DNA of 64,000 nt from Planctomycetota bacterium (GTDB lineage Bacteria > Planctomycetota > UBA8108 > SXIK01): contig CBDCXR010000004.1 in the NCBI GenBank assembly GCA_965223845.1, forward strand, positions 3,232,001 through 3,296,000, written 5' to 3'. This document shows positions 1-64,000 of the stretch, in pieces. The notes beneath the pieces are model-generated. The model was given only the letters and a program-made list of their open reading frames with translations. It ran no database searches and had not been told where the DNA came from. The position numbers were made by a program, and so were the translations under genes. How positions within the stretch are numbered: position 1 is the first letter of the stretch; each line of letters starts with the position of its first letter.

Positions 1-1
1 C

Positions 2-559
2 ATCACCGACTGGGGTGCCCACTATCTCGACATCGCGCAGTGGGGTCTCGGTACGGATCGCTCGGGCCCGGTCGAGGTCGATGCGCAAAACGTCCGCGTC
101 CGCGAGAAGGGAATCTACGATGCACCGGAGAGCTTTCGCATCGTCTACACGTACGCGAGCGGAGCGCAGGCGATCCTCGTCTCGACGGACGACCGAAGCC
201 GCTGGGGAATGAAGTTTTTCGGCGAGAAGGGGACGGTCTACGTCGAGTCGAAAAACGTCGACGTGAAACCGGGGACGGTCGACGCGGGACCGATCCGCGA
301 GGATGAGATCCATCTCTACGACGCGAAGAACGATCACCACGGAAACTTCCTCGACTGCGTGCGGTCGCGGAAGGAACCGTCGGCTCCGGTCGAGATCGCG
401 CATCGATCCGCGTCGATTTGTCAGATCGGCGCGATTTCGGCCGCGCTCGGACGAAAGCTCAAGTGGAACCCCGACACCGAGCGGTTCGTCGGTGACGACG
501 AAGCGAACTCGAAGCTCGCGCGACCGATGCGAAAGCCGTGGACGCTGGCGAGCGTTTAG
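2..559 (+). CDS. Gfo/Idh/MocA family oxidoreductase, C-terminal part (5' end outside window)
   Basis: Frame open from nt 2: ITDWGAHYLDIAQWGLGTDRSGPVEV...HHGNFLDCVRSRKEPSAPVEIAHRSASICQIG...KLKWNPDTERF, the typical C-terminus of this family. Confidence 0.9.
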   Translation: MTDWGAHYLDIAQWGLGTDRSGPVEVDAQNVRVREKGIYDAPESFRIVYTYASGAQAILVSTDDRSRWGMKFFGEKGTVYVESKNVDVKPGTVDAGPIREDEIHLYDAKNDHHGNFLDCVRSRKEPSAPVEIAHRSASICQIGAISAALGRKLKWNPDTERFVGDDEANSKLARPMRKPWTLASV

Positions 560-602
560 CCGAATGCGGACGCCGCTAGCGGCGCGTAAAGGAGCCTTCG
601 TC

Positions 603-2564
603 ATGCCGTCCGATGCATTCGCTGTCTTTCGCCGCTTCGCCTCCGCTCGCTCGATCGCCGCGCTCGTAGCGATCGTCGCTGCACTGCGCGGCGAAACGAC
701 TCGGACCTCGTTCGCGGCAGACCTTGGCGGCGATTCGCCCACTTCCCAGGCGGCGCTCCCGATCGCCGGCGAGTGGCGCGGGATCTACTACGTCTATCCG
801 AGCGCGATGGCGCTCAAGGCCGAGCTTTCTGCAGACGCGAACGGCAGGGTGTCCGGGTCGATCGAGTTCCAACCTCTAGTGAAAACGCGCTCGGTCGTCG
901 GCAACTTCGCCGGCAAGTACGGGGTCCAAGGGACGTACCACCGGAGCACGAAAACGATTCGCCTGAACCCGATGCGCTGGATCGAGCGGCCGCGACGACC
1001 CGTCGTTCTCGTAGGTTTCGACGGCGTGTTCGATCCGGCGGGACCTGCGATTGCGGGACGACTGACTCGGCCGATCCAGCGGGGAGCCGCGCATCTCTAC
1101 TTCGCTCTCCGGCGACCGCAAAACGCGGGTTCCCTCACCGAACCGATGACCAGCGCGCTCGAGGTCGGAAAGTTCGTCCGTCGGCCACCGGGCGCGCCGG
1201 ACAACCAGACGCTTCTTCGCTGGTGCGAGAAGCTGACAACCGAATACCCCGGTCTCGATCCGTACCGCACAGAACTGAGCGCGCTCTATTCGAGGGCGTA
1301 CAACCTCTTCGAAGACGAGCACTTCAAGGCGTGCTTCGGGAAGCGCTTCGACGAGATGAGTTCCACTGAGCGACGGAACATCCGTTTCCTCGGACCCCTT
1401 CGGAACAAGTCGCCGAAGTTGCGGGATTTCTCCGGGCTCAGCCGGGCATTCTCGGCGACGGGCACACAAGGCACGCCGGAAGTGATGCACGTCGTGCTCG
1501 CCCAGAGAACGATCCGCGCGTGGCGGGGCCGACATCTCGAGCAACTCGAGCGGTTCCCGGTCGACCTCGCGTCCTTCACGTCGATCGATGCGATCGAAGC
1601 GGCCGCCCGCGTCCAACTCGCGACGCTGTGGCCGAGCGAGCGAAAGGAGTTCGACGCGACCGTGCTCTCCACTCGCCGAAGGATTGCGCGTCCGCTGAGT
1701 GAGAAGCTCGCGAGCGGGATCATCCGGGATGCGAAAGGTCACGCCGGCGCCCGCGCGCTGTCACTGTGGACCGCGCGGCAGCAGAAACTCCTCCGCTGGC
1801 TCGAAGACTCCGAGCGAGCGATGCTCGAGAAACGCGTCCTCGCGAGACTCGACGAAGTCATCGCACCACTGATCGAGATCGAGGTGCGCCGGCTCGAGCC
1901 CGTCGACGAGGGGGTAGCGGGACTCCAGCGAACCAACGACTGGTTCCGTCGATTCCGCTTGAAGTACGGATTCGCGTCCCGTCGCCCGGCGTATCACGGT
2001 GCGATCAGAAAACTGCGCGCCGCCCGAGACAAGCAGATCGCGAGCATTCGAGACGACGCCATCGCGGTGATCGGGAGAATGGGCGTCGAGCCAGAGATCA
2101 ACGGACTCGTGCGAGACCTCCTTCCCGTTCCCGGGGATCGTGAAGCGGCGCCCGGTCGAGCCATTCTCGCTGCGGCCAATCGTCAGATTCAGCGGATCCG
2201 CGAGCTGAAGCGGCGGCAGGCGGCAGGCAATCTGATGGCGTTCGGTGCGGCGCTGCTTCAAGTTTTGAAACTCGACGCCGAGAAGGAGAAGGATCGCGCG
2301 GGCGCGGCGATCGCGACCGTCCTCCGCAACCATCTTATCGACGGCGCTGTTCTCAAGTACAAGCCGAAGGCAACGCCGGAAGAGGTCCTCAGCTATCGCG
2401 CGATCGTGACGTTTCTCCTCGACGGGGAAGCTCTCGACATCGACAAGGAGCTCGATCGGAAAGAACTCCTCGAGAAGCTCAAGGCGCGCTATCCAAAACG
2501 GAACTTCGAGCTCGGCGCTCTCGATTTCGGTATCCAGGTGTTCAACGAGCTGCGGAAGAAATAG
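603..2564 (+). CDS. Hypothetical exported protein (N-terminal beta-rich domain plus long helical region)
   Basis: Within ORF 303..2564. ATG603 is preceded by AAAGGAG; hydrophobic N-terminus (SIAALVAIVAAL). No family recognised. Confidence 0.75.
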   Translation: MPSDAFAVFRRFASARSIAALVAIVAALRGETTRTSFAADLGGDSPTSQAALPIAGEWRGIYYVYPSAMALKAELSADANGRVSGSIEFQPLVKTRSVVGNFAGKYGVQGTYHRSTKTIRLNPMRWIERPRRPVVLVGFDGVFDPAGPAIAGRLTRPIQRGAAHLYFALRRPQNAGSLTEPMTSALEVGKFVRRPPGAPDNQTLLRWCEKLTTEYPGLDPYRTELSALYSRAYNLFEDEHFKACFGKRFDEMSSTERRNIRFLGPLRNKSPKLRDFSGLSRAFSATGTQGTPEVMHVVLAQRTIRAWRGRHLEQLERFPVDLASFTSIDAIEAAARVQLATLWPSERKEFDATVLSTRRRIARPLSEKLASGIIRDAKGHAGARALSLWTARQQKLLRWLEDSERAMLEKRVLARLDEVIAPLIEIEVRRLEPVDEGVAGLQRTNDWFRRFRLKYGFASRRPAYHGAIRKLRAARDKQIASIRDDAIAVIGRMGVEPEINGLVRDLLPVPGDREAAPGRAILAAANRQIQRIRELKRRQAAGNLMAFGAALLQVLKLDAEKEKDRAGAAIATVLRNHLIDGAVLKYKPKATPEEVLSYRAIVTFLLDGEALDIDKELDRKELLEKLKARYPKRNFELGALDFGIQVFNELRKK

Positions 2565-2933
2565 TCCCGGCGCGGAGTCACCCGAAGGCAGCGTGCGCCG
2601 CCCGGCGAGACGACTCTCTCGTCGATCCGACACGAACCTCGACCGGACTCCCGATCCGATTTCGGCGATCGTCTCGGCGTTCCAGCCGCAGCGGCCCCGA
2701 AGCGTTCGACTACCGTACGGGTACTCTCCCTTGATTCGGAATCGAAGCGCTCCGCCGTCGGACGATCCCTGCGCACGCGTCACTCGACGCCGTTCCGATA
2801 AGCGCCGCTGACGCGATGCGCGCGTCGACTCCCGCCGACCGCTCTGGCAGAATGAGGGAATGCAGCGGGCCCTCGCCCTGAAGCGCATCGGATCAAACGA
2901 GCTCAACGTCGCGAGACCAACGGAGAGATCGAA

Positions 2934-3806
2934 ATGAATCGCTGGCTGGTCGCGCTCAGCCTGAGTCTTTCGCTAGCGGCGATCGGCGTTGCGGGCTTTT
3001 CGTTCTTGGAGCCGCGACGCCATCAGCTCGATGCACTCTCGTCCTCGCAGGACGCGGAACGCCACATGGCCGGGATGGTCGAAGCTCTCGAAGCTCGCCT
3101 CGCAGATCTCGAGTCGAGCCGCTCTTCGAGGCCCGTGCGAGTCTCGGATCACGCGCTCGCTCGGGCCGCGGCGCGATCCGGATCGACGACGGCAGAGCTG
3201 CACGGAAAGGTCGCCGCGCTCGCCGCTCGCCTCTCCGCGCTGGAAGATGATGAAACCATCGCCGAGCTTGCCGCGAGGGGCCATGAGCAGATCGTCGTGC
3301 GAGACGTTCGAAGCGCCATCGACGTCGCCCGCGACCGGGAAGCGCCACCGGCCGATCGACTCCGCGCGCTGCGAACGATTCGCGGTGCGGCTAAGAAGAA
3401 TCGAAAGCTGACCGCGGCCGCCCTCAAAGGCGAGGGGATGTCGGAGCTCGATCTTCTTTCACCGATGCTCGAAATCGCAAAGGACACCTCGCTCGACGGC
3501 GAACTTCGCGCGGAAGTCGTCCACGGTCTCCGCTCGAAGCACCGAGAAGTTCGAGCCCCGCTCCTCGAGCTCCTCACGAGCGACCCCGTACCGGAAGTAC
3601 GCACCGGTGCCGTGAAAGCGCTCCTCTGGCACCTTGAGGACGCGGACGTTCGTGCGGCGATCATCGAGGCAAGCGGGTCGGACACGGACGAGCAAGTTCG
3701 CCATACCGCCGAGAGAGTGATGCCGAAGGTCCGCCACTTCGAACGCGAAACGCCGACGGCGGCAGAGAAGTCGCGGGGAGGGAAGGATCAAAGCGACTCG
3801 GAGTAG
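2934..3806 (+). CDS. Membrane-anchored coiled-coil/HEAT-repeat protein
   Basis: GGAGA upstream; N-terminal hydrophobic segment, heptad region (VEALEARLADLE), HEAT-like repeats (LLELLTSDPVPEVRTGAVKAL; DTDEQVRHTA). Confidence 0.8.
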   Translation: MNRWLVALSLSLSLAAIGVAGFSFLEPRRHQLDALSSSQDAERHMAGMVEALEARLADLESSRSSRPVRVSDHALARAAARSGSTTAELHGKVAALAARLSALEDDETIAELAARGHEQIVVRDVRSAIDVARDREAPPADRLRALRTIRGAAKKNRKLTAAALKGEGMSELDLLSPMLEIAKDTSLDGELRAEVVHGLRSKHREVRAPLLELLTSDPVPEVRTGAVKALLWHLEDADVRAAIIEASGSDTDEQVRHTAERVMPKVRHFERETPTAAEKSRGGKDQSDSE

Positions 3807-3854
3807 CGACGCGTCCCCTCGGTTCGTCTCCTTCCCGACCGAGCTCGACGCGCC

Positions 3855-5468
3855 ATGATCGGAGCCATCGATTCCGTGCTCACGACGACGCAGCTCGCCC
3901 GTCCCCCGCGTGTGCGCCTCGAGCGGCCGCACGGCGCGCGATGGATCCGCCGAGTCGGTTTCGGTGTCCTCGCGAGCACCCTCCTGGCGGGCTGCGGAGT
4001 CCCGGCGCCGGAGCGCGCGGGCGGACTCGACCTCGACATCCCCGCGACCTGGACCAGCGGAGCGCCCGACAATGATGGCGCCGTCGCGGCGGGTTGGCTC
4101 CGCGAGTTCGGCGACCCGGAACTCGAGCGTCTCGTCGCCCGCGCGCTCGTCCACAACCGCGACCTGCAAGTCGCGGCAGCACGCCTCAAGGTCGCGGAGG
4201 AAGGTGCGATCATCGGACGATCGGCGCGGCTCCCTTCTCTCTCGGCGTCGACTTCGGGTTCGTACTCCGAAGCGCGCGTCGAGGATGCCAGCGGCGACTT
4301 GCGGCCGTTCGCCCATTTCAAAGACGCCCGTCTCGCGTTCAGCGCGTCTTGGGAGGTCGACCTCTGGGGCCGCCTCGCCAATCTTCACCGCGCATCCCTC
4401 GAAGACCTCGAAGCGCAAAGCGCCGATTACCACGGAGCCCGACTCTCTCTCGCGGCGAGTACCGTGAGCGCTTGGTTCGACCTCATCGCCGCCGAAGAAC
4501 AGTTCGAGCTCGCTCGGACAACTCGTGACAGCTTCGTGAGAAACTATCGCATCACCGAGCGCAATTACGTCGCGGGTGATCCGACGGCCAGCTCGCTCGA
4601 CGTCAACTTCGGACGCAACCAGGTCGCTGCCGCCGAGCGCTCTCTGATTTCGCGTCGACTCGCTCGCAACGAGGCGCGGCGGACGCTCGAGCTTTTGTTA
4701 GGGACTTATCCGGCCGCTGCGGTCGCGAGCGGCGCTCAACTGCCCGAGCTCGAGAGCGCGGTTCCCGCCGGTCTGCCTTCCGCCCTCCTCATGAGACGCC
4801 CCGATCTCGTCGCCGCCGCGGCCGATCTCCGCGCGTCGGCCGAGCGTGCCGACGCGGCTCGGAAGGCGTTGCTCCCGTCGATCACGTTGAGCGCCGGTGG
4901 ATCGACGACGGTACCGAGCCTGGAGCTCCTCGATCTGATCCGAGATCCCGCCTCCGTCGCGTGGAACGTCGCCGCCTCGATTTCGCAACCTCTCTACCGC
5001 GGCGGTGCGCTCCGCGCCCAGGCCCGCCAAGCCGCAGCCCTCAACGACGCCGCGGTCGCCGCGTTCTCTAGCGTCGCCCTGCGTGCGTTTCGCGAAGTGG
5101 AATCGGCGCTCTCCGCGGCACGGTCTCTCGCGGAGCAGGAAGAGTTTCTCCAGATTGAGCTCGAGCAAGCCAATCTCGCCGAAGCGCAGGCTTACCGCGA
5201 TTACGCGCAGGGCATCGTGGGAATCTTGTCCGTCCTCGAGGGACAACGGCGAGCGGTGAACGCGCGCAGCTCCATGATCTCGCTTCGGAACGCTCGTCTT
5301 CAGAATCGGATCGACCTACACTTGGCTTTGGGCGGGGATTTCGAAGAATCCGCGGCACCCTCGGTCGCGGCGTATACTGATACTGGTGAGACCTCTCCGC
5401 TCGGGCCTCGACCCCCAAGATTCCCCGTACGCGGCGTCCCTTCCTCGAACGATACCCAGACCGACTGA
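3855..5468 (+). CDS. Efflux outer-membrane factor lipoprotein (NodT/OprM/TolC family)
   Basis: Lipobox LLAGC; WLREFGDPEL, NRDLQVAAARL, SWEVDLWGR, PAGLPSALLMRRPDL, LHLALGGDF. Exact start uncertain. Confidence 0.93.
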   Translation: MIGAIDSVLTTTQLARPPRVRLERPHGARWIRRVGFGVLASTLLAGCGVPAPERAGGLDLDIPATWTSGAPDNDGAVAAGWLREFGDPELERLVARALVHNRDLQVAAARLKVAEEGAIIGRSARLPSLSASTSGSYSEARVEDASGDLRPFAHFKDARLAFSASWEVDLWGRLANLHRASLEDLEAQSADYHGARLSLAASTVSAWFDLIAAEEQFELARTTRDSFVRNYRITERNYVAGDPTASSLDVNFGRNQVAAAERSLISRRLARNEARRTLELLLGTYPAAAVASGAQLPELESAVPAGLPSALLMRRPDLVAAAADLRASAERADAARKALLPSITLSAGGSTTVPSLELLDLIRDPASVAWNVAASISQPLYRGGALRAQARQAAALNDAAVAAFSSVALRAFREVESALSAARSLAEQEEFLQIELEQANLAEAQAYRDYAQGIVGILSVLEGQRRAVNARSSMISLRNARLQNRIDLHLALGGDFEESAAPSVAAYTDTGETSPLGPRPPRFPVRGVPSSNDTQTD

Positions 5469-6730
5469 TGCAAGACTCCGAACTCGAGCTTTCGTCGCGT
5501 CCGCGCCGGCCGTCGGGAGTCGCGTCGGTCGCCGCCCGAGCTCTCATCCCCATCGCCGTCCTCGTCGTCGGTGCGCTCGGCTTCGTGCTGCTTTCGCGCG
5601 TTCCCGAATCGACACCGCGTGCGAAGGAGAAGCCTCGGGTCATCAAGACTCGAGCGATCGAGCTCCGCGCCCAAGAGTTTCAGACGGAGTTCCCGACCCG
5701 GGGCGTTGTTCGTCCCCACAATGAGGTGACGCTCACGCCAGAGGTGTCCGGCCGGATCGTTCGGGTCGCCGCGGAGTTCGAGGACGGTGCGTTCTTCTCT
5801 GCGGGCGACGTCCTCATCGAGCTCGACAAGCGGGACTATGAAGCGGCGGTCGTCGTGGCGCAAGCTCAGCTCGCGCGGGCTCAGTCGGCTCACGCGCAAG
5901 AGAAGACTCGCGCCGAACAGGCGCGACTCAACTGGGATGATCTCGGCTACGACGAGGAGCCCAACGAGCTCGTCCTTCGCAAGCCGCAGCTCCGCGAAGC
6001 AAAGGCGAACGTCGACTCGGCTCAGGCGCAGCTCGATCAGGCGAACCGGAATCTCGACCGCACGAAGGTGCGCGCCTCGTTCGACGGCCGCGTCCGCCAC
6101 CGCAACGTCGGCGTCGGACAGTCGGTAGGAACCGGCACTCCGCTCGGCAGTGTCTTCTCGATCGACTACGCCGAGATCCGCCTTCCGATCGATAGCCGGG
6201 ACATGAGGTATCTCTCCCTCCCGGAGGACCCCGACGATCCTCCTCTCGCCGTGGAGCTGCGGGACGCCCTCGATCCGAGCAGCACGACGGTGTGGACGGG
6301 AAAGATCGTCCGCACCGAAGGCGCGCTCGACGAAAACTCGCTCGAGTTGTTCGGCGTCGCCCGCGTCTTCGATCCGTTCGGACGGGATTCGGGACTCCCG
6401 CCTCTCCGCATCGGACAGCCGGTGATCGGGACGATCCGCGGCACCGTCCTCGAGGACGTCCTCGTCGTTCCGCGCGCGGCAGTCCACAAGCTCGACCGGA
6501 TCTATCTCATCGACCCGGACAAGATGACGCTCCGTTCGCACACGATCGTTCCGATCTGGTCGAACAAGGAACGCGTCGTCGTCCGCGACCCGAACGTTCT
6601 GGACGGTACGCTTCTCGCGACGACCCATCTCAGCTACGCGCCCGAGGATTCCGCCGTCGAGGTGCTTCCCGACGTCGGCGCGGAAGCGGCGGACATCGCG
6701 GACGCCGACGCCGCGAAGAGCGACGATTGA
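5468..6730 (+). CDS. Efflux RND-type periplasmic adaptor (membrane fusion protein)
   Basis: N-terminal TM; [15 protein letters not shown], helical hairpin, [26 protein letters not shown] overlap with the upstream gene. Confidence 0.92.
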
Positions 6731-8301
6731 ACGCGAGCGCGCGGAGGGTGGTTCCGCACACTGTGCCCGAGTCTCGCCTCTTTCGACGACGACGAGCCGG
6801 AGGAGTCCGCGCGGTACAGGCTTGGACCTTTGTCGTCCTCGCCGCGATCGCGATCGCGTCTCGTCCGTCGCTCGCGACGTCTGAGGAGCGACGCCGGGAG
6901 CGCCCGAACGTGCTCTTCATCGCCGTCGACGACCTCCGGGTCGAGCTCGGCTGCTACGGCGGCACGATCGTCCGCTCGCCGAATATCGACGCGCTCGCCG
7001 AACGCGGAACGCTCTTCACGCGCGCCTACTGCCAGCAGGCGGTGTGCAATCCTTCACGTGCGTCGCTCCTCACCGGTCTCCGTCCGGCCACGCTCGGAAT
7101 CTGGGATCTCCCGACTCACTTTCGCCAGTCGCACCCGAGCGTCGTCACGCTTCCCGAGCTCTTCAAGGGAGCGGGATACTTCACCCAAAACACCGGGAAG
7201 ATTTATCACAACTGGCGACAGGACGAATTCAAGGGAGACGCGCAGTCGTGGTCTGTCCCGGCGGTGATGCACTACAACTCTCACGGTGCCGACAAGCCGC
7301 AGCTAACGAGCGAGATCAGTCCCGATGAGGCGAGCTTGCCGCGCTGCGAAATGCGCGACGTCCCCGACGAAGCCTACTTCGACGGCCGCATCGCGAACCT
7401 CGCCGTTTCTGCACTCCAGGATCTGGCGGCGAAGGAACAACCCTTCTTCCTCGCGGTCGGCTTCTGGAAGCCGCACGCTCCGTTCAACGCGCCGAAGCGC
7501 TACTGGGATCTCTACGCACCTCGCGAAATCCCCGCCGCGGCCACCGCGAGTGCGCCTCGTGCGGTTCCGGAGATCGCCCTTCACGACAGCCGCGAAATCC
7601 TTCGCGGTTTCAGAGATCGCCCGACCGGGAAGCCGACGCCGGAGGAGGCGCTCCAACTTCGCCACGGATACTACGCGGCAACGAGCTACGTCGACGCGCA
7701 GGTGGGAAAGGTCGTCGCCGAGCTCGATCGACTCGCGCTCGCCTCATCGACGATCATCGTCTTTTGGTCGGATCACGGATTCCACCTCGGCGAGCACGCC
7801 CTGTGGGCGAAGACATCGAACTTCGAGCTCGACGCGCGCGTCCCGCTCATCATCGCCACGCCCGATCACCCTCGCGGTCAGCGCACGCACGCGATCGTGG
7901 AGCTCCTCGATCTCTATCCTACGCTGGCCGACCTCTGCGGACTCGCCGCGCCGGCGGAGCTCGAAGGCACGAGCTTGCGTCCGCTACTCGAGAATCCGAG
8001 CGGCGCCGTCAAGAAGGCAGCGTTCACATGGCACCCGCGTCCGGCCTACCCTCCCCGCGACAGTTTGCCGCAGGCGATGGGGTACTCGATGCGCACACCC
8101 GACTTCCGCTACACCGAATGGCGCGAATGCGCTACCGGACGCGTTCTCGCGCGCGAGCTGTACGACCACCGCGTCGACCCGGACGAGACCGTGAACGTCG
8201 CGGGCGATCCGATCCGCGCCGCCGAGGTCGATGTTCTGTCCAAACATCTCGGGGAAATTCACCCGCGTGTTGCGCTTGAGCGGCGACACCCTGCAAGATG
8301 A
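6727..8301 (+). CDS. Sulfatase (formylglycine-dependent, iduronate-2-sulfatase/choline-sulfatase-like)
   Basis: [18 protein letters not shown] (CxPxR), [24 protein letters not shown]6727 overlaps the upstream TGA; the start could be later. Confidence 0.92.
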
Positions 8302-8428
8302 GGGACGAACCGGATCCGGGAGAGTCCGGGCGGCGGAGTCCGACCGAGCCGCGCGGAGCGATCTCCCCACAGTGAAGGCGCAGCGAGCGTCCTTCTCGAA
8401 CCGTTTTCATCGTCGCGGATGAGTCGAC

Positions 8429-11400
8429 ATGCGCAGAGCATCACGCAGCTTCCGTTCCCGTCGAACACCGAGGACCCTCTCCGCGGGCGCAGTGCTCGCG
8501 GCGCTGATCGTCGCGCCGTCGTCGCGCGCGGCCGACGACATCGAGTTTAGTCGCGACATTCGACCACTCCTCTCGGACAAGTGTTTTCACTGTCACGGTC
8601 CCGACGCGACGACGCGCGAGGGGAATCTTCGTCTCGATGTCGAAGAGGGCGTGTTTCAGCGTCGCGGACGCAGGCGTGTTCCGGTGGTCGCCGGCCAGCC
8701 CTCCCGGAGCGCGGTCTTCCGGAGAATCACCGCCGACGATCCGGACGACCGGATGCCCCCGCCCGATTCGGGCAAATCGCTGAGCGAGAGTGAGATCGAG
8801 CTGATCCGGCGCTGGATCGAGCAGGGCGCCGAATGGCAGGGGCACTGGTCGCTCATCTCGCCGACGCGCCCACCCGTCCCGGAGGTCACCGACACCGCGT
8901 GGCCGCGGACGACTCTCGATCGCTTCGTCCTCGCTCGTCTCGAGACGGAGATGCTCCGACCTTCACCCGAGGCCGACCGGCGCACGTGGATCCGACGCGT
9001 CACACTCGACCTTACGGGATTGCCGCCGACAATCGATGAGGTCGAACGCTTCGTCGCCGACACTTCGGCCGACGCGTACGAAAAGGTCGTCGACCGCCTC
9101 CTCGGTTCGCCGGCCTACGGTGAACACCAGGCGCGATTCTGGCTCGACGCCGCCCGCTACGGCGACACCCACGGCCTCCACCTCGACAACTACCGCGAAA
9201 TCTGGCCGTACCGGGACTGGGTCATCCGCGCGTTCAACGCCAACCTCGGGTGGGACGAGTTCACCGTCAAGAATCTCGCCGGAGATCTGCTCCCTGGCGC
9301 CACGCTCGACGATCTCGTCGCGAGCGGATTCAACCGCTGTCATATCACGACGAGCGAGGGAGGATCGATCGCGGAGGAAGTGTACGTCCGCAACGTCGTC
9401 GATCGCGTCTCCACCGTCGGAACGGTGTTTCTCGGGCTCACGACGGGTTGCGCGGTCTGCCACGATCACAAGTTCGATCCGTTCACGATGCGCGACTTCT
9501 ATTCGATGTTCGCGTTCTTCAACAATCTCGACGCAAACCCGCTCGACGGAAACGCGAAAGCTCACGCGCCGGTGACGAAGGTCCCGACGGAGACGGACCG
9601 CGTCCGGAGCGAGGAGTACGCGGCGAAGATCCGCGGAATCGAGACCCGGCTCGCCGGCCCCTGGCCGGGCCTCGACGCGCGGCAAGCCGAGTGGGAGAAG
9701 AAGTGGACAGGGAAATTCACGGATCTCTGGACGGCTCCCCCACCGGCGTCAGCCTCATCCTCCGGCGGAGCGACCCTCTCGATCCAAGACGATCGCTCCG
9801 TTCTTGCGACCGGCGCGAACCCGCCGAAGGACGTGTACACCGTGGAGCTCCACGTGCCGACGGGAAAGGTCTCGGCCGTTCGCCTCGAGGCGCTCACGCA
9901 TTCTTCCTACGGCGGCAAAAACGGTCGCGCTTCGAACGGAAACGCGGTGCTGAGCGAGTTCGAGCTCGAGGCGATCCCTCTCGCTACGCCGGGCGCCGAT
10001 CCGACTCGCGTCCGATGGGCGTCGGCTTCGGCGGACCACTCGCAGAAAGACTATCCGATCGCAAACGCGATCGATGGCAAGGTCGACGACAAGAACGGCT
10101 GGGCTACGGAGGGCTACTCGCGCGCGGAAGCGCGAAACGCGACGTTCGTGCCGACGGAGCCGTTCGGTTTCGATGGCGGTACGCTCGTTCGCTGTCGCCT
10201 TCGCTTCGAGACTCAGTTCGCTCAGCACGCGTTCGGCCGTGTGCGGGTGTCGATCAGCACGCGAGACGACTTCGCGGAAGTCACGGGCGCTGTTCCCCCC
10301 GAGGGCCTCGCGGCAGCACTCGCCGTCCCCGCGGCGGACCGAGACGAAGCGCAGGCGAAGCTCGTCCGCGCGCACTATCGTGAATCTACGTCGTCCGAAT
10401 GGAAGTCTCTTTCGTCAGAGCTCGCCGAGCTAAACAAGGCGGCAACTCAGCTCGAAGCGTCGTTCCCGACGACGCTCATCATGAAGGAGCGAGCGTCACC
10501 TAGGCCGGCGTATCTTCTTCGCCGCGGCCAGTACGACCTCCCCGATAAGGAGCTCGGTGAGCTGCCGAGAGCAGTGCCGAGCGCGTTTCCTCCGCTGCCG
10601 GAGAACGCTCCCGTCAATCGACTCGGTTTCGCGCAGTGGCTCATCGCGTCGGAGCACCCGCTTCTTGCGCGCGTGACCGTCAATCGTTTCTGGCAGCAGT
10701 TCTTCGGCCGCGGGATCGTCGAGACCGCCGAGGATTTCGGATCGCAGGGCGCCTGGCCGACCCACCCGCGACTTCTCGATTGGCTCGCGGTCGAGTTTCG
10801 CGAATCGGGCTGGGACGTGAAGCAACTCTTCCGCACGATCGCGCTCTCGGCGACGTACCGCCAGAGCTCACGCGCGCCGGCGGAACTTTGGCAGCGCGAC
10901 CCGCAGAACCGCCTGCTCGCTCGCGGCCCGAGGTTCCGTCTCGACGCGGAGTCGCTTCGCGATCAGGCTCTCTCGGTGAGCGGCCTCCTCGTCGAGCGAG
11001 TCGGCGGTCCGCCGGTGAAGCCGCCGCAGCCCGACGGGCTCTGGAAGGCCGTCGCGTACGTCGGCTCGAACACAATGAAGTTCACGGCGGACAAGGGCCC
11101 CGAGAAAGTCCACCGCCGCAGCCTCTACACGTTTTGGAAGCGCACGGCGCCGGCTCCGCAGATGACGACGTTCGACGCGCCGTCGCGTGAGAGCTGTACG
11201 GTGCGCCGAGAACGCACGAACACGCCGCTACAGGCGCTCCTCCTCCTCAACGATCCGCAGTACGTGGAAGCCGCGCGCCATCTCGCTCTGCGAGCGCTCC
11301 GCGAATGCAGCGGTTCGCCGTCCGAACGCGCGGGGCACCTCCTCCGCCTCGCCACGCTCAGGCCGGCGACCGACGGCGAAGTCGAAGAGCTGGTCGCGGT

Positions 11401-11569
11401 CTACGAGGACCGTCTCGCGTTCTATCGTTCGCATCCTGACGAGGCGAAAGCGATCCTCGCCATCGGTGAACCGACGAGTGGCGACCGGCCCGGAACCGCC
11501 GAGCTTGCCGCGTGGACGCTCGTCGGAAATGTCGTACTCAACCTCGACGAAGTGCTGACCAAGGAGTGA
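8429..11569 (+). CDS. Planctomycete cytochrome c / DUF1549 / DUF1553 (PSD1) protein
   Basis: [81 protein letters not shown]. Confidence 0.95.
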
Positions 11570-11573
11570 ATCC

Positions 11574-13127
11574 ATGAGCTCCGACCCGCTGAGCCCGATC
11601 GAATCCGATCTCGCGCGCTACGCGAGAGCCATGACGCGGCGGCACTTCTTTCGGAGTGGCGCGCTCGGCCTCGGGTCCGCCGCTCTCGCGTCGCTCCTCG
11701 AGCCGACGCGAGCACTCGCCGGCGGCGCGCCTCCGCAATCATTCTCGGCGACGGGCGGACTCCCCGGCCTCCCGCATTTCGCGCCGAAGGCGAAGAGCGC
11801 GATCTACCTCTTCATGGCGGGCGCGCCGTGCCAGATGGACCTCCTCGACTACAAGCCGAAGCTCGGCGACAAGTTTCGCGCGGATCTGAGAAAAGAAGTC
11901 TACGAAGACGGCTCCCCGGTGCTTCGAACCCGCGTCACCACGATGACGTCCGGGCAAGCCACGTTTCCGATTGCGCCGTCGAAGTACTCGTTCTCCCAGC
12001 ACGGCCAGAGCGGCGCTTGGGTGAGCGAGCTCCTTCCCTACACCGCGCGCATGGTCGACGATATCGCGATCGTGCGTTCGGTTTGGACCGAAGCGATCAA
12101 CCACGATCCGGCGATTACTTACATTCAGACCGGAAACCAGATTCCGGGGCGTCCGAGTCTCGGCGCGTGGCTCAGCTACGGGCTCGGCACGGAGAACTCG
12201 AACCTTCCGACCTTCGTCGTGATGACGCCGTATTGGACGGGACGAAAGGACGCACAGGCGCTCTACAATCGGCTGTGGGGATCAGGGTTTCTTCCGAGCA
12301 AGCACCAGGGAGTTTCACTCCGATCGAGCGGCGATCCGGTGCTCTTTCTGTCGAATCCCCCCGGGGTCGACGGAATCGGACGCCGGCGCGTCATCGACGC
12401 CGTCAGCCGTCTCAATCGTGCTCGCGCCGGGATCGTCGGCGATCCGGAAATCGAGGCGCGCATCTCCCAGTACGAGATGGCGTATCGGATGCAGTCCTCC
12501 GTTCCAGATCTGACCGACATCGCCGGCGAATCGGACGCCGTGCGCAACCTCTACGGTCCGGACGTCACGAAACCGGGATCCTTCGCTGCGAGCTGCCTCC
12601 TCGCGCGCCGGATGGTCGAGCGGGGCGTGCGCTTCGTGCAGATCTTCCACCGCGGGTGGGACCAGCACGGGAACGTCGCCGGAGATCTTCCGAAGCAGTG
12701 CCAGGACATCGATCAGCCGAGCTGGGCGCTCGTCCAGGATCTCAAGGCGCGCGGTCTTCTCGACGACACTCTCGTCGTCTGGGGCGGCGAGTTCGGCCGC
12801 ACGATCTACTGTCAGGGAAAGCTCACGCGAGAGAACTACGGTCGCGACCATCATCCGGGGTGCTTCACGATCTGGATGGCGGGCGGCGGGATCCGAGGTG
12901 GAGTCGTCCACGGCCAAACGGATGACTACGGCTGCAACATCGTCGACGCGAGCGGTCAGCCGACGACGGACTTCGCCGACGGCGCGGTCCACATCCGCGA
13001 TCTCAACGCGACGATCCTCCATCAGCTCGGAATCGACCACGAACGATTGAGCGTCAAGTTTCGCGGGCTGGACCTCCGACTCACCGGCGTCGAGGAGTCG
13101 CACGTCGTCTCGAACATCCTCACTTGA
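11574..13127 (+). CDS. DUF1501 domain protein (Tat-like leader)
   Basis: TRRHFF leader; [49 protein letters not shown]. Confidence 0.95.
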
Positions 13128-13157
13128 GTCCGGGATCAGGCCGCCGAAGCGGAGGAT

Positions 13158-13985
13158 TCAGTGCTTCGCTTTCGCCGCCCGGATCGCCCGCAGAGCCGCC
13201 AGCGCCTCCGCCCGCACATCGGCGTTCTCGCTCCGGGCGAGGCGCTCGAGTGCCGATTCGCTTTCGGCGACGTTCGCCTCGCCGAGCCGAAACGCGGCGT
13301 AAATCTGCAAGTGACGATGCGACGCGCCCTCGAGCCATCCGAGCAGGACCTTGATCTGCTCCTCGGCGAGCGGCCGCACGGAGCGAATCTCGATCGCGTG
13401 GCCGGCGTCATCGCTCGAGATCGTCGGCGCCTTCTCGGGATCCACGCATTTGCTGATTCGGAGAAGCGCTTCGAAGAGAGGAGTGACGGAAACGACGAAT
13501 CCCGGTGCGCCGGGCATCTCCATCTCCTCGATGTTCAACTCTTCGACGCACTTCCACCATGCGCTCAAGCCCTTATCGAGCGGCTCGGATCGCATGCCAC
13601 TTCGGTGCTTGTCGAGTCCACGGATGATGTCGCGCTTCGTGAGCTCGCCCTCGCGCCAAATCGTGGCTCGGTAGAGGTCCGTTTGCAGCGCATCGAAGGT
13701 GACGTCGATCCCGAAGACGTCGGGAGTCTCGAGGAGAAGCGCTACGAATCGCTCGAGAGCGCGCCGACGTCCGCGCTCCGATCGCAGGAACTCCTCTGCC
13801 GCTCGTCGCTCCGGGGACTCCGGAGGGAACTCCGAGTACGCGAGGACGAGATCTGGTTCTGAGTCGAGCCCCCGAACGAGTCGGCGAACGCGAATCTCGT
13901 CCACGAAAAAGAGCGAGCCTACCCCGACCGCGATCACGATCGCGCCGAGCCCGAACACGGTCGCCCGGCTGAGTCTTCTTGGCAT
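13158..13985 (-). CDS. Membrane-anchored hypothetical protein with C-terminal HEAT repeat
   Basis: Within ORF 13158..14144. ATG13985 (MPRRLSRATVFGLGAIVIAVGVG) gives an N-terminal TM; C-terminal YAAFRLGE...SENADVRAEALAALRAI. Confidence 0.7.
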   Translation of the reverse strand: MPRRLSRATVFGLGAIVIAVGVGSLFFVDEIRVRRLVRGLDSEPDLVLAYSEFPPESPERRAAEEFLRSERGRRRALERFVALLLETPDVFGIDVTFDALQTDLYRATIWREGELTKRDIIRGLDKHRSGMRSEPLDKGLSAWWKCVEELNIEEMEMPGAPGFVVSVTPLFEALLRISKCVDPEKAPTISSDDAGHAIEIRSVRPLAEEQIKVLLGWLEGASHRHLQIYAAFRLGEANVAESESALERLARSENADVRAEALAALRAIRAAKAKH

Positions 13986-14100
13986 CGACGTGCTGTCGCC
14001 TCTCTCGTTCGCCGCCCCCTCGCCCCGAATCCAACGCAGTTCGGGACGTTCCGCGAGAGTCAGAGTATCAAGGATTCCACGAATTCGCAGAAAGTCAGAG

Positions 14101-14124
14101 ACCGATCGCGAGTCTATCGATCTA
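14101..14124 (+). promoter_or_regulatory. Candidate ECF-type promoter (ACC-N17-TCTA)
   Basis: ACC 14101-14103 and TCTA 14121-14124 upstream of the ECF gene; same pattern at 18478-18500. Confidence 0.35.
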
Positions 14125-14176
14125 CAGGGTCGGTGGTGCGGCATTCCGACCCGAGCCGAGGATCGATCGAGACCTC

Positions 14177-17032
14177 ATGAAAACGCAGCCCAGTTCCTCT
14201 CGTGTGGACTCCGCGATCGTCAAATCGATCCGCGCCGGACGCACCGAGGATTTCGAGAAGCTCGTTCTCCGCTGGCAGAAGCCTGCATTCGCAGTCGCGG
14301 TTGCGGTCGGAGTTCCCCCAGATCACGCTGCGGACGCACTGCAGGAAGCGTTCGTCCGAGCGCTTCGCGAGATCGAATCCCTCCGAGATCCCGGTTCGTT
14401 CGGTCCGTGGTTTCTCGCGATCGTCCGCAACGTCGCGCGGCGCCAGCTCGCGGATGCTCGCCGGATGGTGCTTTCACCGAACGTCGAGCTCAGCGCGGAG
14501 TCGTACTCCGATTCATTCGAAAAGCGAGAGTTCAATCGCTATGTCTGGTCGAAGGTCGACGCGCTTCCGGAGGCTCTACGCGAGGCGCTCGTCCTCTACT
14601 ACTGGGAGGGTGAGTCCGTGCGCAGCGTGGCGCGCGCGCTCGGGACCACGGCGGCGGCGGTCAAAAACCGTCTCCACAAGGGACGCGAAATCCTGAGGGA
14701 GAGACTGTGGCGCGAAATCGGAACCTCGATTCGCGACATGCTCCCTTCTGCGCGCGAGTGGAAACGCGGTGCGCGCCGCGTCTCCCTCATCGCAATCGCG
14801 AGTCTCCCCGCCGCTTGGACTCCGGTAGCGGCGGCCGGAGTGCACTCCGCCGCGACGACCGCCGTCTCGTCCGTGGCGGCCGAATCCACGGTGTCAGGAG
14901 GTCTCCTACTTATGAGCGGCAAAGTCGCACCGTCGATCGCGATCGGCTCGGTTCTTCTCTTTCTGACGGGGTTCTTCGCGGGCTACTCCATGGAGGAGCC
15001 GCGCCCCGAGAACAACTCGAAGGCTCCTACCGTAGTCGCGACCGAAACTCCCGCGCGCGCGGCGGCGCCGCAGACGGCGAACGATCTCGGGAGCCGGAGC
15101 GGAAACAGAGTAGACGACGCGCCGGCCGAGGTCGCCGTTGTTCGAGCTCCGCCGGACGAAGAGGTCACGACCGGAGCCTTGCGCGTCTCAGCGGTGTGGG
15201 CGCAGACGAACGAACCCGCCGCGGGGGTCCGCATCGAAGTCGAGCCTCGCGGTACGACCTTCCCACGCTACGCCGATCTCGCCGGCACAACGGACGATCG
15301 AGGCGTCGCCGTCATCGCGGCCGTTCCGGCCGGAATCGCGACCGTGCGAGCCGATCGCGCGTGGCCGCGGGGGCACGTGCGCGCTAGTCGCGCGGAGATT
15401 GCCGCCGGCGAGACGACCGAGTTTTTTCTTCGCCTCGAAGATCAGATCACCGTGGCGGGTCGCGTCGTCGACGCCGACGGTAGGCGCGTCCCCGACGCCG
15501 AGATCTGGCTCACTCGGAGCACCTTCGATCCGCATCAATCCGCGCGCATCTCAGCCTCGGACGAGAACGGCGAATTCTCTCTCCGCGGGGTCGAGAGCGG
15601 GCGCTACGTGTTTGCGCGGAAAGACGGTTTCGAGCCGTCGAAGATTCACGCCGCTAGAGGCGAGAGCGGCGACACGATGGTGCTCGAGCTTCAGCTCCCC
15701 GGTCGCGGGGGTGCGGTCGCCGGTCGCGTCTTCGCTCCCGATCGCAGCCCGGTGGCCGGAGCGCTCGTCGTGCTCGGGGATCGCCCCGGGATGAGCGGAG
15801 CGTACATCGCCCCGCCCGCTCCAATCGCGCTTCGCTCGGACCCCGACGGAGCCTTCGCTCTCGCGGGCCTTCAGCCCGGCCGCGTTCCCTTGCTCGTTCG
15901 GGCACCTGGACTCGCGCCGAGAGATACGTTCGTCGACGTGCAAGCGGGCGTTGAGGTCGAAGTCGACATCGAGCTCGAGCCGGGTGCAAGCCTCGCCGGA
16001 CGCGTCACCGACGCAAGCGGCTCACCCATCGAGCGCGCGCGGGTCGAGGTCGCGGTGGTTGAGGATCCTCTGCGTACGAATCCCGTGAATACCCACACGT
16101 GGACGGATGCTCGCGGCGATTTCGTCATCGAAGGACTCGCCGCAGGTCCGACTCCGGTCGCCATCAGCGCTCGCGGACGGCAGTCGTACCGAGAATCCGT
16201 CGAGCTCGCGCTCGGAGAGACCATCGAGATCGACGTCGAGCTTCGCGGGACCGTCACCCTCCGTGGCCGCGTCGTGTTCGAGGACGGAAACCCGATGACG
16301 AACGGGATCGTCATCGTTGCGGGCGTCTGGGAAAAGCTCGACCGTGAAGGGCGCTTTTCGGTGGAGAACGTCGAAGAGCGCGACTACTCCCTCTCGGTGA
16401 GAGAGCGTGAGCAACGGTTCGACTGCTTCCGCGCGGACGTCCGACCGTCGGAGGAGGAGATCACGATCGTCGTCCCGGAAGAAAACCGTGCGACCGCGTT
16501 CGTCGCGGGGAAGATACTCGACGCCGACGGAAGCGCGGTTTGGAAGGCAGAAGTTCTCTGCCTGAAGAAGGATCCCTGGCACGAGAGCAGCGTGCGATCC
16601 GGGTTTTTCGGCGGATTTCGGGTCGGACCGCTTCCTCCGGGTGACTACCGTGTGGCCGCGAAAACGAGCGCCGGCGCGAGGACGTGGCTCACGCGAACCA
16701 TCCGCGTCGAAGCAGGCGAATCGGTCGATGTCGGTGAGTTCAAGCTCGCCGCGGGCGGAGCATTGCGCACCGAGTTCGCACCCGGAGCGCGACAAGAGGG
16801 TCTCTGGCTCCTCGTGCTCGACAGCGACGATCTCCCCGTCGTCGCGGACCACGTAACGGCTGAGCGTTCACGGACGGATCCGGTCGTCGCGGGAAGGTAT
16901 CGCGTCACTCTTCGTCGTGGCGGGAAGGTCGCGTTTGAGCAATCCGTCGAGATCGAAGCGGACGCCGAGACGGTTCTTCGCGTCGGTGCGGACGACATCG
17001 CGGACGACACCACAGACGAGGAAGCTCCATGA
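14177..17032 (+). CDS. ECF sigma-70 factor fused to TM segment and tandem carboxypeptidase-regulatory-like beta-sandwich repeats
   Basis: Sigma2 (AADALQEAF, FGPWFLAIVRN), sigma4 (LPEALREALVLYYWEG, VKNRLHKGR), TM (IAIGSVLLFLTGFFAG), repeats (GRVVDADGRRV, GRVFAPDRSPV, GRVTDASGSPI, GKILDADGSAV). Confidence 0.9.
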   Translation: MKTQPSSSRVDSAIVKSIRAGRTEDFEKLVLRWQKPAFAVAVAVGVPPDHAADALQEAFVRALREIESLRDPGSFGPWFLAIVRNVARRQLADARRMVLSPNVELSAESYSDSFEKREFNRYVWSKVDALPEALREALVLYYWEGESVRSVARALGTTAAAVKNRLHKGREILRERLWREIGTSIRDMLPSAREWKRGARRVSLIAIASLPAAWTPVAAAGVHSAATTAVSSVAAESTVSGGLLLMSGKVAPSIAIGSVLLFLTGFFAGYSMEEPRPENNSKAPTVVATETPARAAAPQTANDLGSRSGNRVDDAPAEVAVVRAPPDEEVTTGALRVSAVWAQTNEPAAGVRIEVEPRGTTFPRYADLAGTTDDRGVAVIAAVPAGIATVRADRAWPRGHVRASRAEIAAGETTEFFLRLEDQITVAGRVVDADGRRVPDAEIWLTRSTFDPHQSARISASDENGEFSLRGVESGRYVFARKDGFEPSKIHAARGESGDTMVLELQLPGRGGAVAGRVFAPDRSPVAGALVVLGDRPGMSGAYIAPPAPIALRSDPDGAFALAGLQPGRVPLLVRAPGLAPRDTFVDVQAGVEVEVDIELEPGASLAGRVTDASGSPIERARVEVAVVEDPLRTNPVNTHTWTDARGDFVIEGLAAGPTPVAISARGRQSYRESVELALGETIEIDVELRGTVTLRGRVVFEDGNPMTNGIVIVAGVWEKLDREGRFSVENVEERDYSLSVREREQRFDCFRADVRPSEEEITIVVPEENRATAFVAGKILDADGSAVWKAEVLCLKKDPWHESSVRSGFFGGFRVGPLPPGDYRVAAKTSAGARTWLTRTIRVEAGESVDVGEFKLAAGGALRTEFAPGARQEGLWLLVLDSDDLPVVADHVTAERSRTDPVVAGRYRVTLRRGGKVAFEQSVEIEADAETVLRVGADDIADDTTDEEAP

Positions 17033-18078
17033 ACGCAGGGCGATGGATCGGAGTAGCGGTAGGAGCGGCGGTCATCATCGCAGTGGGGTTCTTCGCCGGC
17101 CGCGCGATGCGGGGCGTCGGCGAGCATCCCTCCGGCGCGGAAGGATCGTCGCGAGACGCGCCGAACGACACAGAAACGCCGGAGGAGACTTTGGGGCCGA
17201 TCGCATCGCCCATCTCCCCTGCCGCACCGACCGAGACCGTTCGTCCGAGCGAAGACGGGTCCGCGTCGCCCGCGCGCCGTGGACTCGCCGAGCTTTCGGC
17301 AGACGACTGGAAGGTCATCCGAGCCGTCCTCGAGATCGAAATGCCGTCGTCGCTCGAAAACCTTCGCCGCCTCTCCTCAGACCGGGCGTTCGCAAATGCG
17401 CGAGAGACCGTCCGCGGGAAGTTTCCGACCGTGGAGCCGGACGGACGGGGCGAGCTCACGCACCCCGCCGTGGTGACTGCGCTCATCGAAGCGCTGCTTG
17501 AGAACGCGGGAGTCCCGCTCGACGAAGAACAGTGGAAAGCCGCGGAGGAGCTCGTCGCTGACTACACGGATGCCCTCGCCGACGTCCAGAACCTTCACGG
17601 CGCCAATACGCCGAAGTTCGAGAAGGTCATCGACGAGGTCGGGCTCAAGCAAGACTTCCTCGACGCTCTGTCGGAGGGCCTCTCGGAGCCGCAGCGAACT
17701 GCACTCCGGAATGTCTCGCCCGCGGGAGAGGACTTTCCCGCGATCGCGTCTCCGCTTGTGATGGCCGACTTCGAAATCCACGAGGTACCGACCGACTCCC
17801 TCGACGAGCTTCGCGCCGGCTTCGCGAGCGAGCTCGCCGACGATTTCGAAATCTCCCTCGAATCCGCCGCGGTCCTCAATGAGCGCTATTTCGCGGCGAT
17901 CGCCCCCCTCCTCCGGAACGGTGGAGAGAGCTGGTCCACCATCGACCGCGCTCTCCTCGCGGGTCGGGCGCAGATCGAACTCTTCCGGCCGATCCTCGAG
18001 CTTCCCGATCTCGACGATCGCGCCCGGCGCAAGATCGTCGAGCGACTGCGCTGGCTGGTGATGGTTCCGGCCGAGTGA
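17029..18078 (+). CDS. Membrane-anchored helical hypothetical protein, homologous to the C-terminal domain of 18512..20239
   Basis: ATGA overlap with the upstream gene; N-terminal TM (WIGVAVGAAVIIAVGFFAG); LDEEQ and LSEPQ motifs. Confidence 0.8.
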   Translation: MNAGRWIGVAVGAAVIIAVGFFAGRAMRGVGEHPSGAEGSSRDAPNDTETPEETLGPIASPISPAAPTETVRPSEDGSASPARRGLAELSADDWKVIRAVLEIEMPSSLENLRRLSSDRAFANARETVRGKFPTVEPDGRGELTHPAVVTALIEALLENAGVPLDEEQWKAAEELVADYTDALADVQNLHGANTPKFEKVIDEVGLKQDFLDALSEGLSEPQRTALRNVSPAGEDFPAIASPLVMADFEIHEVPTDSLDELRAGFASELADDFEISLESAAVLNERYFAAIAPLLRNGGESWSTIDRALLAGRAQIELFRPILELPDLDDRARRKIVERLRWLVMVPAE

Positions 18079-18477
18079 GATTCTCACCTCGGCACGACGA
18101 CAACATCCCGCACTCGAGCGCACCCGATCGACGCGGCCCTTGAGCGGGAGCACCCGCTCCGAGAGAGATCTCGAGCGCGGCGCCGTTTCCCGCGTCGGCC
18201 GCACCGGGAAGGCGTTGAAGCGCCCGCGGAGCGTAGAGCTCAGAGGAGAGCGCTCGGATGGTGTCGACGCGGTCACCACGGTCTCCGCGGTCCGGGAGTG
18301 ACCGTCGGAAACGCGCTTCGCCTTCGGGCGAGGTCCATCATAAGCTTGGGCCCAGACGCGCTTTCGGAGCTTTCGTTCCCGTTTTGGGTCGCTCTGCTTC
18401 GAGTTGTGATCTCCCCGCCACGCCGATCGCGGCGCCCAGCCGTCCCGCTCCGCTACGCCCGAGAGAAAACCCGCATC

Positions 18478-18500
18478 ACCGCGCCTCCGCTCGGGCTCTA
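18478..18500 (+). promoter_or_regulatory. Candidate ECF-type promoter (ACC-N16-TCTA) with very short leader
   Basis: ACC 18478-18480, TCTA 18497-18500, ATG at 18512 with no Shine-Dalgarno. Confidence 0.35.
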
Positions 18501-18511
18501 TCTCATAGACC

Positions 18512-20239
18512 ATGAACGAACCTCCCGCCCCTTTCCTCGATCCCGACGCGCTCCTTGAAAACGGAGCGTGGATCCGCGAGTTGGCGCAGCGTCTCGTCGC
18601 GGATTCTTCCCGGGCGGACGACGTCGCACAGGACGCCTGGCTGTGCGCGGCCACTCGCACACTCGACGCGCCGCGGCGACCGCGTTCGTGGTTGTTCACC
18701 GTCGTCCGCAACCTCGTCGCCCGGTCGTATCGCGCCGATGCTCGCCGAGCCGCACGCGAACGATCCGTCGCCCGACCCGAGCGTGTGGACTCGAGCGCCG
18801 AGGCGATCCTCGAGCGCGCGGAACTCCAGCGTCAGGTCACGTCGGTCGTGCTCGAGTTGCGAGAGCCTTACCGCTCGACCGTGCTTCTTCGCTACTTCGA
18901 GGGTCTCACTCCAGAGTCGATCGCTCGACGCGAGGGAGTCGCTCCGGCGACGGTGAGATCTCGTCTCGGGCGCGCGCTCGGCGAGCTGCGCACACGTCTC
19001 GACCGGGAACATCGCGCGTGGACGATCCTCGCGTCTCCCCTCCTCGGATCTCCGACAACGACGGCCGGTTCGGGTTCGGTCGGATTCGCCACTGCAGGAG
19101 CGATCGCCATGAGCGAAAAAACTTTCTGGGCCGTCGCGGGCTGCGCCCTTCTCGGAACGGCGGTGGGCTGGGGCGTGCACACCGCGCTCTCTCCCGCCGA
19201 TGTCTCCGGTCGCCTCAATACGGCACTCGCTGCGGCTAAGGCACTCGAGGCCGAAGTCGAGCGCCTGCGCGACGAGCTCGACGAAACGAGTGACCGAGCG
19301 GGTCGACTCAAGGACGAGAACGAGGCTTTGCTCGCTCGCGTCGAAGACCTGACTCGTCGCTCGGTCGAGACGCAAGCGCCGTCCGTACCCGCCTCGTCCG
19401 CTGCCGCGGTTGGCGCTACCGACACGCTGGACTGGAAGAGCCTCGCCCAATTGGTCCGAGCGAACGCGGAGCTCTTGAGAAAACGGCAGGACACCCTGAG
19501 TTCAGCGGAGGAAGCGGCGCTCGCGTCGCTTCGCGGTAGAATTCTCGCCCTGGGCGCGGCGGCTAAGAGCGAATACGAGCGCCCGCTGCTCGTCCCCGGG
19601 TTTCTCAGCGATTTCGCCGAGGCGATTCTCGGCTCGGGCCTCGGCCTCGACGACGAGCAGCGCGAACTTCTGCGCGAACTCACCGAAGAGATCGAATCGA
19701 ATCTTCCCGCTCCCGACGCAGAGCTCTCACCGACCGAGCGTTACGCCATGCGCCGAGATCTCGTCGATTCTCTTCACGAGGAGCTCGAGACTCTGCTCGA
19801 TGAAGAACAGCTCGAGGCTTGGCCGCAACTCCAGGAGTACTCGCGCGGCCTCCTCCGGTACGGCGACCAGATGAGAATCGGGATCGATACTCCGCCAGAG
19901 AATTTCGTACGGCTCTGGGCGTCGAACACACTCCGGGCCGGAGAAACGGCCATCGACTTCGACTCGCTGGCACCGAGCGTCGAGCGCTTCTACGAAGACG
20001 TGCGCTCGGTGCTCGATCAGCACGGCGCGACGGATCCCGAGCGGTACGACAATCTAACACCCGAAAGTCGTCGACAGCTCCGAAACGAGCTTCTTCGCCT
20101 GCAGGGGACATTCGACCGCGAGGCGCTTCCGCTCGTCCCCGAGGACATTCGCGCGCGGTATCTCGATCGACCTCCGATGATCCTGGAGTTTCGGCCGGGG
20201 ACGAGCGTCGGAGTGACCGTGCGGGGAACGGTGTTCTGA
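18512..20239 (+). CDS. ECF sigma-70 factor fused to TM, coiled coil and helical extracytoplasmic domain
   Basis: ADDVAQDAW, RSWLFTVVRN, LREPYRSTVLLRYFEGL, TVRSRLGRA; TM FWAVAGCALLGTAVGWG; heptads (LEAEVERLRDEL). Confidence 0.9.
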   Translation: MNEPPAPFLDPDALLENGAWIRELAQRLVADSSRADDVAQDAWLCAATRTLDAPRRPRSWLFTVVRNLVARSYRADARRAARERSVARPERVDSSAEAILERAELQRQVTSVVLELREPYRSTVLLRYFEGLTPESIARREGVAPATVRSRLGRALGELRTRLDREHRAWTILASPLLGSPTTTAGSGSVGFATAGAIAMSEKTFWAVAGCALLGTAVGWGVHTALSPADVSGRLNTALAAAKALEAEVERLRDELDETSDRAGRLKDENEALLARVEDLTRRSVETQAPSVPASSAAAVGATDTLDWKSLAQLVRANAELLRKRQDTLSSAEEAALASLRGRILALGAAAKSEYERPLLVPGFLSDFAEAILGSGLGLDDEQRELLRELTEEIESNLPAPDAELSPTERYAMRRDLVDSLHEELETLLDEEQLEAWPQLQEYSRGLLRYGDQMRIGIDTPPENFVRLWASNTLRAGETAIDFDSLAPSVERFYEDVRSVLDQHGATDPERYDNLTPESRRQLRNELLRLQGTFDREALPLVPEDIRARYLDRPPMILEFRPGTSVGVTVRGTVF

Positions 20240-20263
20240 CGATCGGCGGCGCGGATCTCGCGC

Positions 20264-22057
20264 TCACTCGGAGTCGGTCGCGCTCGCGCGAGATTCGACT
20301 CCAAACCGCTTGCGAATCCACGCGTAGACGAGGTCCCGGTGCTCGTCGCCCACGCGATGCCGCTCGTGGGGATAAACGCGGAAGCTCTTCTCGGCGCGGA
20401 CGCGATTGTACGCCGCGAACACCGTCGCCGCGGGACACACGTCGTCCTGGAGACCGACGCCCATGAAGACGGGGCAGTCGATCCACGGGGCCAAGTTCAT
20501 CGCATCGAAATAGCTCAACGTCGCGAGCGTGGTCGCCCAGGTGCGTTCGCTCCGCGCAGCGATCCAATCGTTCATCTCCGGCCACTCGGTGAGCTCGAAG
20601 TAGTTCACCCAATCGCAGAGAAACGGGATGTCCGGGGCACAAAGTGCGATGCGCGAGTCGAGCGCCGCTGTCGCGAAGCTCAGGCCACCGCCTTGGCTGG
20701 CCCCGATGATCGCGATGCGCTCGGGGTCGACCTCGGATCTCGAGACGAGATAATCGACCGCCCGAACACAGTCGAGAAACGCGCCGCGGTAGAAATAGTC
20801 ATTCTTGTCATCGAGACCACGGATCCAGTAGTCGACCGGTTCGCCGCTGACATCCTCTTGGCTGTTTCCGTGAGCTCGCACATTGAACGAAAAGACGACC
20901 ATGTCGTCGAAGCGGCGAACGGGACGCATCTCCTCCCCGTATCCGGGGACTCGAAGAACGGCGGGATAGCGACCGGGCGCGAGTGGTGTCTCGTACCAAC
21001 CACGCACTCGCACACCACCGAGACTCCGCATCTCGACCTCGTACAGTTTCCGCGTCGTGGTGTCTTTGGAATCACGCTCCGTGACGCGAAACTCGGGGGC
21101 GACAGCTCGGAGTTCCTCCATGGATCGAGTCCAGAACGAACGCAGATCGGAACGCGCGGTGGGCGGGACGACGATCTGTTCCGGCGCGAATCCGAAGAGC
21201 ATCGAGTGAGACAGCTCGCCGTCCCCACCGTCGAATCGGCAGCGAACCCGATAGAAGCCCGGCGCCGGCGGTGGGCAGCGAAAGACGAAGCTAGCGCTCC
21301 CGGGCTCGAGCGTCCGAGCCGACGAATCCTCCGCGACGAGAACGCCCGCATCGGTCTCGACCGTCCAGTGGACACGCCCGCGAACGTTGGTCCGCGACGC
21401 GCATTCGACCGCGGCCGCAAACGCCATCGGTGACCCGGCGGGAAAGATCCCGTCCTCGACGGACCCGCGGATCCGAAGCGAGGTCAGGTCGGTCCACGAA
21501 CAAACGCCGAGCGTATACGGTCCGCGGTAGAGTCCACCACCGCGGACGAGATCGAAGACGCGGATCGCGAGGACGTTTTCCCTTCCCCATCGGATGTGAC
21601 CGGGATCGACGAGGTACCGGCGTTCCTCCTCCCAGCGAGTCACCGGGGCGGGCGGAAAGGATCCCGTCGAACCGATCCGCTTTCCATTGAGCCACGTCTC
21701 GTCCACGTCGTCGATCGCTCCCAGCCGAAAGACGAGCTTTCGCTGTCGCGCGAGGCGAGGATCCGTCTCCCACGCAGCGGGAACGCGAAATCGGACGCGA
21801 TACCAAGCGAATCCGTCGTAATCGCGATGACCGGCAGCTTCCCAGGTGCGACCGACCTCGATCGCCTCCCACGCGGAATCGTCGTACGACGGTATCGCCC
21901 AGCGGACGTCGTCACCCCGCGCGAACTTCCACCCTCGCGAGAGATCGAGTTCGAGACGGCCGTCGGGGAGTGCACCCGTCGGCGATTCGGTTTCGACTGC
22001 GAGTGCGGCACTCGCGATCGTGCAAACAAGGATTTCAGCGAGTACGCTTCTCAGCAT
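20264..22057 (-). CDS. Acetylxylan esterase (CE7-like) with N-terminal GH2-type sugar-binding jelly-roll domain
   Basis: Signal peptide; GWKF..GDD, YDGFAWYR, LGAIDDVDETWLNG; esterase motifs FYRGAFLDCVRAVD, GASQGGGL, GLQDDVCP, C-terminal His. Confidence 0.88.
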   Translation of the reverse strand: MLRSVLAEILVCTIASAALAVETESPTGALPDGRLELDLSRGWKFARGDDVRWAIPSYDDSAWEAIEVGRTWEAAGHRDYDGFAWYRVRFRVPAAWETDPRLARQRKLVFRLGAIDDVDETWLNGKRIGSTGSFPPAPVTRWEEERRYLVDPGHIRWGRENVLAIRVFDLVRGGGLYRGPYTLGVCSWTDLTSLRIRGSVEDGIFPAGSPMAFAAAVECASRTNVRGRVHWTVETDAGVLVAEDSSARTLEPGSASFVFRCPPPAPGFYRVRCRFDGGDGELSHSMLFGFAPEQIVVPPTARSDLRSFWTRSMEELRAVAPEFRVTERDSKDTTTRKLYEVEMRSLGGVRVRGWYETPLAPGRYPAVLRVPGYGEEMRPVRRFDDMVVFSFNVRAHGNSQEDVSGEPVDYWIRGLDDKNDYFYRGAFLDCVRAVDYLVSRSEVDPERIAIIGASQGGGLSFATAALDSRIALCAPDIPFLCDWVNYFELTEWPEMNDWIAARSERTWATTLATLSYFDAMNLAPWIDCPVFMGVGLQDDVCPAATVFAAYNRVRAEKSFRVYPHERHRVGDEHRDLVYAWIRKRFGVESRASATDSE

Positions 22058-22128
22058 CGTTCGGTGACCGTCGTCGGAGCGCGTGAACCCCCCTTGCCGA
22101 AGATACGAACCACGAAGAAGGAGCGGCA

Positions 22129-24093
22129 GTGAATTCCTCCGCCGCCAAGATCCGATTGTCCGGAACGCGCGGGTTCGTGGTAGCGCTCAGACTCGGATTC
22201 GCCCTTTGGTTGCTCGCTCGAGCGGCCACGGAGGCGCGTTCCGACGAGAGCGACGTAAGCAGGATTTCGACCGTTGCGACTCCCCCGGCGTGGGCCGCGG
22301 ATGCGATCTGGTACCAGATCTTCGTCGAGCGATTTCGGAACGGCGATCCAAAGAACGATCCCCGTCCGAAGGATATCCGCGGAGCGTGGCCGCATCTCGC
22401 TCCGGCCGGGTGGCGGACCACACCTTGGGGGCAGGATTGGTACCACCGCGCGGAGTGGGAAGACAGCACTGGACAAGACTTCTACACGACCGTCGCCGCC
22501 CGTCGATACGGCGGAGATCTCCAGGGCGTCCTCGACCGACTCGATGACCTGGTCGATCTCGGCATCAATGCGATCTACTTGAATCCGATCAACGACAGTC
22601 CGTCGCTTCACAAGTACGACTGCCGCTCGTGGCGCCATATCGATCGCAACTTCGGCCCCGATCCCGACGGCGACCAACGCGTGGCGGAGACGGAATCTCC
22701 CGACGACCCCACCACCTGGAAGTGGACCGCCGCCGACCGGCTCTTTCTCGCTCTCATCGGCGAGGCGCACGCGCGCGGAATCCGCATCATCATGGACTAC
22801 AGCTTCAATCACACCGGTGCGTCGTTCTGGGCGTGGCGCGACGTCGTTTCCCGCCAGCGAGAATCAGCATACGCCTCTTGGTATGCTGTCGAGCAGTTCG
22901 ATCATCCCGATACGCCAGAGAACGAATTCCGCTACCGCGGATGGGCCGGCGTACGAGAGCTCCCCGAGCTACGGAAAATCGGTCCCACGGCGGAGGAACG
23001 AGGGGAACCTCGGGAAGGAGATCTCGATCCCGCGGTGAAGCGGCACGTGTTCGCCGTCGTACGCCGCTGGCTCGACCCCAACGGCGACGGCGATCCGTCG
23101 GACGGTGTCGACGGGTTTCGACTCGATGTCGCCGAGCTCGTGCCGATCGGATTCTGGAGAGACTTTCGTGCTCACGTCAAGTCAATCCAACCCGATGCCT
23201 ACCTCGTCGCGGAGCTGTGGTGGGAAGAGTGGCCCGACCGTCTTCTCGACCCTTCGCCTTGGCTCCGCGGCGACGTTTTCGACGCCGCGATGAACTACCG
23301 GTGGTACGTACCCGTGCGGAGTTTTGTCGCGCGGGCACCGCCGGAACTCCATTCGCGCGAGCTCGCGCAGCAGTTGTTAGCCGTCACGGACGTCGGATCA
23401 CGAGCGTTCGCTGGCGCTATGATGAACGTCGCGGCGACTCACGACACCCCGCGACTCGCGACGTCTCTCTTCAACTCTGGAAAGTACAAGTTCCGAGTGA
23501 GTCCGAAGACGAATCCCGACTACCGCTTCGGTCGACCCGACGCAAAGACGCGCGCTCTTCAGCGACTCGTACTCGTGGTTCAGTTCACCTGGCTCGGTGC
23601 GCCGCACATTTGGTACGGAGACGAAGTCGGGATGTGGGGAGCGGATGACCCAGACTGCCGAAAGCCGATGGTTTGGGAAGACCTCGTCTACGAGGATGAA
23701 TCACGAGGACCGAACGGCGGGACTCGACCGGCCGAGTCCGTCGCCGCGGACCGAGAGCTGCGTGCGCACTACCGAACTCTCGCCCGGATTCGGCGAACAC
23801 ACGCTTCGCTCTTTCGCAGTGGAGCTATCGAGATCCGTGAGGAGGAAACTCGGGACGACGACGTCTTCGTTTTCCACCGGAGGTCGACAAAGGAACATGC
23901 CGTCATCGCCATCAACCGCGGCTCGAGTCCGAAGACGGTGGCGCTGCGCTTCGAGCGCGGCCACGACTATGCGGACGCTTTGGATCCCGAGTTTGAACGC
24001 CGATCTGCGGGTCCGAATTCGGCGGTGCGAATCGAGCCACTGGGGGCTCGGATCCTCCTGCGACGACCGAGCGCGGCATCGATCGGGGAATAG
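22129..24093 (+). CDS. Glycoside hydrolase family 13 (neopullulanase/cyclomaltodextrinase-like), probably exported
   Basis: WYQIFVERFRNGD, YGGDLQG, LGINAIYLNP, MDYSFNH, DGFRLDVAE, VAELW, ATHDT, WYGDEVGM, DPDCRKPM. Confidence 0.93.
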   Translation: MNSSAAKIRLSGTRGFVVALRLGFALWLLARAATEARSDESDVSRISTVATPPAWAADAIWYQIFVERFRNGDPKNDPRPKDIRGAWPHLAPAGWRTTPWGQDWYHRAEWEDSTGQDFYTTVAARRYGGDLQGVLDRLDDLVDLGINAIYLNPINDSPSLHKYDCRSWRHIDRNFGPDPDGDQRVAETESPDDPTTWKWTAADRLFLALIGEAHARGIRIIMDYSFNHTGASFWAWRDVVSRQRESAYASWYAVEQFDHPDTPENEFRYRGWAGVRELPELRKIGPTAEERGEPREGDLDPAVKRHVFAVVRRWLDPNGDGDPSDGVDGFRLDVAELVPIGFWRDFRAHVKSIQPDAYLVAELWWEEWPDRLLDPSPWLRGDVFDAAMNYRWYVPVRSFVARAPPELHSRELAQQLLAVTDVGSRAFAGAMMNVAATHDTPRLATSLFNSGKYKFRVSPKTNPDYRFGRPDAKTRALQRLVLVVQFTWLGAPHIWYGDEVGMWGADDPDCRKPMVWEDLVYEDESRGPNGGTRPAESVAADRELRAHYRTLARIRRTHASLFRSGAIEIREEETRDDDVFVFHRRSTKEHAVIAINRGSSPKTVALRFERGHDYADALDPEFERRSAGPNSAVRIEPLGARILLRRPSAASIGE

Positions 24094-24096
24094 AAA

Positions 24097-26568
24097 CTAC
24101 GTGGAGGTCTCGGTTTCCATCGAACGTGCGTCTTCAAACGTGTTGCCCCCGCCTTCTCGACCACACTCGATGCCGACCGCGGCGGTGAGGTGCGACGCCA
24201 CGGCCGAGAGCAGTTTTTCGGAGTCCAGCGGCTTCTCGACGTGGGCGTTCATTCCGGCTTCGAGGCAGCGCCGACGATCTCCCTCGAAAGCATTCGCGGT
24301 CAGCGCGATCACCGGGATTGGCGCGCCGGATCGAGAATAGCCCCCGTCGAGTTTCTCGAGCCGGCGGATCTCGCGCGTCGCATCGCCTCCTTCCATGACG
24401 GGCATCATCCAGTCCATGAGGACGAGGTCGAACCTTCGCGTCCGTACGGCCTCGACCGCCTCCGCCCCGTTCTCCACCGTTTCGAAATCGAATCCGTGCG
24501 CAGCGAGGAGCTCGGTCGCGACAAACCGATTGATCTCGTTGTCTTCTGCGATGAGGATTCGGTGCTCGTGCGGAGAGATCGAGCCCGCGCTGTCGTGGTC
24601 GCGGGTCGGCGCATCCGAATCGGATCCCTCGCACGCGTCGGGAGATAGAGCTCGCTTCAGCACGGCGATCAGCTCCGACTCTCGCACGGGTTTCATCAGA
24701 CCTAGAGAGCCGTCGTCGGAATCCTGAGTCGTCACGCCTCTGTCTGCGATCGAATGCTGGACAACAAGGGTGACCTTTGAGTCGGCGGTAAGAGTTCGAA
24801 GATCTGTGTAAGAAGGCGGGCTCAGGTGGTCAACATCGGCGAGGACAACGTCGTAGAGATCGTTGGCCTGAGACGCCGCGACGATCCGTTCTCGGGCATC
24901 CGCATTCGAATCCGCCACGTCGGCCTCGAGTCCCAGGTACTTTAGACGCCGGCAAAGGACGGCTCGCCTCTTGCCGGGGCCATCGACGATCAATGCGCGT
25001 GCGCCCAGGATTTCGCTCGGGATTCGACGCCGAATTGACTTGGCTGGAAGAGTGGTGGGAACGGAAAACCAAAACTCAGTACCTTTTCCGAGCTCGCTTT
25101 CGACTCCGATGCGTCCGCCCATGAGGTTGACTAGACGCGAGCAGATCGCGAGGCCGAGTCCGGTGCCGCCGAACTGTCGCGTGGTCGAAGCGTCGACCTG
25201 AGAGAACGACTCGAAGACCTCGTTGAGTCGATTCGGCGGGATTCCGATGCCCGAGTCTACGACCGCGACTTGGATCAATTGGCGAGAAGCGCGGACACGG
25301 ATCAACACGAACCCTTCAGCAGTGAACTTGATCGCGTTGTTGAGAAGATTCGAGACGATCTGGCCAAATCGTTGCGGATCGCCGCGCAACTCGTAAGGGA
25401 CTCTCGCCCCGACGTCACACAGTAGATCGAGGTTCTTTCGCGCCGCGAGAGGCGCGAATCGCGCGAGGACGTCTTCGATGATGACGCGAGGCTCGAAATC
25501 GATGGATTCCAGATCCAGCTTGCCCGCTTCGATCTTCGAGAAGTCGAGAATATCGTTGAGAACCGTGAGCAGCGCTTCCGCCGACGATCGAATGACATCC
25601 GCGTAGCGCCGCTGGAGAGGGCTCAGACTCGTGCGGAGCAACAAATCGTTCGTTCCCGTCACACCATTCAGAGGAGTGCGGATCTCGTGACTCATGTTCG
25701 CGAGAAACTCGCTCTTCGCCTGGCTCGCGGCTTCGAGCTGAGCGCTGGTCTCGCGCAGCTCCTCGAGGAGTTCGTCCTTGTGAGCGTTGGTGTTGGCGAG
25801 GGATTCTGCCATTTCGTTGAACGTCGAAGCGAGCGCGCCGATTTCATCGGCCGTCGTCGGTGTCATACGCCCGTCGAACTCTCCGCGCGCGATCTTGCGG
25901 GCTCCCGACGTCAGCTCGCGAATCGGTCGCGCCAGATTCCGCGAAACCAAAAGAATCACGGCTGCGGAAGCCACGAACGCGGCCAAGCCGAGCCCGATCC
26001 AGATGCGCATGAGGAACTCCCGCTGCGCGATCCATCTCTCGGTGGAGAGCGCGATGAAAACTTCGCCGATGACTTCCGCCTCTTTCGTCGGCCGCTCCCA
26101 GTTGAGCGCCGCTGCGAATTCGTCCTCCGATGAATCCTCGAGCACTGACACGACGGGAGCGCTAAACGAATGCACCCCAGAGTCGATTCCTCGTGAGGCG
26201 CCGTCGTCGACATCCCGACGAGCGAGCTCGACGATCTCACCGTCCTGAAGGAGAATTCGTCCCGAGCGATCCGAGATGCGGACGAACTTCACGTCGCGAT
26301 CGCGAAACGCGCCGAGCGTCGCCGCCTCGAGTAGCTCCGTGTTCTCAGAGAACACGGCGAGCTCCGACTCCTTCGCGACGTGCTGAACGAGGTTGTTGCC
26401 GCGGTGGATAAACTCGTACTCGAGTTGTGCGTCCTGGTACTCGATGCTCACGAGCGCCACTCCGATGATCGCGCCGAGAAATACCGGCGTCGTCGCCCAG
26501 AACACTCGTCCGGCGAACGAGGATCGAGGATCGAGGAGTCGAAGATGGCGAAGCGCAATTCCAAGCAT
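24097..26568 (-). CDS. Hybrid sensor histidine kinase (2 TM, HAMP, HisKA/HATPase, degenerate REC, intact REC)
   Basis: DEIGALASTFN, FLANMSHEIRTPLNG, NLLNNAIKFT, DSGIGI, GGTGLGL; C-terminal ILIAEDN...LMDWMMP...EKP. Confidence 0.95.
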   Translation of the reverse strand: MLGIALRHLRLLDPRSSFAGRVFWATTPVFLGAIIGVALVSIEYQDAQLEYEFIHRGNNLVQHVAKESELAVFSENTELLEAATLGAFRDRDVKFVRISDRSGRILLQDGEIVELARRDVDDGASRGIDSGVHSFSAPVVSVLEDSSEDEFAAALNWERPTKEAEVIGEVFIALSTERWIAQREFLMRIWIGLGLAAFVASAAVILLVSRNLARPIRELTSGARKIARGEFDGRMTPTTADEIGALASTFNEMAESLANTNAHKDELLEELRETSAQLEAASQAKSEFLANMSHEIRTPLNGVTGTNDLLLRTSLSPLQRRYADVIRSSAEALLTVLNDILDFSKIEAGKLDLESIDFEPRVIIEDVLARFAPLAARKNLDLLCDVGARVPYELRGDPQRFGQIVSNLLNNAIKFTAEGFVLIRVRASRQLIQVAVVDSGIGIPPNRLNEVFESFSQVDASTTRQFGGTGLGLAICSRLVNLMGGRIGVESELGKGTEFWFSVPTTLPAKSIRRRIPSEILGARALIVDGPGKRRAVLCRRLKYLGLEADVADSNADARERIVAASQANDLYDVVLADVDHLSPPSYTDLRTLTADSKVTLVVQHSIADRGVTTQDSDDGSLGLMKPVRESELIAVLKRALSPDACEGSDSDAPTRDHDSAGSISPHEHRILIAEDNEINRFVATELLAAHGFDFETVENGAEAVEAVRTRRFDLVLMDWMMPVMEGGDATREIRRLEKLDGGYSRSGAPIPVIALTANAFEGDRRRCLEAGMNAHVEKPLDSEKLLSAVASHLTAAVGIECGREGGGNTFEDARSMETETST

Positions 26569-26609
26569 GCGAATTCAGTCGTCGGATATCCGTATCTGCG
26601 ATCGAACCG

Positions 26610-27857
26610 TCAGAACGCGAGCTCGACTCCTCCGCTCAGGATGAAATCGGGAAGCAGGCCGTCGTCGCGGAGGAGCGGAACGACTCCGCTGATGTTGAGG
26701 AGGACTCGCTCGGCGACTGCGAACCTCGCGCCGATCGCTCCGTCGAGGTGATCGTCTCCAACATGGTCACCGCTGTGCTCCCACCGCCCCAAGACGCCCG
26801 CGCTCACGGTCACTCGGGGGTGGAGCCAGACATCGAATCCGGCGACGTAGCGGAGGTTGCTCCGCTCGAAATCGGTCGGGGACCATTCGTACCCCACGTT
26901 GAGATGAGGTGTGAATCGCCCAAAGCTCTTCGACGCGAGGAAGACCGCTTGGAGAAACAGCTCATCCGTCCCCAAGAGGTCGTCCGCGTCCCCCACCGGA
27001 AGCGTGATCTGCCCACCGACCGCGAGATCGGGAAGAGTCTCACTCATCCGTAGGAGACTGTATTTGGAGCGGAGGAGGACATCTCCGATCCCGGTTGCGT
27101 GGCGTCGCTTGGTCGATACGGGGCTCTCCGTCGACGGATCGAAGAAATGCGGTGACGGCGTGGCCGGCGTCGGATCCACAATCGTGGCCACCGATCGCGC
27201 TCTCGCTTCGACGTGAATGACCGGCACGATGATCCCGACGTCCCAATCGTCGGTCAGACCGTAGTTCGCAAAGAGGGCGAAAATGTCCTGACTGAGCTCG
27301 AGATCGACGTTGAGATGCACTTCGTCCAGCTCGAAATCGAGGAGGGGTCCGCCGGGAAACGGAACGAAGGGGGCGAGTTGGCCATCTCCGTTCGCATCCG
27401 GATGACTGAGAACCACCGACAGATCATCGAGGTCGTCTCCTTCGAACCTCTTGTAGTCGATCCGCGAATAGGAAAAGCCGATCGTCAACGTATTCGAACC
27501 GAGTGTCCGCGCGATATTGCCTAGCAGCGGACCGAGACTTTCCGTAGTTCGAACCGGAAGCCCCGTCTCGAGATCGATCGTGAACGCCGGCGAGACGGCG
27601 TTGAAGGCGAACAGACCGGTGTCGGAACCGATCGCGGCACCGAGGTCGTCGAGTCCTTGAAGCGAACGCGCGGTGAAGTGAGCGTCGTGACCGAATCCGC
27701 TCGCTTGGCTGAGGGTGATTCCGTCACCTCCGTAGAGATCGCGGATGATGTCGGCGACATCGCCAGCGTCGCCGCGATTCGGAAGCAGCATGCCGATCGC
27801 GACGACCCCGCAGACGCAGAGCATCACTCGATATCCCCCCGGAGGTACTGCAAGCAT
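26610..27857 (-). CDS. Putative outer-membrane beta-barrel (transporter / MetA-pathway-like)
   Basis: Signal-like N-terminus; NYGLTDDWDVG, GIGDVLLRSKY, LPVGD..DLLGT, PHLNVGY; ends in aromatic Phe (VELAF). Confidence 0.75.
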   Translation of the reverse strand: MLAVPPGGYRVMLCVCGVVAIGMLLPNRGDAGDVADIIRDLYGGDGITLSQASGFGHDAHFTARSLQGLDDLGAAIGSDTGLFAFNAVSPAFTIDLETGLPVRTTESLGPLLGNIARTLGSNTLTIGFSYSRIDYKRFEGDDLDDLSVVLSHPDANGDGQLAPFVPFPGGPLLDFELDEVHLNVDLELSQDIFALFANYGLTDDWDVGIIVPVIHVEARARSVATIVDPTPATPSPHFFDPSTESPVSTKRRHATGIGDVLLRSKYSLLRMSETLPDLAVGGQITLPVGDADDLLGTDELFLQAVFLASKSFGRFTPHLNVGYEWSPTDFERSNLRYVAGFDVWLHPRVTVSAGVLGRWEHSGDHVGDDHLDGAIGARFAVAERVLLNISGVVPLLRDDGLLPDFILSGGVELAF

Positions 27858-27871
27858 GAATCACTCCGAGT

Positions 27872-28885
27872 TCATTCGATCCTTCGAAACACTTTCGAGC
27901 GGAATTCCCGCGACACCGAGAGCCCCAGCTTTCTCGCGGATTTCAAATTGAGAATGATCTTGGTCTTGCGCGCGAACGACGAGCATTCCGAATCGATCGA
28001 TTCGCCTTCGAGCACCGAGTTCGCGATCTCGCCGGCGTGCGACCCGAGATCGCCCACGTCGGCAAACGACACCGCTAGCGTGGCTCCCATCTCTGCATGA
28101 GCATCGGAGAGTCCGACGACGGGCACCTTGGCCCGGAACGCGACTAGGAGGATCTGCCTCACGATTCGCTTTTCGAGCACGTGGGGATCCGGCGCGACCC
28201 AGAACGCGTCCATCCGATCGCTCCGAAGAGCGTTCAAGGCTCTCAAGACGTCCTTGCGCCCGGAAATTCGCCGAGCGATGAGTTCGATTCCGAGCTCATT
28301 CGCGACGCCCTTCGCTTTCGCGATGAGGTGCGCGGTGTGTTCCGTCGAGTAGAAGGTCACGATCCTTCTCACCGACGGATCGACCTCGCGAAGCGCGCGA
28401 AACGTGTCGCCGGGAGCGACGTTCATGCTCGTCCCGCAGAAGGGAACGCCCGCTTTCGAGCGGGGCCCGCTCGCAGGATTGACCACCATCGTGTAAACGA
28501 CGGGAATTCGCGACTGGCGTTCGACCGCGACGTCGAGAGCCCACGGTCCAACCGCGAGGATGAGATCCGGCTTGTCGTCGTCGACGATCCTCTGAATCAG
28601 GCGTCGACCGCGATCGAGGTCCCCGCGCATGTCGTGCACGCTCTTCACTCGGTGACGGCAGGTGCGCTTGAATGCGTCGACGGCGAGGCGGTAGGACGGC
28701 GCCGGCGCGCTCAGCAGCACAGAGACCTCGGCGGCCGCTGCGGTCCGAGCGAGCACCAGCGGCAGACACAGCACGGCGAGCGCTTTAAGCCGACGCCGGC
28801 GGCCTCCTCGCCGATGGACTCGATTCCTCGCGACGGCACTTCGTTCCGAAGAATCTCCCTCTAGTACCGGAACGCCGCCTCCCAC
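27872..28885 (-). CDS. ABC-type substrate-binding-like protein (ABC_sub_bind family)
   Basis: KPDLILAVG, IPVVYTMVVNP, DAFWVAPD, KVPVVG, GATLA, IILNLKSARKLGL. Start uncertain (GTG28885 or ATG28966). Confidence 0.8.
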   Translation of the reverse strand: MGGGVPVLEGDSSERSAVARNRVHRRGGRRRRLKALAVLCLPLVLARTAAAAEVSVLLSAPAPSYRLAVDAFKRTCRHRVKSVHDMRGDLDRGRRLIQRIVDDDKPDLILAVGPWALDVAVERQSRIPVVYTMVVNPASGPRSKAGVPFCGTSMNVAPGDTFRALREVDPSVRRIVTFYSTEHTAHLIAKAKGVANELGIELIARRISGRKDVLRALNALRSDRMDAFWVAPDPHVLEKRIVRQILLVAFRAKVPVVGLSDAHAEMGATLAVSFADVGDLGSHAGEIANSVLEGESIDSECSSFARKTKIILNLKSARKLGLSVSREFRSKVFRRIE

Positions 28886-29650
28886 GGGAAGCGGTCGCTC
28901 CCCGAGGCAGAGGACAGAGCGAGCTCGTGCGAGCGGCGGCCGGCAGATCGGCGCGAGGGATACCATCGAAAGCGATTCTCGCCATGCTTCTCCCCCCGCG
29001 TAGAACCTGGTGCGACTCAACGATACGTCGTCCCTCCATCGAGCGGAACTGTAGCGGGGTTCGTCCCCATTTGTGGAAACGCTTCGGCGGGCAGCGGGCG
29101 TTTGTTCCGAGGTGATCGCGCGCACGATTTCCGAGGGAGGCCGCCGCGTTCAAGTACCGAGAACTCGAATCAGTAAGGGTCGTTCAGCTTCCGAGCGGCG
29201 AAGCGTGCGGAGCGATCGCGGCGTCCGGCTCGAGCGTCGCTCGAGGACGAAGTCGACCAGCCCTCGGGATACGAGTACGGACGGTGAGGACGGCACACGC
29301 GTTGGGCGCCGTCTCAACCGTTGGTCAGGTGATCGCGGGGGACGAGCGCCGCGGAGAAAACCGATCGACACGACTTTCGAATCGAGCGGGTCGAGGAGAG
29401 TTCGGTGGGCCCTTTCTGGAACGTCGCCGCTCTCGGGTGATTTCCCGATCACAAGGAGTTTCTCGGCCCACGGTCCGTGTCGGATCGGAACTCCGTCCCA
29501 GCGTCTCGACCGCGCGCGTCGCAGGACTAAGGGGAGACCTCGCGTGAGATCACCGGCGCTCGAGGACCATTTGTTTTCGCTCTCGGTGCGGATATCCTGA
29601 CGCACTGACTGCTCGATCCTCCGCCGTCGTTCTCGAGAGACACCTTCACC

Positions 29651-30790
29651 ATGGGCCGAGAAGATTTCCGCGATCCCCGCCGCGAGTTTTCGCGCCCGTT
29701 CGAGCGCCGAACGCGACCGAGGCCCTCGATCTCCACGATCGTTCGCGCGGGCGCGGCGATCGTGTTCGCGGCTTTGCTCGTCGCGGGCTCCGTGACGAGC
29801 TTCTACACCGTCGATGCCGACGAGGTCGCTGTCGTCCTCCGATTCGGCAAGTACCTCGAGACGACCGAGCCGGGGCTTCATTTCAAGATCCCGTTCGGAG
29901 TCGACACGATCACCTCGGTCAAGGTGAATCGCATTCACAAGGAGGAGTTCGGCTTTCGTACCGTTTCAGCCGGTCAGCGCACGCGATACTCGCAGCAGGA
30001 GTTCGACGACGAGTCGTTGATGCTCACCGCCGATCTGAGCATCGCCGACGTGGAGTGGATCGTTCAGTACAAGATCAGCGATCCGTACAAGTACCTCTTC
30101 CGCGTCAAGAACCTCACCGCAGACGGGAATTCATCGACGCTTCGGGACGTCACCGAGTCTGCGATGCGCCTCGCGGTCGGCGACCACAGCATCGACGAGG
30201 TGATCGCGCTCAAGCGCCCGGAGATCGCCGCGGAGGTCCGCCGGAGAATCCAAGAAAACCTCGACCTCTACGACGCGGGACTCGAAGTCGTCACCGTCGA
30301 ACTCCAAGACATCAATCCTCCGCTCCAAGTGCGGGACTCGTTCAACGAGGTCAACCGCGCCATTCAGGAGAAGCAGACGAGCATCAACGAAGCTCGCCGC
30401 GATTGGAACAAGGAGATTCCGGCCGCTACAGGAGAAGCGATGCAGATGATCGAAGCCGCGGAGGGATACAAGACGCGCCGAGTGAACGAATCGCGCGGTG
30501 ATGTCGCGCGCTTCAGCCTGCTTCTCACCGAGTACGAGAAAGCGAAGGATGTGACTCGGGCACGACTCTATCTCGAGACGCTCGAGGACGTGCTTCCGTT
30601 GATCTCGCAGGTCTACGTCGTAGACGACGAGCAGTCCGGCCCGCTCCAGGTCCTCGACCTCAAGGCGGCGGCGGCGAGGCGCGCCGGAGCGAGTACTCCG
30701 CCTCGGACGCCGCAACCAACGCCGAGGGCGAGCACAACGCGTCGCCCTAACCCGGTGCGGCCGGCGGCTCGAACGCAGGGGGGGAGATAG
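29651..30790 (+). CDS. hflK: FtsH protease modulator HflK
   Basis: SPFH: VVLRFGKY..PGLHFKIPFG, MLTAD, VEWIVQYKI, PPLQVRDSFNEVNRA, VTRARLYLETLE. Confidence 0.93.
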   Translation: MGREDFRDPRREFSRPFERRTRPRPSISTIVRAGAAIVFAALLVAGSVTSFYTVDADEVAVVLRFGKYLETTEPGLHFKIPFGVDTITSVKVNRIHKEEFGFRTVSAGQRTRYSQQEFDDESLMLTADLSIADVEWIVQYKISDPYKYLFRVKNLTADGNSSTLRDVTESAMRLAVGDHSIDEVIALKRPEIAAEVRRRIQENLDLYDAGLEVVTVELQDINPPLQVRDSFNEVNRAIQEKQTSINEARRDWNKEIPAATGEAMQMIEAAEGYKTRRVNESRGDVARFSLLLTEYEKAKDVTRARLYLETLEDVLPLISQVYVVDDEQSGPLQVLDLKAAAARRAGASTPPRTPQPTPRASTTRRPNPVRPAARTQGGR

Positions 30791-30792
30791 TC

Positions 30793-31809
30793 ATGGCGCG
30801 GCTCGGAATTCTCGTCGGAGGGCTCGCCATCGCCGCTGCGATCGTCATCGCTGCGAGCGCGTTCGTCGTGCGCGAAACGGAACAGATCATCGTCACCGAG
30901 TTCGGCGAGCCCGTGGGGGAAGCGATTACCGAAGCGGGACTTCACTGGAAAGTTCCGTTCATTCAGAAGGTCAATCGCTTCGAGAAGCGCCTCCTCGCGT
31001 TCGACGGCGCCCCGGAGCAGATCCCGACAAAAGACAAGAAATACATCTTCATCGATACGTTTGCGCGCTGGCGCATCGCCGATCCACTCGAGTTCTTTCG
31101 CGCGGTGCGGGACGAGCGCGGCGCTCAGGCTCGTCTCGATGACATTCTCGACGCCGCGGCGCGAAACGCGATCTCGGGGAATCCACTCATCGAGGCGGTC
31201 CGAAACACCGACCGCGAACTCGAAATGGAGGAGCTCCCCCACGGAGACCTCGACCCGGACGCACCTGCCGTCGCGCCGACTGCGCCCGCGCTCGCACGAG
31301 GCGTCGAAAGCGAGGCGCCGGTAGTCCGTGGCCGCATCGCCATCACGCGGGAGATCTTCGACAAAGCCCGCGAGAAGGTCGCGACCTACGGGATCGAGCT
31401 CGTCGACGTTCGCATCAAACGCATCAACTACGTGAAGGAAGTCCGTGACCGGGTGTACACGCGAATGATCTCGGAGCGCGAGCAGATCGCCGAGAAGTAT
31501 CGTTCCGAAGGGAAGCAGTTTCTCCTCGGGTTCACCGGCAAGATCGGTCGCGAAAAGGATCGACTCCTCTCCGAGGCCTACGCGAAGGCCGAGCGCATCA
31601 AGGCCGAAGGCGATGCGGAGGCGGCGCGCATCTACGCCGAGACATACAATCGGGACTCCGAGTTCTTCCTCTTCTGGCGCACCCTCCAGTTCTATCGGGA
31701 GAACCTGGGCAACAACACAACGCTCGTCCTCGGCACCGACACGGATCTCTTCCGCTATCTAGTGAACGCGAATCTCCTGTCGGAGCCACCCGCAGTCGGC
31801 GGGAAGTAG
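30793..31809 (+). CDS. hflC: FtsH protease modulator HflC
   Basis: IVTEFGEP, GLHWKVPFIQ, DTFARWRIADP, GIELVDVRIKRI, RMISER, GDAEAARIYA; follows hflK. Confidence 0.93.
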   Translation: MARLGILVGGLAIAAAIVIAASAFVVRETEQIIVTEFGEPVGEAITEAGLHWKVPFIQKVNRFEKRLLAFDGAPEQIPTKDKKYIFIDTFARWRIADPLEFFRAVRDERGAQARLDDILDAAARNAISGNPLIEAVRNTDRELEMEELPHGDLDPDAPAVAPTAPALARGVESEAPVVRGRIAITREIFDKAREKVATYGIELVDVRIKRINYVKEVRDRVYTRMISEREQIAEKYRSEGKQFLLGFTGKIGREKDRLLSEAYAKAERIKAEGDAEAARIYAETYNRDSEFFLFWRTLQFYRENLGNNTTLVLGTDTDLFRYLVNANLLSEPPAVGGK

Positions 31810-31847
31810 GGAATGCCCGACGGGCTCGCGGAGTCTCCGCTCGGTAG

Positions 31848-33311
31848 TCAGATCAGTTCCGCGATGGGCTGCCCCTCGGGGACGATCGGATGCGGTCGCC
31901 CCCGGGTGTCCGTGTAAGTGGCGTCGAGCGGAACGCCGAAATGGTGGTAGATCGTCGCGGCGAGGTCTCCCGGGGTGACCGGCCGCTCCTTGATGTGACC
32001 GCCATCGCGCTCCGTCGCTCCGATCACCTGCCCGTGACGGAGTCCGCCGCCGGCGAGACACATCGACATCACCTCCGGCCAGTGGTTTCGGCCGTCGGTG
32101 CTCCCTTGCGTCCCGATCATCGGCGTCCGCCCGAATTCACCCATCGCGATGACGAGTACATCGTTCAGCATTCCGCGCTCGTCGAGGTCGCTAACGAGTG
32201 TCGTGAGCAGATGATCGAAGAGCGGAAGAAGGGGCGTAAGCCCCTTTCGGATTCCGCCGTAAGGCGGGATGTTGTCGCCGTGCGTGTCCCACGTACCCGA
32301 AGCGCCGTGGTAGCTGAGGTCGATCGTGACAAACGCCGCTCCCGCTTCGACAAGGCGACGCGCGAGCAGCGCCTCTTGGCACCACAAGTGCGTGCCGAAG
32401 CGTTCACGAACGGCTTCGGGTTCTCGCGCGAGATCGAACGCCTCGCGCGCGCGAGACCCCGACACCATCTCGACCGCTCGCTTCTGGTAGGTATCGAGCG
32501 CAGCGATCGAACCGTCGACATCGAGATCGCGCCGCATGCGATCGAAGTCGTCGAGGAGCGTTCGGCGGCGGTGCACGCGACCGAGAGTCAGTCCCGGCGG
32601 CAAGCCGAATAGACGCGCGCCCGTTCTTCGCCCGGTGTCGACGCCGACGTTCGTGTAGATCGGAAGATCCGCCGCGTGCTGAGCTATGAACGGATCGTAC
32701 TCTTGACCGAGGTAGCCACCGTGCGCGATGTGAGACCGCGATGTCATGAAGGCGACATAAGGTGGCATCGCCGGTCGATTCGCGCCGTGGTGCCGCGCGA
32801 CAATCGACGCGATCGCGGGGAATTTGTCGCCATTTGGATTGATGCGCGGAGCCGCCCGGCGATCGCCCGTTTGAAACACCTTGTTCGGCTCGTGATTGCT
32901 CTTTCGTGCGTCGACGCTTCGAATGATCGTCAGCTTGTCGAGCATCGCGGCCTGCTTCGGCAGATGCTCGCACAGGACGACACCCGGGAGCCTCGTTCGG
33001 ATCACTCCGAACGGACCGCGGTTCTCGTAGGGTCGATCGGGCTTCGGATCCCAGGTGTCGATGTGACTCGGTCCGCCGGCCATCCACAGAAGGATGACAC
33101 TCTTCCCCGAAGGCGCTCGGGCGTTGCTCGGCGCGCTCCCAGCGCGCAGCTCGAGGAGGCGGGGCAGCGTGAGGCTACCGACACCCGCGAGACCGACCTT
33201 CATCATCCCGCGGCGGCTGACGACGGTCAGGCCTTCGTGAGCGCGCGCGTTCAAGTCGGTGAACGCGTGCGCGCCGTGTCCGGCGTGCGAGTTCGGGTGA
33301 AGCGTGTTCAC
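31848..33311 (-). CDS. DUF1501 domain protein
   Basis: GTG33311 after GGGGAGG; SRRGMM leader; ILLWMAGGPSHIDTWDPKP, LLARRLVEAG, WDTH, GEFGRTP, GRNHWP. Confidence 0.93.
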   Translation of the reverse strand: MNTLHPNSHAGHGAHAFTDLNARAHEGLTVVSRRGMMKVGLAGVGSLTLPRLLELRAGSAPSNARAPSGKSVILLWMAGGPSHIDTWDPKPDRPYENRGPFGVIRTRLPGVVLCEHLPKQAAMLDKLTIIRSVDARKSNHEPNKVFQTGDRRAAPRINPNGDKFPAIASIVARHHGANRPAMPPYVAFMTSRSHIAHGGYLGQEYDPFIAQHAADLPIYTNVGVDTGRRTGARLFGLPPGLTLGRVHRRRTLLDDFDRMRRDLDVDGSIAALDTYQKRAVEMVSGSRAREAFDLAREPEAVRERFGTHLWCQEALLARRLVEAGAAFVTIDLSYHGASGTWDTHGDNIPPYGGIRKGLTPLLPLFDHLLTTLVSDLDERGMLNDVLVIAMGEFGRTPMIGTQGSTDGRNHWPEVMSMCLAGGGLRHGQVIGATERDGGHIKERPVTPGDLAATIYHHFGVPLDATYTDTRGRPHPIVPEGQPIAELI

Positions 33312-33471
33312 GGAACGGATCTCCTCCCCTGAGATGAAGGACACTCGCCGGCTCCCATACCACCACGACCGCCGGTGGATTCCCAGCGCAACTCTCCGGT
33401 TCGGGACGGTATCCACCTCGGAGCGCGCCACCCGTCCTCGCGAATTTCGCCGGCGAACGATAGAAAATCTT

Positions 33472-33497
33472 GGAAACGCGCCGGTACGGCTGGCGAC
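33472..33497 (+). promoter_or_regulatory. Candidate ECF-type promoter (GGAAAC-N16-CGAC)
   Basis: GGAAAC 33472-33477, 16-nt spacer, CGAC 33494-33497, preceded by an A-rich tract, about 65 nt before ATG33563. Confidence 0.4.
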
Positions 33498-33562
33498 ATT
33501 TGGGGAAAGCCCGTACTGCGATCTCGCGCACTCGCCTCCTCCACCCTTCCGGAGCTCCGCTC

Positions 33563-34399
33563 ATGAATCGTGACGCGATCCTCTTCGGCCTCTCCTCGGC
33601 GATCTCGATCGCCGCGCTCGTCATCGCCCTTGCCGCCTGGAACGCGAGCTCGAGCCGATCTCCTTCAACCGAGATTCCGCAGATCCGAGCGGCGATGGAA
33701 ACAGCCGAAGAGAGCGCCGCCGGACTCCGCGCGCGGCTCGAGGAAGCCGAACGACACCTCAGCGAAGTTTCACAGCGGGTCGAGCAGCTTCGACTCGCGT
33801 CGACGACGCAGGCGGACGGATCGCCGAGCGGCGCCGACGGCGACCTCCCGCCGGAAGCGGTCGCGAAATTCGTCGCACGAGTCGAGGAGCTCGAAACCAA
33901 ATTCGACGAGATCCAGCAGCACGTCGACGAATCGCGCCAAGATTCCGAATCCGCTCCCGCGGCGGTCGCGCTCCTCGCGGATTTGCAGGCGACGGCGCTC
34001 GATCGCGAGCTGAGCGCGAACGCGCGACTCGAGTCGCTCCGACAATTGCGGTTTCGTCCGGGCGGACGCAGTCACGACGTCACGCTCTCCATGATCGAGC
34101 TCATTCAGGACCCCGAACTCGACTCCCGCCTTCGCGCGGACATCATCCGGCAGATGGACGGCGTCGACTTCGACGAGCTGAAGCAGCCGCTTCTCGATCT
34201 ACTCCGGAACGACACGCACGCCGAGACGAGGTCCGAAGCAATCGAGACGCTTCAAGTGTTCTACGAAGACGCGGTCGTGTACGAGGAGATCGCGCGGATT
34301 CGCGACAGCGAGACCGAGGACCTGCGGGTTCGCACGGAGGCGCAAGAGCGCCTGCGCAGATTCGACTCCGCGCGCGGGCAGTTGAGTGGCGACCGCTGA
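33563..34399 (+). CDS. Membrane-anchored coiled-coil/HEAT-repeat protein (paralogue of 2934..3806)
   Basis: GGAG before ATG33563; TM, heptads (LRARLEEAERHL), HEAT-like LLDLLRNDTHAETRSEAIETL. Confidence 0.8.
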   Translation: MNRDAILFGLSSAISIAALVIALAAWNASSSRSPSTEIPQIRAAMETAEESAAGLRARLEEAERHLSEVSQRVEQLRLASTTQADGSPSGADGDLPPEAVAKFVARVEELETKFDEIQQHVDESRQDSESAPAAVALLADLQATALDRELSANARLESLRQLRFRPGGRSHDVTLSMIELIQDPELDSRLRADIIRQMDGVDFDELKQPLLDLLRNDTHAETRSEAIETLQVFYEDAVVYEEIARIRDSETEDLRVRTEAQERLRRFDSARGQLSGDR

Positions 34400-34512
34400 A
34401 CCCCCGCTCTTCGTTCGCTGCGCCGATTCGATCGCGTGACAGCCGAAGACGCGAGATGGTACGGTGGTCCGCAGCTCGGGTGGATTCGAAATCGACGAAG
34501 CGCGGAGCGCGC

Positions 34513-35883
34513 ATGTTTAGTCTTCACTACAGTCGACGGGACGTATTGCGGTCGAGCGTCGGGGTCGCGGGTCTGACGCTTCCGACATTTCTTCATCTTC
34601 GCAGCTCAGCCGAGGCGGCCCGCCCGAAAGCGAACTCTTGCATCGTCCTCTACCTATGGGGTGGCCTCAGTCACTACGAATCGTTCGATCCAAAGCCCGA
34701 GGCTCCATCCGAGCTCCGCGGTGAGTTCGCCGCGATCTCGACGGCGACTCCGGGGATCCAGTTCTGCGAGCACATCCCGCTTCTCGCCAAGCACTCCGAG
34801 AAGCTCGCGATCGTCCGTTCCGTCCATCACACACAGGGCGGCCATCAGCAGGGCATGTACGTAAACATGACCGGCCAAAATCCGCCGGGCGGTGTGCGGG
34901 CGAAGAACCGTTCGAACTGGCCGTCGCTCACGGCGATGATTTCGCGCTTCCGTGACGCGCGACCCGACACGCTTCGGTCGGTGCGCGTGCCGTACTCGAT
35001 GTACGACAACGGCACGCTCATGGCGGGAGATGACGCGGGTTGGCTCGGTCCCGAGCACGATCCGATCCTCCTCCGCACGCCGGCAGGACGTCCGTTCAAG
35101 GGCGTGACGCGCTACAACGAGCGCGAGCTCGATCTCCGTCTCAATCTCTCTCGAACGCGCTTCGCCGCGCGGCGATCGCTTCTCGAGCAGCTCGAGCGTC
35201 GTCTCGAGGGAACCGACGAGTCGACCGCCGTCTCGGAACCCGCGTACGACCGGCTCGATCAGTACCGCAAGATGGCGGCGGACCTCCTTCTCGATTCGGC
35301 AGTGAAGCGTGCTTACGAGTTAGAGAGAGAGGATCCGGCGACGCGTGAGCTCTACGGAGATCACGTCTGCGGTCAGAGTCTCCTTCTCGCACGGCGACTG
35401 ACGGAGGCCGGCGTGCCCGTCGTACAGGTTCTCTGCTCGGCCGGCGACCTCGCCGGCGGCAACGGAGACAATTGGGATACCCACCACACGCACTTTCCGA
35501 GAATGAAGGATCGCCTACTTCCGGTGTTCGATCGATCGGCGTCGGCGCTACTCACGGATCTCGAGCGACGCGGACGACTCGGCGACACTCTCGTCGTCGT
35601 GCTCACCGACTTTGGCCGTACACCGAGAGTGAATCAACGCGGCGGACGCGACCACCATCCAGGCGTATACTCGATCGCCTTAGCCGGCGGCGGAATCCGC
35701 GGCGGGCAGGTCTACGGAAGCAGCGACCGCCACGGGGCGAAGCCGGCGACCGATCCCTGCTCCCCCGGTGATGTTCATGCGACGATCTACCGCGCGCTCG
35801 GCATCTCGCATCGCGCAGAGCTGCACGACTCCCTCGGACGTCCGTACCAAATCTGCAACGGCGATCCCCTTCCGCTCCTTTGA
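34513..35883 (+). CDS. DUF1501 domain protein
   Basis: SRRDVL leader; IVLYLWGGLSHYESFDPKP, LLARRLTEAG, WDTH, DFGRTP, GRDHHP. Confidence 0.93.
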   Translation: MFSLHYSRRDVLRSSVGVAGLTLPTFLHLRSSAEAARPKANSCIVLYLWGGLSHYESFDPKPEAPSELRGEFAAISTATPGIQFCEHIPLLAKHSEKLAIVRSVHHTQGGHQQGMYVNMTGQNPPGGVRAKNRSNWPSLTAMISRFRDARPDTLRSVRVPYSMYDNGTLMAGDDAGWLGPEHDPILLRTPAGRPFKGVTRYNERELDLRLNLSRTRFAARRSLLEQLERRLEGTDESTAVSEPAYDRLDQYRKMAADLLLDSAVKRAYELEREDPATRELYGDHVCGQSLLLARRLTEAGVPVVQVLCSAGDLAGGNGDNWDTHHTHFPRMKDRLLPVFDRSASALLTDLERRGRLGDTLVVVLTDFGRTPRVNQRGGRDHHPGVYSIALAGGGIRGGQVYGSSDRHGAKPATDPCSPGDVHATIYRALGISHRAELHDSLGRPYQICNGDPLPLL

Positions 35884-35926
35884 GCCGGAATCGTTCCCGC
35901 CGCAAACTCGATCGCCGAGTGAGCGT

Positions 35927-37300
35927 ATGAGCGAATCCCCGAGAACGAAGACCGGCGGCCTCCGCCGGCGGCGATTTCTGGCAACTTGCGCGGCTCTCGG
36001 TGCCGGCGCGACGGCCCGTCCGTTTGCGCTCGGGGCGGAGGCGAATCGAAACAGTAAGCTCCGCGTCCTCCAAATCGGGGCCGGAGGAATCGGCGAGCTG
36101 GATCGCCGACAGCTCAAACGACATCCCAAGGTCGAGTTCGCCGGATTCTGTGACGTCGATCGGACGGCCCTCGCCCGCGTCGGCGCTGAACATCCTTCGG
36201 CATTCACGCTCGTCGACTATCGCGATGCGTTCGCTCACCATCTCGAGCGCTTCGACGCGGTCATCGTCGACACGCCGGACTTTCATCACGCGCCGATGAT
36301 GATGACGGCGCTCAAGCACCGAAAGCACGTCTACGGGCAAAAGCCGCTCGTTCACCAGCTCGATGAGCTCCGCGTTCTCGGCGCCGCGGTGCGTCAGCGC
36401 CCCGAGGTGGTCACGCAGATGGGCAATCAACGCGCGAGCGTGACGGGACGCATGCAGGCCGTCGAGATGCTCCGACGAAACCAACTCGGACGCCCGATCG
36501 CCGCGTACGTCTGGACCGGCATGGTCGAGCGGAGCTCGCACTTCGCAGCTCCGTGGAGCTCGGTGCCGGAGGCCCAGCCGATCCCACCAGGGCTCGCGTG
36601 GAATCTCTGGAACGGGCCACTCACCGAGCCGTTTCCGTTCAGCGACGAGCTCGCACCGAAGCGTTGGCGAGCCTTCTGGGCGACCGGAGGCGGGCAGCTC
36701 GCGGATTGGGGATGCCATCTTATCGACGCGCTCTACTTCGCCTACGACCTGCCGTCGCCCGTCGCCGTTCAGACGAACACGATCCGACCGTCGGGCACGG
36801 GACACTCGGCGTACAACCAGAGCACGATCACGTATCCGGGCGGCGAGCGGTTCGCCGGGAAGACGTTCGCCCTGTTCTACAACGACAGCCGAATTCGGCC
36901 GTCGTTCGCATCGCTCGGATTGCCGCCCCAGCGACCCGGCGAGAATCAGACTCTCGTCGTGTGCGAAGAGGGCGCACTTCTCCTCGGTGATCTCGGCAAG
37001 ATCGAGGTCTTTCGCGGCGGCCGACTGGCGAAGGACGAACCGCTTCCCGACGTCGAGCCGTGTGACCACTGGATCGACTGGGTCGATCGCTGCCTGGGCG
37101 CGACGAAGCCCGTCTGGTCGCCGTTTTCGACGTCCCTCCGCATCACCGAGCCCTGCCTTCTCGCGGTGAAGGCGACGCGGTTCCCGGGGGAAGAGCTGCT
37201 GTGGGACGGCGCGAGCTTTCGGTTTCGAAATCACGACGGAGCCAATCGGGAGCTCCTCCGGCGCGACTACCGCGACGGATTCGCGCCGCCCGCCGTGTGA
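35927..37300 (+). CDS. Gfo/Idh/MocA family oxidoreductase (Tat leader)
   Basis: RRRRFL leader; IGAGGIG, DTPDFHH, HVYGQKPL, TQMGNQ, LADWGCH. Confidence 0.93.
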   Translation: MSESPRTKTGGLRRRRFLATCAALGAGATARPFALGAEANRNSKLRVLQIGAGGIGELDRRQLKRHPKVEFAGFCDVDRTALARVGAEHPSAFTLVDYRDAFAHHLERFDAVIVDTPDFHHAPMMMTALKHRKHVYGQKPLVHQLDELRVLGAAVRQRPEVVTQMGNQRASVTGRMQAVEMLRRNQLGRPIAAYVWTGMVERSSHFAAPWSSVPEAQPIPPGLAWNLWNGPLTEPFPFSDELAPKRWRAFWATGGGQLADWGCHLIDALYFAYDLPSPVAVQTNTIRPSGTGHSAYNQSTITYPGGERFAGKTFALFYNDSRIRPSFASLGLPPQRPGENQTLVVCEEGALLLGDLGKIEVFRGGRLAKDEPLPDVEPCDHWIDWVDRCLGATKPVWSPFSTSLRITEPCLLAVKATRFPGEELLWDGASFRFRNHDGANRELLRRDYRDGFAPPAV

Positions 37301-37321
37301 CGCTTCCAGTCTCGCCGCTGC

Positions 37322-37723
37322 TCAGCGCTTCCAGAAAGTGAGCAGGTTTCCCGACGGGTCGACGATGTTCATGTCCGTTCCCTCACCCGTTCCCCGGGGA
37401 TCCACGAGCGCCGGCCGCTCGCCCTCCGTCACCTTCGCCGAGAGGTGCTCGCAGTAGCGCTCGATTCCGTGCACGGGAATTCGCACTTCGGAGATCGGGG
37501 CGCCTTCGTCGGCGTGGCCGTTCAGATGGAGGACTGCGTCGCCCTGGCGGATCTGCATGTAGAGCGGTGAATCGTCGGTGAATCGATGCTCCCAATCGAT
37601 CGCAAACCCGAGAAAGTCGACGTAGAACGCCCGCGCTTTCGCTTCGTCGAGCATTCGCACGACGGGGATCGACGATCCGATGTGAAACGCGCTTGAGGTG
37701 GGATCGACGGCTTCGGCGGACAT
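37322..37723 (-). CDS. Glyoxalase/bleomycin-resistance (VOC) family protein
   Basis: IPVVRM, AFYVDFLGFAIDWEHRF, PLYMQI, DPSGNLL; AGAGG before ATG37723. Confidence 0.9.
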   Translation of the reverse strand: MSAEAVDPTSSAFHIGSSIPVVRMLDEAKARAFYVDFLGFAIDWEHRFTDDSPLYMQIRQGDAVLHLNGHADEGAPISEVRIPVHGIERYCEHLSAKVTEGERPALVDPRGTGEGTDMNIVDPSGNLLTFWKR

Positions 37724-38028
37724 GTTTCCTCTTTCGCGGGGTTCGTCGCGCATCGCAATCGCTGCCAGATGTAGGCGATTCGAACGAACGGCATCTTACC
37801 CGCAACCCTCACCCGATCCGATCCGCGAAGCTGCGACCCGACTCACGGCGAGAACCGATGAGGAGACGACGCCGCGGCGGTCGGAGTCTGGTGAGCAATC
37901 TCGCGGTAGCTCATGAAACCGATCGGCGAAAAGCACGGGTAGCGACGCGGTCGTCCACGGGAGAGAATGCTCGAGGTCGCGACGTGAGCACGTCGACGCG
38001 TTCTCCCAGCTCGAAGGAAGGGTATCTC

Positions 38029-40248
38029 ATGAAACTCACCCGCGAGAGGATGGGTGCGCGGCGCCAGCCGAGTCACGCCGCGCCCATTCGTGCTTTCGTT
38101 CTCTGCTCGGTCGCGCTCGCTGGAGCGAGAGGACCGGCCGGCGCATCGGGGACGGAGGCCTGGTCGGCGCTTCCGAACATGCCAGTGCCGCGCTGGGAAG
38201 CCGGGACGGTCGTTCTCGACGACCGCCTCTACGTGTTCGGGGGCTACACGGTCGGCACCCGATCGAGCAGGCGAGCGGACGTGTTCGATCCGGTCGAGCA
38301 GAGCTGGACAAAGCTCGCCGATCTCCCGAGCGCGATCACTCACATGAACACCGTGCTCGACGGGCGCTTGATCTGGTTCGCCGGCGGATTCAAAGACGGA
38401 TACAAGGGGCACGCGATCACCGAGGTTTGGCGATACGACGTCGACGAAGACGCGTACACCGCCGCGCCTCCGCTCCCCGAGCCGCGAGCCGGAGGAGGTC
38501 TCGCTCTCGTCGGGCGCCGGCTTCACTACATCGGCGGTCTTCTACCCGACCGTCTCACCGATGCCCCCGACCACTGGGTACTCGACCTCGATGAGGTCGC
38601 GACGGGAGCGGGGTCGTGGAAAGCCGCTCCGCCGCTCCCCGAACCGCGCAATCAGTTCGGGACGGTGAGCGTCGACGGGAAGATCTACGCCATGGGAGGT
38701 CAGTTCGGTCACGATCGCGGTCAGATCGATCAGGCGCGAGTCGACGTGTACGATCCGTCGACCCAACGTTGGACGCGGGCGGCCGACCTTCCGAAGGGAC
38801 ACTCTCATGCCGAAGGGAGCACGTTCGTCCACGGCGGGACGATCTACATGATGGGAGGCATGACTCGCGTCGGGCGGACGCGCCGAATCGACGACGCCAT
38901 CTGGTCGCTATCGCCAGGGGGAACGTGGGAGATCCTCGGTACCCTGCCGCGTGCCCTCTCGTCGCCCGCGGCCGCGATCATCGGCGATCGACTCTTCGTC
39001 GCCGGAGGCTCACTCGATGGTCGCGATCCGCAGCCCGGGATGTGGGTTCGTTCTGCGCCTGGAAACTCGGTCGGGACGGAGCGGTGGCCGGGTTGGCTCG
39101 GTCCGGATCGAAACGGCTGGGTGAGCGGGTTTCAGCCCCCCGCGTCTTGGCCGGATCGTCTCGAAGAGCGATGGCGAGTGACGGTCGGTGCGGGCTACGG
39201 CTCGCCGCTCGTTTCGGACGGAAGAGTGTACCAACACGCTCGCCAAGAGAACGAAGAGGTCGTCTGGTGCCTCCGCCTCGAGTCAGGCGACGTCGAGTGG
39301 CGGAAGAGCTACCTCGCCCCGTTCAAGATGGGAGGGGGCGGAGAGCGTCACGGGAAGGGACCCAAGTCTTGTCCGGTGCTCGCCGACGGCCGGCTCTTTA
39401 CGCTCAGTATCACCGGAGTCCTCACCGCTTGGGACGCCGGTTCGGGCGAGCGACTCTGGCGGCGCGACTACGGCCCTCGGTTCAAGAGCGCCCACCCTTA
39501 CTGGGGAGTCGCGACGTCGCCGATCGTCGACGGCGACCGCGTCATCGTCCATCTCGGAACGGATGACGAGGGCGCGCTCGTCGCGTTCGACGTCGAGAGC
39601 GGAAACGAAGTCTGGCGGCAGGGCAAGGACGGCGCCTCGTACTCGTCCCCACTCGTCGTCGAGCTCCACGGAGTTCGCCAGATCGTCGAGTGGAACCACC
39701 GCGCGCTCGCCGGGGTCGAGACGAGTTCCGGGCGCCTCCTCTGGGAGTTCGAGTTTCCGCACGTCGGCAACAATCAGAACATGCCGACGCCGGCCGTTCA
39801 CCGCGGGCGAGTGCTCGTCGGCGGAGAGAACCGGGGCGTTCACAGTATCGAACCGCGTCTCGAGAACGGTGTGTGGACCGCGACTCGCCGCTGGAGTCAA
39901 AAGAACGTCGCACTCGACATGAGCTCGGCCGTCGTCAATGACGACCTACTCTTCGGCTTCTCGCACTACCGTCGCGGACAACTGTTCTGTCTCGATCCCG
40001 AGACGGGCGACATCCGATGGCAGGGTCCGGGGCGAACCGGCGAGAACGTGATGTTTCTCGCGTTCCCCGGTCACGTCGCCGCGCTTCTCGACGGCGGCGA
40101 GCTCCGCGTGATTCGAGCGAGCGGCGACCAGCTCGAGACGGTGGCTTCCTATCGCGTCTCGGAGAATCCGACTTGGGCGCCTCCCGTCATTTTGCGCGGC
40201 GGCGTTCTCGTCAAAGACACCGAGACCCTGACCTATTGGTCGTGGTAG
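38029..40248 (+). CDS. Kelch-repeat plus PQQ-like (BamB-type) double beta-propeller protein
   Basis: Kelch repeats (LYVFGG, IWFAGG, LHYIGG, IYAMGG, IYMMGG, LFVAGG), then WPGWLGPDRNG, YGSP, ATSP, YSSP, TWAPP. Confidence 0.88.
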   Translation: MKLTRERMGARRQPSHAAPIRAFVLCSVALAGARGPAGASGTEAWSALPNMPVPRWEAGTVVLDDRLYVFGGYTVGTRSSRRADVFDPVEQSWTKLADLPSAITHMNTVLDGRLIWFAGGFKDGYKGHAITEVWRYDVDEDAYTAAPPLPEPRAGGGLALVGRRLHYIGGLLPDRLTDAPDHWVLDLDEVATGAGSWKAAPPLPEPRNQFGTVSVDGKIYAMGGQFGHDRGQIDQARVDVYDPSTQRWTRAADLPKGHSHAEGSTFVHGGTIYMMGGMTRVGRTRRIDDAIWSLSPGGTWEILGTLPRALSSPAAAIIGDRLFVAGGSLDGRDPQPGMWVRSAPGNSVGTERWPGWLGPDRNGWVSGFQPPASWPDRLEERWRVTVGAGYGSPLVSDGRVYQHARQENEEVVWCLRLESGDVEWRKSYLAPFKMGGGGERHGKGPKSCPVLADGRLFTLSITGVLTAWDAGSGERLWRRDYGPRFKSAHPYWGVATSPIVDGDRVIVHLGTDDEGALVAFDVESGNEVWRQGKDGASYSSPLVVELHGVRQIVEWNHRALAGVETSSGRLLWEFEFPHVGNNQNMPTPAVHRGRVLVGGENRGVHSIEPRLENGVWTATRRWSQKNVALDMSSAVVNDDLLFGFSHYRRGQLFCLDPETGDIRWQGPGRTGENVMFLAFPGHVAALLDGGELRVIRASGDQLETVASYRVSENPTWAPPVILRGGVLVKDTETLTYWSW

Positions 40249-40348
40249 CGACGCTTCCGCTCCGCGGCGTCCCGTGCGAACTAGCGGGTGGGATGTCGCC
40301 GGTCGTGTCCGTCGAACCGGACTCGGCGACGCCTCCCCTCCGCGGCGT
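40248..40348. repeat. Imperfect 23-bp direct repeat in convergent intergenic region
   Basis: GCGACGCTTCCGCTCCGCGGCGT (40248-40270) vs GCGACGCCTCCCCTCCGCGGCGT (40326-40348), 21/23 identical. Confidence 0.6.
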
Positions 40349-40359
40349 AGCGTTCTCGC

Positions 40360-40755
40360 TCAATCGAACGCGAATCCTTCGTCCTTCCATCCCTCCACAC
40401 CGCCGAGCATCTCCTTTACGGGTAAGCCGAGAGAAGCGATTGCCACGGCCGCTTTGTTTGCACCGTTACAGTGTGGACCGGCGCAGTAGACGACGTAGGT
40501 CGATTCGTTCGCGAGGGCCGGAAGCGTCTCGGCGGAGATTCTCCAGTGCGGTAGGTGAATCGCGGTCGGCACGTGCGCCCGTCGATAGAGCTCTTCCGAG
40601 CGAACGTCGAGGAGCACGAAATCGCCGCTGCCACTTTCGATCGCTTCATGCACGTCCCAGCAGTCCGTCTCGAACGAGAGCCGGGCACGAAAGTGAGCGA
40701 GCGCGACATCCGGCTCTGCGGCCGGGATCCGTGTGACATTCGATGGTGCGTTCAT
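40360..40755 (-). CDS. Rhodanese-like domain protein
   Basis: FETDCWDVH, LLDVRS, HVPTAIHLP, VVYCAGPHCNGA, EMLGGVEGW. Confidence 0.93.
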   Translation of the reverse strand: MNAPSNVTRIPAAEPDVALAHFRARLSFETDCWDVHEAIESGSGDFVLLDVRSEELYRRAHVPTAIHLPHWRISAETLPALANESTYVVYCAGPHCNGANKAAVAIASLGLPVKEMLGGVEGWKDEGFAFD

Positions 40756-40801
40756 TCTTCCCTGCCTCGTGGGAATCGACGGGTGAGTCTACGGCAACTC
40801 A

Positions 40802-40873
40802 TGGCAGCGATTCTACTCATGGAGCGCTCGGTGACGATTGGCAGGAATGACGATGATCGATAAAATTCTGCCA
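40802..40873. promoter_or_regulatory. Putative operator of the AraC/GlxA regulator: TGGCAG boxes including an inverted pair
   Basis: TGGCAGCGAT at 40802 and TGGCAGGAAT at 40839 (+); ATTCTGCCA 40865-40873 reads TGGCAGAAT on -. Confidence 0.55.
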
Positions 40874-40882
40874 TTCCTCGAA

Positions 40883-41874
40883 ATGCTCGACGCCAGCGGA
40901 CGGAGAACCGAAGAGTCGTCGTCGTCGCGTACGATCGTTTGGCGACGTTCGAGTTCGGCGTCGCAGTCGAGGTCTTTGGGCTGCCGCGGCCCGAGCTCGA
41001 TCCCTGGTACACGTTCTCGGTGTGCTCCGTCGACGAGAACCCCCTTCGCGCCACGGGTGGCTTCACGCTCACGGTCGACAAAGGTCTCGGCGCGCTTCGA
41101 TCCGCTGGGACCATAATCGTCCCGGGGTGGCGTGACGTGGGAGAGCGCCCACCCGAAGCGCTGACGCGGGCGCTCGGCCGTGCGCACGAGCGCGGCGCGC
41201 GACTCGTGTCGCTCTGCTCGGGGGCGTTCGTCCTCGCCGCGACGGGTCTCCTCGACGGCCGGCGTGCGGCTACGCATTGGCGCTACGCGAGCGAGCTGAG
41301 CCGCCGGTATCCGGCGATCGAGGTCGACTCGAGCGTCCTCTACGTCGACGACGGTCGTCTCCTAACGGCGGCCGGCAGCGCGGCGGCGATCGACCTCTGC
41401 CTCCACCTCGTCCGCCGCGACTTCGGAGCGCGAGTCGCGGCGAAAGTCGCGCGGCGGCTCGTGGTCTCTCCTCACCGCGAGGGTGGACAGGCGCAGTTCG
41501 TCGATACGCCGATGGGCCCTGATTCAGGCGACGACATCGCCGAGCTGATGGATTGGCTGCGAAGCCGACTCAAGGATGAACATCGCATCGAGAGCTTGGC
41601 GAAACACCTCCACGTCAGTGAACGCACGCTGGCGCGGCGATTTCACCAGCGGACGGGGACGACGCCGATGCGCTGGCTCGCCCGCGAACGGGTCCGCCAC
41701 GCTCAGCTTCTCCTCGAGTCGACGAACCTCGGGGTCGAAGACATCGCGCGTGAATGCGGACTCGGTTCAGCGCAGCTCCTTCGTTTCCATTTTCATCGCG
41801 CCGTGGGAACGACACCGACGGCGTATCGAACCGCATTCTGCGGAGCTCGTTCTCCGGGGAGCGCATCCCGGTAG
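40883..41874 (+). CDS. ftrA: FtrA/GlxA-family transcriptional regulator (DJ-1/PfpI plus AraC HTH); apparent 1-nt deletion at the start codon
   Basis: VVVVAYDRLATFEFG, SLCSGAFVLA, ATHW, LYVDDG, PHREGGQAQF, SERTLARRF; divergent from rhodanese. ATG40883 is one nt out of frame; first in-frame start is TTG40939. Confidence 0.85.
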
Positions 41875-41981
41875 ACGGCTCTCGGGCGCAGACGACGGCA
41901 CGGTCTTTCCGCTCGCATCGACGGCGTCGAGGGTACAATCGACGCCGCGAACCGATGGCAGATTCAGCGAAGGAGCGATCG

Positions 41982-43547
41982 GTGAACTCTGACCCGCCGG
42001 CCGCAAGATTTGGCTACTACGCACTCGCGCTCGTTGCCGCGCTCGCTTCGAGCTCGGTCGAGTACGGATTCGCCGACGACTCGATCAAGGCGCGTTCGAC
42101 GCCTTCGACGCGAACGATCCTCTTCGTCGACGACCACGACGTCCTCTACCGTTCCGGCACCGTCCGGCGGCTCAACACGCCTCGCCGACGCGAGGAGCCG
42201 GTGCTCTCGGAGACAAAGCCCTGGGAGCTCGCCATCGGCTATTGCAGCGTGCAACGTGCTCCCGCAGGCGTCGCCGTTGCGGCGGGTACCTTTCAACTCT
42301 GGTACCAGTCCTACGCCGGTCCCCGGGCGAAGGACCGCACTCGTCGGGTCGTCGTCGCGTACGCCGAGTCGGACGATGGCCTGTCGTGGCGAAAGCCGAG
42401 TCTCGGCCTCTTCGACTTCAATGGGGAGAACAATACGAACATCGTGCTCGTCGGAAACGGGGGAAAGAGCGTCAACTACGGCGCCGCGGTCATCGTCGAC
42501 CTCCGCGATCCGTCGCCGTCCCGGCGCTACAAGATGGCGTACTGGGATTTCGCTGGGAATCTCCCCGGCCTCTTCGTCGCGTTCTCTCCCGACGGGAAGC
42601 ATTGGACGAAGCACCACTCGGGACCGCTTCTCCCCGCGGCGTACGGTGAGCCCGGGCAACCACCCGCGCGCGCCGAGCGAGACACCGAGCCAGACATCCG
42701 CCCCGCGATCAGCGACGTCATCGACCTTCACTTCGATCCACGGCGTGAACGGCACGTCATCTACGCGAAGACCTGGATCGACGGCCCGGACGGTAGGCGC
42801 TTCTGGAAGCGCGCAGTCGTGAGGACGGAGTCGGAAGATTTCATTCGCTGGACGAAGCCGGTGCTCGTCCTCGTACCGGCGGACGACGAGCTCGGGCAGA
42901 TTCACGGCGCGCCCGTCTTTCATCGCCACGGCGTCTACTTCGGACTCGCTCAAATCCTAGACTTCGGCGGCTTCGACCGCGGCGGCACGGGAAACATGCC
43001 GGGCGAGCTCATCGTCAGCCGCGACGGCGTGCGCTGGTCGCGCCCCTTCCGCGAGACCGCGTTTCTCCCCGTCTCCGGCGACGCGAAGACGTTCGACGCC
43101 GGTTGTCTGTGGACCAATGCGATGCCGCTTCAGGTCGGAGACGAGCTCCGCTTCTATTACGGCGCGTATCCCTCGTGGAACTCGGACCACGACTCGAGCG
43201 CCACTGGAATCGGACTCCGCACTCTCTCGATCGATCGTTTCGCGGCCCTCCGGCCCCGCGAGAACGCAGCTCAGATCACACTGAAGCCCATCGACCTCTC
43301 CGGCGCACGCGGCATGACGTTGAACGCGGACGCTCGGGGCGGCCGCATTCGCGTCGAGGTCCTGACTGCCGGAGGCTACCGCGTCCCGGGGTTCGCGAAA
43401 GACGAAGCCCGACCGATCTCCGTCGACGGGACGCGTGTGGCCGCGAGCTGGCAGAATCGAACCCTCAGCGACCTCCCGCCCGGACGCTACCAGATCCGCC
43501 TCCACCTCGAAGAGGCAGAGATCTACGCCCTGAGCATCCACCGCTGA
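41982..43547 (+). CDS. Exported five-bladed beta-propeller protein (GH32/GH43-clan-like) with C-terminal beta-sandwich
   Basis: AAGGAG before GTG41982; signal peptide; LFVDD; Asp-box-like ESDDGLSW, SPDGKHW, SEDFIRW, SRDGVRW; LRFYYG. Confidence 0.75.
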   Translation: MNSDPPAARFGYYALALVAALASSSVEYGFADDSIKARSTPSTRTILFVDDHDVLYRSGTVRRLNTPRRREEPVLSETKPWELAIGYCSVQRAPAGVAVAAGTFQLWYQSYAGPRAKDRTRRVVVAYAESDDGLSWRKPSLGLFDFNGENNTNIVLVGNGGKSVNYGAAVIVDLRDPSPSRRYKMAYWDFAGNLPGLFVAFSPDGKHWTKHHSGPLLPAAYGEPGQPPARAERDTEPDIRPAISDVIDLHFDPRRERHVIYAKTWIDGPDGRRFWKRAVVRTESEDFIRWTKPVLVLVPADDELGQIHGAPVFHRHGVYFGLAQILDFGGFDRGGTGNMPGELIVSRDGVRWSRPFRETAFLPVSGDAKTFDAGCLWTNAMPLQVGDELRFYYGAYPSWNSDHDSSATGIGLRTLSIDRFAALRPRENAAQITLKPIDLSGARGMTLNADARGGRIRVEVLTAGGYRVPGFAKDEARPISVDGTRVAASWQNRTLSDLPPGRYQIRLHLEEAEIYALSIHR

Positions 43548-43599
43548 CGCTCACGGGTCTTCGCATCGACAGCATCCATCACTCAAGACGAGACCTCGT

Positions 43600-44973
43600 A
43601 TGATCGTTCGAAAACTCTCTCCGCCGCCGTTCGGAGCCGTCGTCGGCGCGATTTCCTTCGTCGTCTTGTCACTCGACGCGTCTCCCACCGTTGCGGCGGA
43701 TTCGTTTGAAGCTTCGCGGGCGCGGAACTGGCATCAGTGGCGCGGTCCCGACGGAAACGGAGTATCCTCTACGGCCGACCCTCCGCTGCGGTGGAGCGAG
43801 GACGCAAACGTTCGGTGGAAAGTGCCAGTCGAAGGTCGAGGAAGCTCGACGCCGATCGTCTGGGAGAGCCGGATTTACCTTCTCACTGCGGTCGATACGG
43901 AAAAGGTCGATCCTTCGCTCCCTCGGCCCGAAGATCAGCCGAAGCGAGTCTTCGGAATCACCTATCCGAACACCGAGCACGAGTTCGTCGTCCTCTGCCT
44001 CGATCGAGCGACCGGCGACACGATCTGGCGGAGATCGGCGGCGCGCAAGATTCCGCACGAAGGCCACCACGGTGACAACGACTTCGCGTCGGCGTCGCCG
44101 ACGACGGACGGCGAGCGGCTTTATTGCTGGTTCGGCTCGGCGGGATTCTATTGCTACGATCTAGACGGCAAGGAGATTTGGGAGCGCGACCTCGGCAAGG
44201 TCTACATGGAGGCGAGCCTCGGTGAAGGTTGCTCGCCGGTTGTGTACGGAGATCGAGTCATCGTCGTACGCGATCAACAGCGGCAATCCTATATCCAGAT
44301 CCTCGACGCGAAGACAGGCGACCCGGTCTGGAGGAAGGACCGCGATGAACCAGGGGCGTGGGCGACTCCGATTGTCGTCGAGCACGACGGCACCCGACAG
44401 GTCATCACAGCCGCCTCGAATCGAGTGCGAAGCTACGACCTCAGGGACGGTCGAGTCATCTGGGAATGCGGAGGCCTCACGGGAAACGTCATTCCGTCAC
44501 CCGTCTTCGACAGCGGACTCGTGTTTTGCATGAGCGGCTATCAGGGTTCCTCGCTTCTCGCTCTTCCGATCTCCGCGATCGGCGACATCACCGGGACGGG
44601 CGCCGTCGCCTGGCGGAAGAGCCGCGGGACGCCGTACGTTCCCTCGCCGTTGCTCTACGAAGGACGGCTCTACTTCAACCAGTCGAATCGAGCGATCTGG
44701 TCATGCCTCGAAGCGAAGACGGGGCGGACGGTGCTCGAGCGCACTCGTCTTCCCGAGCTTGCGAACGTCTACGCATCGCCCGTCGCGGCGGATGGACGCA
44801 TCTACGTCACCGGACGAAACGGAACGACTCTCGTCCTCGAACACGCGCGCGAGTTCAAGGTTCTCGCAACGAACGCGCTCGATGACACGGTCGACGCATC
44901 TCTCGCGCTCGCCGGCAGGGAGGTTTTTCTTCGCGGCCGTAAATTCCTTTATTGCATCGCCGGTCGCGATTGA
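43600..44973 (+). CDS. PQQ-like (BamB-type) beta-propeller repeat protein
   Basis: NWHQWRGPDGNG, GSSTPIV, ASASPTTDG, GCSP, WATP, YVPSP, YASPV. Confidence 0.9.
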   Translation: MIVRKLSPPPFGAVVGAISFVVLSLDASPTVAADSFEASRARNWHQWRGPDGNGVSSTADPPLRWSEDANVRWKVPVEGRGSSTPIVWESRIYLLTAVDTEKVDPSLPRPEDQPKRVFGITYPNTEHEFVVLCLDRATGDTIWRRSAARKIPHEGHHGDNDFASASPTTDGERLYCWFGSAGFYCYDLDGKEIWERDLGKVYMEASLGEGCSPVVYGDRVIVVRDQQRQSYIQILDAKTGDPVWRKDRDEPGAWATPIVVEHDGTRQVITAASNRVRSYDLRDGRVIWECGGLTGNVIPSPVFDSGLVFCMSGYQGSSLLALPISAIGDITGTGAVAWRKSRGTPYVPSPLLYEGRLYFNQSNRAIWSCLEAKTGRTVLERTRLPELANVYASPVAADGRIYVTGRNGTTLVLEHAREFKVLATNALDDTVDASLALAGREVFLRGRKFLYCIAGRD

Positions 44974-44977
44974 CGCC

Positions 44978-47900
44978 TCAGCGCGTTTTCGCCCCGTCGG
45001 ACTCTCGGTCGCTCTTTGTTCTCGACATCGCAGCGGCGATCGCGTCGAGAGTCTTCGAGTAGGCGGCGATCCGTCCGTCCGGACCGACGAGGGCGTAGGT
45101 CGGAATCGACGAGATCGCGAACGCGGACGGCAGTTCGTGGCCGGACCAGCGACCGAGGAGCACGTGAATCCACGGGAGCGATCTTCGTTCGAGGAACGCT
45201 TCTGCGCGCTCGCGTTCCGCATCGAGATTCACGCCGACGACGGTGAGATCGGGGTACGACGAGCGGAGCGCTTCGACCTTGTCGATGCCGGCAACGCAGG
45301 GAGCGCACCACGTCGCCCAAAAATCGAGAAGCACGTAGCGCCCGCGGTAGTCGTTGAGGCGCACCTCTCTTCCCTCCACATCCTTCGCGGAGAAGGAAGG
45401 TGCCAGGTCTCCCACTCGCGGGATTTCGATGAGCGGGATGTCGACGCGGCCGAGGTCGATCTTCGTCGCTTCCTCGCCGACCGATACTTCGAGCACGCGG
45501 GATGCAACCGGCTCGACGAGGCAGCCGTTCGTCGCCTCACCGTAGAGGTGGATCGCGAGATCGTACTCGCCGGGCGGGACGCCGGAGATTCGAATCCGTC
45601 CATCGGGTTCGGGCTTCACGAAGAAGTGCTCGAGCGTCTCGAGAAAACTCTGTCCCTCGGTCGTGCTCAACCACGCACCCGTCCAGCCCCCGCGCCAGTC
45701 GAACCCCTTCGCCGCGAGCGACGGCGGTGCGGTGACGCCGGGGCGCTTGGCGACGAGATAGCTGAGAGAGTAGTGGTAATCGAACCCGTCGGGCGCGTTC
45801 GCGACCGCCAGTCGGCCGCGCACCTCCGCGCCACCACCGCCGAGCACGAGGTGAGTCGTCTCTCCCGCCTTCGCGACGAGCGGAATCGATCGGCTCGACG
45901 TGAGTGGCGCCGAGTTGGCGAAGTGGAGCGCAGCGTGAACGCGACCAGCGATCGGTGGGACACGATCGAAAACGAACGTCCCGTCGTCGCGAGTGCGAGC
46001 ATGGATTCGACTCGAGATGCGCACGTCGCCGGTTCGATCGACGATCTCGTCGAAGTAGACCGACCAGTCCGGAACGGATTCCCCGGACTGGATGAGACGC
46101 CCCTCGACGCGCCCCCACCGCGAGAGCTCGATTTCGCCGGGAAGCTCGCTCGCCCTTCGACTCACTTGCGCGTACCCGGAGTCGGCGATGACGACGATCG
46201 AATACGGCTCCGACTGGGGAACGATCTCGAACGCGCCCTGCGGGTCGGGGTCGACGAAGTCATTGCTCGTGACGATGGTTCCGCCCCGGTCCCGCAGTCC
46301 GTCGAGATCGAGCGTCTGGTAGGCCGAAACCACGTACACGCGTCCCCGACGAAGCGGACGTCCGTCGACGTCGATCACTCGCCCGCGAAAGCGCTCGACG
46401 CGCTCGAGAGCGAAGTCGAGCGTCGCGTCTTCGTCGCCGATCCGGAATCGACGAGTGCTCCCCGCCGTACGGTAGCCGAGGGCTTCCACTCGGATGCTCA
46501 GCTCCCGGACGGAGACGTGCGCGGCGGAAAGCTCGACGACGAACGCTCCGCGGTCGGATCGCTCGACGTTGACCTCGGCACGCAAACGCGAGCGTCGCAC
46601 GGGTCTCGGCCGCCCGCCCGGGTATCGAAGGAGCGGAACGACCTCGAAATCGTCGAGCGGCTGGCCGGTCTCCGCATCCATGACGGTGCCGGAGACGCGG
46701 AGCGATCTGGCGGGCACTCGCGACCTCGGAGCGGTCTCGATCGCCGGGTCCCGCGGCCCTGGACGTGAGGAATCAACGCCTCCCGGACCGGAGGGCGCGT
46801 CGTTCGCGTCACCGGATTCTCCCGCGAGAGGTCGGGCGTCTTCGCGCGGGTCTCCGTCATCGGACGGCGGCGCGAGGATGGCGCTCACGACGAGGAAGAC
46901 CAGCAGCGCCGCCGCGAGGAAGACCCCACCGGCGCGGGCGATCTTGAGTGCGGCGCGGCGTCTGGGCGTCGATTCCGCCCGGAGCCACGACCGCGCCGGC
47001 CGGCGGCTCGCACTGGGGCTCTGTCGATACGCGAGCTCTTCGCCGAGGAACTCGGCCACCTCCGACGCCGTCTGGAATCGGTTCGCGGGATCCTTCTCCA
47101 TGAGCTTCTGAACGAACTGAGCGAGCCACTCCGGCTGCGCGCCGTTCACTCGAGCCAGGGGCGGCGGCGTCTCGTCGGTGACGCTCCTCAGGACTCCGTA
47201 CACCGAAGCCGCCTGGAACGGCGGATGTCCCACCGCCATCGCGTAGATCGTGCTGCCGAGGCTGAAGAGATCCGTGCGCGCGTCGAGTGCCTCACCGCGA
47301 ACTTGCTCGGGCGCCATGTACTGAGGCGTACCGGCGATGACGTCGCTCCGGGTTACGTGAGCTTCGTCGGCGACGCGGGCGAGGCCAAAGTCCGTCACGC
47401 GCACGCGCTCGACGCCCTGGTCGAGGAGGATGTTCTCCGGCTTGATGTCGCGGTGAATCACACCCTGTGCGTGCGCCGCTTCGAGGGCGCGCGCGACCTG
47501 AAGAGAGACGCGCACGATCTCGGTTGTGTCGAGCGGTCCTTCATCCTCGATACGTCGTCGAAGCGAAGCTCCCGAGACGAGCTCCATGACGATGTAGGGC
47601 ACGCCGCGGTGCTCGTCGACCGAGTACACCGGTACGACGTGGTCGTGCGAGACGGCCGCGATCGCACGTCCCTCTCGTGCGAAGCGAGTCCGCGCGGAAG
47701 CGGTGCTCGACAGGTGTGGATGGAGGACCTTGATCGCAACGTAGCGATTGAGCCTTACGTCGAGGGCCTTCACGACGACGCCCGTTCCGCCGCAGCCGAG
47801 GACGCCGAGGACTTCGTAGCCGCCGAGTCGACCGAGCATCTTCGGGTCGTCGGTCGGTCCGAGCAGCGCGACGAGCTGCTGGACAGCGGCACTCGTCGAT

Positions 47901-48142
47901 GGGTGGAGATCGCTTTCCGGATCGTCGGTGGCGAACGATACGTCACTCGTGTCGTTACCGCTGAGATGCTCCCGCACCTCGGCCCAGAGAGTCTCGTCGC
48001 CAGCGAGTCGCTCCAGTCGGTGCCGGCACTCCGCGCACACTTCGATGTGCCGCGTGAGCTCGGACTCCTTCTCGCTTGGAAGTCCTCGGTTGAGGATCTC
48101 GCGGAGTGATTGCGAATCCGGACACGTCTCTTGCGTCGACAT
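44978..48142 (-). CDS. Ser/Thr protein kinase with N-terminal zf-HC2-like motif, TM, beta-sandwich repeats and C-terminal TlpA-like thioredoxin domain
   Basis: HIEVCAEC; LGCGGTGVV, VAIK, HRDIKPEN, DFG, GTPQYMAPEQ; TM VFLAAALLVFLVVSAIL; APSF...LLDFWATWCAPC. Confidence 0.93.
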   Translation of the reverse strand: MSTQETCPDSQSLREILNRGLPSEKESELTRHIEVCAECRHRLERLAGDETLWAEVREHLSGNDTSDVSFATDDPESDLHPSTSAAVQQLVALLGPTDDPKMLGRLGGYEVLGVLGCGGTGVVVKALDVRLNRYVAIKVLHPHLSSTASARTRFAREGRAIAAVSHDHVVPVYSVDEHRGVPYIVMELVSGASLRRRIEDEGPLDTTEIVRVSLQVARALEAAHAQGVIHRDIKPENILLDQGVERVRVTDFGLARVADEAHVTRSDVIAGTPQYMAPEQVRGEALDARTDLFSLGSTIYAMAVGHPPFQAASVYGVLRSVTDETPPPLARVNGAQPEWLAQFVQKLMEKDPANRFQTASEVAEFLGEELAYRQSPSASRRPARSWLRAESTPRRRAALKIARAGGVFLAAALLVFLVVSAILAPPSDDGDPREDARPLAGESGDANDAPSGPGGVDSSRPGPRDPAIETAPRSRVPARSLRVSGTVMDAETGQPLDDFEVVPLLRYPGGRPRPVRRSRLRAEVNVERSDRGAFVVELSAAHVSVRELSIRVEALGYRTAGSTRRFRIGDEDATLDFALERVERFRGRVIDVDGRPLRRGRVYVVSAYQTLDLDGLRDRGGTIVTSNDFVDPDPQGAFEIVPQSEPYSIVVIADSGYAQVSRRASELPGEIELSRWGRVEGRLIQSGESVPDWSVYFDEIVDRTGDVRISSRIHARTRDDGTFVFDRVPPIAGRVHAALHFANSAPLTSSRSIPLVAKAGETTHLVLGGGGAEVRGRLAVANAPDGFDYHYSLSYLVAKRPGVTAPPSLAAKGFDWRGGWTGAWLSTTEGQSFLETLEHFFVKPEPDGRIRISGVPPGEYDLAIHLYGEATNGCLVEPVASRVLEVSVGEEATKIDLGRVDIPLIEIPRVGDLAPSFSAKDVEGREVRLNDYRGRYVLLDFWATWCAPCVAGIDKVEALRSSYPDLTVVGVNLDAERERAEAFLERRSLPWIHVLLGRWSGHELPSAFAISSIPTYALVGPDGRIAAYSKTLDAIAAAMSRTKSDRESDGAKTR

Positions 48143-48208
48143 CGAATGGGTCTCCCTATTGAACTCGGCGTGACCACCGCCCCGGTCGAGCGGAGCCGTG
48201 GAACAGAG

Positions 48209-48810
48209 TTACTCCTCGCCTTCGTCGTAGTGCTCGAAGCGCTCCCGAATGCGCGCGAGGACGCGGCACTTGGCGGTGTAGACTCGTCCGACGGTGCACT
48301 CGAGCTCGCGCGCGACGTCTTCGGCGGACCTTCCGTCGACTGCGGTCAGCCAAAACGCACGCCAAGTCTCGCCGTGAACCTCCTTCGCGGTCACCGCGGC
48401 CAGACGGCGGAACACTCGGCGTCGATACTCGAGCACGAACGCGGTCGCATCGGCGTCCGATCGAGCGGGCGCTGCGTCGAGCACGGCCGCCACGCGCGAG
48501 TCCGCGACGCCGACGATCTCGCGGGACCGTCGAGCGATCGTGTCGACAGCGAGGTTGCGCACGACGCGAAACAGCAGCCACGAAACCGCCCCTTCGCCGG
48601 ATCGGGGTCCCAGTCGGCCACACGCTCGTGCACAGCAACCAAGACGTCCTGAACGACGTCGCGAGCGTCGGCGTCTTGGAGCCCCTTCCGGCGTGCACAC
48701 GCGTAGATCGCACCCTCGTAGATCCGGAGAAACTCTGTCCAAGCGACGCCGTCGTCGCTCGATCCGAGTCGGATGAGAAGGCTGTAGCGAGTATCTTCAG
48801 GGAGCGTCAT
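48209..48810 (-). pseudogene. ECF sigma-70 factor (kinase-associated type), frameshifted near 48575 (true lesion or assembly error)
   Basis: One frame gives MTLPEDTRYSLLIRL...DARDVVQDVL...KGRFRG; a second frame continues LFRVVRNLAVD...TWRAFWLTAVDG...VYTAKCRVLARIR. Inserting one G restores FRGWLFRV. Confidence 0.85.
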
Positions 48811-48850
48811 CGAACCCGAGCGAATCGGTGATTGGAGTGTTCCTACCAGG

Positions 48851-48878
48851 TTCTCCACGGGCCGGCCGGTTTCTTACA
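48851..48878 (-). promoter_or_regulatory. Candidate promoter of the ECF-kinase operon (TGTAA-N18-GAGAA)
   Basis: Minus strand TGTAAGAAACCGGCCGGCCCGTGGAGAA, about 40 nt upstream of ATG48810. Confidence 0.25.
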
Positions 48879-49145
48879 CGAAATCTCGCCCGGGCCACCG
48901 AATCCGCGTCCGCACGCGGGTGGCGTTCGACGGTCTACTCTCGCGGTTCAAGGCCCTAAAGCCGGGTCGCTGTTTCCGATCGGTAGGCCCTCTCCGTCGA
49001 CTTCATGAATCCGCAGCAAGGGACCCGATTCCAGAGATGCGGCCAGAAGACGCCGCGCGGGCGGTGGCGAGCGCGCAGCGGTTCCGACCGAGAGACCGGC
49101 CGCTTCTCGAGAGAGCCGCGCTCAACCGAGGTCCGCGCCGCGACG

Positions 49146-50597
49146 TCAACCGACGAGACGCGCGGCGAGGTCGTTGTCCCCTCCGATATCGGTGAGCCGG
49201 CGCTCGCGCCCCTCGAAGAGATACGTGAGCCGGCGGTGGTCTAGTCCGAGAAGGGAGAGAATCGTCGCGTGGAGATCGTGCACGTGCACGTGATCTTCGA
49301 CCGCTCGAAAGCCGATCTCGTCGGTCGCTCCGATGACCTGACCTCCGCGAATCCCGCCACCCGCGAGCCACGTGGAGAATCCGTAGGGGCTGTGATCCCT
49401 ACCTTTGTCCCCCTGCATCACCGGTGTCCGCCCAAACTCGCCCGCCCAAACGACGAGTGTGCTTTCGAGGAGGCCGCGCTGCGCCAGATCGGCGATGAGA
49501 CCGGCGATCGGCCGATCGATGCGGCGCGCGTTTCCTGCGTGGTTCTTCGCACATTGACCGTGTCCGTCCCAGTCGGTGTTGATCAGCATGGTGTAGCGCA
49601 CACCGCGTTCCATCATGCGCCGAGCGAGAAGGCACATTTTCCCGAAGCGATCGGTCGGGGACGCGCCGATTCCGTAGAGCGACTTCGTCGTCGCGCTTTC
49701 GCGCGAAAGATCCATCAGCTCCGGCGCCGCCGTCTGCATGCGATAGGCCAGCTCGTAGTTCGCGATGCGTGCTTCGAGGCGACTGTCTCCCGGGCGGTCG
49801 TCCCGGTGACGTCCGTTCCACCTCGCGAGTTGATCGAGCATCGCTCGCTGCTCACTCGCGCTGATCGACGATGGACGAGAAAGATCGCGAATTGGCGCTC
49901 CTTCGGTGCGCAGCACCGTCCCCTGGTACACCGCGGGAAGGAACCCCGAATGGTACATGACCTTTCCGCCGCGAAAGCCTCCGTCGCTCATCACCATGTA
50001 GGCCGGCAAGCTGTCGCTCTCCGAGCCTAGCCCGTAGGTCACCCACGCGCCGATGCTCGGATGCCCGAGAATGAGAGAGCCCGTCGTCATGTACGTGATC
50101 GCCGGACCGTGAATGAACGAATCGTGGTAGCACGATCGCACGACGGCGAGACGATCCGCGTGCCGCGCGAGCTCCGGAAAGAGGCTCGAGATCTCGAGGC
50201 CGGACTCGCCGTGACGCGAAAACGGGAACGGCGAGGCCATCAGCCGCCCATCGACGGCGCGCATGAACTGAAGCGAGAGATCGCCGGCGTCGAAGCTCGG
50301 AGGAAGCGGTTTCCCGTCGAGCTTCTCGAGAGCCGGTTTCGGATCGAAGGTCTCGAGCTGACTCGGGCCGCCCGTCATAAAGAAGAAGATCACCCGCTCC
50401 GCCTTCGCCGCGAAGTTGCGAGAGCGGGGCGCGAGCGGAGCAGTTTCGCGGTCCGGCTCGTGCGCTTCGACGCGCTCTCGCGCGAGCAGGTCGAGGAGCG
50501 GGATGCCGCCGAGTCCGAGCGCGGATCTCCGGAGAAAATCGCGCCGGTCGTGCGACGGGGCGAACCGTCCGCAGTGAGTCGTTTCGGTCGTTCTCAT
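49146..50597 (-). CDS. DUF1501 domain protein
   Basis: DRRDFL leader; VIFFFMTGGPSQLETFDPKP, LLARRMMERG, WDGH, GEFGRTP, GRDH. Confidence 0.95.
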   Translation of the reverse strand: MRTTETTHCGRFAPSHDRRDFLRRSALGLGGIPLLDLLARERVEAHEPDRETAPLAPRSRNFAAKAERVIFFFMTGGPSQLETFDPKPALEKLDGKPLPPSFDAGDLSLQFMRAVDGRLMASPFPFSRHGESGLEISSLFPELARHADRLAVVRSCYHDSFIHGPAITYMTTGSLILGHPSIGAWVTYGLGSESDSLPAYMVMSDGGFRGGKVMYHSGFLPAVYQGTVLRTEGAPIRDLSRPSSISASEQRAMLDQLARWNGRHRDDRPGDSRLEARIANYELAYRMQTAAPELMDLSRESATTKSLYGIGASPTDRFGKMCLLARRMMERGVRYTMLINTDWDGHGQCAKNHAGNARRIDRPIAGLIADLAQRGLLESTLVVWAGEFGRTPVMQGDKGRDHSPYGFSTWLAGGGIRGGQVIGATDEIGFRAVEDHVHVHDLHATILSLLGLDHRRLTYLFEGRERRLTDIGGDNDLAARLVG

Positions 50598-50604
50598 CGG
50601 TGGA

Positions 50605-53600
50605 TCAGTCGATGTAGAGGAACTCGCTCAGGTTGAGGACGGTGAGACAAAACTTCGCGAGCGCCGCCGCCGTTCTCGGCGGCAGGGAATCGAGCCCCTT
50701 GGGCCGCGGACCGAGAGGTGCGCCGTCGCCGCTCGAAAGCCGGTCCAAAAACCGCGTCGCCTCCTCGAGCTCGCGCGAGTCGGGCGGCCGCGCGAGGGCG
50801 AGTCGAAACACGCGATCGATCCACACCTGCGGTTCTGCGCCCGTCTCGCGGACGACGCGCGCGGCGAGCTCTACGGCCTGACCGAGCGCCGCTCCATTGT
50901 TGAGGAGCCAGAGCGCCTGAGGCGCGACGGTCGAGACCTCGCGCCCCGCGCAGCTCACCGCGTTCACCGGCGCGTCGAACACCTCGAACAGCGGAAAGCG
51001 AAAGTTTCGGCGGACGATGATGTAGAGGCCGCGCCGCGTATGCTGCGCCGGGTCGGCCGAGGCGACCCAGTTCGATTTGTTCGTCATCTCCTCGGCAGCG
51101 AGCGGCGGCATGACGGGTCGCCCGCCGATTTCGCGGCTCAGCGTTCCCGCGACCGCGTGGATCGCGTCCCAGAGCGCCTCGCCTTCGAGGCGCCTCCGGT
51201 TCGTCCGCCAAAGCAGTCGATTCTCGGGATCGCTGCGCTCGTGAGCCTCGCTCCAGAAGCGACTCGATCGTCGGTACGTAGCTGAGGTCATGATCAATCG
51301 GTGCATGGCCTTCACGCTCGCACCGCGGTCGACGAACTCTGCCGCGAGCCAGTCGAGGAGCTTCAGATGGGAAGGGCGCGTCCCCATCGCACCGAAGTCG
51401 CTCGCGGTGGCGACGATCCCGCGTCCGAAGTGCCATTGCCAAATCCGGTTGGCCATCACGCGCCAAGTGAGCGGATGATCGGCTCGCGTCATCCACTTCG
51501 CCAACTCCGCGCGTCGACCGTACGGCCGGTCGGGTAGGGCGCGCTTCGTCCGCATTGGCGCCGCGAGAGCGGAAGGAAGCGCGGGCTCCGCGGGAGTTCG
51601 CGGATCTCCGAGGTCCCCCCGCGCGAGCACGCGGACTGCCGGGATGAGCGGCTCTCGAATCGGTCCGAGCACCGTCGCCGTCGGAATCTCCATGATTCCG
51701 TCGTAGCGAACACCCTGCGCATCGTTCGCCGGGAGACTCAGAACCGCGTTCGCGATCGCCTCGAGGAGCCTTCGTTGCTCCGACTCTTCCTCGGCGGTCC
51801 TCTCGCGACCAGCCGTCTTCGCCTCGAACACGCGATACGCGCGGCGAGCTTCGTCGACCGCGAGAATCCGGGGGTAGCTCTGCTTGAAGTCCGCGATTCC
51901 CATTCCGTGGACGATCGGGACGTCGATCTCGCGCGCGCTCGCGAACACCGCCTGAAGTGCGTAGTAGTCGCGCTGCGAGATCGGGTCGAACTTGTGATCG
52001 TGACAGCGTGCGCAGCCGAGAGTGAGCCCGAGAAAAGCCGAGCCGGTCGTGTCCACCCAGTCCGTGAGTCGCTCGAGCGCGAGCTTCCGCGCGTCCATAT
52101 TGGACTCGTGGATCTGCGTCCCGAGCGCATACAGGCCCGTCCCGATTCGCGCCTCGAAGTGACGCGTCTTCTCGGGGTCGATCTCGTAGCTGCCCTCGAG
52201 CGCGAGGTCGTTCGGCCAGAGCTCGTCCGCGGCGATCTGCTGCTCGACGAAAAGGTCGTACGGCTTGTCGTCGTTGAACGATCGGACGACCCAGTCGCGG
52301 TAGCGCCAGGCGTTGCGAAAATAGATGTCGGTCTCGTACCCCCCGGTGTCGGCGTAGCGCGCGACATCGAGCCAGTGTCGCCCCCAGCGCTCGCCGTAGT
52401 GCTTCGATGCGAGGAGCTCGTCAATGAGCTTCTCCCACGCGTCGGGAGCGTCGTCTCGCGCGAACGCCTCGACGCGCTCCGGTGTAGGGGGAAGTCCGAG
52501 AAGATCGAACGATGCTCGCCGGATGAGCGTCCGGCGGTCGGCGGGCCCGGCCCGTCGCAGGCCCGCGGCTTCGAGCCGCTCGTGAACGAACGCGTCTATC
52601 GCATGGACGTCCGAGCTCGCCTCGGTCACTCCGTACTTTCGCACGAGTCCCGCTTCGACTCCCTCGCGGGTCCGTCCGTCGATCGCGGTGTCGAACACGA
52701 GAACTTCCATCAGCTCTCCCGCGAACGACCCGACCTGCGGAAACGCACGTCCGAGAAAGATCCCCCAATCCGCACGCGCTCGAATCTCGGGGACCGCCTT
52801 CGAACCGAGGATCGGACCGAGATCCGCACCGTTCACGAACATCCGCGTCGCGCTCGCCATCGGCCCAGGTTCCTTGACGATCGTGACAACGCAGACGCGA
52901 TCGAAGAGTCGGCGAGCTGAGGCGTAGTCCGCGTCGCCGTTGTGCCCCCAACCGCCGCTGTGGAGAAGGCGGGAGTCGTCCCGGCGGATTTCGATCATCC
53001 CGGCGAGCGGGCGTCCCGGGTTCGCCGGTGCGGCGGGATCGCCGATTCCGAGGACGATGCCGGTGGGTGTATCGGCGGGCAACGGTTCGAGGCGTCCGAC
53101 GATCATCAGGGTGTACGCCGCGTCACCGGCGATCGGCGGCGCTCGGGTCGCGGGAGCTCCGAGGCCGTTGCCCGAACGAAACCGAACCGTCGCGTGGGCG
53201 CGCGGCTCGCGTTTCATGAGCCGCGGCGGAGTTCCCACCCGATCTCCAAATCTCTTCCACGTGGGGACGAGATCCCGTCCGTGACCGCTCTCGTCCTTCC
53301 ACGCGCGTACGGGAGAGTCGTGAGCGCCGTCGAGAGTCTCCGCGCGATACCAAGCCGCGAGTGAGGAGACATCGCCCGGCGCGATCGACGGCGTCCCCTC
53401 GAGCGGGACGACTCGTTCTCGGCCCGGCACAGTCGGTCGCGCGAGGGGCTGAAACGACCAGAAGCGCTCGCTCTCGGAGAGTTCCTCGCGCGATGCATCG
53501 CCCTCGCCGGCGAACGCGCCGCTCAGCGAACACACGAGAGCGAAACCGATAGAGCCGAGGCGCATAGCGAGTACCCGCGGGGACCGCGCGAAGGACGAGA

Positions 53601-53607
53601 CGGACAC
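50605..53607 (-). CDS. DUF1549/DUF1553 protein with inserted LamG/ConA-like domain
   Basis: FWSFQP; insert (AWYRAE...WKDESGHG...FAGELMEVLVFD); [49 protein letters not shown]. Confidence 0.92.
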   Translation of the reverse strand: MSVSSFARSPRVLAMRLGSIGFALVCSLSGAFAGEGDASREELSESERFWSFQPLARPTVPGRERVVPLEGTPSIAPGDVSSLAAWYRAETLDGAHDSPVRAWKDESGHGRDLVPTWKRFGDRVGTPPRLMKREPRAHATVRFRSGNGLGAPATRAPPIAGDAAYTLMIVGRLEPLPADTPTGIVLGIGDPAAPANPGRPLAGMIEIRRDDSRLLHSGGWGHNGDADYASARRLFDRVCVVTIVKEPGPMASATRMFVNGADLGPILGSKAVPEIRARADWGIFLGRAFPQVGSFAGELMEVLVFDTAIDGRTREGVEAGLVRKYGVTEASSDVHAIDAFVHERLEAAGLRRAGPADRRTLIRRASFDLLGLPPTPERVEAFARDDAPDAWEKLIDELLASKHYGERWGRHWLDVARYADTGGYETDIYFRNAWRYRDWVVRSFNDDKPYDLFVEQQIAADELWPNDLALEGSYEIDPEKTRHFEARIGTGLYALGTQIHESNMDARKLALERLTDWVDTTGSAFLGLTLGCARCHDHKFDPISQRDYYALQAVFASAREIDVPIVHGMGIADFKQSYPRILAVDEARRAYRVFEAKTAGRERTAEEESEQRRLLEAIANAVLSLPANDAQGVRYDGIMEIPTATVLGPIREPLIPAVRVLARGDLGDPRTPAEPALPSALAAPMRTKRALPDRPYGRRAELAKWMTRADHPLTWRVMANRIWQWHFGRGIVATASDFGAMGTRPSHLKLLDWLAAEFVDRGASVKAMHRLIMTSATYRRSSRFWSEAHERSDPENRLLWRTNRRRLEGEALWDAIHAVAGTLSREIGGRPVMPPLAAEEMTNKSNWVASADPAQHTRRGLYIIVRRNFRFPLFEVFDAPVNAVSCAGREVSTVAPQALWLLNNGAALGQAVELAARVVRETGAEPQVWIDRVFRLALARPPDSRELEEATRFLDRLSSGDGAPLGPRPKGLDSLPPRTAAALAKFCLTVLNLSEFLYID

Positions 53608-53927
53608 GATTCTATCCGAAAACGCGACCGATCCGGCAGATCACGCGACGCGTCCCCCACCCGAACGGATCATGCGTTCAGGTCGTTTGCCGCCCGCGGC
53701 GCGACGGCGCAAGAGAGACGACCGACCCGTTCGATCTAGACTCGGCCCTAACGTCGGCGAGGCCCGCGGGCCGAGAGCTTCCTTCGGTTCGTTTCCGTCT
53801 GCGAACCAGACCGTTTCTGTCGCAAGAAACTTGTTCACCGGCTAGAATGCTCCGGTGCGCACCGGGAACGCCGAGTTGTTCACTCCGCGACCCGAACCCA
53901 ACACTTCACGCGAAACGAGGCCTCTCC

Positions 53928-55268
53928 ATGCCCCCCACCCGCCGCGCGTTCCTGAAGACGATCGCTCCCGCCGCCGTCCCGTTCATCGTCCCCGGAATCG
54001 CCAGCGGATTCCCCGTGAACAGTAAGGTGCGACACGCCGCGGTCGGTTGCGCCGGAATGGGCGGTCACGATCTCGGCAAGATCGCGAGCAGTCCACACTG
54101 CGAGATCGTCGCGCTTTGCGATATCGACGACCACCACCTCGAGGGAGCGGCTCGCAAGCATCCGAAGGCACGTCGCTTCAACGACTACCGCGTCATGTTC
54201 GATCGCGCGCAGAAGGAGATCGACTCCTGCCACGTGACGATTCCCGATCACATGCACGCCCCCGTCGCGCTGACGGCGATCGCACTCAAGAAGCACGTTT
54301 ACTGTCAGAAGCCGCTCACGCACGAACTTCTCGAGGCGCGCGTCCTCCGGCTCGCCGCGGAGAAAGCCGGCGTCGTCACGCAGATGGGCACGCAGATCCA
54401 CTCGCATTCGGCGTACCGAACGGGCGTGCACCTGATACGAAGCGGTGCCATCGGAAAGGTCCGTGCCGTTCACACCTGGGCCGATCGCGCGTGGTCGAAC
54501 AACGGTCGTCCGACACCCGCGACTCCGCCGGGTCACGTCCACTGGGATCTCTGGCTCGGTGTCGCTCCCGAGCGTCCGTGGGGACCTAAGGCCTACCATC
54601 CGAAGTCTTGGTGGAGCTGGATCGATTTCGGCACCGGCAATCTCGGGGACATGGGCTGTCATCTCCTGGACCCGGTCGTGAGCGCGATCGAGATCGACGC
54701 TCCGACGCGCGTCCGCGCGGAGTGTCGCGCGCCGGAGCGAGAGACGTGGCCGAACGCGGGGCAAGTCCACTACGAGTTTCCGGGGACGCGCTTCACGACG
54801 GATCCCGTCACGCTCACCTGGTACGACGGGGGCTACGGGAAGGGCTACCATCCGCCGCACTACCTCACCGGTCTCAAGCCGGACGAGAAGCTCCCGGGCC
54901 AAGGCTCGATCTTCATCGGAGAGAAGGGGACGCTTCTTCTTCCGCACTGGAGCACGCCACGTCTCCTTCCGAGCGAGACGTACGCCAGCTTTCGCTTCGA
55001 ATCCCTCCCGAGTCTCGATCACTGGCACTCGTTTATCGACGCGTGTCGAGGCGAAGGAAAGACGACGGCGAACTTCACCTACGCCGGGCCGGTCACCGAG
55101 ACCGTCCTCCTCGGCAACCTGGCCAAGCGTTTCCCCTCGCAGACACTTCTTTGGGATGCGAAGTCGATGCGAGTGAAGAACTTCGCTCCGGCGAACGAGT
55201 TCACATCGCGAGAGTACCGGAAGGGCTGGGAGATGGCAGCGCTCGCTGACTTCAAGCCCGCCGACTGA
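53928..55268 (+). CDS. Gfo/Idh/MocA family oxidoreductase (Tat leader)
   Basis: TRRAFL leader; VGCAGMG, IPDHMH, HVYCQKPL, TQMGTQ, LGDMGCH. Confidence 0.93.
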   Translation: MPPTRRAFLKTIAPAAVPFIVPGIASGFPVNSKVRHAAVGCAGMGGHDLGKIASSPHCEIVALCDIDDHHLEGAARKHPKARRFNDYRVMFDRAQKEIDSCHVTIPDHMHAPVALTAIALKKHVYCQKPLTHELLEARVLRLAAEKAGVVTQMGTQIHSHSAYRTGVHLIRSGAIGKVRAVHTWADRAWSNNGRPTPATPPGHVHWDLWLGVAPERPWGPKAYHPKSWWSWIDFGTGNLGDMGCHLLDPVVSAIEIDAPTRVRAECRAPERETWPNAGQVHYEFPGTRFTTDPVTLTWYDGGYGKGYHPPHYLTGLKPDEKLPGQGSIFIGEKGTLLLPHWSTPRLLPSETYASFRFESLPSLDHWHSFIDACRGEGKTTANFTYAGPVTETVLLGNLAKRFPSQTLLWDAKSMRVKNFAPANEFTSREYRKGWEMAALADFKPAD

Positions 55269-55378
55269 CGCGGAAGCGAATTTCGACGCGCTCGAGGTAG
55301 GGTTTTCCTGTCGACCTCGAGGAGTCGAGCGCCGGAGCGACGCTTGTTCGCCCCGGCGCTCGTCACTACGATGCGGTC

Positions 55379-58300
55379 ATGGTGAGCTCGCCGCGCGCGG
55401 AGACGCAGGGAAACGTTCTCGCGAGACGCTACGTCATCCAGCGGAAGCTGGGGACCGGCAGTCTCGGGACGGTCTATCTCGCGCACGATGAGGAGACGGG
55501 CCGCCGCGTCGCCCTCAAAACCCTGCGCACCGATCGCGGTTACCGAAGGGCGATCGAAGATCTTCGCGCAGAGTTTCGAACGATCGCCGGGATCGAGCAC
55601 CCGCGCATCGCCCGGGCCTTCGACTTCGGCTATCTGCGCGAAGACGAGTCGGCTCCCGGGATCCCCTATTACACGCGCGAGTTCGTGGAAGGGACCCCGC
55701 TCCCGGGAGGACCGCCGGGCGAGGTCGCTCCCGCGGAGTATCTCCGCCCGATCCTCGATCTTCTCGAAGCCCTCGAGTATCTTCACGCGAGCGGTCTCAC
55801 CCACCGCGATCTCCACGCCGGCAATCTCATTGTCGGAGATGATCCCGCACGCGGGGCGACACTCATCGATCTCGGCTTCATGGAATCGCCAGCGAGCGGC
55901 GCGGGTCGAGCGAGCACCACGCAGACGCTCGGCGTCCCGCCCGCGATTCTGCGAGCCACCGAAGCCGGACGGGCGTCCGCGGCGATCGACATTTTCATGG
56001 CCGGCCGCCTCCTTCACTACCGGCTGACCGGACAGACGAGTGGTGAGATCCGTCTTCCGCCCGAGATTCCGGGCTGGGGTGCGCGACGCACTCTCGAGCT
56101 CGAGCGCATCGCCACGAAGGCGGCTCCCCCCGATCCGGAACGGCAGTTTCGCTCCGCGACCGAGTTTCGGCGCGCTCTCGCCGACGCGCTCGGCGAGGAA
56201 ACTCCCGAAGTGACGACCGAGCCGACCGGAGCACTCGTCGGCCGGGACCTGGAAATCGAACGCATCGATCGAATCCTGAATGAGTTCGCGCGCGGCCGCT
56301 CCGGCGTAGCGTGGATCTCGGGCCGCCCCGGCGGGGGGCGGTCGCGGCTTCTCCGGGAGATGCGCCTGCGAACGCAACTCGCGGGCTTCGCTACGATCGA
56401 CGTGACCTTCGTGCGGGGGAGCGGACCGCAGCCCGCACTCGAGCGAGCGCTTCGCGAAGCGAAGTCGAGCCCGGCACCCGCGAGAGAGTGGCTCGGCGCG
56501 CTCGACGTTCGCCACGGCGGAACGCGAGCGGAACGAGCCGAGCGCGCCGCACGCGCGTACTTCAGCGAATCCGGTGCTCCGCTCGTCCTTCTCCTCGACG
56601 ACTTCGACATCGCCGACAATGACAGCCGCGCGCTCGTTCTCGCGCTCGCAGAGACGATCGCTCTCGAACGGAAGAGCGAGGAAGCGCCCCGCCGGCCGAT
56701 CTGTCTCGGCGTGGTGACGAGCGATGACGGCACCGAGCTTCCGGCCGAGTTCCTCGTTCCACTCCGGCCGCTCACGAAACGTGCGCAAGCCGAATTGTTT
56801 TCCTCCCTCTTGAGTCCTCTCACGGCACCACCGAAATTCGTCGCGCGCGTGATCGATTGCACCCGAGGTTCACCGCTGCGCATCCGCCAAGTCAGCGCCG
56901 CGCTCCGAGCGACCTGGGGTCCACACGGCGCGATTCCAGCCGGCGCCGAGCTCCCGACCTTTCCCGGGGGGGACGAGGCGATCGATGTACCGACGGCGAT
57001 TCTCGAAAACGCGGAATCGAGAGCGATGCTGAGCGCGCTCGCGATCATCGATCGCCCCGCGCGCCGAGCCGAAGTGATGGCTGCCGCGCAGCTCGACGCG
57101 CGATCGTCCCGGCGAGCCGCGGCGCATCTCCGGAGCGCTGAGCTTCTCATCGCCTCTCGTCGAGGCGGCACACAATCGTTCCGGCTGAGCTCGCGCGCCA
57201 TCGTCGAGTTCGCTCTCCGCTCGCTCGATGACGGGACCGCGCGCACAATGCACGCGCGCCTCGCGAGTTTCCTCCAGCGCGAGGGACGCGCCGACGCCCG
57301 ATCCGCCGCAGACCGCGCGCGCCATCTGATCGGCGCAGGACGTCAGCGCGAGGGCGCTGAGCTCGCGCTGCGCGCGGCCGAGCAACTCCGTCACGGGGGT
57401 TACTTCGAAGCGGCACGGTCCGTTCTCGAGTGCGCGCTTGGCGGGGAACGGTCGAAAAAGCGTCGACTCACGCTCGTCGAATCTCTGAGCCGGATCCTCG
57501 AAGAACTCGGCGACCACGAAGACGGAATCGCGCTCGTCGAGCCCGTCTTTGCGGCGATCGAACGCGAGCGGGCGGCATCGGGGTCTCGATCGGAGGCGCG
57601 CGGTCAGCGGTCTCGCGACGCGGTGCGCATCCGGCGCCTTCTCGGGGTCCACTATCACCGCGCGGGGCGCACCTCGGACGCCCTCCGCGTCTTCGAGGAA
57701 GCCGCGGCGTACGCCCGCCCGTCGCGCGACGTCGAGGATCTCGTGTTCGTCGACTCGGAGCTAGCCGAGCTCTACACCTACCGCGGCGAGTACGGCTCCG
57801 CCGAGGAGGCGTGTACGCGAGGCCTCGAGCGTCTCGGCGGTCTGCAGACGACGCCGTTTCGGCAGCGCATGGAAGTCATCCTGCGCGCGACGCAGGGACA
57901 TCTCGAACTGCGGAGGCTGAATCTCGGACCGGCGCGAGACTCACTGAACGCCGCCTTGACGATTGCGGGCACACACGGCACGCCGGCGCTCGAAGCGGTC
58001 ATCCTCAACAATCTCGGGATCGTCGAGCGACAGTCGAATCGTTTCGGCGTCGCCGTCCGGTGCTTTCGCCGCGCGGAGCGTCTCCTCACGCGCGCCCGTG
58101 AGGGGCGGTCCGTCATCAAGATCGCGTGCAACCTCGCGCTGATCGCAGCACATCGGGGAGACCGCGACGAAGCGAGGAGTCAGCTCGCACGGGCGCTCGA
58201 ACTGCTCCGGCTTCATCCTGGCCAGCGCCTCGAGTTTTTCGTGGGGTACACCGAGGGAATCGTCGCGCAGCTCACGGGCGATTCGCGTGCGGCGATTCCC

Positions 58301-60196
58301 GCGCTCGAGGCCGCCCTAGCGCTCGGGCGCTCGCTCGGCGACGCGCATCTCGTGTCGTTCGGTGAGGTCGCACTCGCAGAGGCGCTCCTGTTCTCAGGTC
58401 GCTACACGGAGGCGAAAGCTCGTCTGGGACGCGCTCGTCGAATCAAGAGTGGACGAGGCGGAGCTCTCCTCGAGCGCATGATCGCTGCGCGGAGGTATCT
58501 CCTCGATTCGCTCCTCGGCGCCGACCGAGCGAGGGCGCGGAGTCGAGCGCTACTCCTGAGCGTCGAGCGCACCGACGCAGAGCTACCCGAGACGTGGAAC
58601 GATCTCTTCGTCGCGCTGGGAGAACGCACCGGCGGCGCTGGCGACGACGCTTCACTCGCCCCGCCGATTCACGCGATCGCGCAGCGGTTTCGCACGCTCA
58701 AGATTCCGGCCGGCGTCGCGCTCGCCTCTTCAGTCGCGCTGCTCGACGACGCGGCACGAACGAACGCGCGGACCGGACGACGAGCGAGCCGACGGTCGGA
58801 GAGTCCCGCGAGGACGAGTCACGACGTCGCCGCCGTCGCGGAACCGCTCGCCGCGGCAGCCGCTCAATTCCGCCGCGGATCCGATTCTGCTCGCGAGCTC
58901 CTCCAGTGCGCGGCCGACGCGATCGTCGGAAGACCGTTTCTGGAGCTCGACCTCTGGATCGAAGTACTTCGGGGACACCTAGCGTTTCGCGACGGCGATC
59001 TCGGCGGCGCGAGGAGACACCTTCACCGTGCCCGACACACGCATGAAGTGCTCACCCGGTTCGTCCCCGCTCGTTCGCGCGAGGCCTTCGAGAGGCTGCG
59101 ACGGTTCGACCTACTGCGGGACCTCGACGCCCGGGTCAGGCGCGTTCCGGCGGTCGTCCCGAGTACCCGACGCGCGGTCGGCGCAGGCGAGTACCACGGA
59201 ATGGTCGGGCGCTCCGAGCCGATGGCTGAAGTCTTCCGCTGGATCGAGCGCCTCCGCGACCAAGTCGTCCCGGTGCTCATCCGCGGCGAGACCGGAACCG
59301 GGAAGGAGCTCGCCGCGCGGGCGATCCACGCTTCGAGCCCCCACCGGGGTGGATCGTTCCTCGCGCTTCATTGCGGATCGATCCCGGATGAGTTGTTCGA
59401 AGCCGAGCTCTGCGGCTACGAGGCCGGGGCCTTCACCGGCGCGGAGACCGCTTCGCCGGGGCTGCTCGAAGAGCTCTGCGACGGGACAATCCTCCTCGAC
59501 GACGTCGACGCACTGAGTCCCGGCGCGCAAGCAAAGCTCCTTCGCATCATCGACGCGAAGTCCATCCGCCGACTGGGAGGCGTCGAGCTTCGACCGCTCG
59601 AGGTCCGCATCCTCGCATCGACGAGTGGAGATCTCGAAGCGGCGATCGACCGGGAAACGTTCCGGCGCGATCTCTACCATCGACTGCGAGTCGTCGAGCT
59701 CGAGCTACCCCCTCTGCGTCACCGGCGCGGCGACATCGCCGATTTGGCGCGCCATTTCCTCGCCCGACACTCGGCGCGAATGGATCGACCGAATCCGTCA
59801 CTCGACGAGGAATGCGCAGCGGTCCTCCGCGAGCACGCGTGGCCGGGAAACGTGCGCGAGCTCGAGACGATCATCGTTCGCGCGCTCGTCGTTCAGACGC
59901 CGGGACGGAGTCTTCGCCCCGAAGTCTTCTCCGCCCTCATCGGCGAGTCTCGCGCCGCCGTCCACGGGGAAAACGAGTCCTCTCGCGAGCGCTTCGTACG
60001 GTCGGCCATTCGCGCCGGACGGAGCCTCAAGGATTTGCGTCGCGACCTCGAGGCCTCGTACGTCACTGAGCTCTTTCGCGAGCTCGACGGAGATGTCGAA
60101 CGCATGATGGAGACGCTCGGCGTCAAGAAGACGCAACTCTACGATCTCTTCCGGAGAACGGGGGTCGACGTCAAATCGCTCCGGGAAGAATCGTAG
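55379..60196 (+). CDS. Multidomain regulator: degenerate Ser/Thr kinase, STAND-like NTPase, TPR-like helices, sigma54-interaction AAA+ domain, HTH
   Basis: LGTGSLGTV, VALK, HRDLHAGN, DLG; LVGRDLE, GRPGGGRS, LLLDD; LNNLG; GETGTGKE, GAFTGA, QAKLLR, FRRDLYHRL, WPGNVREL; C-terminal LGVKKTQLY. Confidence 0.9.
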   Translation: MVSSPRAETQGNVLARRYVIQRKLGTGSLGTVYLAHDEETGRRVALKTLRTDRGYRRAIEDLRAEFRTIAGIEHPRIARAFDFGYLREDESAPGIPYYTREFVEGTPLPGGPPGEVAPAEYLRPILDLLEALEYLHASGLTHRDLHAGNLIVGDDPARGATLIDLGFMESPASGAGRASTTQTLGVPPAILRATEAGRASAAIDIFMAGRLLHYRLTGQTSGEIRLPPEIPGWGARRTLELERIATKAAPPDPERQFRSATEFRRALADALGEETPEVTTEPTGALVGRDLEIERIDRILNEFARGRSGVAWISGRPGGGRSRLLREMRLRTQLAGFATIDVTFVRGSGPQPALERALREAKSSPAPAREWLGALDVRHGGTRAERAERAARAYFSESGAPLVLLLDDFDIADNDSRALVLALAETIALERKSEEAPRRPICLGVVTSDDGTELPAEFLVPLRPLTKRAQAELFSSLLSPLTAPPKFVARVIDCTRGSPLRIRQVSAALRATWGPHGAIPAGAELPTFPGGDEAIDVPTAILENAESRAMLSALAIIDRPARRAEVMAAAQLDARSSRRAAAHLRSAELLIASRRGGTQSFRLSSRAIVEFALRSLDDGTARTMHARLASFLQREGRADARSAADRARHLIGAGRQREGAELALRAAEQLRHGGYFEAARSVLECALGGERSKKRRLTLVESLSRILEELGDHEDGIALVEPVFAAIERERAASGSRSEARGQRSRDAVRIRRLLGVHYHRAGRTSDALRVFEEAAAYARPSRDVEDLVFVDSELAELYTYRGEYGSAEEACTRGLERLGGLQTTPFRQRMEVILRATQGHLELRRLNLGPARDSLNAALTIAGTHGTPALEAVILNNLGIVERQSNRFGVAVRCFRRAERLLTRAREGRSVIKIACNLALIAAHRGDRDEARSQLARALELLRLHPGQRLEFFVGYTEGIVAQLTGDSRAAIPALEAALALGRSLGDAHLVSFGEVALAEALLFSGRYTEAKARLGRARRIKSGRGGALLERMIAARRYLLDSLLGADRARARSRALLLSVERTDAELPETWNDLFVALGERTGGAGDDASLAPPIHAIAQRFRTLKIPAGVALASSVALLDDAARTNARTGRRASRRSESPARTSHDVAAVAEPLAAAAAQFRRGSDSARELLQCAADAIVGRPFLELDLWIEVLRGHLAFRDGDLGGARRHLHRARHTHEVLTRFVPARSREAFERLRRFDLLRDLDARVRRVPAVVPSTRRAVGAGEYHGMVGRSEPMAEVFRWIERLRDQVVPVLIRGETGTGKELAARAIHASSPHRGGSFLALHCGSIPDELFEAELCGYEAGAFTGAETASPGLLEELCDGTILLDDVDALSPGAQAKLLRIIDAKSIRRLGGVELRPLEVRILASTSGDLEAAIDRETFRRDLYHRLRVVELELPPLRHRRGDIADLARHFLARHSARMDRPNPSLDEECAAVLREHAWPGNVRELETIIVRALVVQTPGRSLRPEVFSALIGESRAAVHGENESSRERFVRSAIRAGRSLKDLRRDLEASYVTELFRELDGDVERMMETLGVKKTQLYDLFRRTGVDVKSLREES

Positions 60197-60260
60197 CGAA
60201 CTCCCATCGCGAACGACTTCCGCGACTCGGCGACACCGGTGCCGCCGATCGATTCACCGA

Positions 60261-60297
60261 AATCGCCCGCCCGCCTCTTGGGGGCGGACGGGCGATT
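60261..60297. terminator. GC-rich hairpin between convergent genes (probable bidirectional terminator)
   Basis: AATCGCCCGCCCGCC / GGCGGACGGGCGATT, 14 of 15 positions complementary; no long U tract. Confidence 0.6.
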
Positions 60298-60303
60298 CTC
60301 GAC

Positions 60304-61542
60304 TCAGCGCGAAACCGCGCCGCACGGCGGGAGGAAATCGGGCCTCGGATCCCGCCCCTTCGCTGGGTACGGCGCGGGCAGCGTCGGGCCGTTCGTGAAG
60401 AGGAAATTGAGAGTGTAGAGCGCGTCCGAAACGTCGATTCCGCCGGAATCGTTCGCGTCCGCCGCGTCGGGGCAGGCGAGCTCGACCGTCTCACCTTCGG
60501 CGAAGAGGAACATCAGAGTGCGCAGTGGATCCGCGATGTTCACAGCGTCATCGCGGTTGGAATCGCCGCGCACGAAAAACGAGATGTCACCGTCGACGGC
60601 GACATTGAGAACTCCGGGATTCGTCGCGGGAAGAATCGTCGCGAGTCGACTTTCACCCTGGTACGTGAGCTCGTTCCGGAGCCCGAACGACCCGAAGCCG
60701 TCGCCGTCCGGTCCGTCCTTCGGCGTCACGGTGATCTTCGTCCCCGGTGTCGCGTCACCCGATACGAGCGCGCGGATGCTTCCCACGAGCACTTCGGCAT
60801 CGCTCGATTCGATCGCGAACTCGCTCGGAAACGCGATGTGACCGACGACTCCGACCGTAAAGAAGCCCTCGCTCGGGAACGAACTGAGGGCGTTGAACAT
60901 CGGCCCGGTGTCAGAATAGACGAAGGTCGACGTTCCGTGTCCGTCGCGATAGACGATGGTGAACGTTTTCCCGAAATACTGCTCGAACCAAGATCCAGCG
61001 AAGTCTAGCGATTCCATTCCACTCTCGATCTGAAGAACCGTCGGATCGTACTCCACCACGAGCTGCAGCCCCGACACGGGAACGGAAGCGCGGATGTAGA
61101 TCGGGATCTCCACGACCTCGCCCGGTGCCGCGTCGACATCGCCGAGTCGAATCGTGTCGTCGGTCGACATCGGAGGAATGACTTCATACCGCTCGCAGTC
61201 GAGAAGATCGTCGTTCGTCGGATCCCCACCGGGTGCCGGAAAGGGCTCCGGAGGAGTCACGAATGGGATGGGGGTCTGACCGAAGCTCGAATGAAAGAAC
61301 ATGATGAGAAGATTGACGGAGTCACTGATGTTCACTACTCCGTCGTCGTTGACATCGGCGGCGTCGAGGCACGTCGGAAGCCCCGCGCTTTCGAAGAGCG
61401 CCCGCTCGAGCTGGATCATGTCCGCGACGGAGAGGGTTCCGTCGGTGTTGACATCGCCGCGGAGAAAGTCGTCCGCGCGGACGGTGACGAGAGCGCCGGC
61501 GACGACGATGCCGGTGACGAGGAGATTCATCGCTCGGTTCAT
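60304..61542 (-). CDS. Secreted dockerin-like / cohesin-like / dockerin-like protein
   Basis: AGGGAGG before ATG61542; signal peptide; FLRGDVNTDG..D and CLDAADVNDDG..ISD; AAPGEVVEIPIYI...GLQLVVEYDPTVL; FVRGDSNRDD..IAD and CPDAADANDSG..VSD. Confidence 0.85.
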   Translation of the reverse strand: MNRAMNLLVTGIVVAGALVTVRADDFLRGDVNTDGTLSVADMIQLERALFESAGLPTCLDAADVNDDGVVNISDSVNLLIMFFHSSFGQTPIPFVTPPEPFPAPGGDPTNDDLLDCERYEVIPPMSTDDTIRLGDVDAAPGEVVEIPIYIRASVPVSGLQLVVEYDPTVLQIESGMESLDFAGSWFEQYFGKTFTIVYRDGHGTSTFVYSDTGPMFNALSSFPSEGFFTVGVVGHIAFPSEFAIESSDAEVLVGSIRALVSGDATPGTKITVTPKDGPDGDGFGSFGLRNELTYQGESRLATILPATNPGVLNVAVDGDISFFVRGDSNRDDAVNIADPLRTLMFLFAEGETVELACPDAADANDSGGIDVSDALYTLNFLFTNGPTLPAPYPAKGRDPRPDFLPPCGAVSR

Positions 61543-61747
61543 GGGTTCCTCCCTGGAGAATTTCGTTCGCGAATCCGAAACCACGATCGGCAGCACGAAG
61601 GAAGCAAACGCGAGACCGCGAAGGGACGATCTCCCCTGGGCCGAATCATAAGCACCTGCCGGGAGGGCACTTCGGGTCTTGACGGAACATGCGCGACGCG
61701 CGAGCTAGAGGCTCTCGTGTAAATCGCGATTGACGCGACAGGGGATC

Positions 61748-61768
61748 GAGTTCGGATTCCCCGAACTC
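61748..61768. terminator. 8-bp stem-loop at the 3' end of the panB-like gene
   Basis: GAGTTCGG-ATTCC-CCGAACTC, perfect stem overlapping the stop codon. Confidence 0.35.
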
Positions 61769-62597
61769 AATCGTCGAGCGCGCGGTCGGTCCGCTCGATC
61801 GACTCCACCGCCTCGCGAAGGCGCCTCTCGTCCATCTCGACGAGGTGGGAGCGCTCGGGAAAACGACCCTCTTCAACGTCGGCGACGTACTCGGAAAACG
61901 CGGCGATCCGCTCGCGCTGAAGGCGACGGTGCTCTTCGAGAAAGTTCCGGTACGCCTTCGCGTGCCGCGGGAGACGCTCGTCGTAGTCGCCGAGGATGTC
62001 GTCGGAGAAGAGGAACTGAGTGTCACAGCCCGTTCCCGAGCCGAGCGACATCAAGATCATCGAGGTTTTCGACGAAAGGTAGCGCGCGAGATTGTGCGGC
62101 ACGACTTCGAGCTCCGCGGCGTAGGCTCCAGCGCTCTCGAGGCTCTTCATTTGACGATAGAGGCGTGTAGCCTCCTCGACGGTCTTCCCGATCGCACGGT
62201 AGCCCGTCCACGTCACGTGACGCGGAACCATACCGAGGTGCCCGACGACCGGAATCCCCTCGCGCGCCATCCCCTCGATGATGTACGGACTCGCTGAGCA
62301 GTAGACGGAGCTCGCGCCGATCTCGAGCGCGCGGAATGCGACGCGGATCGCTTCCTCGCGGCTCGCGAGCCCGTGGGGCGTCGCGCCGGAGATGAAGCTG
62401 TTCGGCGCCGCAGCGACGAGCGACGGCAGTCTCGCCTGCGCAGCGGGCGAATCGAAGCTGCAGCTCATGAGGTCGACGCCCGCCGCCTCCGCCGCGGCGG
62501 CCTCGTCCGCCGACTTCACGTGAATGTGTGTTAGGCAGCGCTTCCCCTTGAGCTGACGAAGATCGTAGACGGTGTACTTCTTTCTCGGACGGAGCAT
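61767..62597 (-). CDS. panB: 3-methyl-2-oxobutanoate hydroxymethyltransferase (PanB)-like protein, divergent
   Basis: AAEAAGVDL, GIPVVGHLGMVP, YRAIGKT, AGAYAAELEVVP, SLGSGTGCDTQFL..DILG, PRHAKAY, VEEGRFP; the canonical LVGDS is not intact. Confidence 0.8.
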   Translation of the reverse strand: MLRPRKKYTVYDLRQLKGKRCLTHIHVKSADEAAAAEAAGVDLMSCSFDSPAAQARLPSLVAAAPNSFISGATPHGLASREEAIRVAFRALEIGASSVYCSASPYIIEGMAREGIPVVGHLGMVPRHVTWTGYRAIGKTVEEATRLYRQMKSLESAGAYAAELEVVPHNLARYLSSKTSMILMSLGSGTGCDTQFLFSDDILGDYDERLPRHAKAYRNFLEEHRRLQRERIAAFSEYVADVEEGRFPERSHLVEMDERRLREAVESIERTDRALDD

Positions 62598-62603
62598 CGC
62601 AGC

Positions 62604-63242
62604 CTACTGGTGCTTCAGGCGGAGATTGCGAAACTCGAGACGGCCGTGCTCCGCCTGGATTCCGACGTGTCCGGTGCGATTCTTAATGTTCCATGCGCGC
62701 GAGACGACCGCTCCGTTCAGCTTGACGCTCAAGTCAGCGCCCGAGCAGACGATTTCGTAGGAATTCCACTCGCCAACGCCGCGATACGCCCGCCGAATCG
62801 CTTCGCGGTCGAACTCGTGATGCTCGTCGGTGAAGTCGGGGCCGCCGTACGGGATCATGCTCGCGATCGGGCGCTCGCCGTCGAGATCGTCGAAGCACTG
62901 GACTTGATAGCCGTTGTCGGGCCAGCCGTTCTCGTCGTCCTTGCTGGTCGCTCCGGTGCGGACGAAGATGCCGCTGTTCGCCCCCTCTTCGAGAAGTCGG
63001 ACGTCGAAGCGGAGGACAAAATCGCCGTACTCGTCTTTCGAACGAAGCCATCCGGTCCCGCGGTCCACGAAGAGGAATCCGTCCCGAACGCTGAACTTCG
63101 CTCCGTTCACCGTCTCCCAGCCGTCCAGGTCGCGACCGTTGAATAGCGACTCGAATCCGTCTTCGCGGGCACCTGGACAGCAGCAACCCGCGATGACAGG
63201 AAGCACGGCGACAACGAAGACAGAGCGGATGGATGGAGACAT
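62604..63242 (-). CDS. DUF1080 (3-keto-disaccharide hydrolase-like) lipoprotein
   Basis: Lipobox IAGC; SLFNGRDLDGW, YGDFVL, ANSGIF, GYQVQ, GEWNSY, GHVGIQ, FRNLRL. Confidence 0.9.
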   Translation of the reverse strand: MSPSIRSVFVVAVLPVIAGCCCPGAREDGFESLFNGRDLDGWETVNGAKFSVRDGFLFVDRGTGWLRSKDEYGDFVLRFDVRLLEEGANSGIFVRTGATSKDDENGWPDNGYQVQCFDDLDGERPIASMIPYGGPDFTDEHHEFDREAIRRAYRGVGEWNSYEIVCSGADLSVKLNGAVVSRAWNIKNRTGHVGIQAEHGRLEFRNLRLKHQ

Positions 63243-63509
63243 GCGTTTTCTCCCGAGTCTCGTCGACCTGGGTCGTGACCGTGCACCGTGAACTGTGACC
63301 CCCGGCGTCGACGGATGGCCGGAGCTGCGCGGCAGGACGACGATTCCGTCAACCGCCCGCGCGTCTCTCGGTTTCTTCGCCGGCGCCGGTCGACCTCGCC
63401 CCTCGATCTCTTCACTTGCCAATCTATCTCTCCTTCGTCTTCCTTCGCGCTCGTCGCGTCCTACGTGTGAATCTCTTCTGAGACACCTCGAGTTCGAGGC
63501 GCGCGCCCG

Positions 63510-63998
63510 TTACTCAAACACCGACTGATCGAGCACGATCCGGTAGACCATACCCTGGTCGTACCCGCAGAAGTAGATCTCTCCTTCGCGGTCGACGGCG
63601 AACGTCGTGATGCGGTCGGGTGCCGTTCCGATCTGCCGGATCTTCTCGAGCTTTCGATCCTTCGCCCGGAGACCCCACATCCGCTTCGACTCGTAATCGC
63701 CGAAGATGTAGACACCGTCGTAGGTCGAACTCCGTTTGCCTCGGTAGACGTAGCCGCCGGTCACGGAAGCGCCGTGCTTCCTTCCGAGCGCGACCACCGG
63801 GGGTACGTGACTCGCGCCCGCGGCTTTGTAGCGGTCGGAAAACGGCAAGAAACCTTCGTAGACGTTCCAGCCGTGGTTCTCGCCGGCGCGCGCAACGGTG
63901 ATCTCCTCGAATCGCACCTGGCCGACATCCCCGACCCAGAGGTCACCCGTTCTTGCGTCCCAGCTGAACCGCCACGCCTGGCGAAACCCGAACGCCCA
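63510..63998 (-). CDS. PQQ-dependent sugar dehydrogenase (GSDH family), C-terminal part (5' end outside window)
   Basis: Frame open from the window edge: WAFGFRQAWRFSWD..TGDLWVGDVGQ..FEEI, GENHGW, SVTGGYVYRG, YIFGDY, FAVDREGEIY. Confidence 0.9.
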   Translation of the reverse strand, partial: WAFGFRQAWRFSWDARTGDLWVGDVGQVRFEEITVARAGENHGWNVYEGFLPFSDRYKAAGASHVPPVVALGRKHGASVTGGYVYRGKRSSTYDGVYIFGDYESKRMWGLRAKDRKLEKIRQIGTAPDRITTFAVDREGEIYFCGYDQGMVYRIVLDQSVFE

Positions 63999-64000
63999 GA

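Follow-up and report, generated by a model that had tools for sequence, protein, structure and literature searches.

Two genes on the forward strand of the window, i.e., the whole 64,000-nucleotide stretch of DNA analysed here, raise the question of whether a gene coding for an ECF sigma factor fused to a membrane-anchored domain specifies one protein or two. In each of them, a Shine-Dalgarno (SD) sequence followed by an in-frame ATG lies where the sigma factor gives way to the membrane helix, and the original prediction held that this pair might serve as a second translation start.

Architecture of the two fusion genes

The first gene (14177–17032; 951 aa) combines an ECF sigma factor, one membrane helix and CarboxypepD_reg repeats, which the Pfam scan recovered in four stretches. 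Its sigma-2 domain (aa 29–96, 14261–14464; PF04542, Sigma70_r2, E 9.2e-11) and sigma-4 domain (aa 124–175, 14546–14701; PF08281, Sigma70_r4_2, at aa 124–171 and PF04545 at aa 128–175) are followed by a linker (14702–14911) that opens with a conserved motif (PSAREWKRGARR...), common to two paralogues of the same genome, and continues as an Ala/Ser/Thr-rich stretch. Its last codons include tcA GGA GGt, which spell the internal SD AGGAGG (14896–14901), and a gap of 10 nt separates this from the in-frame ATG (14912–14914) of Met246, the proposed start of a sigma-less isoform of 706 aa that would run to 17032. The membrane helix, V250–Y270 (14924–14986), has a mean of 1.99 in a 19-residue Kyte-Doolittle window. 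The stop codon of this gene overlaps the start of a downstream gene of 349 aa (17029–18078) in the sequence ATGA, with GAGGAA at 17018–17023. This neighbour, which lies outside the fusion, has an N-terminal anchor (MNAGRWIGVAVG...) and no family match in the Pfam scan; it was rejected as a relative of the outer part of the second gene (comparison E 0.097, not significant).

The second gene (18512–20239; 575 aa) joins an ECF sigma factor and one membrane helix to a coiled-coil-like stretch and a domain without a known family, Sigma70_r2 and Sigma70_r4_2 being its only Pfam families. The sigma-2 domain (aa 17–78, 18560–18745; PF04542) and the sigma-4 domain (aa 108–160, 18833–18991; PF08281 and PF04545, with Sigma70_r4_2 at 108–157) lead into a linker (18992–19108) for which AlphaFold2 predicts that sigma-4 continues as a helix to about aa 178, with disorder following at aa 180–201. 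The codons gcA GGA Gcg contain the internal SD AGGAG (19096–19100), located 8 nt before the in-frame ATG (19109–19111) of Met200, from which a sigma-less isoform of 376 aa would extend to 20239. The membrane helix was placed at aa 204–222 (19121–19177) by a hydrophobic window and at 203–226 in the AlphaFold2 model of residues 1–233, in which residues 180–201 have a pLDDT <50; the SD codons thus fall within the disordered linker of this model. Complex prediction of the short isoform with itself gave a score of 0.29 against a mark of 0.32. The outer part of this protein matched only unnamed clusters in a protein atlas, two homologues, both of them fusions, in 20 relatives, and only itself in a word-limited search of proteins of near length in a 5.8-billion-protein collection.

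These readings bear out the elements from which the original prediction was built. Both SDs and both ATGs are present in the letters with the gaps given above; both sigma domains score above the Pfam cut-offs in both genes; and each internal Met comes after sigma-4 and a linker and begins a segment in which S-x-K leads into a hydrophobic stretch. The 5′ starts, said to have a weak or absent SD, show no GGAG, GAGG or AGGA core 4–12 nt upstream in either gene. With PF04542 and PF08281/PF04545 and no further sigma region, both proteins are ECF (group 4) sigma factors. The predicted duplex with the tail of the 16S rRNA, which contains CCTCC, is stronger at the internal SD than at the 5′ start both in gene 1 (-11.5 vs -5.9 kcal/mol) and in gene 2 (-6.6 vs -2.5 kcal/mol).

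AGGAG occurs 4–13 nt upstream of 1.1%, and AGGAGG of 0.26%, of the 20932 internal in-frame ATGs of this genome, and hits at two Mets named beforehand are therefore improbable by chance. Two such pairs somewhere in a window of 64 kb would, for their part, not be improbable.

Recurrence and codon-level conservation of the boundary site

When this genome was scanned exhaustively with an HMM of the sigma domain, 22 fusions with a membrane helix were recovered. We defined a site as an in-frame start codon (ATG, GTG or TTG) preceded at 5–11 nt by a core of GGAG or GAGG, and the boundary window as the stretch from 9 codons before to 3 codons after the helix start; membrane helices, gene starts and 5′ starts were called here and throughout by simple, crude rules of our own. 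A boundary site is present in 18 of the 22 fusions, as against 73 of 1610 other windows in the same ORFs (4.5%) and 67 of 1188 other internal helix starts in the genome (5.6%). The site was likewise found in 18/29 fusions of order relatives (74/1458 controls), a sample obtained with genes 1 and 2 as queries, which span the boundary and could enrich the motif, and in 23/30 (105/1517 controls) and 26/40 fusions (79/1819 controls) of a first and a second phylum sample, drawn with a profile (A1) that spans the boundary, was built only from site-carrying sequences and could have the same effect. Two further genomes, surveyed via PF08281 alone, have the site in 4/11 and 7/10 fusions; the three genome-wide surveys are the only counts free of query bias, that of genome G003 having scored 150 of 204 candidates.

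Pooled across 37 genomes from 21 families, probably of the phylum Planctomycetota, the site is present in 85 of 121 fusions (32/37 genomes, 19/21 families) against 5.2% of controls. The corresponding binomial P of 5e-80 is overstated, as are our P values generally, because paralogues and orthologues are kin and not independent. Chance alone flags some 5% of windows, and a few flagged phylum genes, such as L111, L113 and L156, have no visible motif. Nevertheless, judged from these family-wide sequence counts, which settle the question, the boundary site is not a product of chance. The site is missing from 36 of the 121 fusions, and one related genome has it in only 4 of 11; it is therefore not obligatory. 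Fusions bearing it are common to genomes of different families at only 43–48% identity, and a homologue search of genome contigs recovered only distant ECFs (Bacteroidales, Terriglobia and others). The probable placement in Planctomycetota comes from a protein-atlas lead for a neighbouring DUF1501 gene and from the resemblance to published planctomycetal ECFs.

Comparison with translation starts elsewhere in the genome points in the same direction. The 18 internal start codons (13 ATG, 3 GTG, 2 TTG) can be set beside those of 391 genuine-looking signal-anchor gene starts (281 ATG, 87 GTG, 23 TTG), but the SD is more frequent at the fusion boundaries (82% vs 43.7%, P 3e-4) and falls in the same -12 register at 15/18 internal sites, as opposed to 24/131 genuine starts. 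The mean SD:anti-SD duplex amounts to -9.9 kcal/mol at the internal sites and -4.7 at the 5′ starts, with the internal one stronger in 17/18 genes; of the 22 fusions in this genome, 8 have an SD-like core before the 5′ start. Folding was computed in 63-nt windows for 59 of the 85 flagged sites, namely those from this genome, the order relatives and the first phylum sample, and gave -15.9 kcal/mol at the site and -20.8 in the rest of the ORF, the site being the less stable in 86% of cases and poorer in GC (58.8% vs 65.1%). The folding z-score is +1.02 at these sites and -0.17 at 148 control helix starts with K/R, which display neither the weak folding nor the low GC.

Codon choice was examined in fusions anchored by protein sequence only, i.e., by a Met followed by K/R beside the membrane helix (n=72). 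A Gly stands at -4 (or -5/-3) in 68 of these, and its codon is GGA in 54 of the 68, against 20.4% of Gly codons in the same ORFs. Hence, the enrichment that the original prediction had proposed to look for is present, and GGC and GGG do not occur there at background rates. At -4 alone, 52 of 64 Gly codons are GGA (81%; 26–27% in flanking Gly codons), and at -5 all 11 of 11. The bases at -12 to -9 in these protein-anchored fusions are G, G, A and G with frequencies of.90,.94,.75 and.83, the A at -10 being a third codon position in genomes of 55–75% GC; residue -3 is variable (G 24, A 21, V 15), yet its first base is G in 83%. In the 49 fusions without a boundary Met, the protein motif is still present in 19. 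Where Met is replaced in motif-bearing genes, Val is encoded by GTG in 13/14 (background 32.7%) and Leu by TTG in 3/4 (background 9.6%); all three genes with a non-start codon at this position also have no GGAG (Fisher P 0.001). These codon tests indicate that, across the fusion family, the SD and the start codon are conserved beyond what the protein sequence needs.

A probable second product and the competing readings

We consider it probable that the internal boundary site is a functional translation initiation site kept by selection and that such genes each give two proteins, a reading that passes every sequence-level test applied to it. The proposed plan of the family, which is itself probably planctomycetal, comprises a sigma-2/sigma-4 core, a flexible linker, a single membrane helix and a variable outer domain in one reading frame. 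The last codons of the linker would spell the SD, usually as GGA-Gnn-nnn-nnn before ATG, GTG or TTG, and the residues after the internal start, Ser/Gly-x-Lys-Lys and the helix, would make up a complete N-terminal membrane anchor. The weak 5′ start would give a full-length, membrane-tethered sigma factor, and the stronger internal start a protein that retains the anchor and the outer domain but lacks the sigma factor. This second product had been predicted as a sigma-less exported isoform; the first part of this description stands, but since no signal-peptidase site is evident, it is better read as membrane-anchored. It may be observed that initiation within a translated ORF can be inefficient even with a good SD.

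The alternatives place the signal elsewhere or deny it a present function. The boundary could be a functionless relic, also raised with the original prediction, of a duplicated sigma-2/sigma-4 cassette that was inserted in front of a gene with an anchored or secreted product and read through into it, the ribosome-binding site, start and anchor of the captured gene surviving as fossils. Such captures have been proposed for planctomycetal ECFs, including a scenario (d) in which an in-frame downstream gene is sequestered (partial account in PMC7671368), and the mix of start codons, the Met-x-x-Lys anchor resembling that of ordinary gene starts and the differing outer domains of paralogues are in keeping with it. 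However, a fossil SD should drift towards the GC-rich codon background, whereas GGA stands at 81% at -4 and 26–27% nearby; the SD is more frequent than at genuine anchor-type starts and far more uniform in register; the region is specifically unstructured; and site-bearing fusions are shared by families despite their low identity. Split forms, with a stop of the sigma gene just before the internal start, were looked for at 12 loci (L012–L017, L019, L026, L030, L048–L050, most with stops inside the search match) and none was found; these candidates proved to be ordinary sigma genes with a zinc anti-sigma gene, or other frames that appear unrelated, downstream. Capture may describe the origin of the fusions, but it leaves the maintenance of synonymous sites unexplained, and as a full account we regard it as unlikely.

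Slightly less credible, in our assessment, is a signal at the level of the protein or of an RNA element other than initiation, with no second product: a hinge or protease site, Gly-(Gly/Ala/Val)-x-x-Met-Ser-x-Lys at the membrane face, or an SD-like elongation pause that aids targeting. The Gly at -4 (64/72) and the Lys at +3 (51/72) are indeed conserved as residues in the protein-anchored fusions, and some genes, such as L120, L135 and L157, have GGG for GGA with the residues kept. Residue conservation does not, however, account for the choice of GGA, the first-base G at the variable residue -3, or the choice of GTG and TTG where Met is replaced, and a pause before synthesis of the helix would probably not help targeting, nor would it need a start codon at a fixed 7–10 nt. 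It is highly improbable that the sigma part is an untranslated, decaying leader and the internal Met the real gene start. The missing SDs at the 5′ starts of both genes, with an SD-like core in only 8/22 fusions, might suggest as much, but 220 of the 391 genuine-looking anchor-type gene starts of this genome have no SD either; both sigma domains exceed the Pfam cut-offs, the frame is open from sigma to outer domain in 121/121 fusions, and GC3 is the same in the sigma and C-terminal parts (0.735/0.754 in gene 1, 0.741/0.734 in gene 2). An internal promoter was also considered and found unsupported: an ECF-type promoter pattern occurs upstream of the sigma domains in 6/22 regions, inside sigma coding sequence in 2/22 and in 265/3000 random 300-mers.

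Returning to the two-protein reading, the tethered sigma factor would be freed by regulated intramembrane proteolysis, by analogy with sigma/anti-sigma hybrids of the IutY type; genes for M50 site-2 proteases are present in the genome. The sigma-less copy would then share the signal, the protease or the oligomer and might act as a decoy, a partner or a setter of thresholds. Alternatively, the outer domain might do its work in the sigma-less form, and the sigma-tagged copy would serve as a reporter of its state. We also entertain, as a tentative and rather doubtful extension, a one-gene cassette of core, linker, internal start and helix, in which the sigma-less isoform, produced in excess from the stronger internal site as the working partner of the tethered sigma factor, would act as decoy, co-oligomer or substrate competitor and thereby set the threshold for proteolytic release of that factor. 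Since this cassette ends at the helix, joining any outer domain to it would at once create a sensor together with a buffer for it, and this could explain the explosive, domain-shuffled expansion of the fusions in the phylum.

Planctomycete-type genomes carry dozens of ECFs with long, unrelated C-terminal extensions, and reviews that treat them name their regulation as an open question (PMC8999054, PMC7671368, PMC7826278, in part). The conserved boundary start offers a concrete hypothesis for it, open to ordinary experiments. If correct, the gene count would understate the protein count across the whole fusion family, sigma factors would join the few bacterial regulators known for programmed N-terminally truncated isoforms, and the published view of the extensions as merely captured sequence would change. 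For annotation, about 70% of the fusions in the sampled genomes may be flagged as candidate two-product genes.

Relation to known systems

In Pseudomonas putida, the sigma/anti-sigma hybrid IutY (ECF243), which Prc and RseP activate, likewise combines an N-terminal ECF sigma factor, a single membrane helix and an extracytoplasmic domain in one polypeptide, from which regulated intramembrane proteolysis releases the sigma factor (PMC8999054). Unlike the two genes studied here, it contains an anti-sigma domain of the FecR type and acts together with a receptor in the outer membrane, and the passages on IutY in that review mention no second protein arising from an internal start. In the actinobacterial ECF48, ECF52 and ECF53 fusions, such as SCO4117, for which proteolytic activation is presumed (PMC8999054; see also PMC5826349), an ECF sigma factor is also joined to membrane helices with a long extension on the outer side; they belong to a different phylum and have an anti-sigma module of the zinc-finger (ZAS-like) kind placed between sigma-4 and the membrane, whereas the linker of our fusions is 40–75 residues long, partly disordered and without a Pfam match. 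In genes 1 and 2, the Pfam scan found neither a FecR family (E <= 0.01) nor a zinc-finger or other anti-sigma family.

In-frame internal initiation that gives N-terminally truncated isoforms occurs in ClpB, IF2, CheA and ArcB, in the last case as seen by retapamulin profiling. As proposed here, a start codon with its own SD lies inside the ORF and the shorter protein shares the C-terminal part. In those four, both isoforms occupy one compartment; the short form predicted here, by contrast, loses a DNA-directed regulatory domain while keeping an anchor and an outer domain, and the fusion design recurs in dozens of paralogues per genome. Isoforms of ClpB are described in M. tuberculosis (PMC6168691, in part). 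Among ECFs themselves, SigR and SigH have isoforms from alternative start codons (Casas-Pastor 2021, PMC7826278, in part), and they similarly exemplify an ECF sigma gene giving two proteins through the choice of start codon. Their alternative start, however, lies upstream and adds an N-terminal extension, while the one proposed here lies downstream and removes the sigma factor.

Probably closest are two published sets of planctomycetal ECFs, those that bear unrelated C-terminal extensions (Pinto & da Fonseca 2020, PMC7671368) and the group ECF57 (Casas-Pastor 2021, PMC7826278). Our literature search found no description of internal initiation in ECF fusions, though the supplements of these papers (for PMC7671368, Figure S3 and the tables; for PMC7826278, Text S2 and Table S2) may treat these groups more fully; their passages on the extension treat it as captured sequence or a protein-interaction domain and make no mention of an SD and start codon at the boundary. 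Some ECF57 members have WD40-like repeats in the extension, and two conserved cysteines are noted for the group; the Pfam scan found no WD40 family in genes 1 or 2, the repeats being stated for some members only. As in both sets, insofar as these papers describe them, the fusions reported here have many paralogues per genome, a conserved sigma core and long, highly variable extensions, and genes 1 and 2 most likely belong to this planctomycetal family of extended ECFs (PMC7671368, PMC7826278).

Internal start sites in genes 1 and 2

Both ECF sigma fusions, gene 1 (951 aa; 14177..17032, forward strand) and gene 2 (575 aa; 18512..20239, forward strand), begin with Sigma70_r2 and Sigma70_r4_2 domains that score above the Pfam cut-offs. 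Beyond these, gene 1 contains four CarboxypepD_reg stretches, and the Pfam scan of gene 2 recovered no further family. Direct reading bears out the original prediction that each gene carries an internal Shine-Dalgarno (SD) sequence and in-frame ATG: on the forward strand, AGGAGG (14896-14901) lies 10 nt before ATG 14912 in gene 1, and AGGAG (19096-19100) lies 8 nt before ATG 19109 in gene 2. The corresponding residues, Met246 and Met200, follow the sigma-4 domain and, also as predicted, each begins Met-Ser-x-Lys and then a hydrophobic stretch. In an AlphaFold2 model of residues 1-233 of gene 2, the sigma domains are confident, residues 180-201 are disordered and residues 203-226 form a helix, so that the SD codons would fall in a flexible linker and the Met at the point where the membrane helix begins on the cytoplasmic side. 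The first residues of this helix (in 19121-19150) are TFWAVAGC and include a lipobox-like V-A-G-C; the approximately 11 residues ahead of the Cys are probably too short for a lipoprotein signal in a sigma-less product begun at Met200 (hereafter, the short form).

Inspected by eye, the linkers of the 22 fusions in the host genome can be sorted into about three types according to the motif that directly follows sigma-4 (PSxRxW-RR..L, W..L.PL and RRGV...AP..L...LGK; 14702-14800 in gene 1 and 18992-19050 in gene 2). All three finish in the same SD-start design, which therefore either predates the types or arose more than once. In the gene 2 model the motif prolongs sigma-4 as a helix, and it might be an autoinhibitory or membrane-facing segment.

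Gene 1 is flanked by two further reading frames. On its 3' side, a 349-aa gene with no Pfam family (17029-18078, forward strand) begins with an ATGA that overlaps the gene 1 stop. GAGGAA precedes this start by 7 nt, and the N-terminal anchor (MNAGRWIGVAVG...) closely resembles those at the proposed internal isoform starts. Two paralogues of this gene are encoded at other sites in the genome, around C4:2499434 and C4:2502478, and its resemblance to the outer part of gene 2 does not reach significance (E 0.097). On the 5' side, gene 1 directly adjoins a divergent 328-aa ORF (13158-14144, reverse strand), which HEAT_2 matches weakly, under the Pfam cut-off.

Distribution of the site among fusions

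Fusions in the host genome were collected with a sigma-domain HMM built from its own paralogues, on the condition that at least 120 residues and a hydrophobic helix come after sigma-4. A site was flagged where an in-frame start codon (ATG, GTG or TTG) lay between 9 codons before and 3 after the helix start and had a GGAG or GAGG core 5-11 nt ahead of it. The scan yielded 22 fusion ORFs in the host genome, 18 of them (82%) flagged at the boundary, against 73/1610 (4.5%) other windows of the same ORFs and 67/1188 (5.6%) other internal helix starts, the helix calls being crude. The site is a trait of the large fusion family to which genes 1 and 2 belong. Flags were raised in 18 of 29 fusions from 20 genomes of the same order (control windows, 74/1458) and in 23/30 and 26/40 fusions from two batches of a phylum sample (controls, 105/1517 and 79/1819). 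When pooled, 85 of 121 fusions (37 genomes, 21 families) are flagged, and the flagged sites span 32 genomes and 19 families. In the phylum search the family profile matched in 111 of 121 genomes, with most listed matches inside open frames 500-1900 residues long.

The profile behind the phylum sample was built from site carriers only, and the order sample was retrieved with genes 1 and 2 as queries, which cross the boundary as well; both thus run a risk of ascertainment bias. We therefore surveyed two further genomes with Pfam PF08281 alone, which revealed sites in 4/11 and 7/10 helix-bearing fusions, with 150 of 204 candidates scored in one of them, the related complete genome G003; together with the host genome, 29 of 43 fusions have the site. 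Two G003 fusions without an internal start (L164 and L165; G003 contig C1, near 2.81 and 6.12 Mb) are on opposite strands, separated by about 3.3 Mb, and seem near-identical in the displayed boundary region; they look like a recent duplication.

A nucleotide signature resembling genuine starts

Codon usage shows that the signal of the site resides in the nucleotides as well as in the residues. In 72 fusions anchored by protein features only (Met followed by Lys/Arg, adjoining the helix), the bases from -12 to -9, counted from the boundary start codon, are G (.90), G (.94), A (.75) and G (.83). Position -10 is the third base of a codon, a place mostly taken by G or C in these genomes. Residue -3 varies (Gly 24, Ala 21, Val 15), the codons for these three residues all starting with G. 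The outcome named as contrary to the original prediction, Gly codons at background GGC/GGG usage, was not found: Gly -4 is GGA in 52/64 cases (81%) and Gly -5 in 11/11, against 33/125 for flanking glycines 6-20 positions upstream and 34/126 for those 4-20 downstream (Fisher P 2e-15, overstated as the genes are kin). GGC and GGT almost never occur at Gly -4. Some fusions in relatives (L119(-), L120, L135, L152, L157 and L175) keep the residue motif with GGG there, giving GGGG or GGGA rather than GGAG; these might be weaker sites kept via G-U wobble with the anti-SD.

The boundary Met is absent in 49 fusions, 19 of which have the motif G-x-x-x-[V/L/I] followed by Lys/Arg. Here Val is GTG in 13/14 (background 32.7%) and Leu is TTG in 3/4 (background 9.6%); GGAG is missing in all three motif genes with a non-start codon (CTC, GTC, ATC). 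Thus, the SD and start codon appear to be kept or lost together.

The window lies in a 7.87-Mb contig of 65% GC, and the 16S rRNA 3' tail of the host is the canonical CCTCC. With a crude gene caller, 18.3% of 4672 first start codons have GGAG 4-13 nt upstream, versus 5.3% of 20932 internal ATGs; for AGGAG the shares are 6.2% and 1.1%. GGAG is most frequent at a distance of 9-14 nt from the start. The SD is in use in this genome, yet by a minority of genes. One contig of the host genome, C1 (15,005 bases), has 48% GC against 63-68% in the other three and could be a plasmid, phage or binning contaminant.

Against this background, the internal site looks, in sequence, like a better-than-average start site. 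The flagged host sites (13 ATG, 3 GTG, 2 TTG) mirror the codon mix of 391 genuine-looking starts that open a signal anchor (ATG 281, GTG 87, TTG 23). A GGAG/GAGG core precedes 43.7% of these genuine-looking starts by 5-11 nt, compared with 82% of boundaries (P 3e-4, inflated by kinship). GGAG sits exactly at -12 in 15/18 sites versus 24/131 genuine starts. Folding of 63-nt windows at 59 of the 85 flagged sites gave -15.9 kcal/mol versus -20.8 elsewhere in the same ORFs, with 86% of these sites less stable than other windows and their surroundings at 58.8% versus 65.1% GC; 148 other Lys/Arg-plus-helix starts in the host genome show no folding (z = -0.17) or GC effect (+0.10). The weak or absent SD claimed for the 5' starts is likewise seen: although these starts were crudely called, only 8/22 have an SD-like core of any kind, and mean pairing with the host 16S tail over 18 genes is -4.7 kcal/mol there versus -9.9 at the internal site, which pairs better in 17/18.

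A proposed two-product design and its alternatives

The boundary site is most likely a conserved internal translation initiation region, and the predicted two products per gene remain the simplest account of the codon, register, folding and SD-strength evidence. Each gene would yield a full-length membrane-tethered sigma factor and a short form begun at the boundary Met (with fMet at GTG and TTG sites), which would be reduced to the outer domain, the helix and three or four residues on the cytoplasmic side. By sequence criteria the sigma part clearly remains a domain that codes and is under selection, with Pfam scores above cut-off, equal GC3 and a frame open throughout in 121/121 fusions, which argues that the long form would also be made. 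If the IutY hybrid and the common anti-sigma route are a guide, the tethered sigma would be released through site-1 and site-2 proteolysis; the host genome encodes M50 proteases. Sharing the helix and outer domain, the short form could compete for signal or protease, enter mixed oligomers (a fold test for self-association of the gene 2 short form gave no verdict), or be the working outer domain on which the sigma-tagged copy reports.

The original prediction also allowed that the site is a relic, left when an ECF gene fused with its downstream target. Capture of neighbouring sequence by duplicated sigma cassettes has been hypothesized as the origin of planctomycetal ECF extensions, one scenario being acquisition of a whole in-frame downstream gene (PMC7671368), and capture may well be how the start site first arrived at the boundary. 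As an account of the present state it does not explain the data: GGA keeps its 81% share at a single codon, GTG and TTG are picked whenever Met is replaced, the SD is more frequent than at live gene starts, the register is single and fixed, the RNA is locally unfolded, and the site is retained in fusions common to different families at 43-48% identity. The same codon evidence contradicts a purely protein-level motif, which fails; a ribosome pause site would need no start codon and would act before the helix is made.

Among known systems are proteins in which sigma and anti-sigma are fused (IutY, ECF48/52/53), and planctomycetal ECFs may carry long extensions (ECF57 and others). Sigma isoforms arising via upstream alternative starts are likewise known. 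The main-text literature searched yielded no description of an internal start at a sigma/membrane boundary. Truncated isoforms from internal starts are known for ClpB, IF2, CheA and ArcB.
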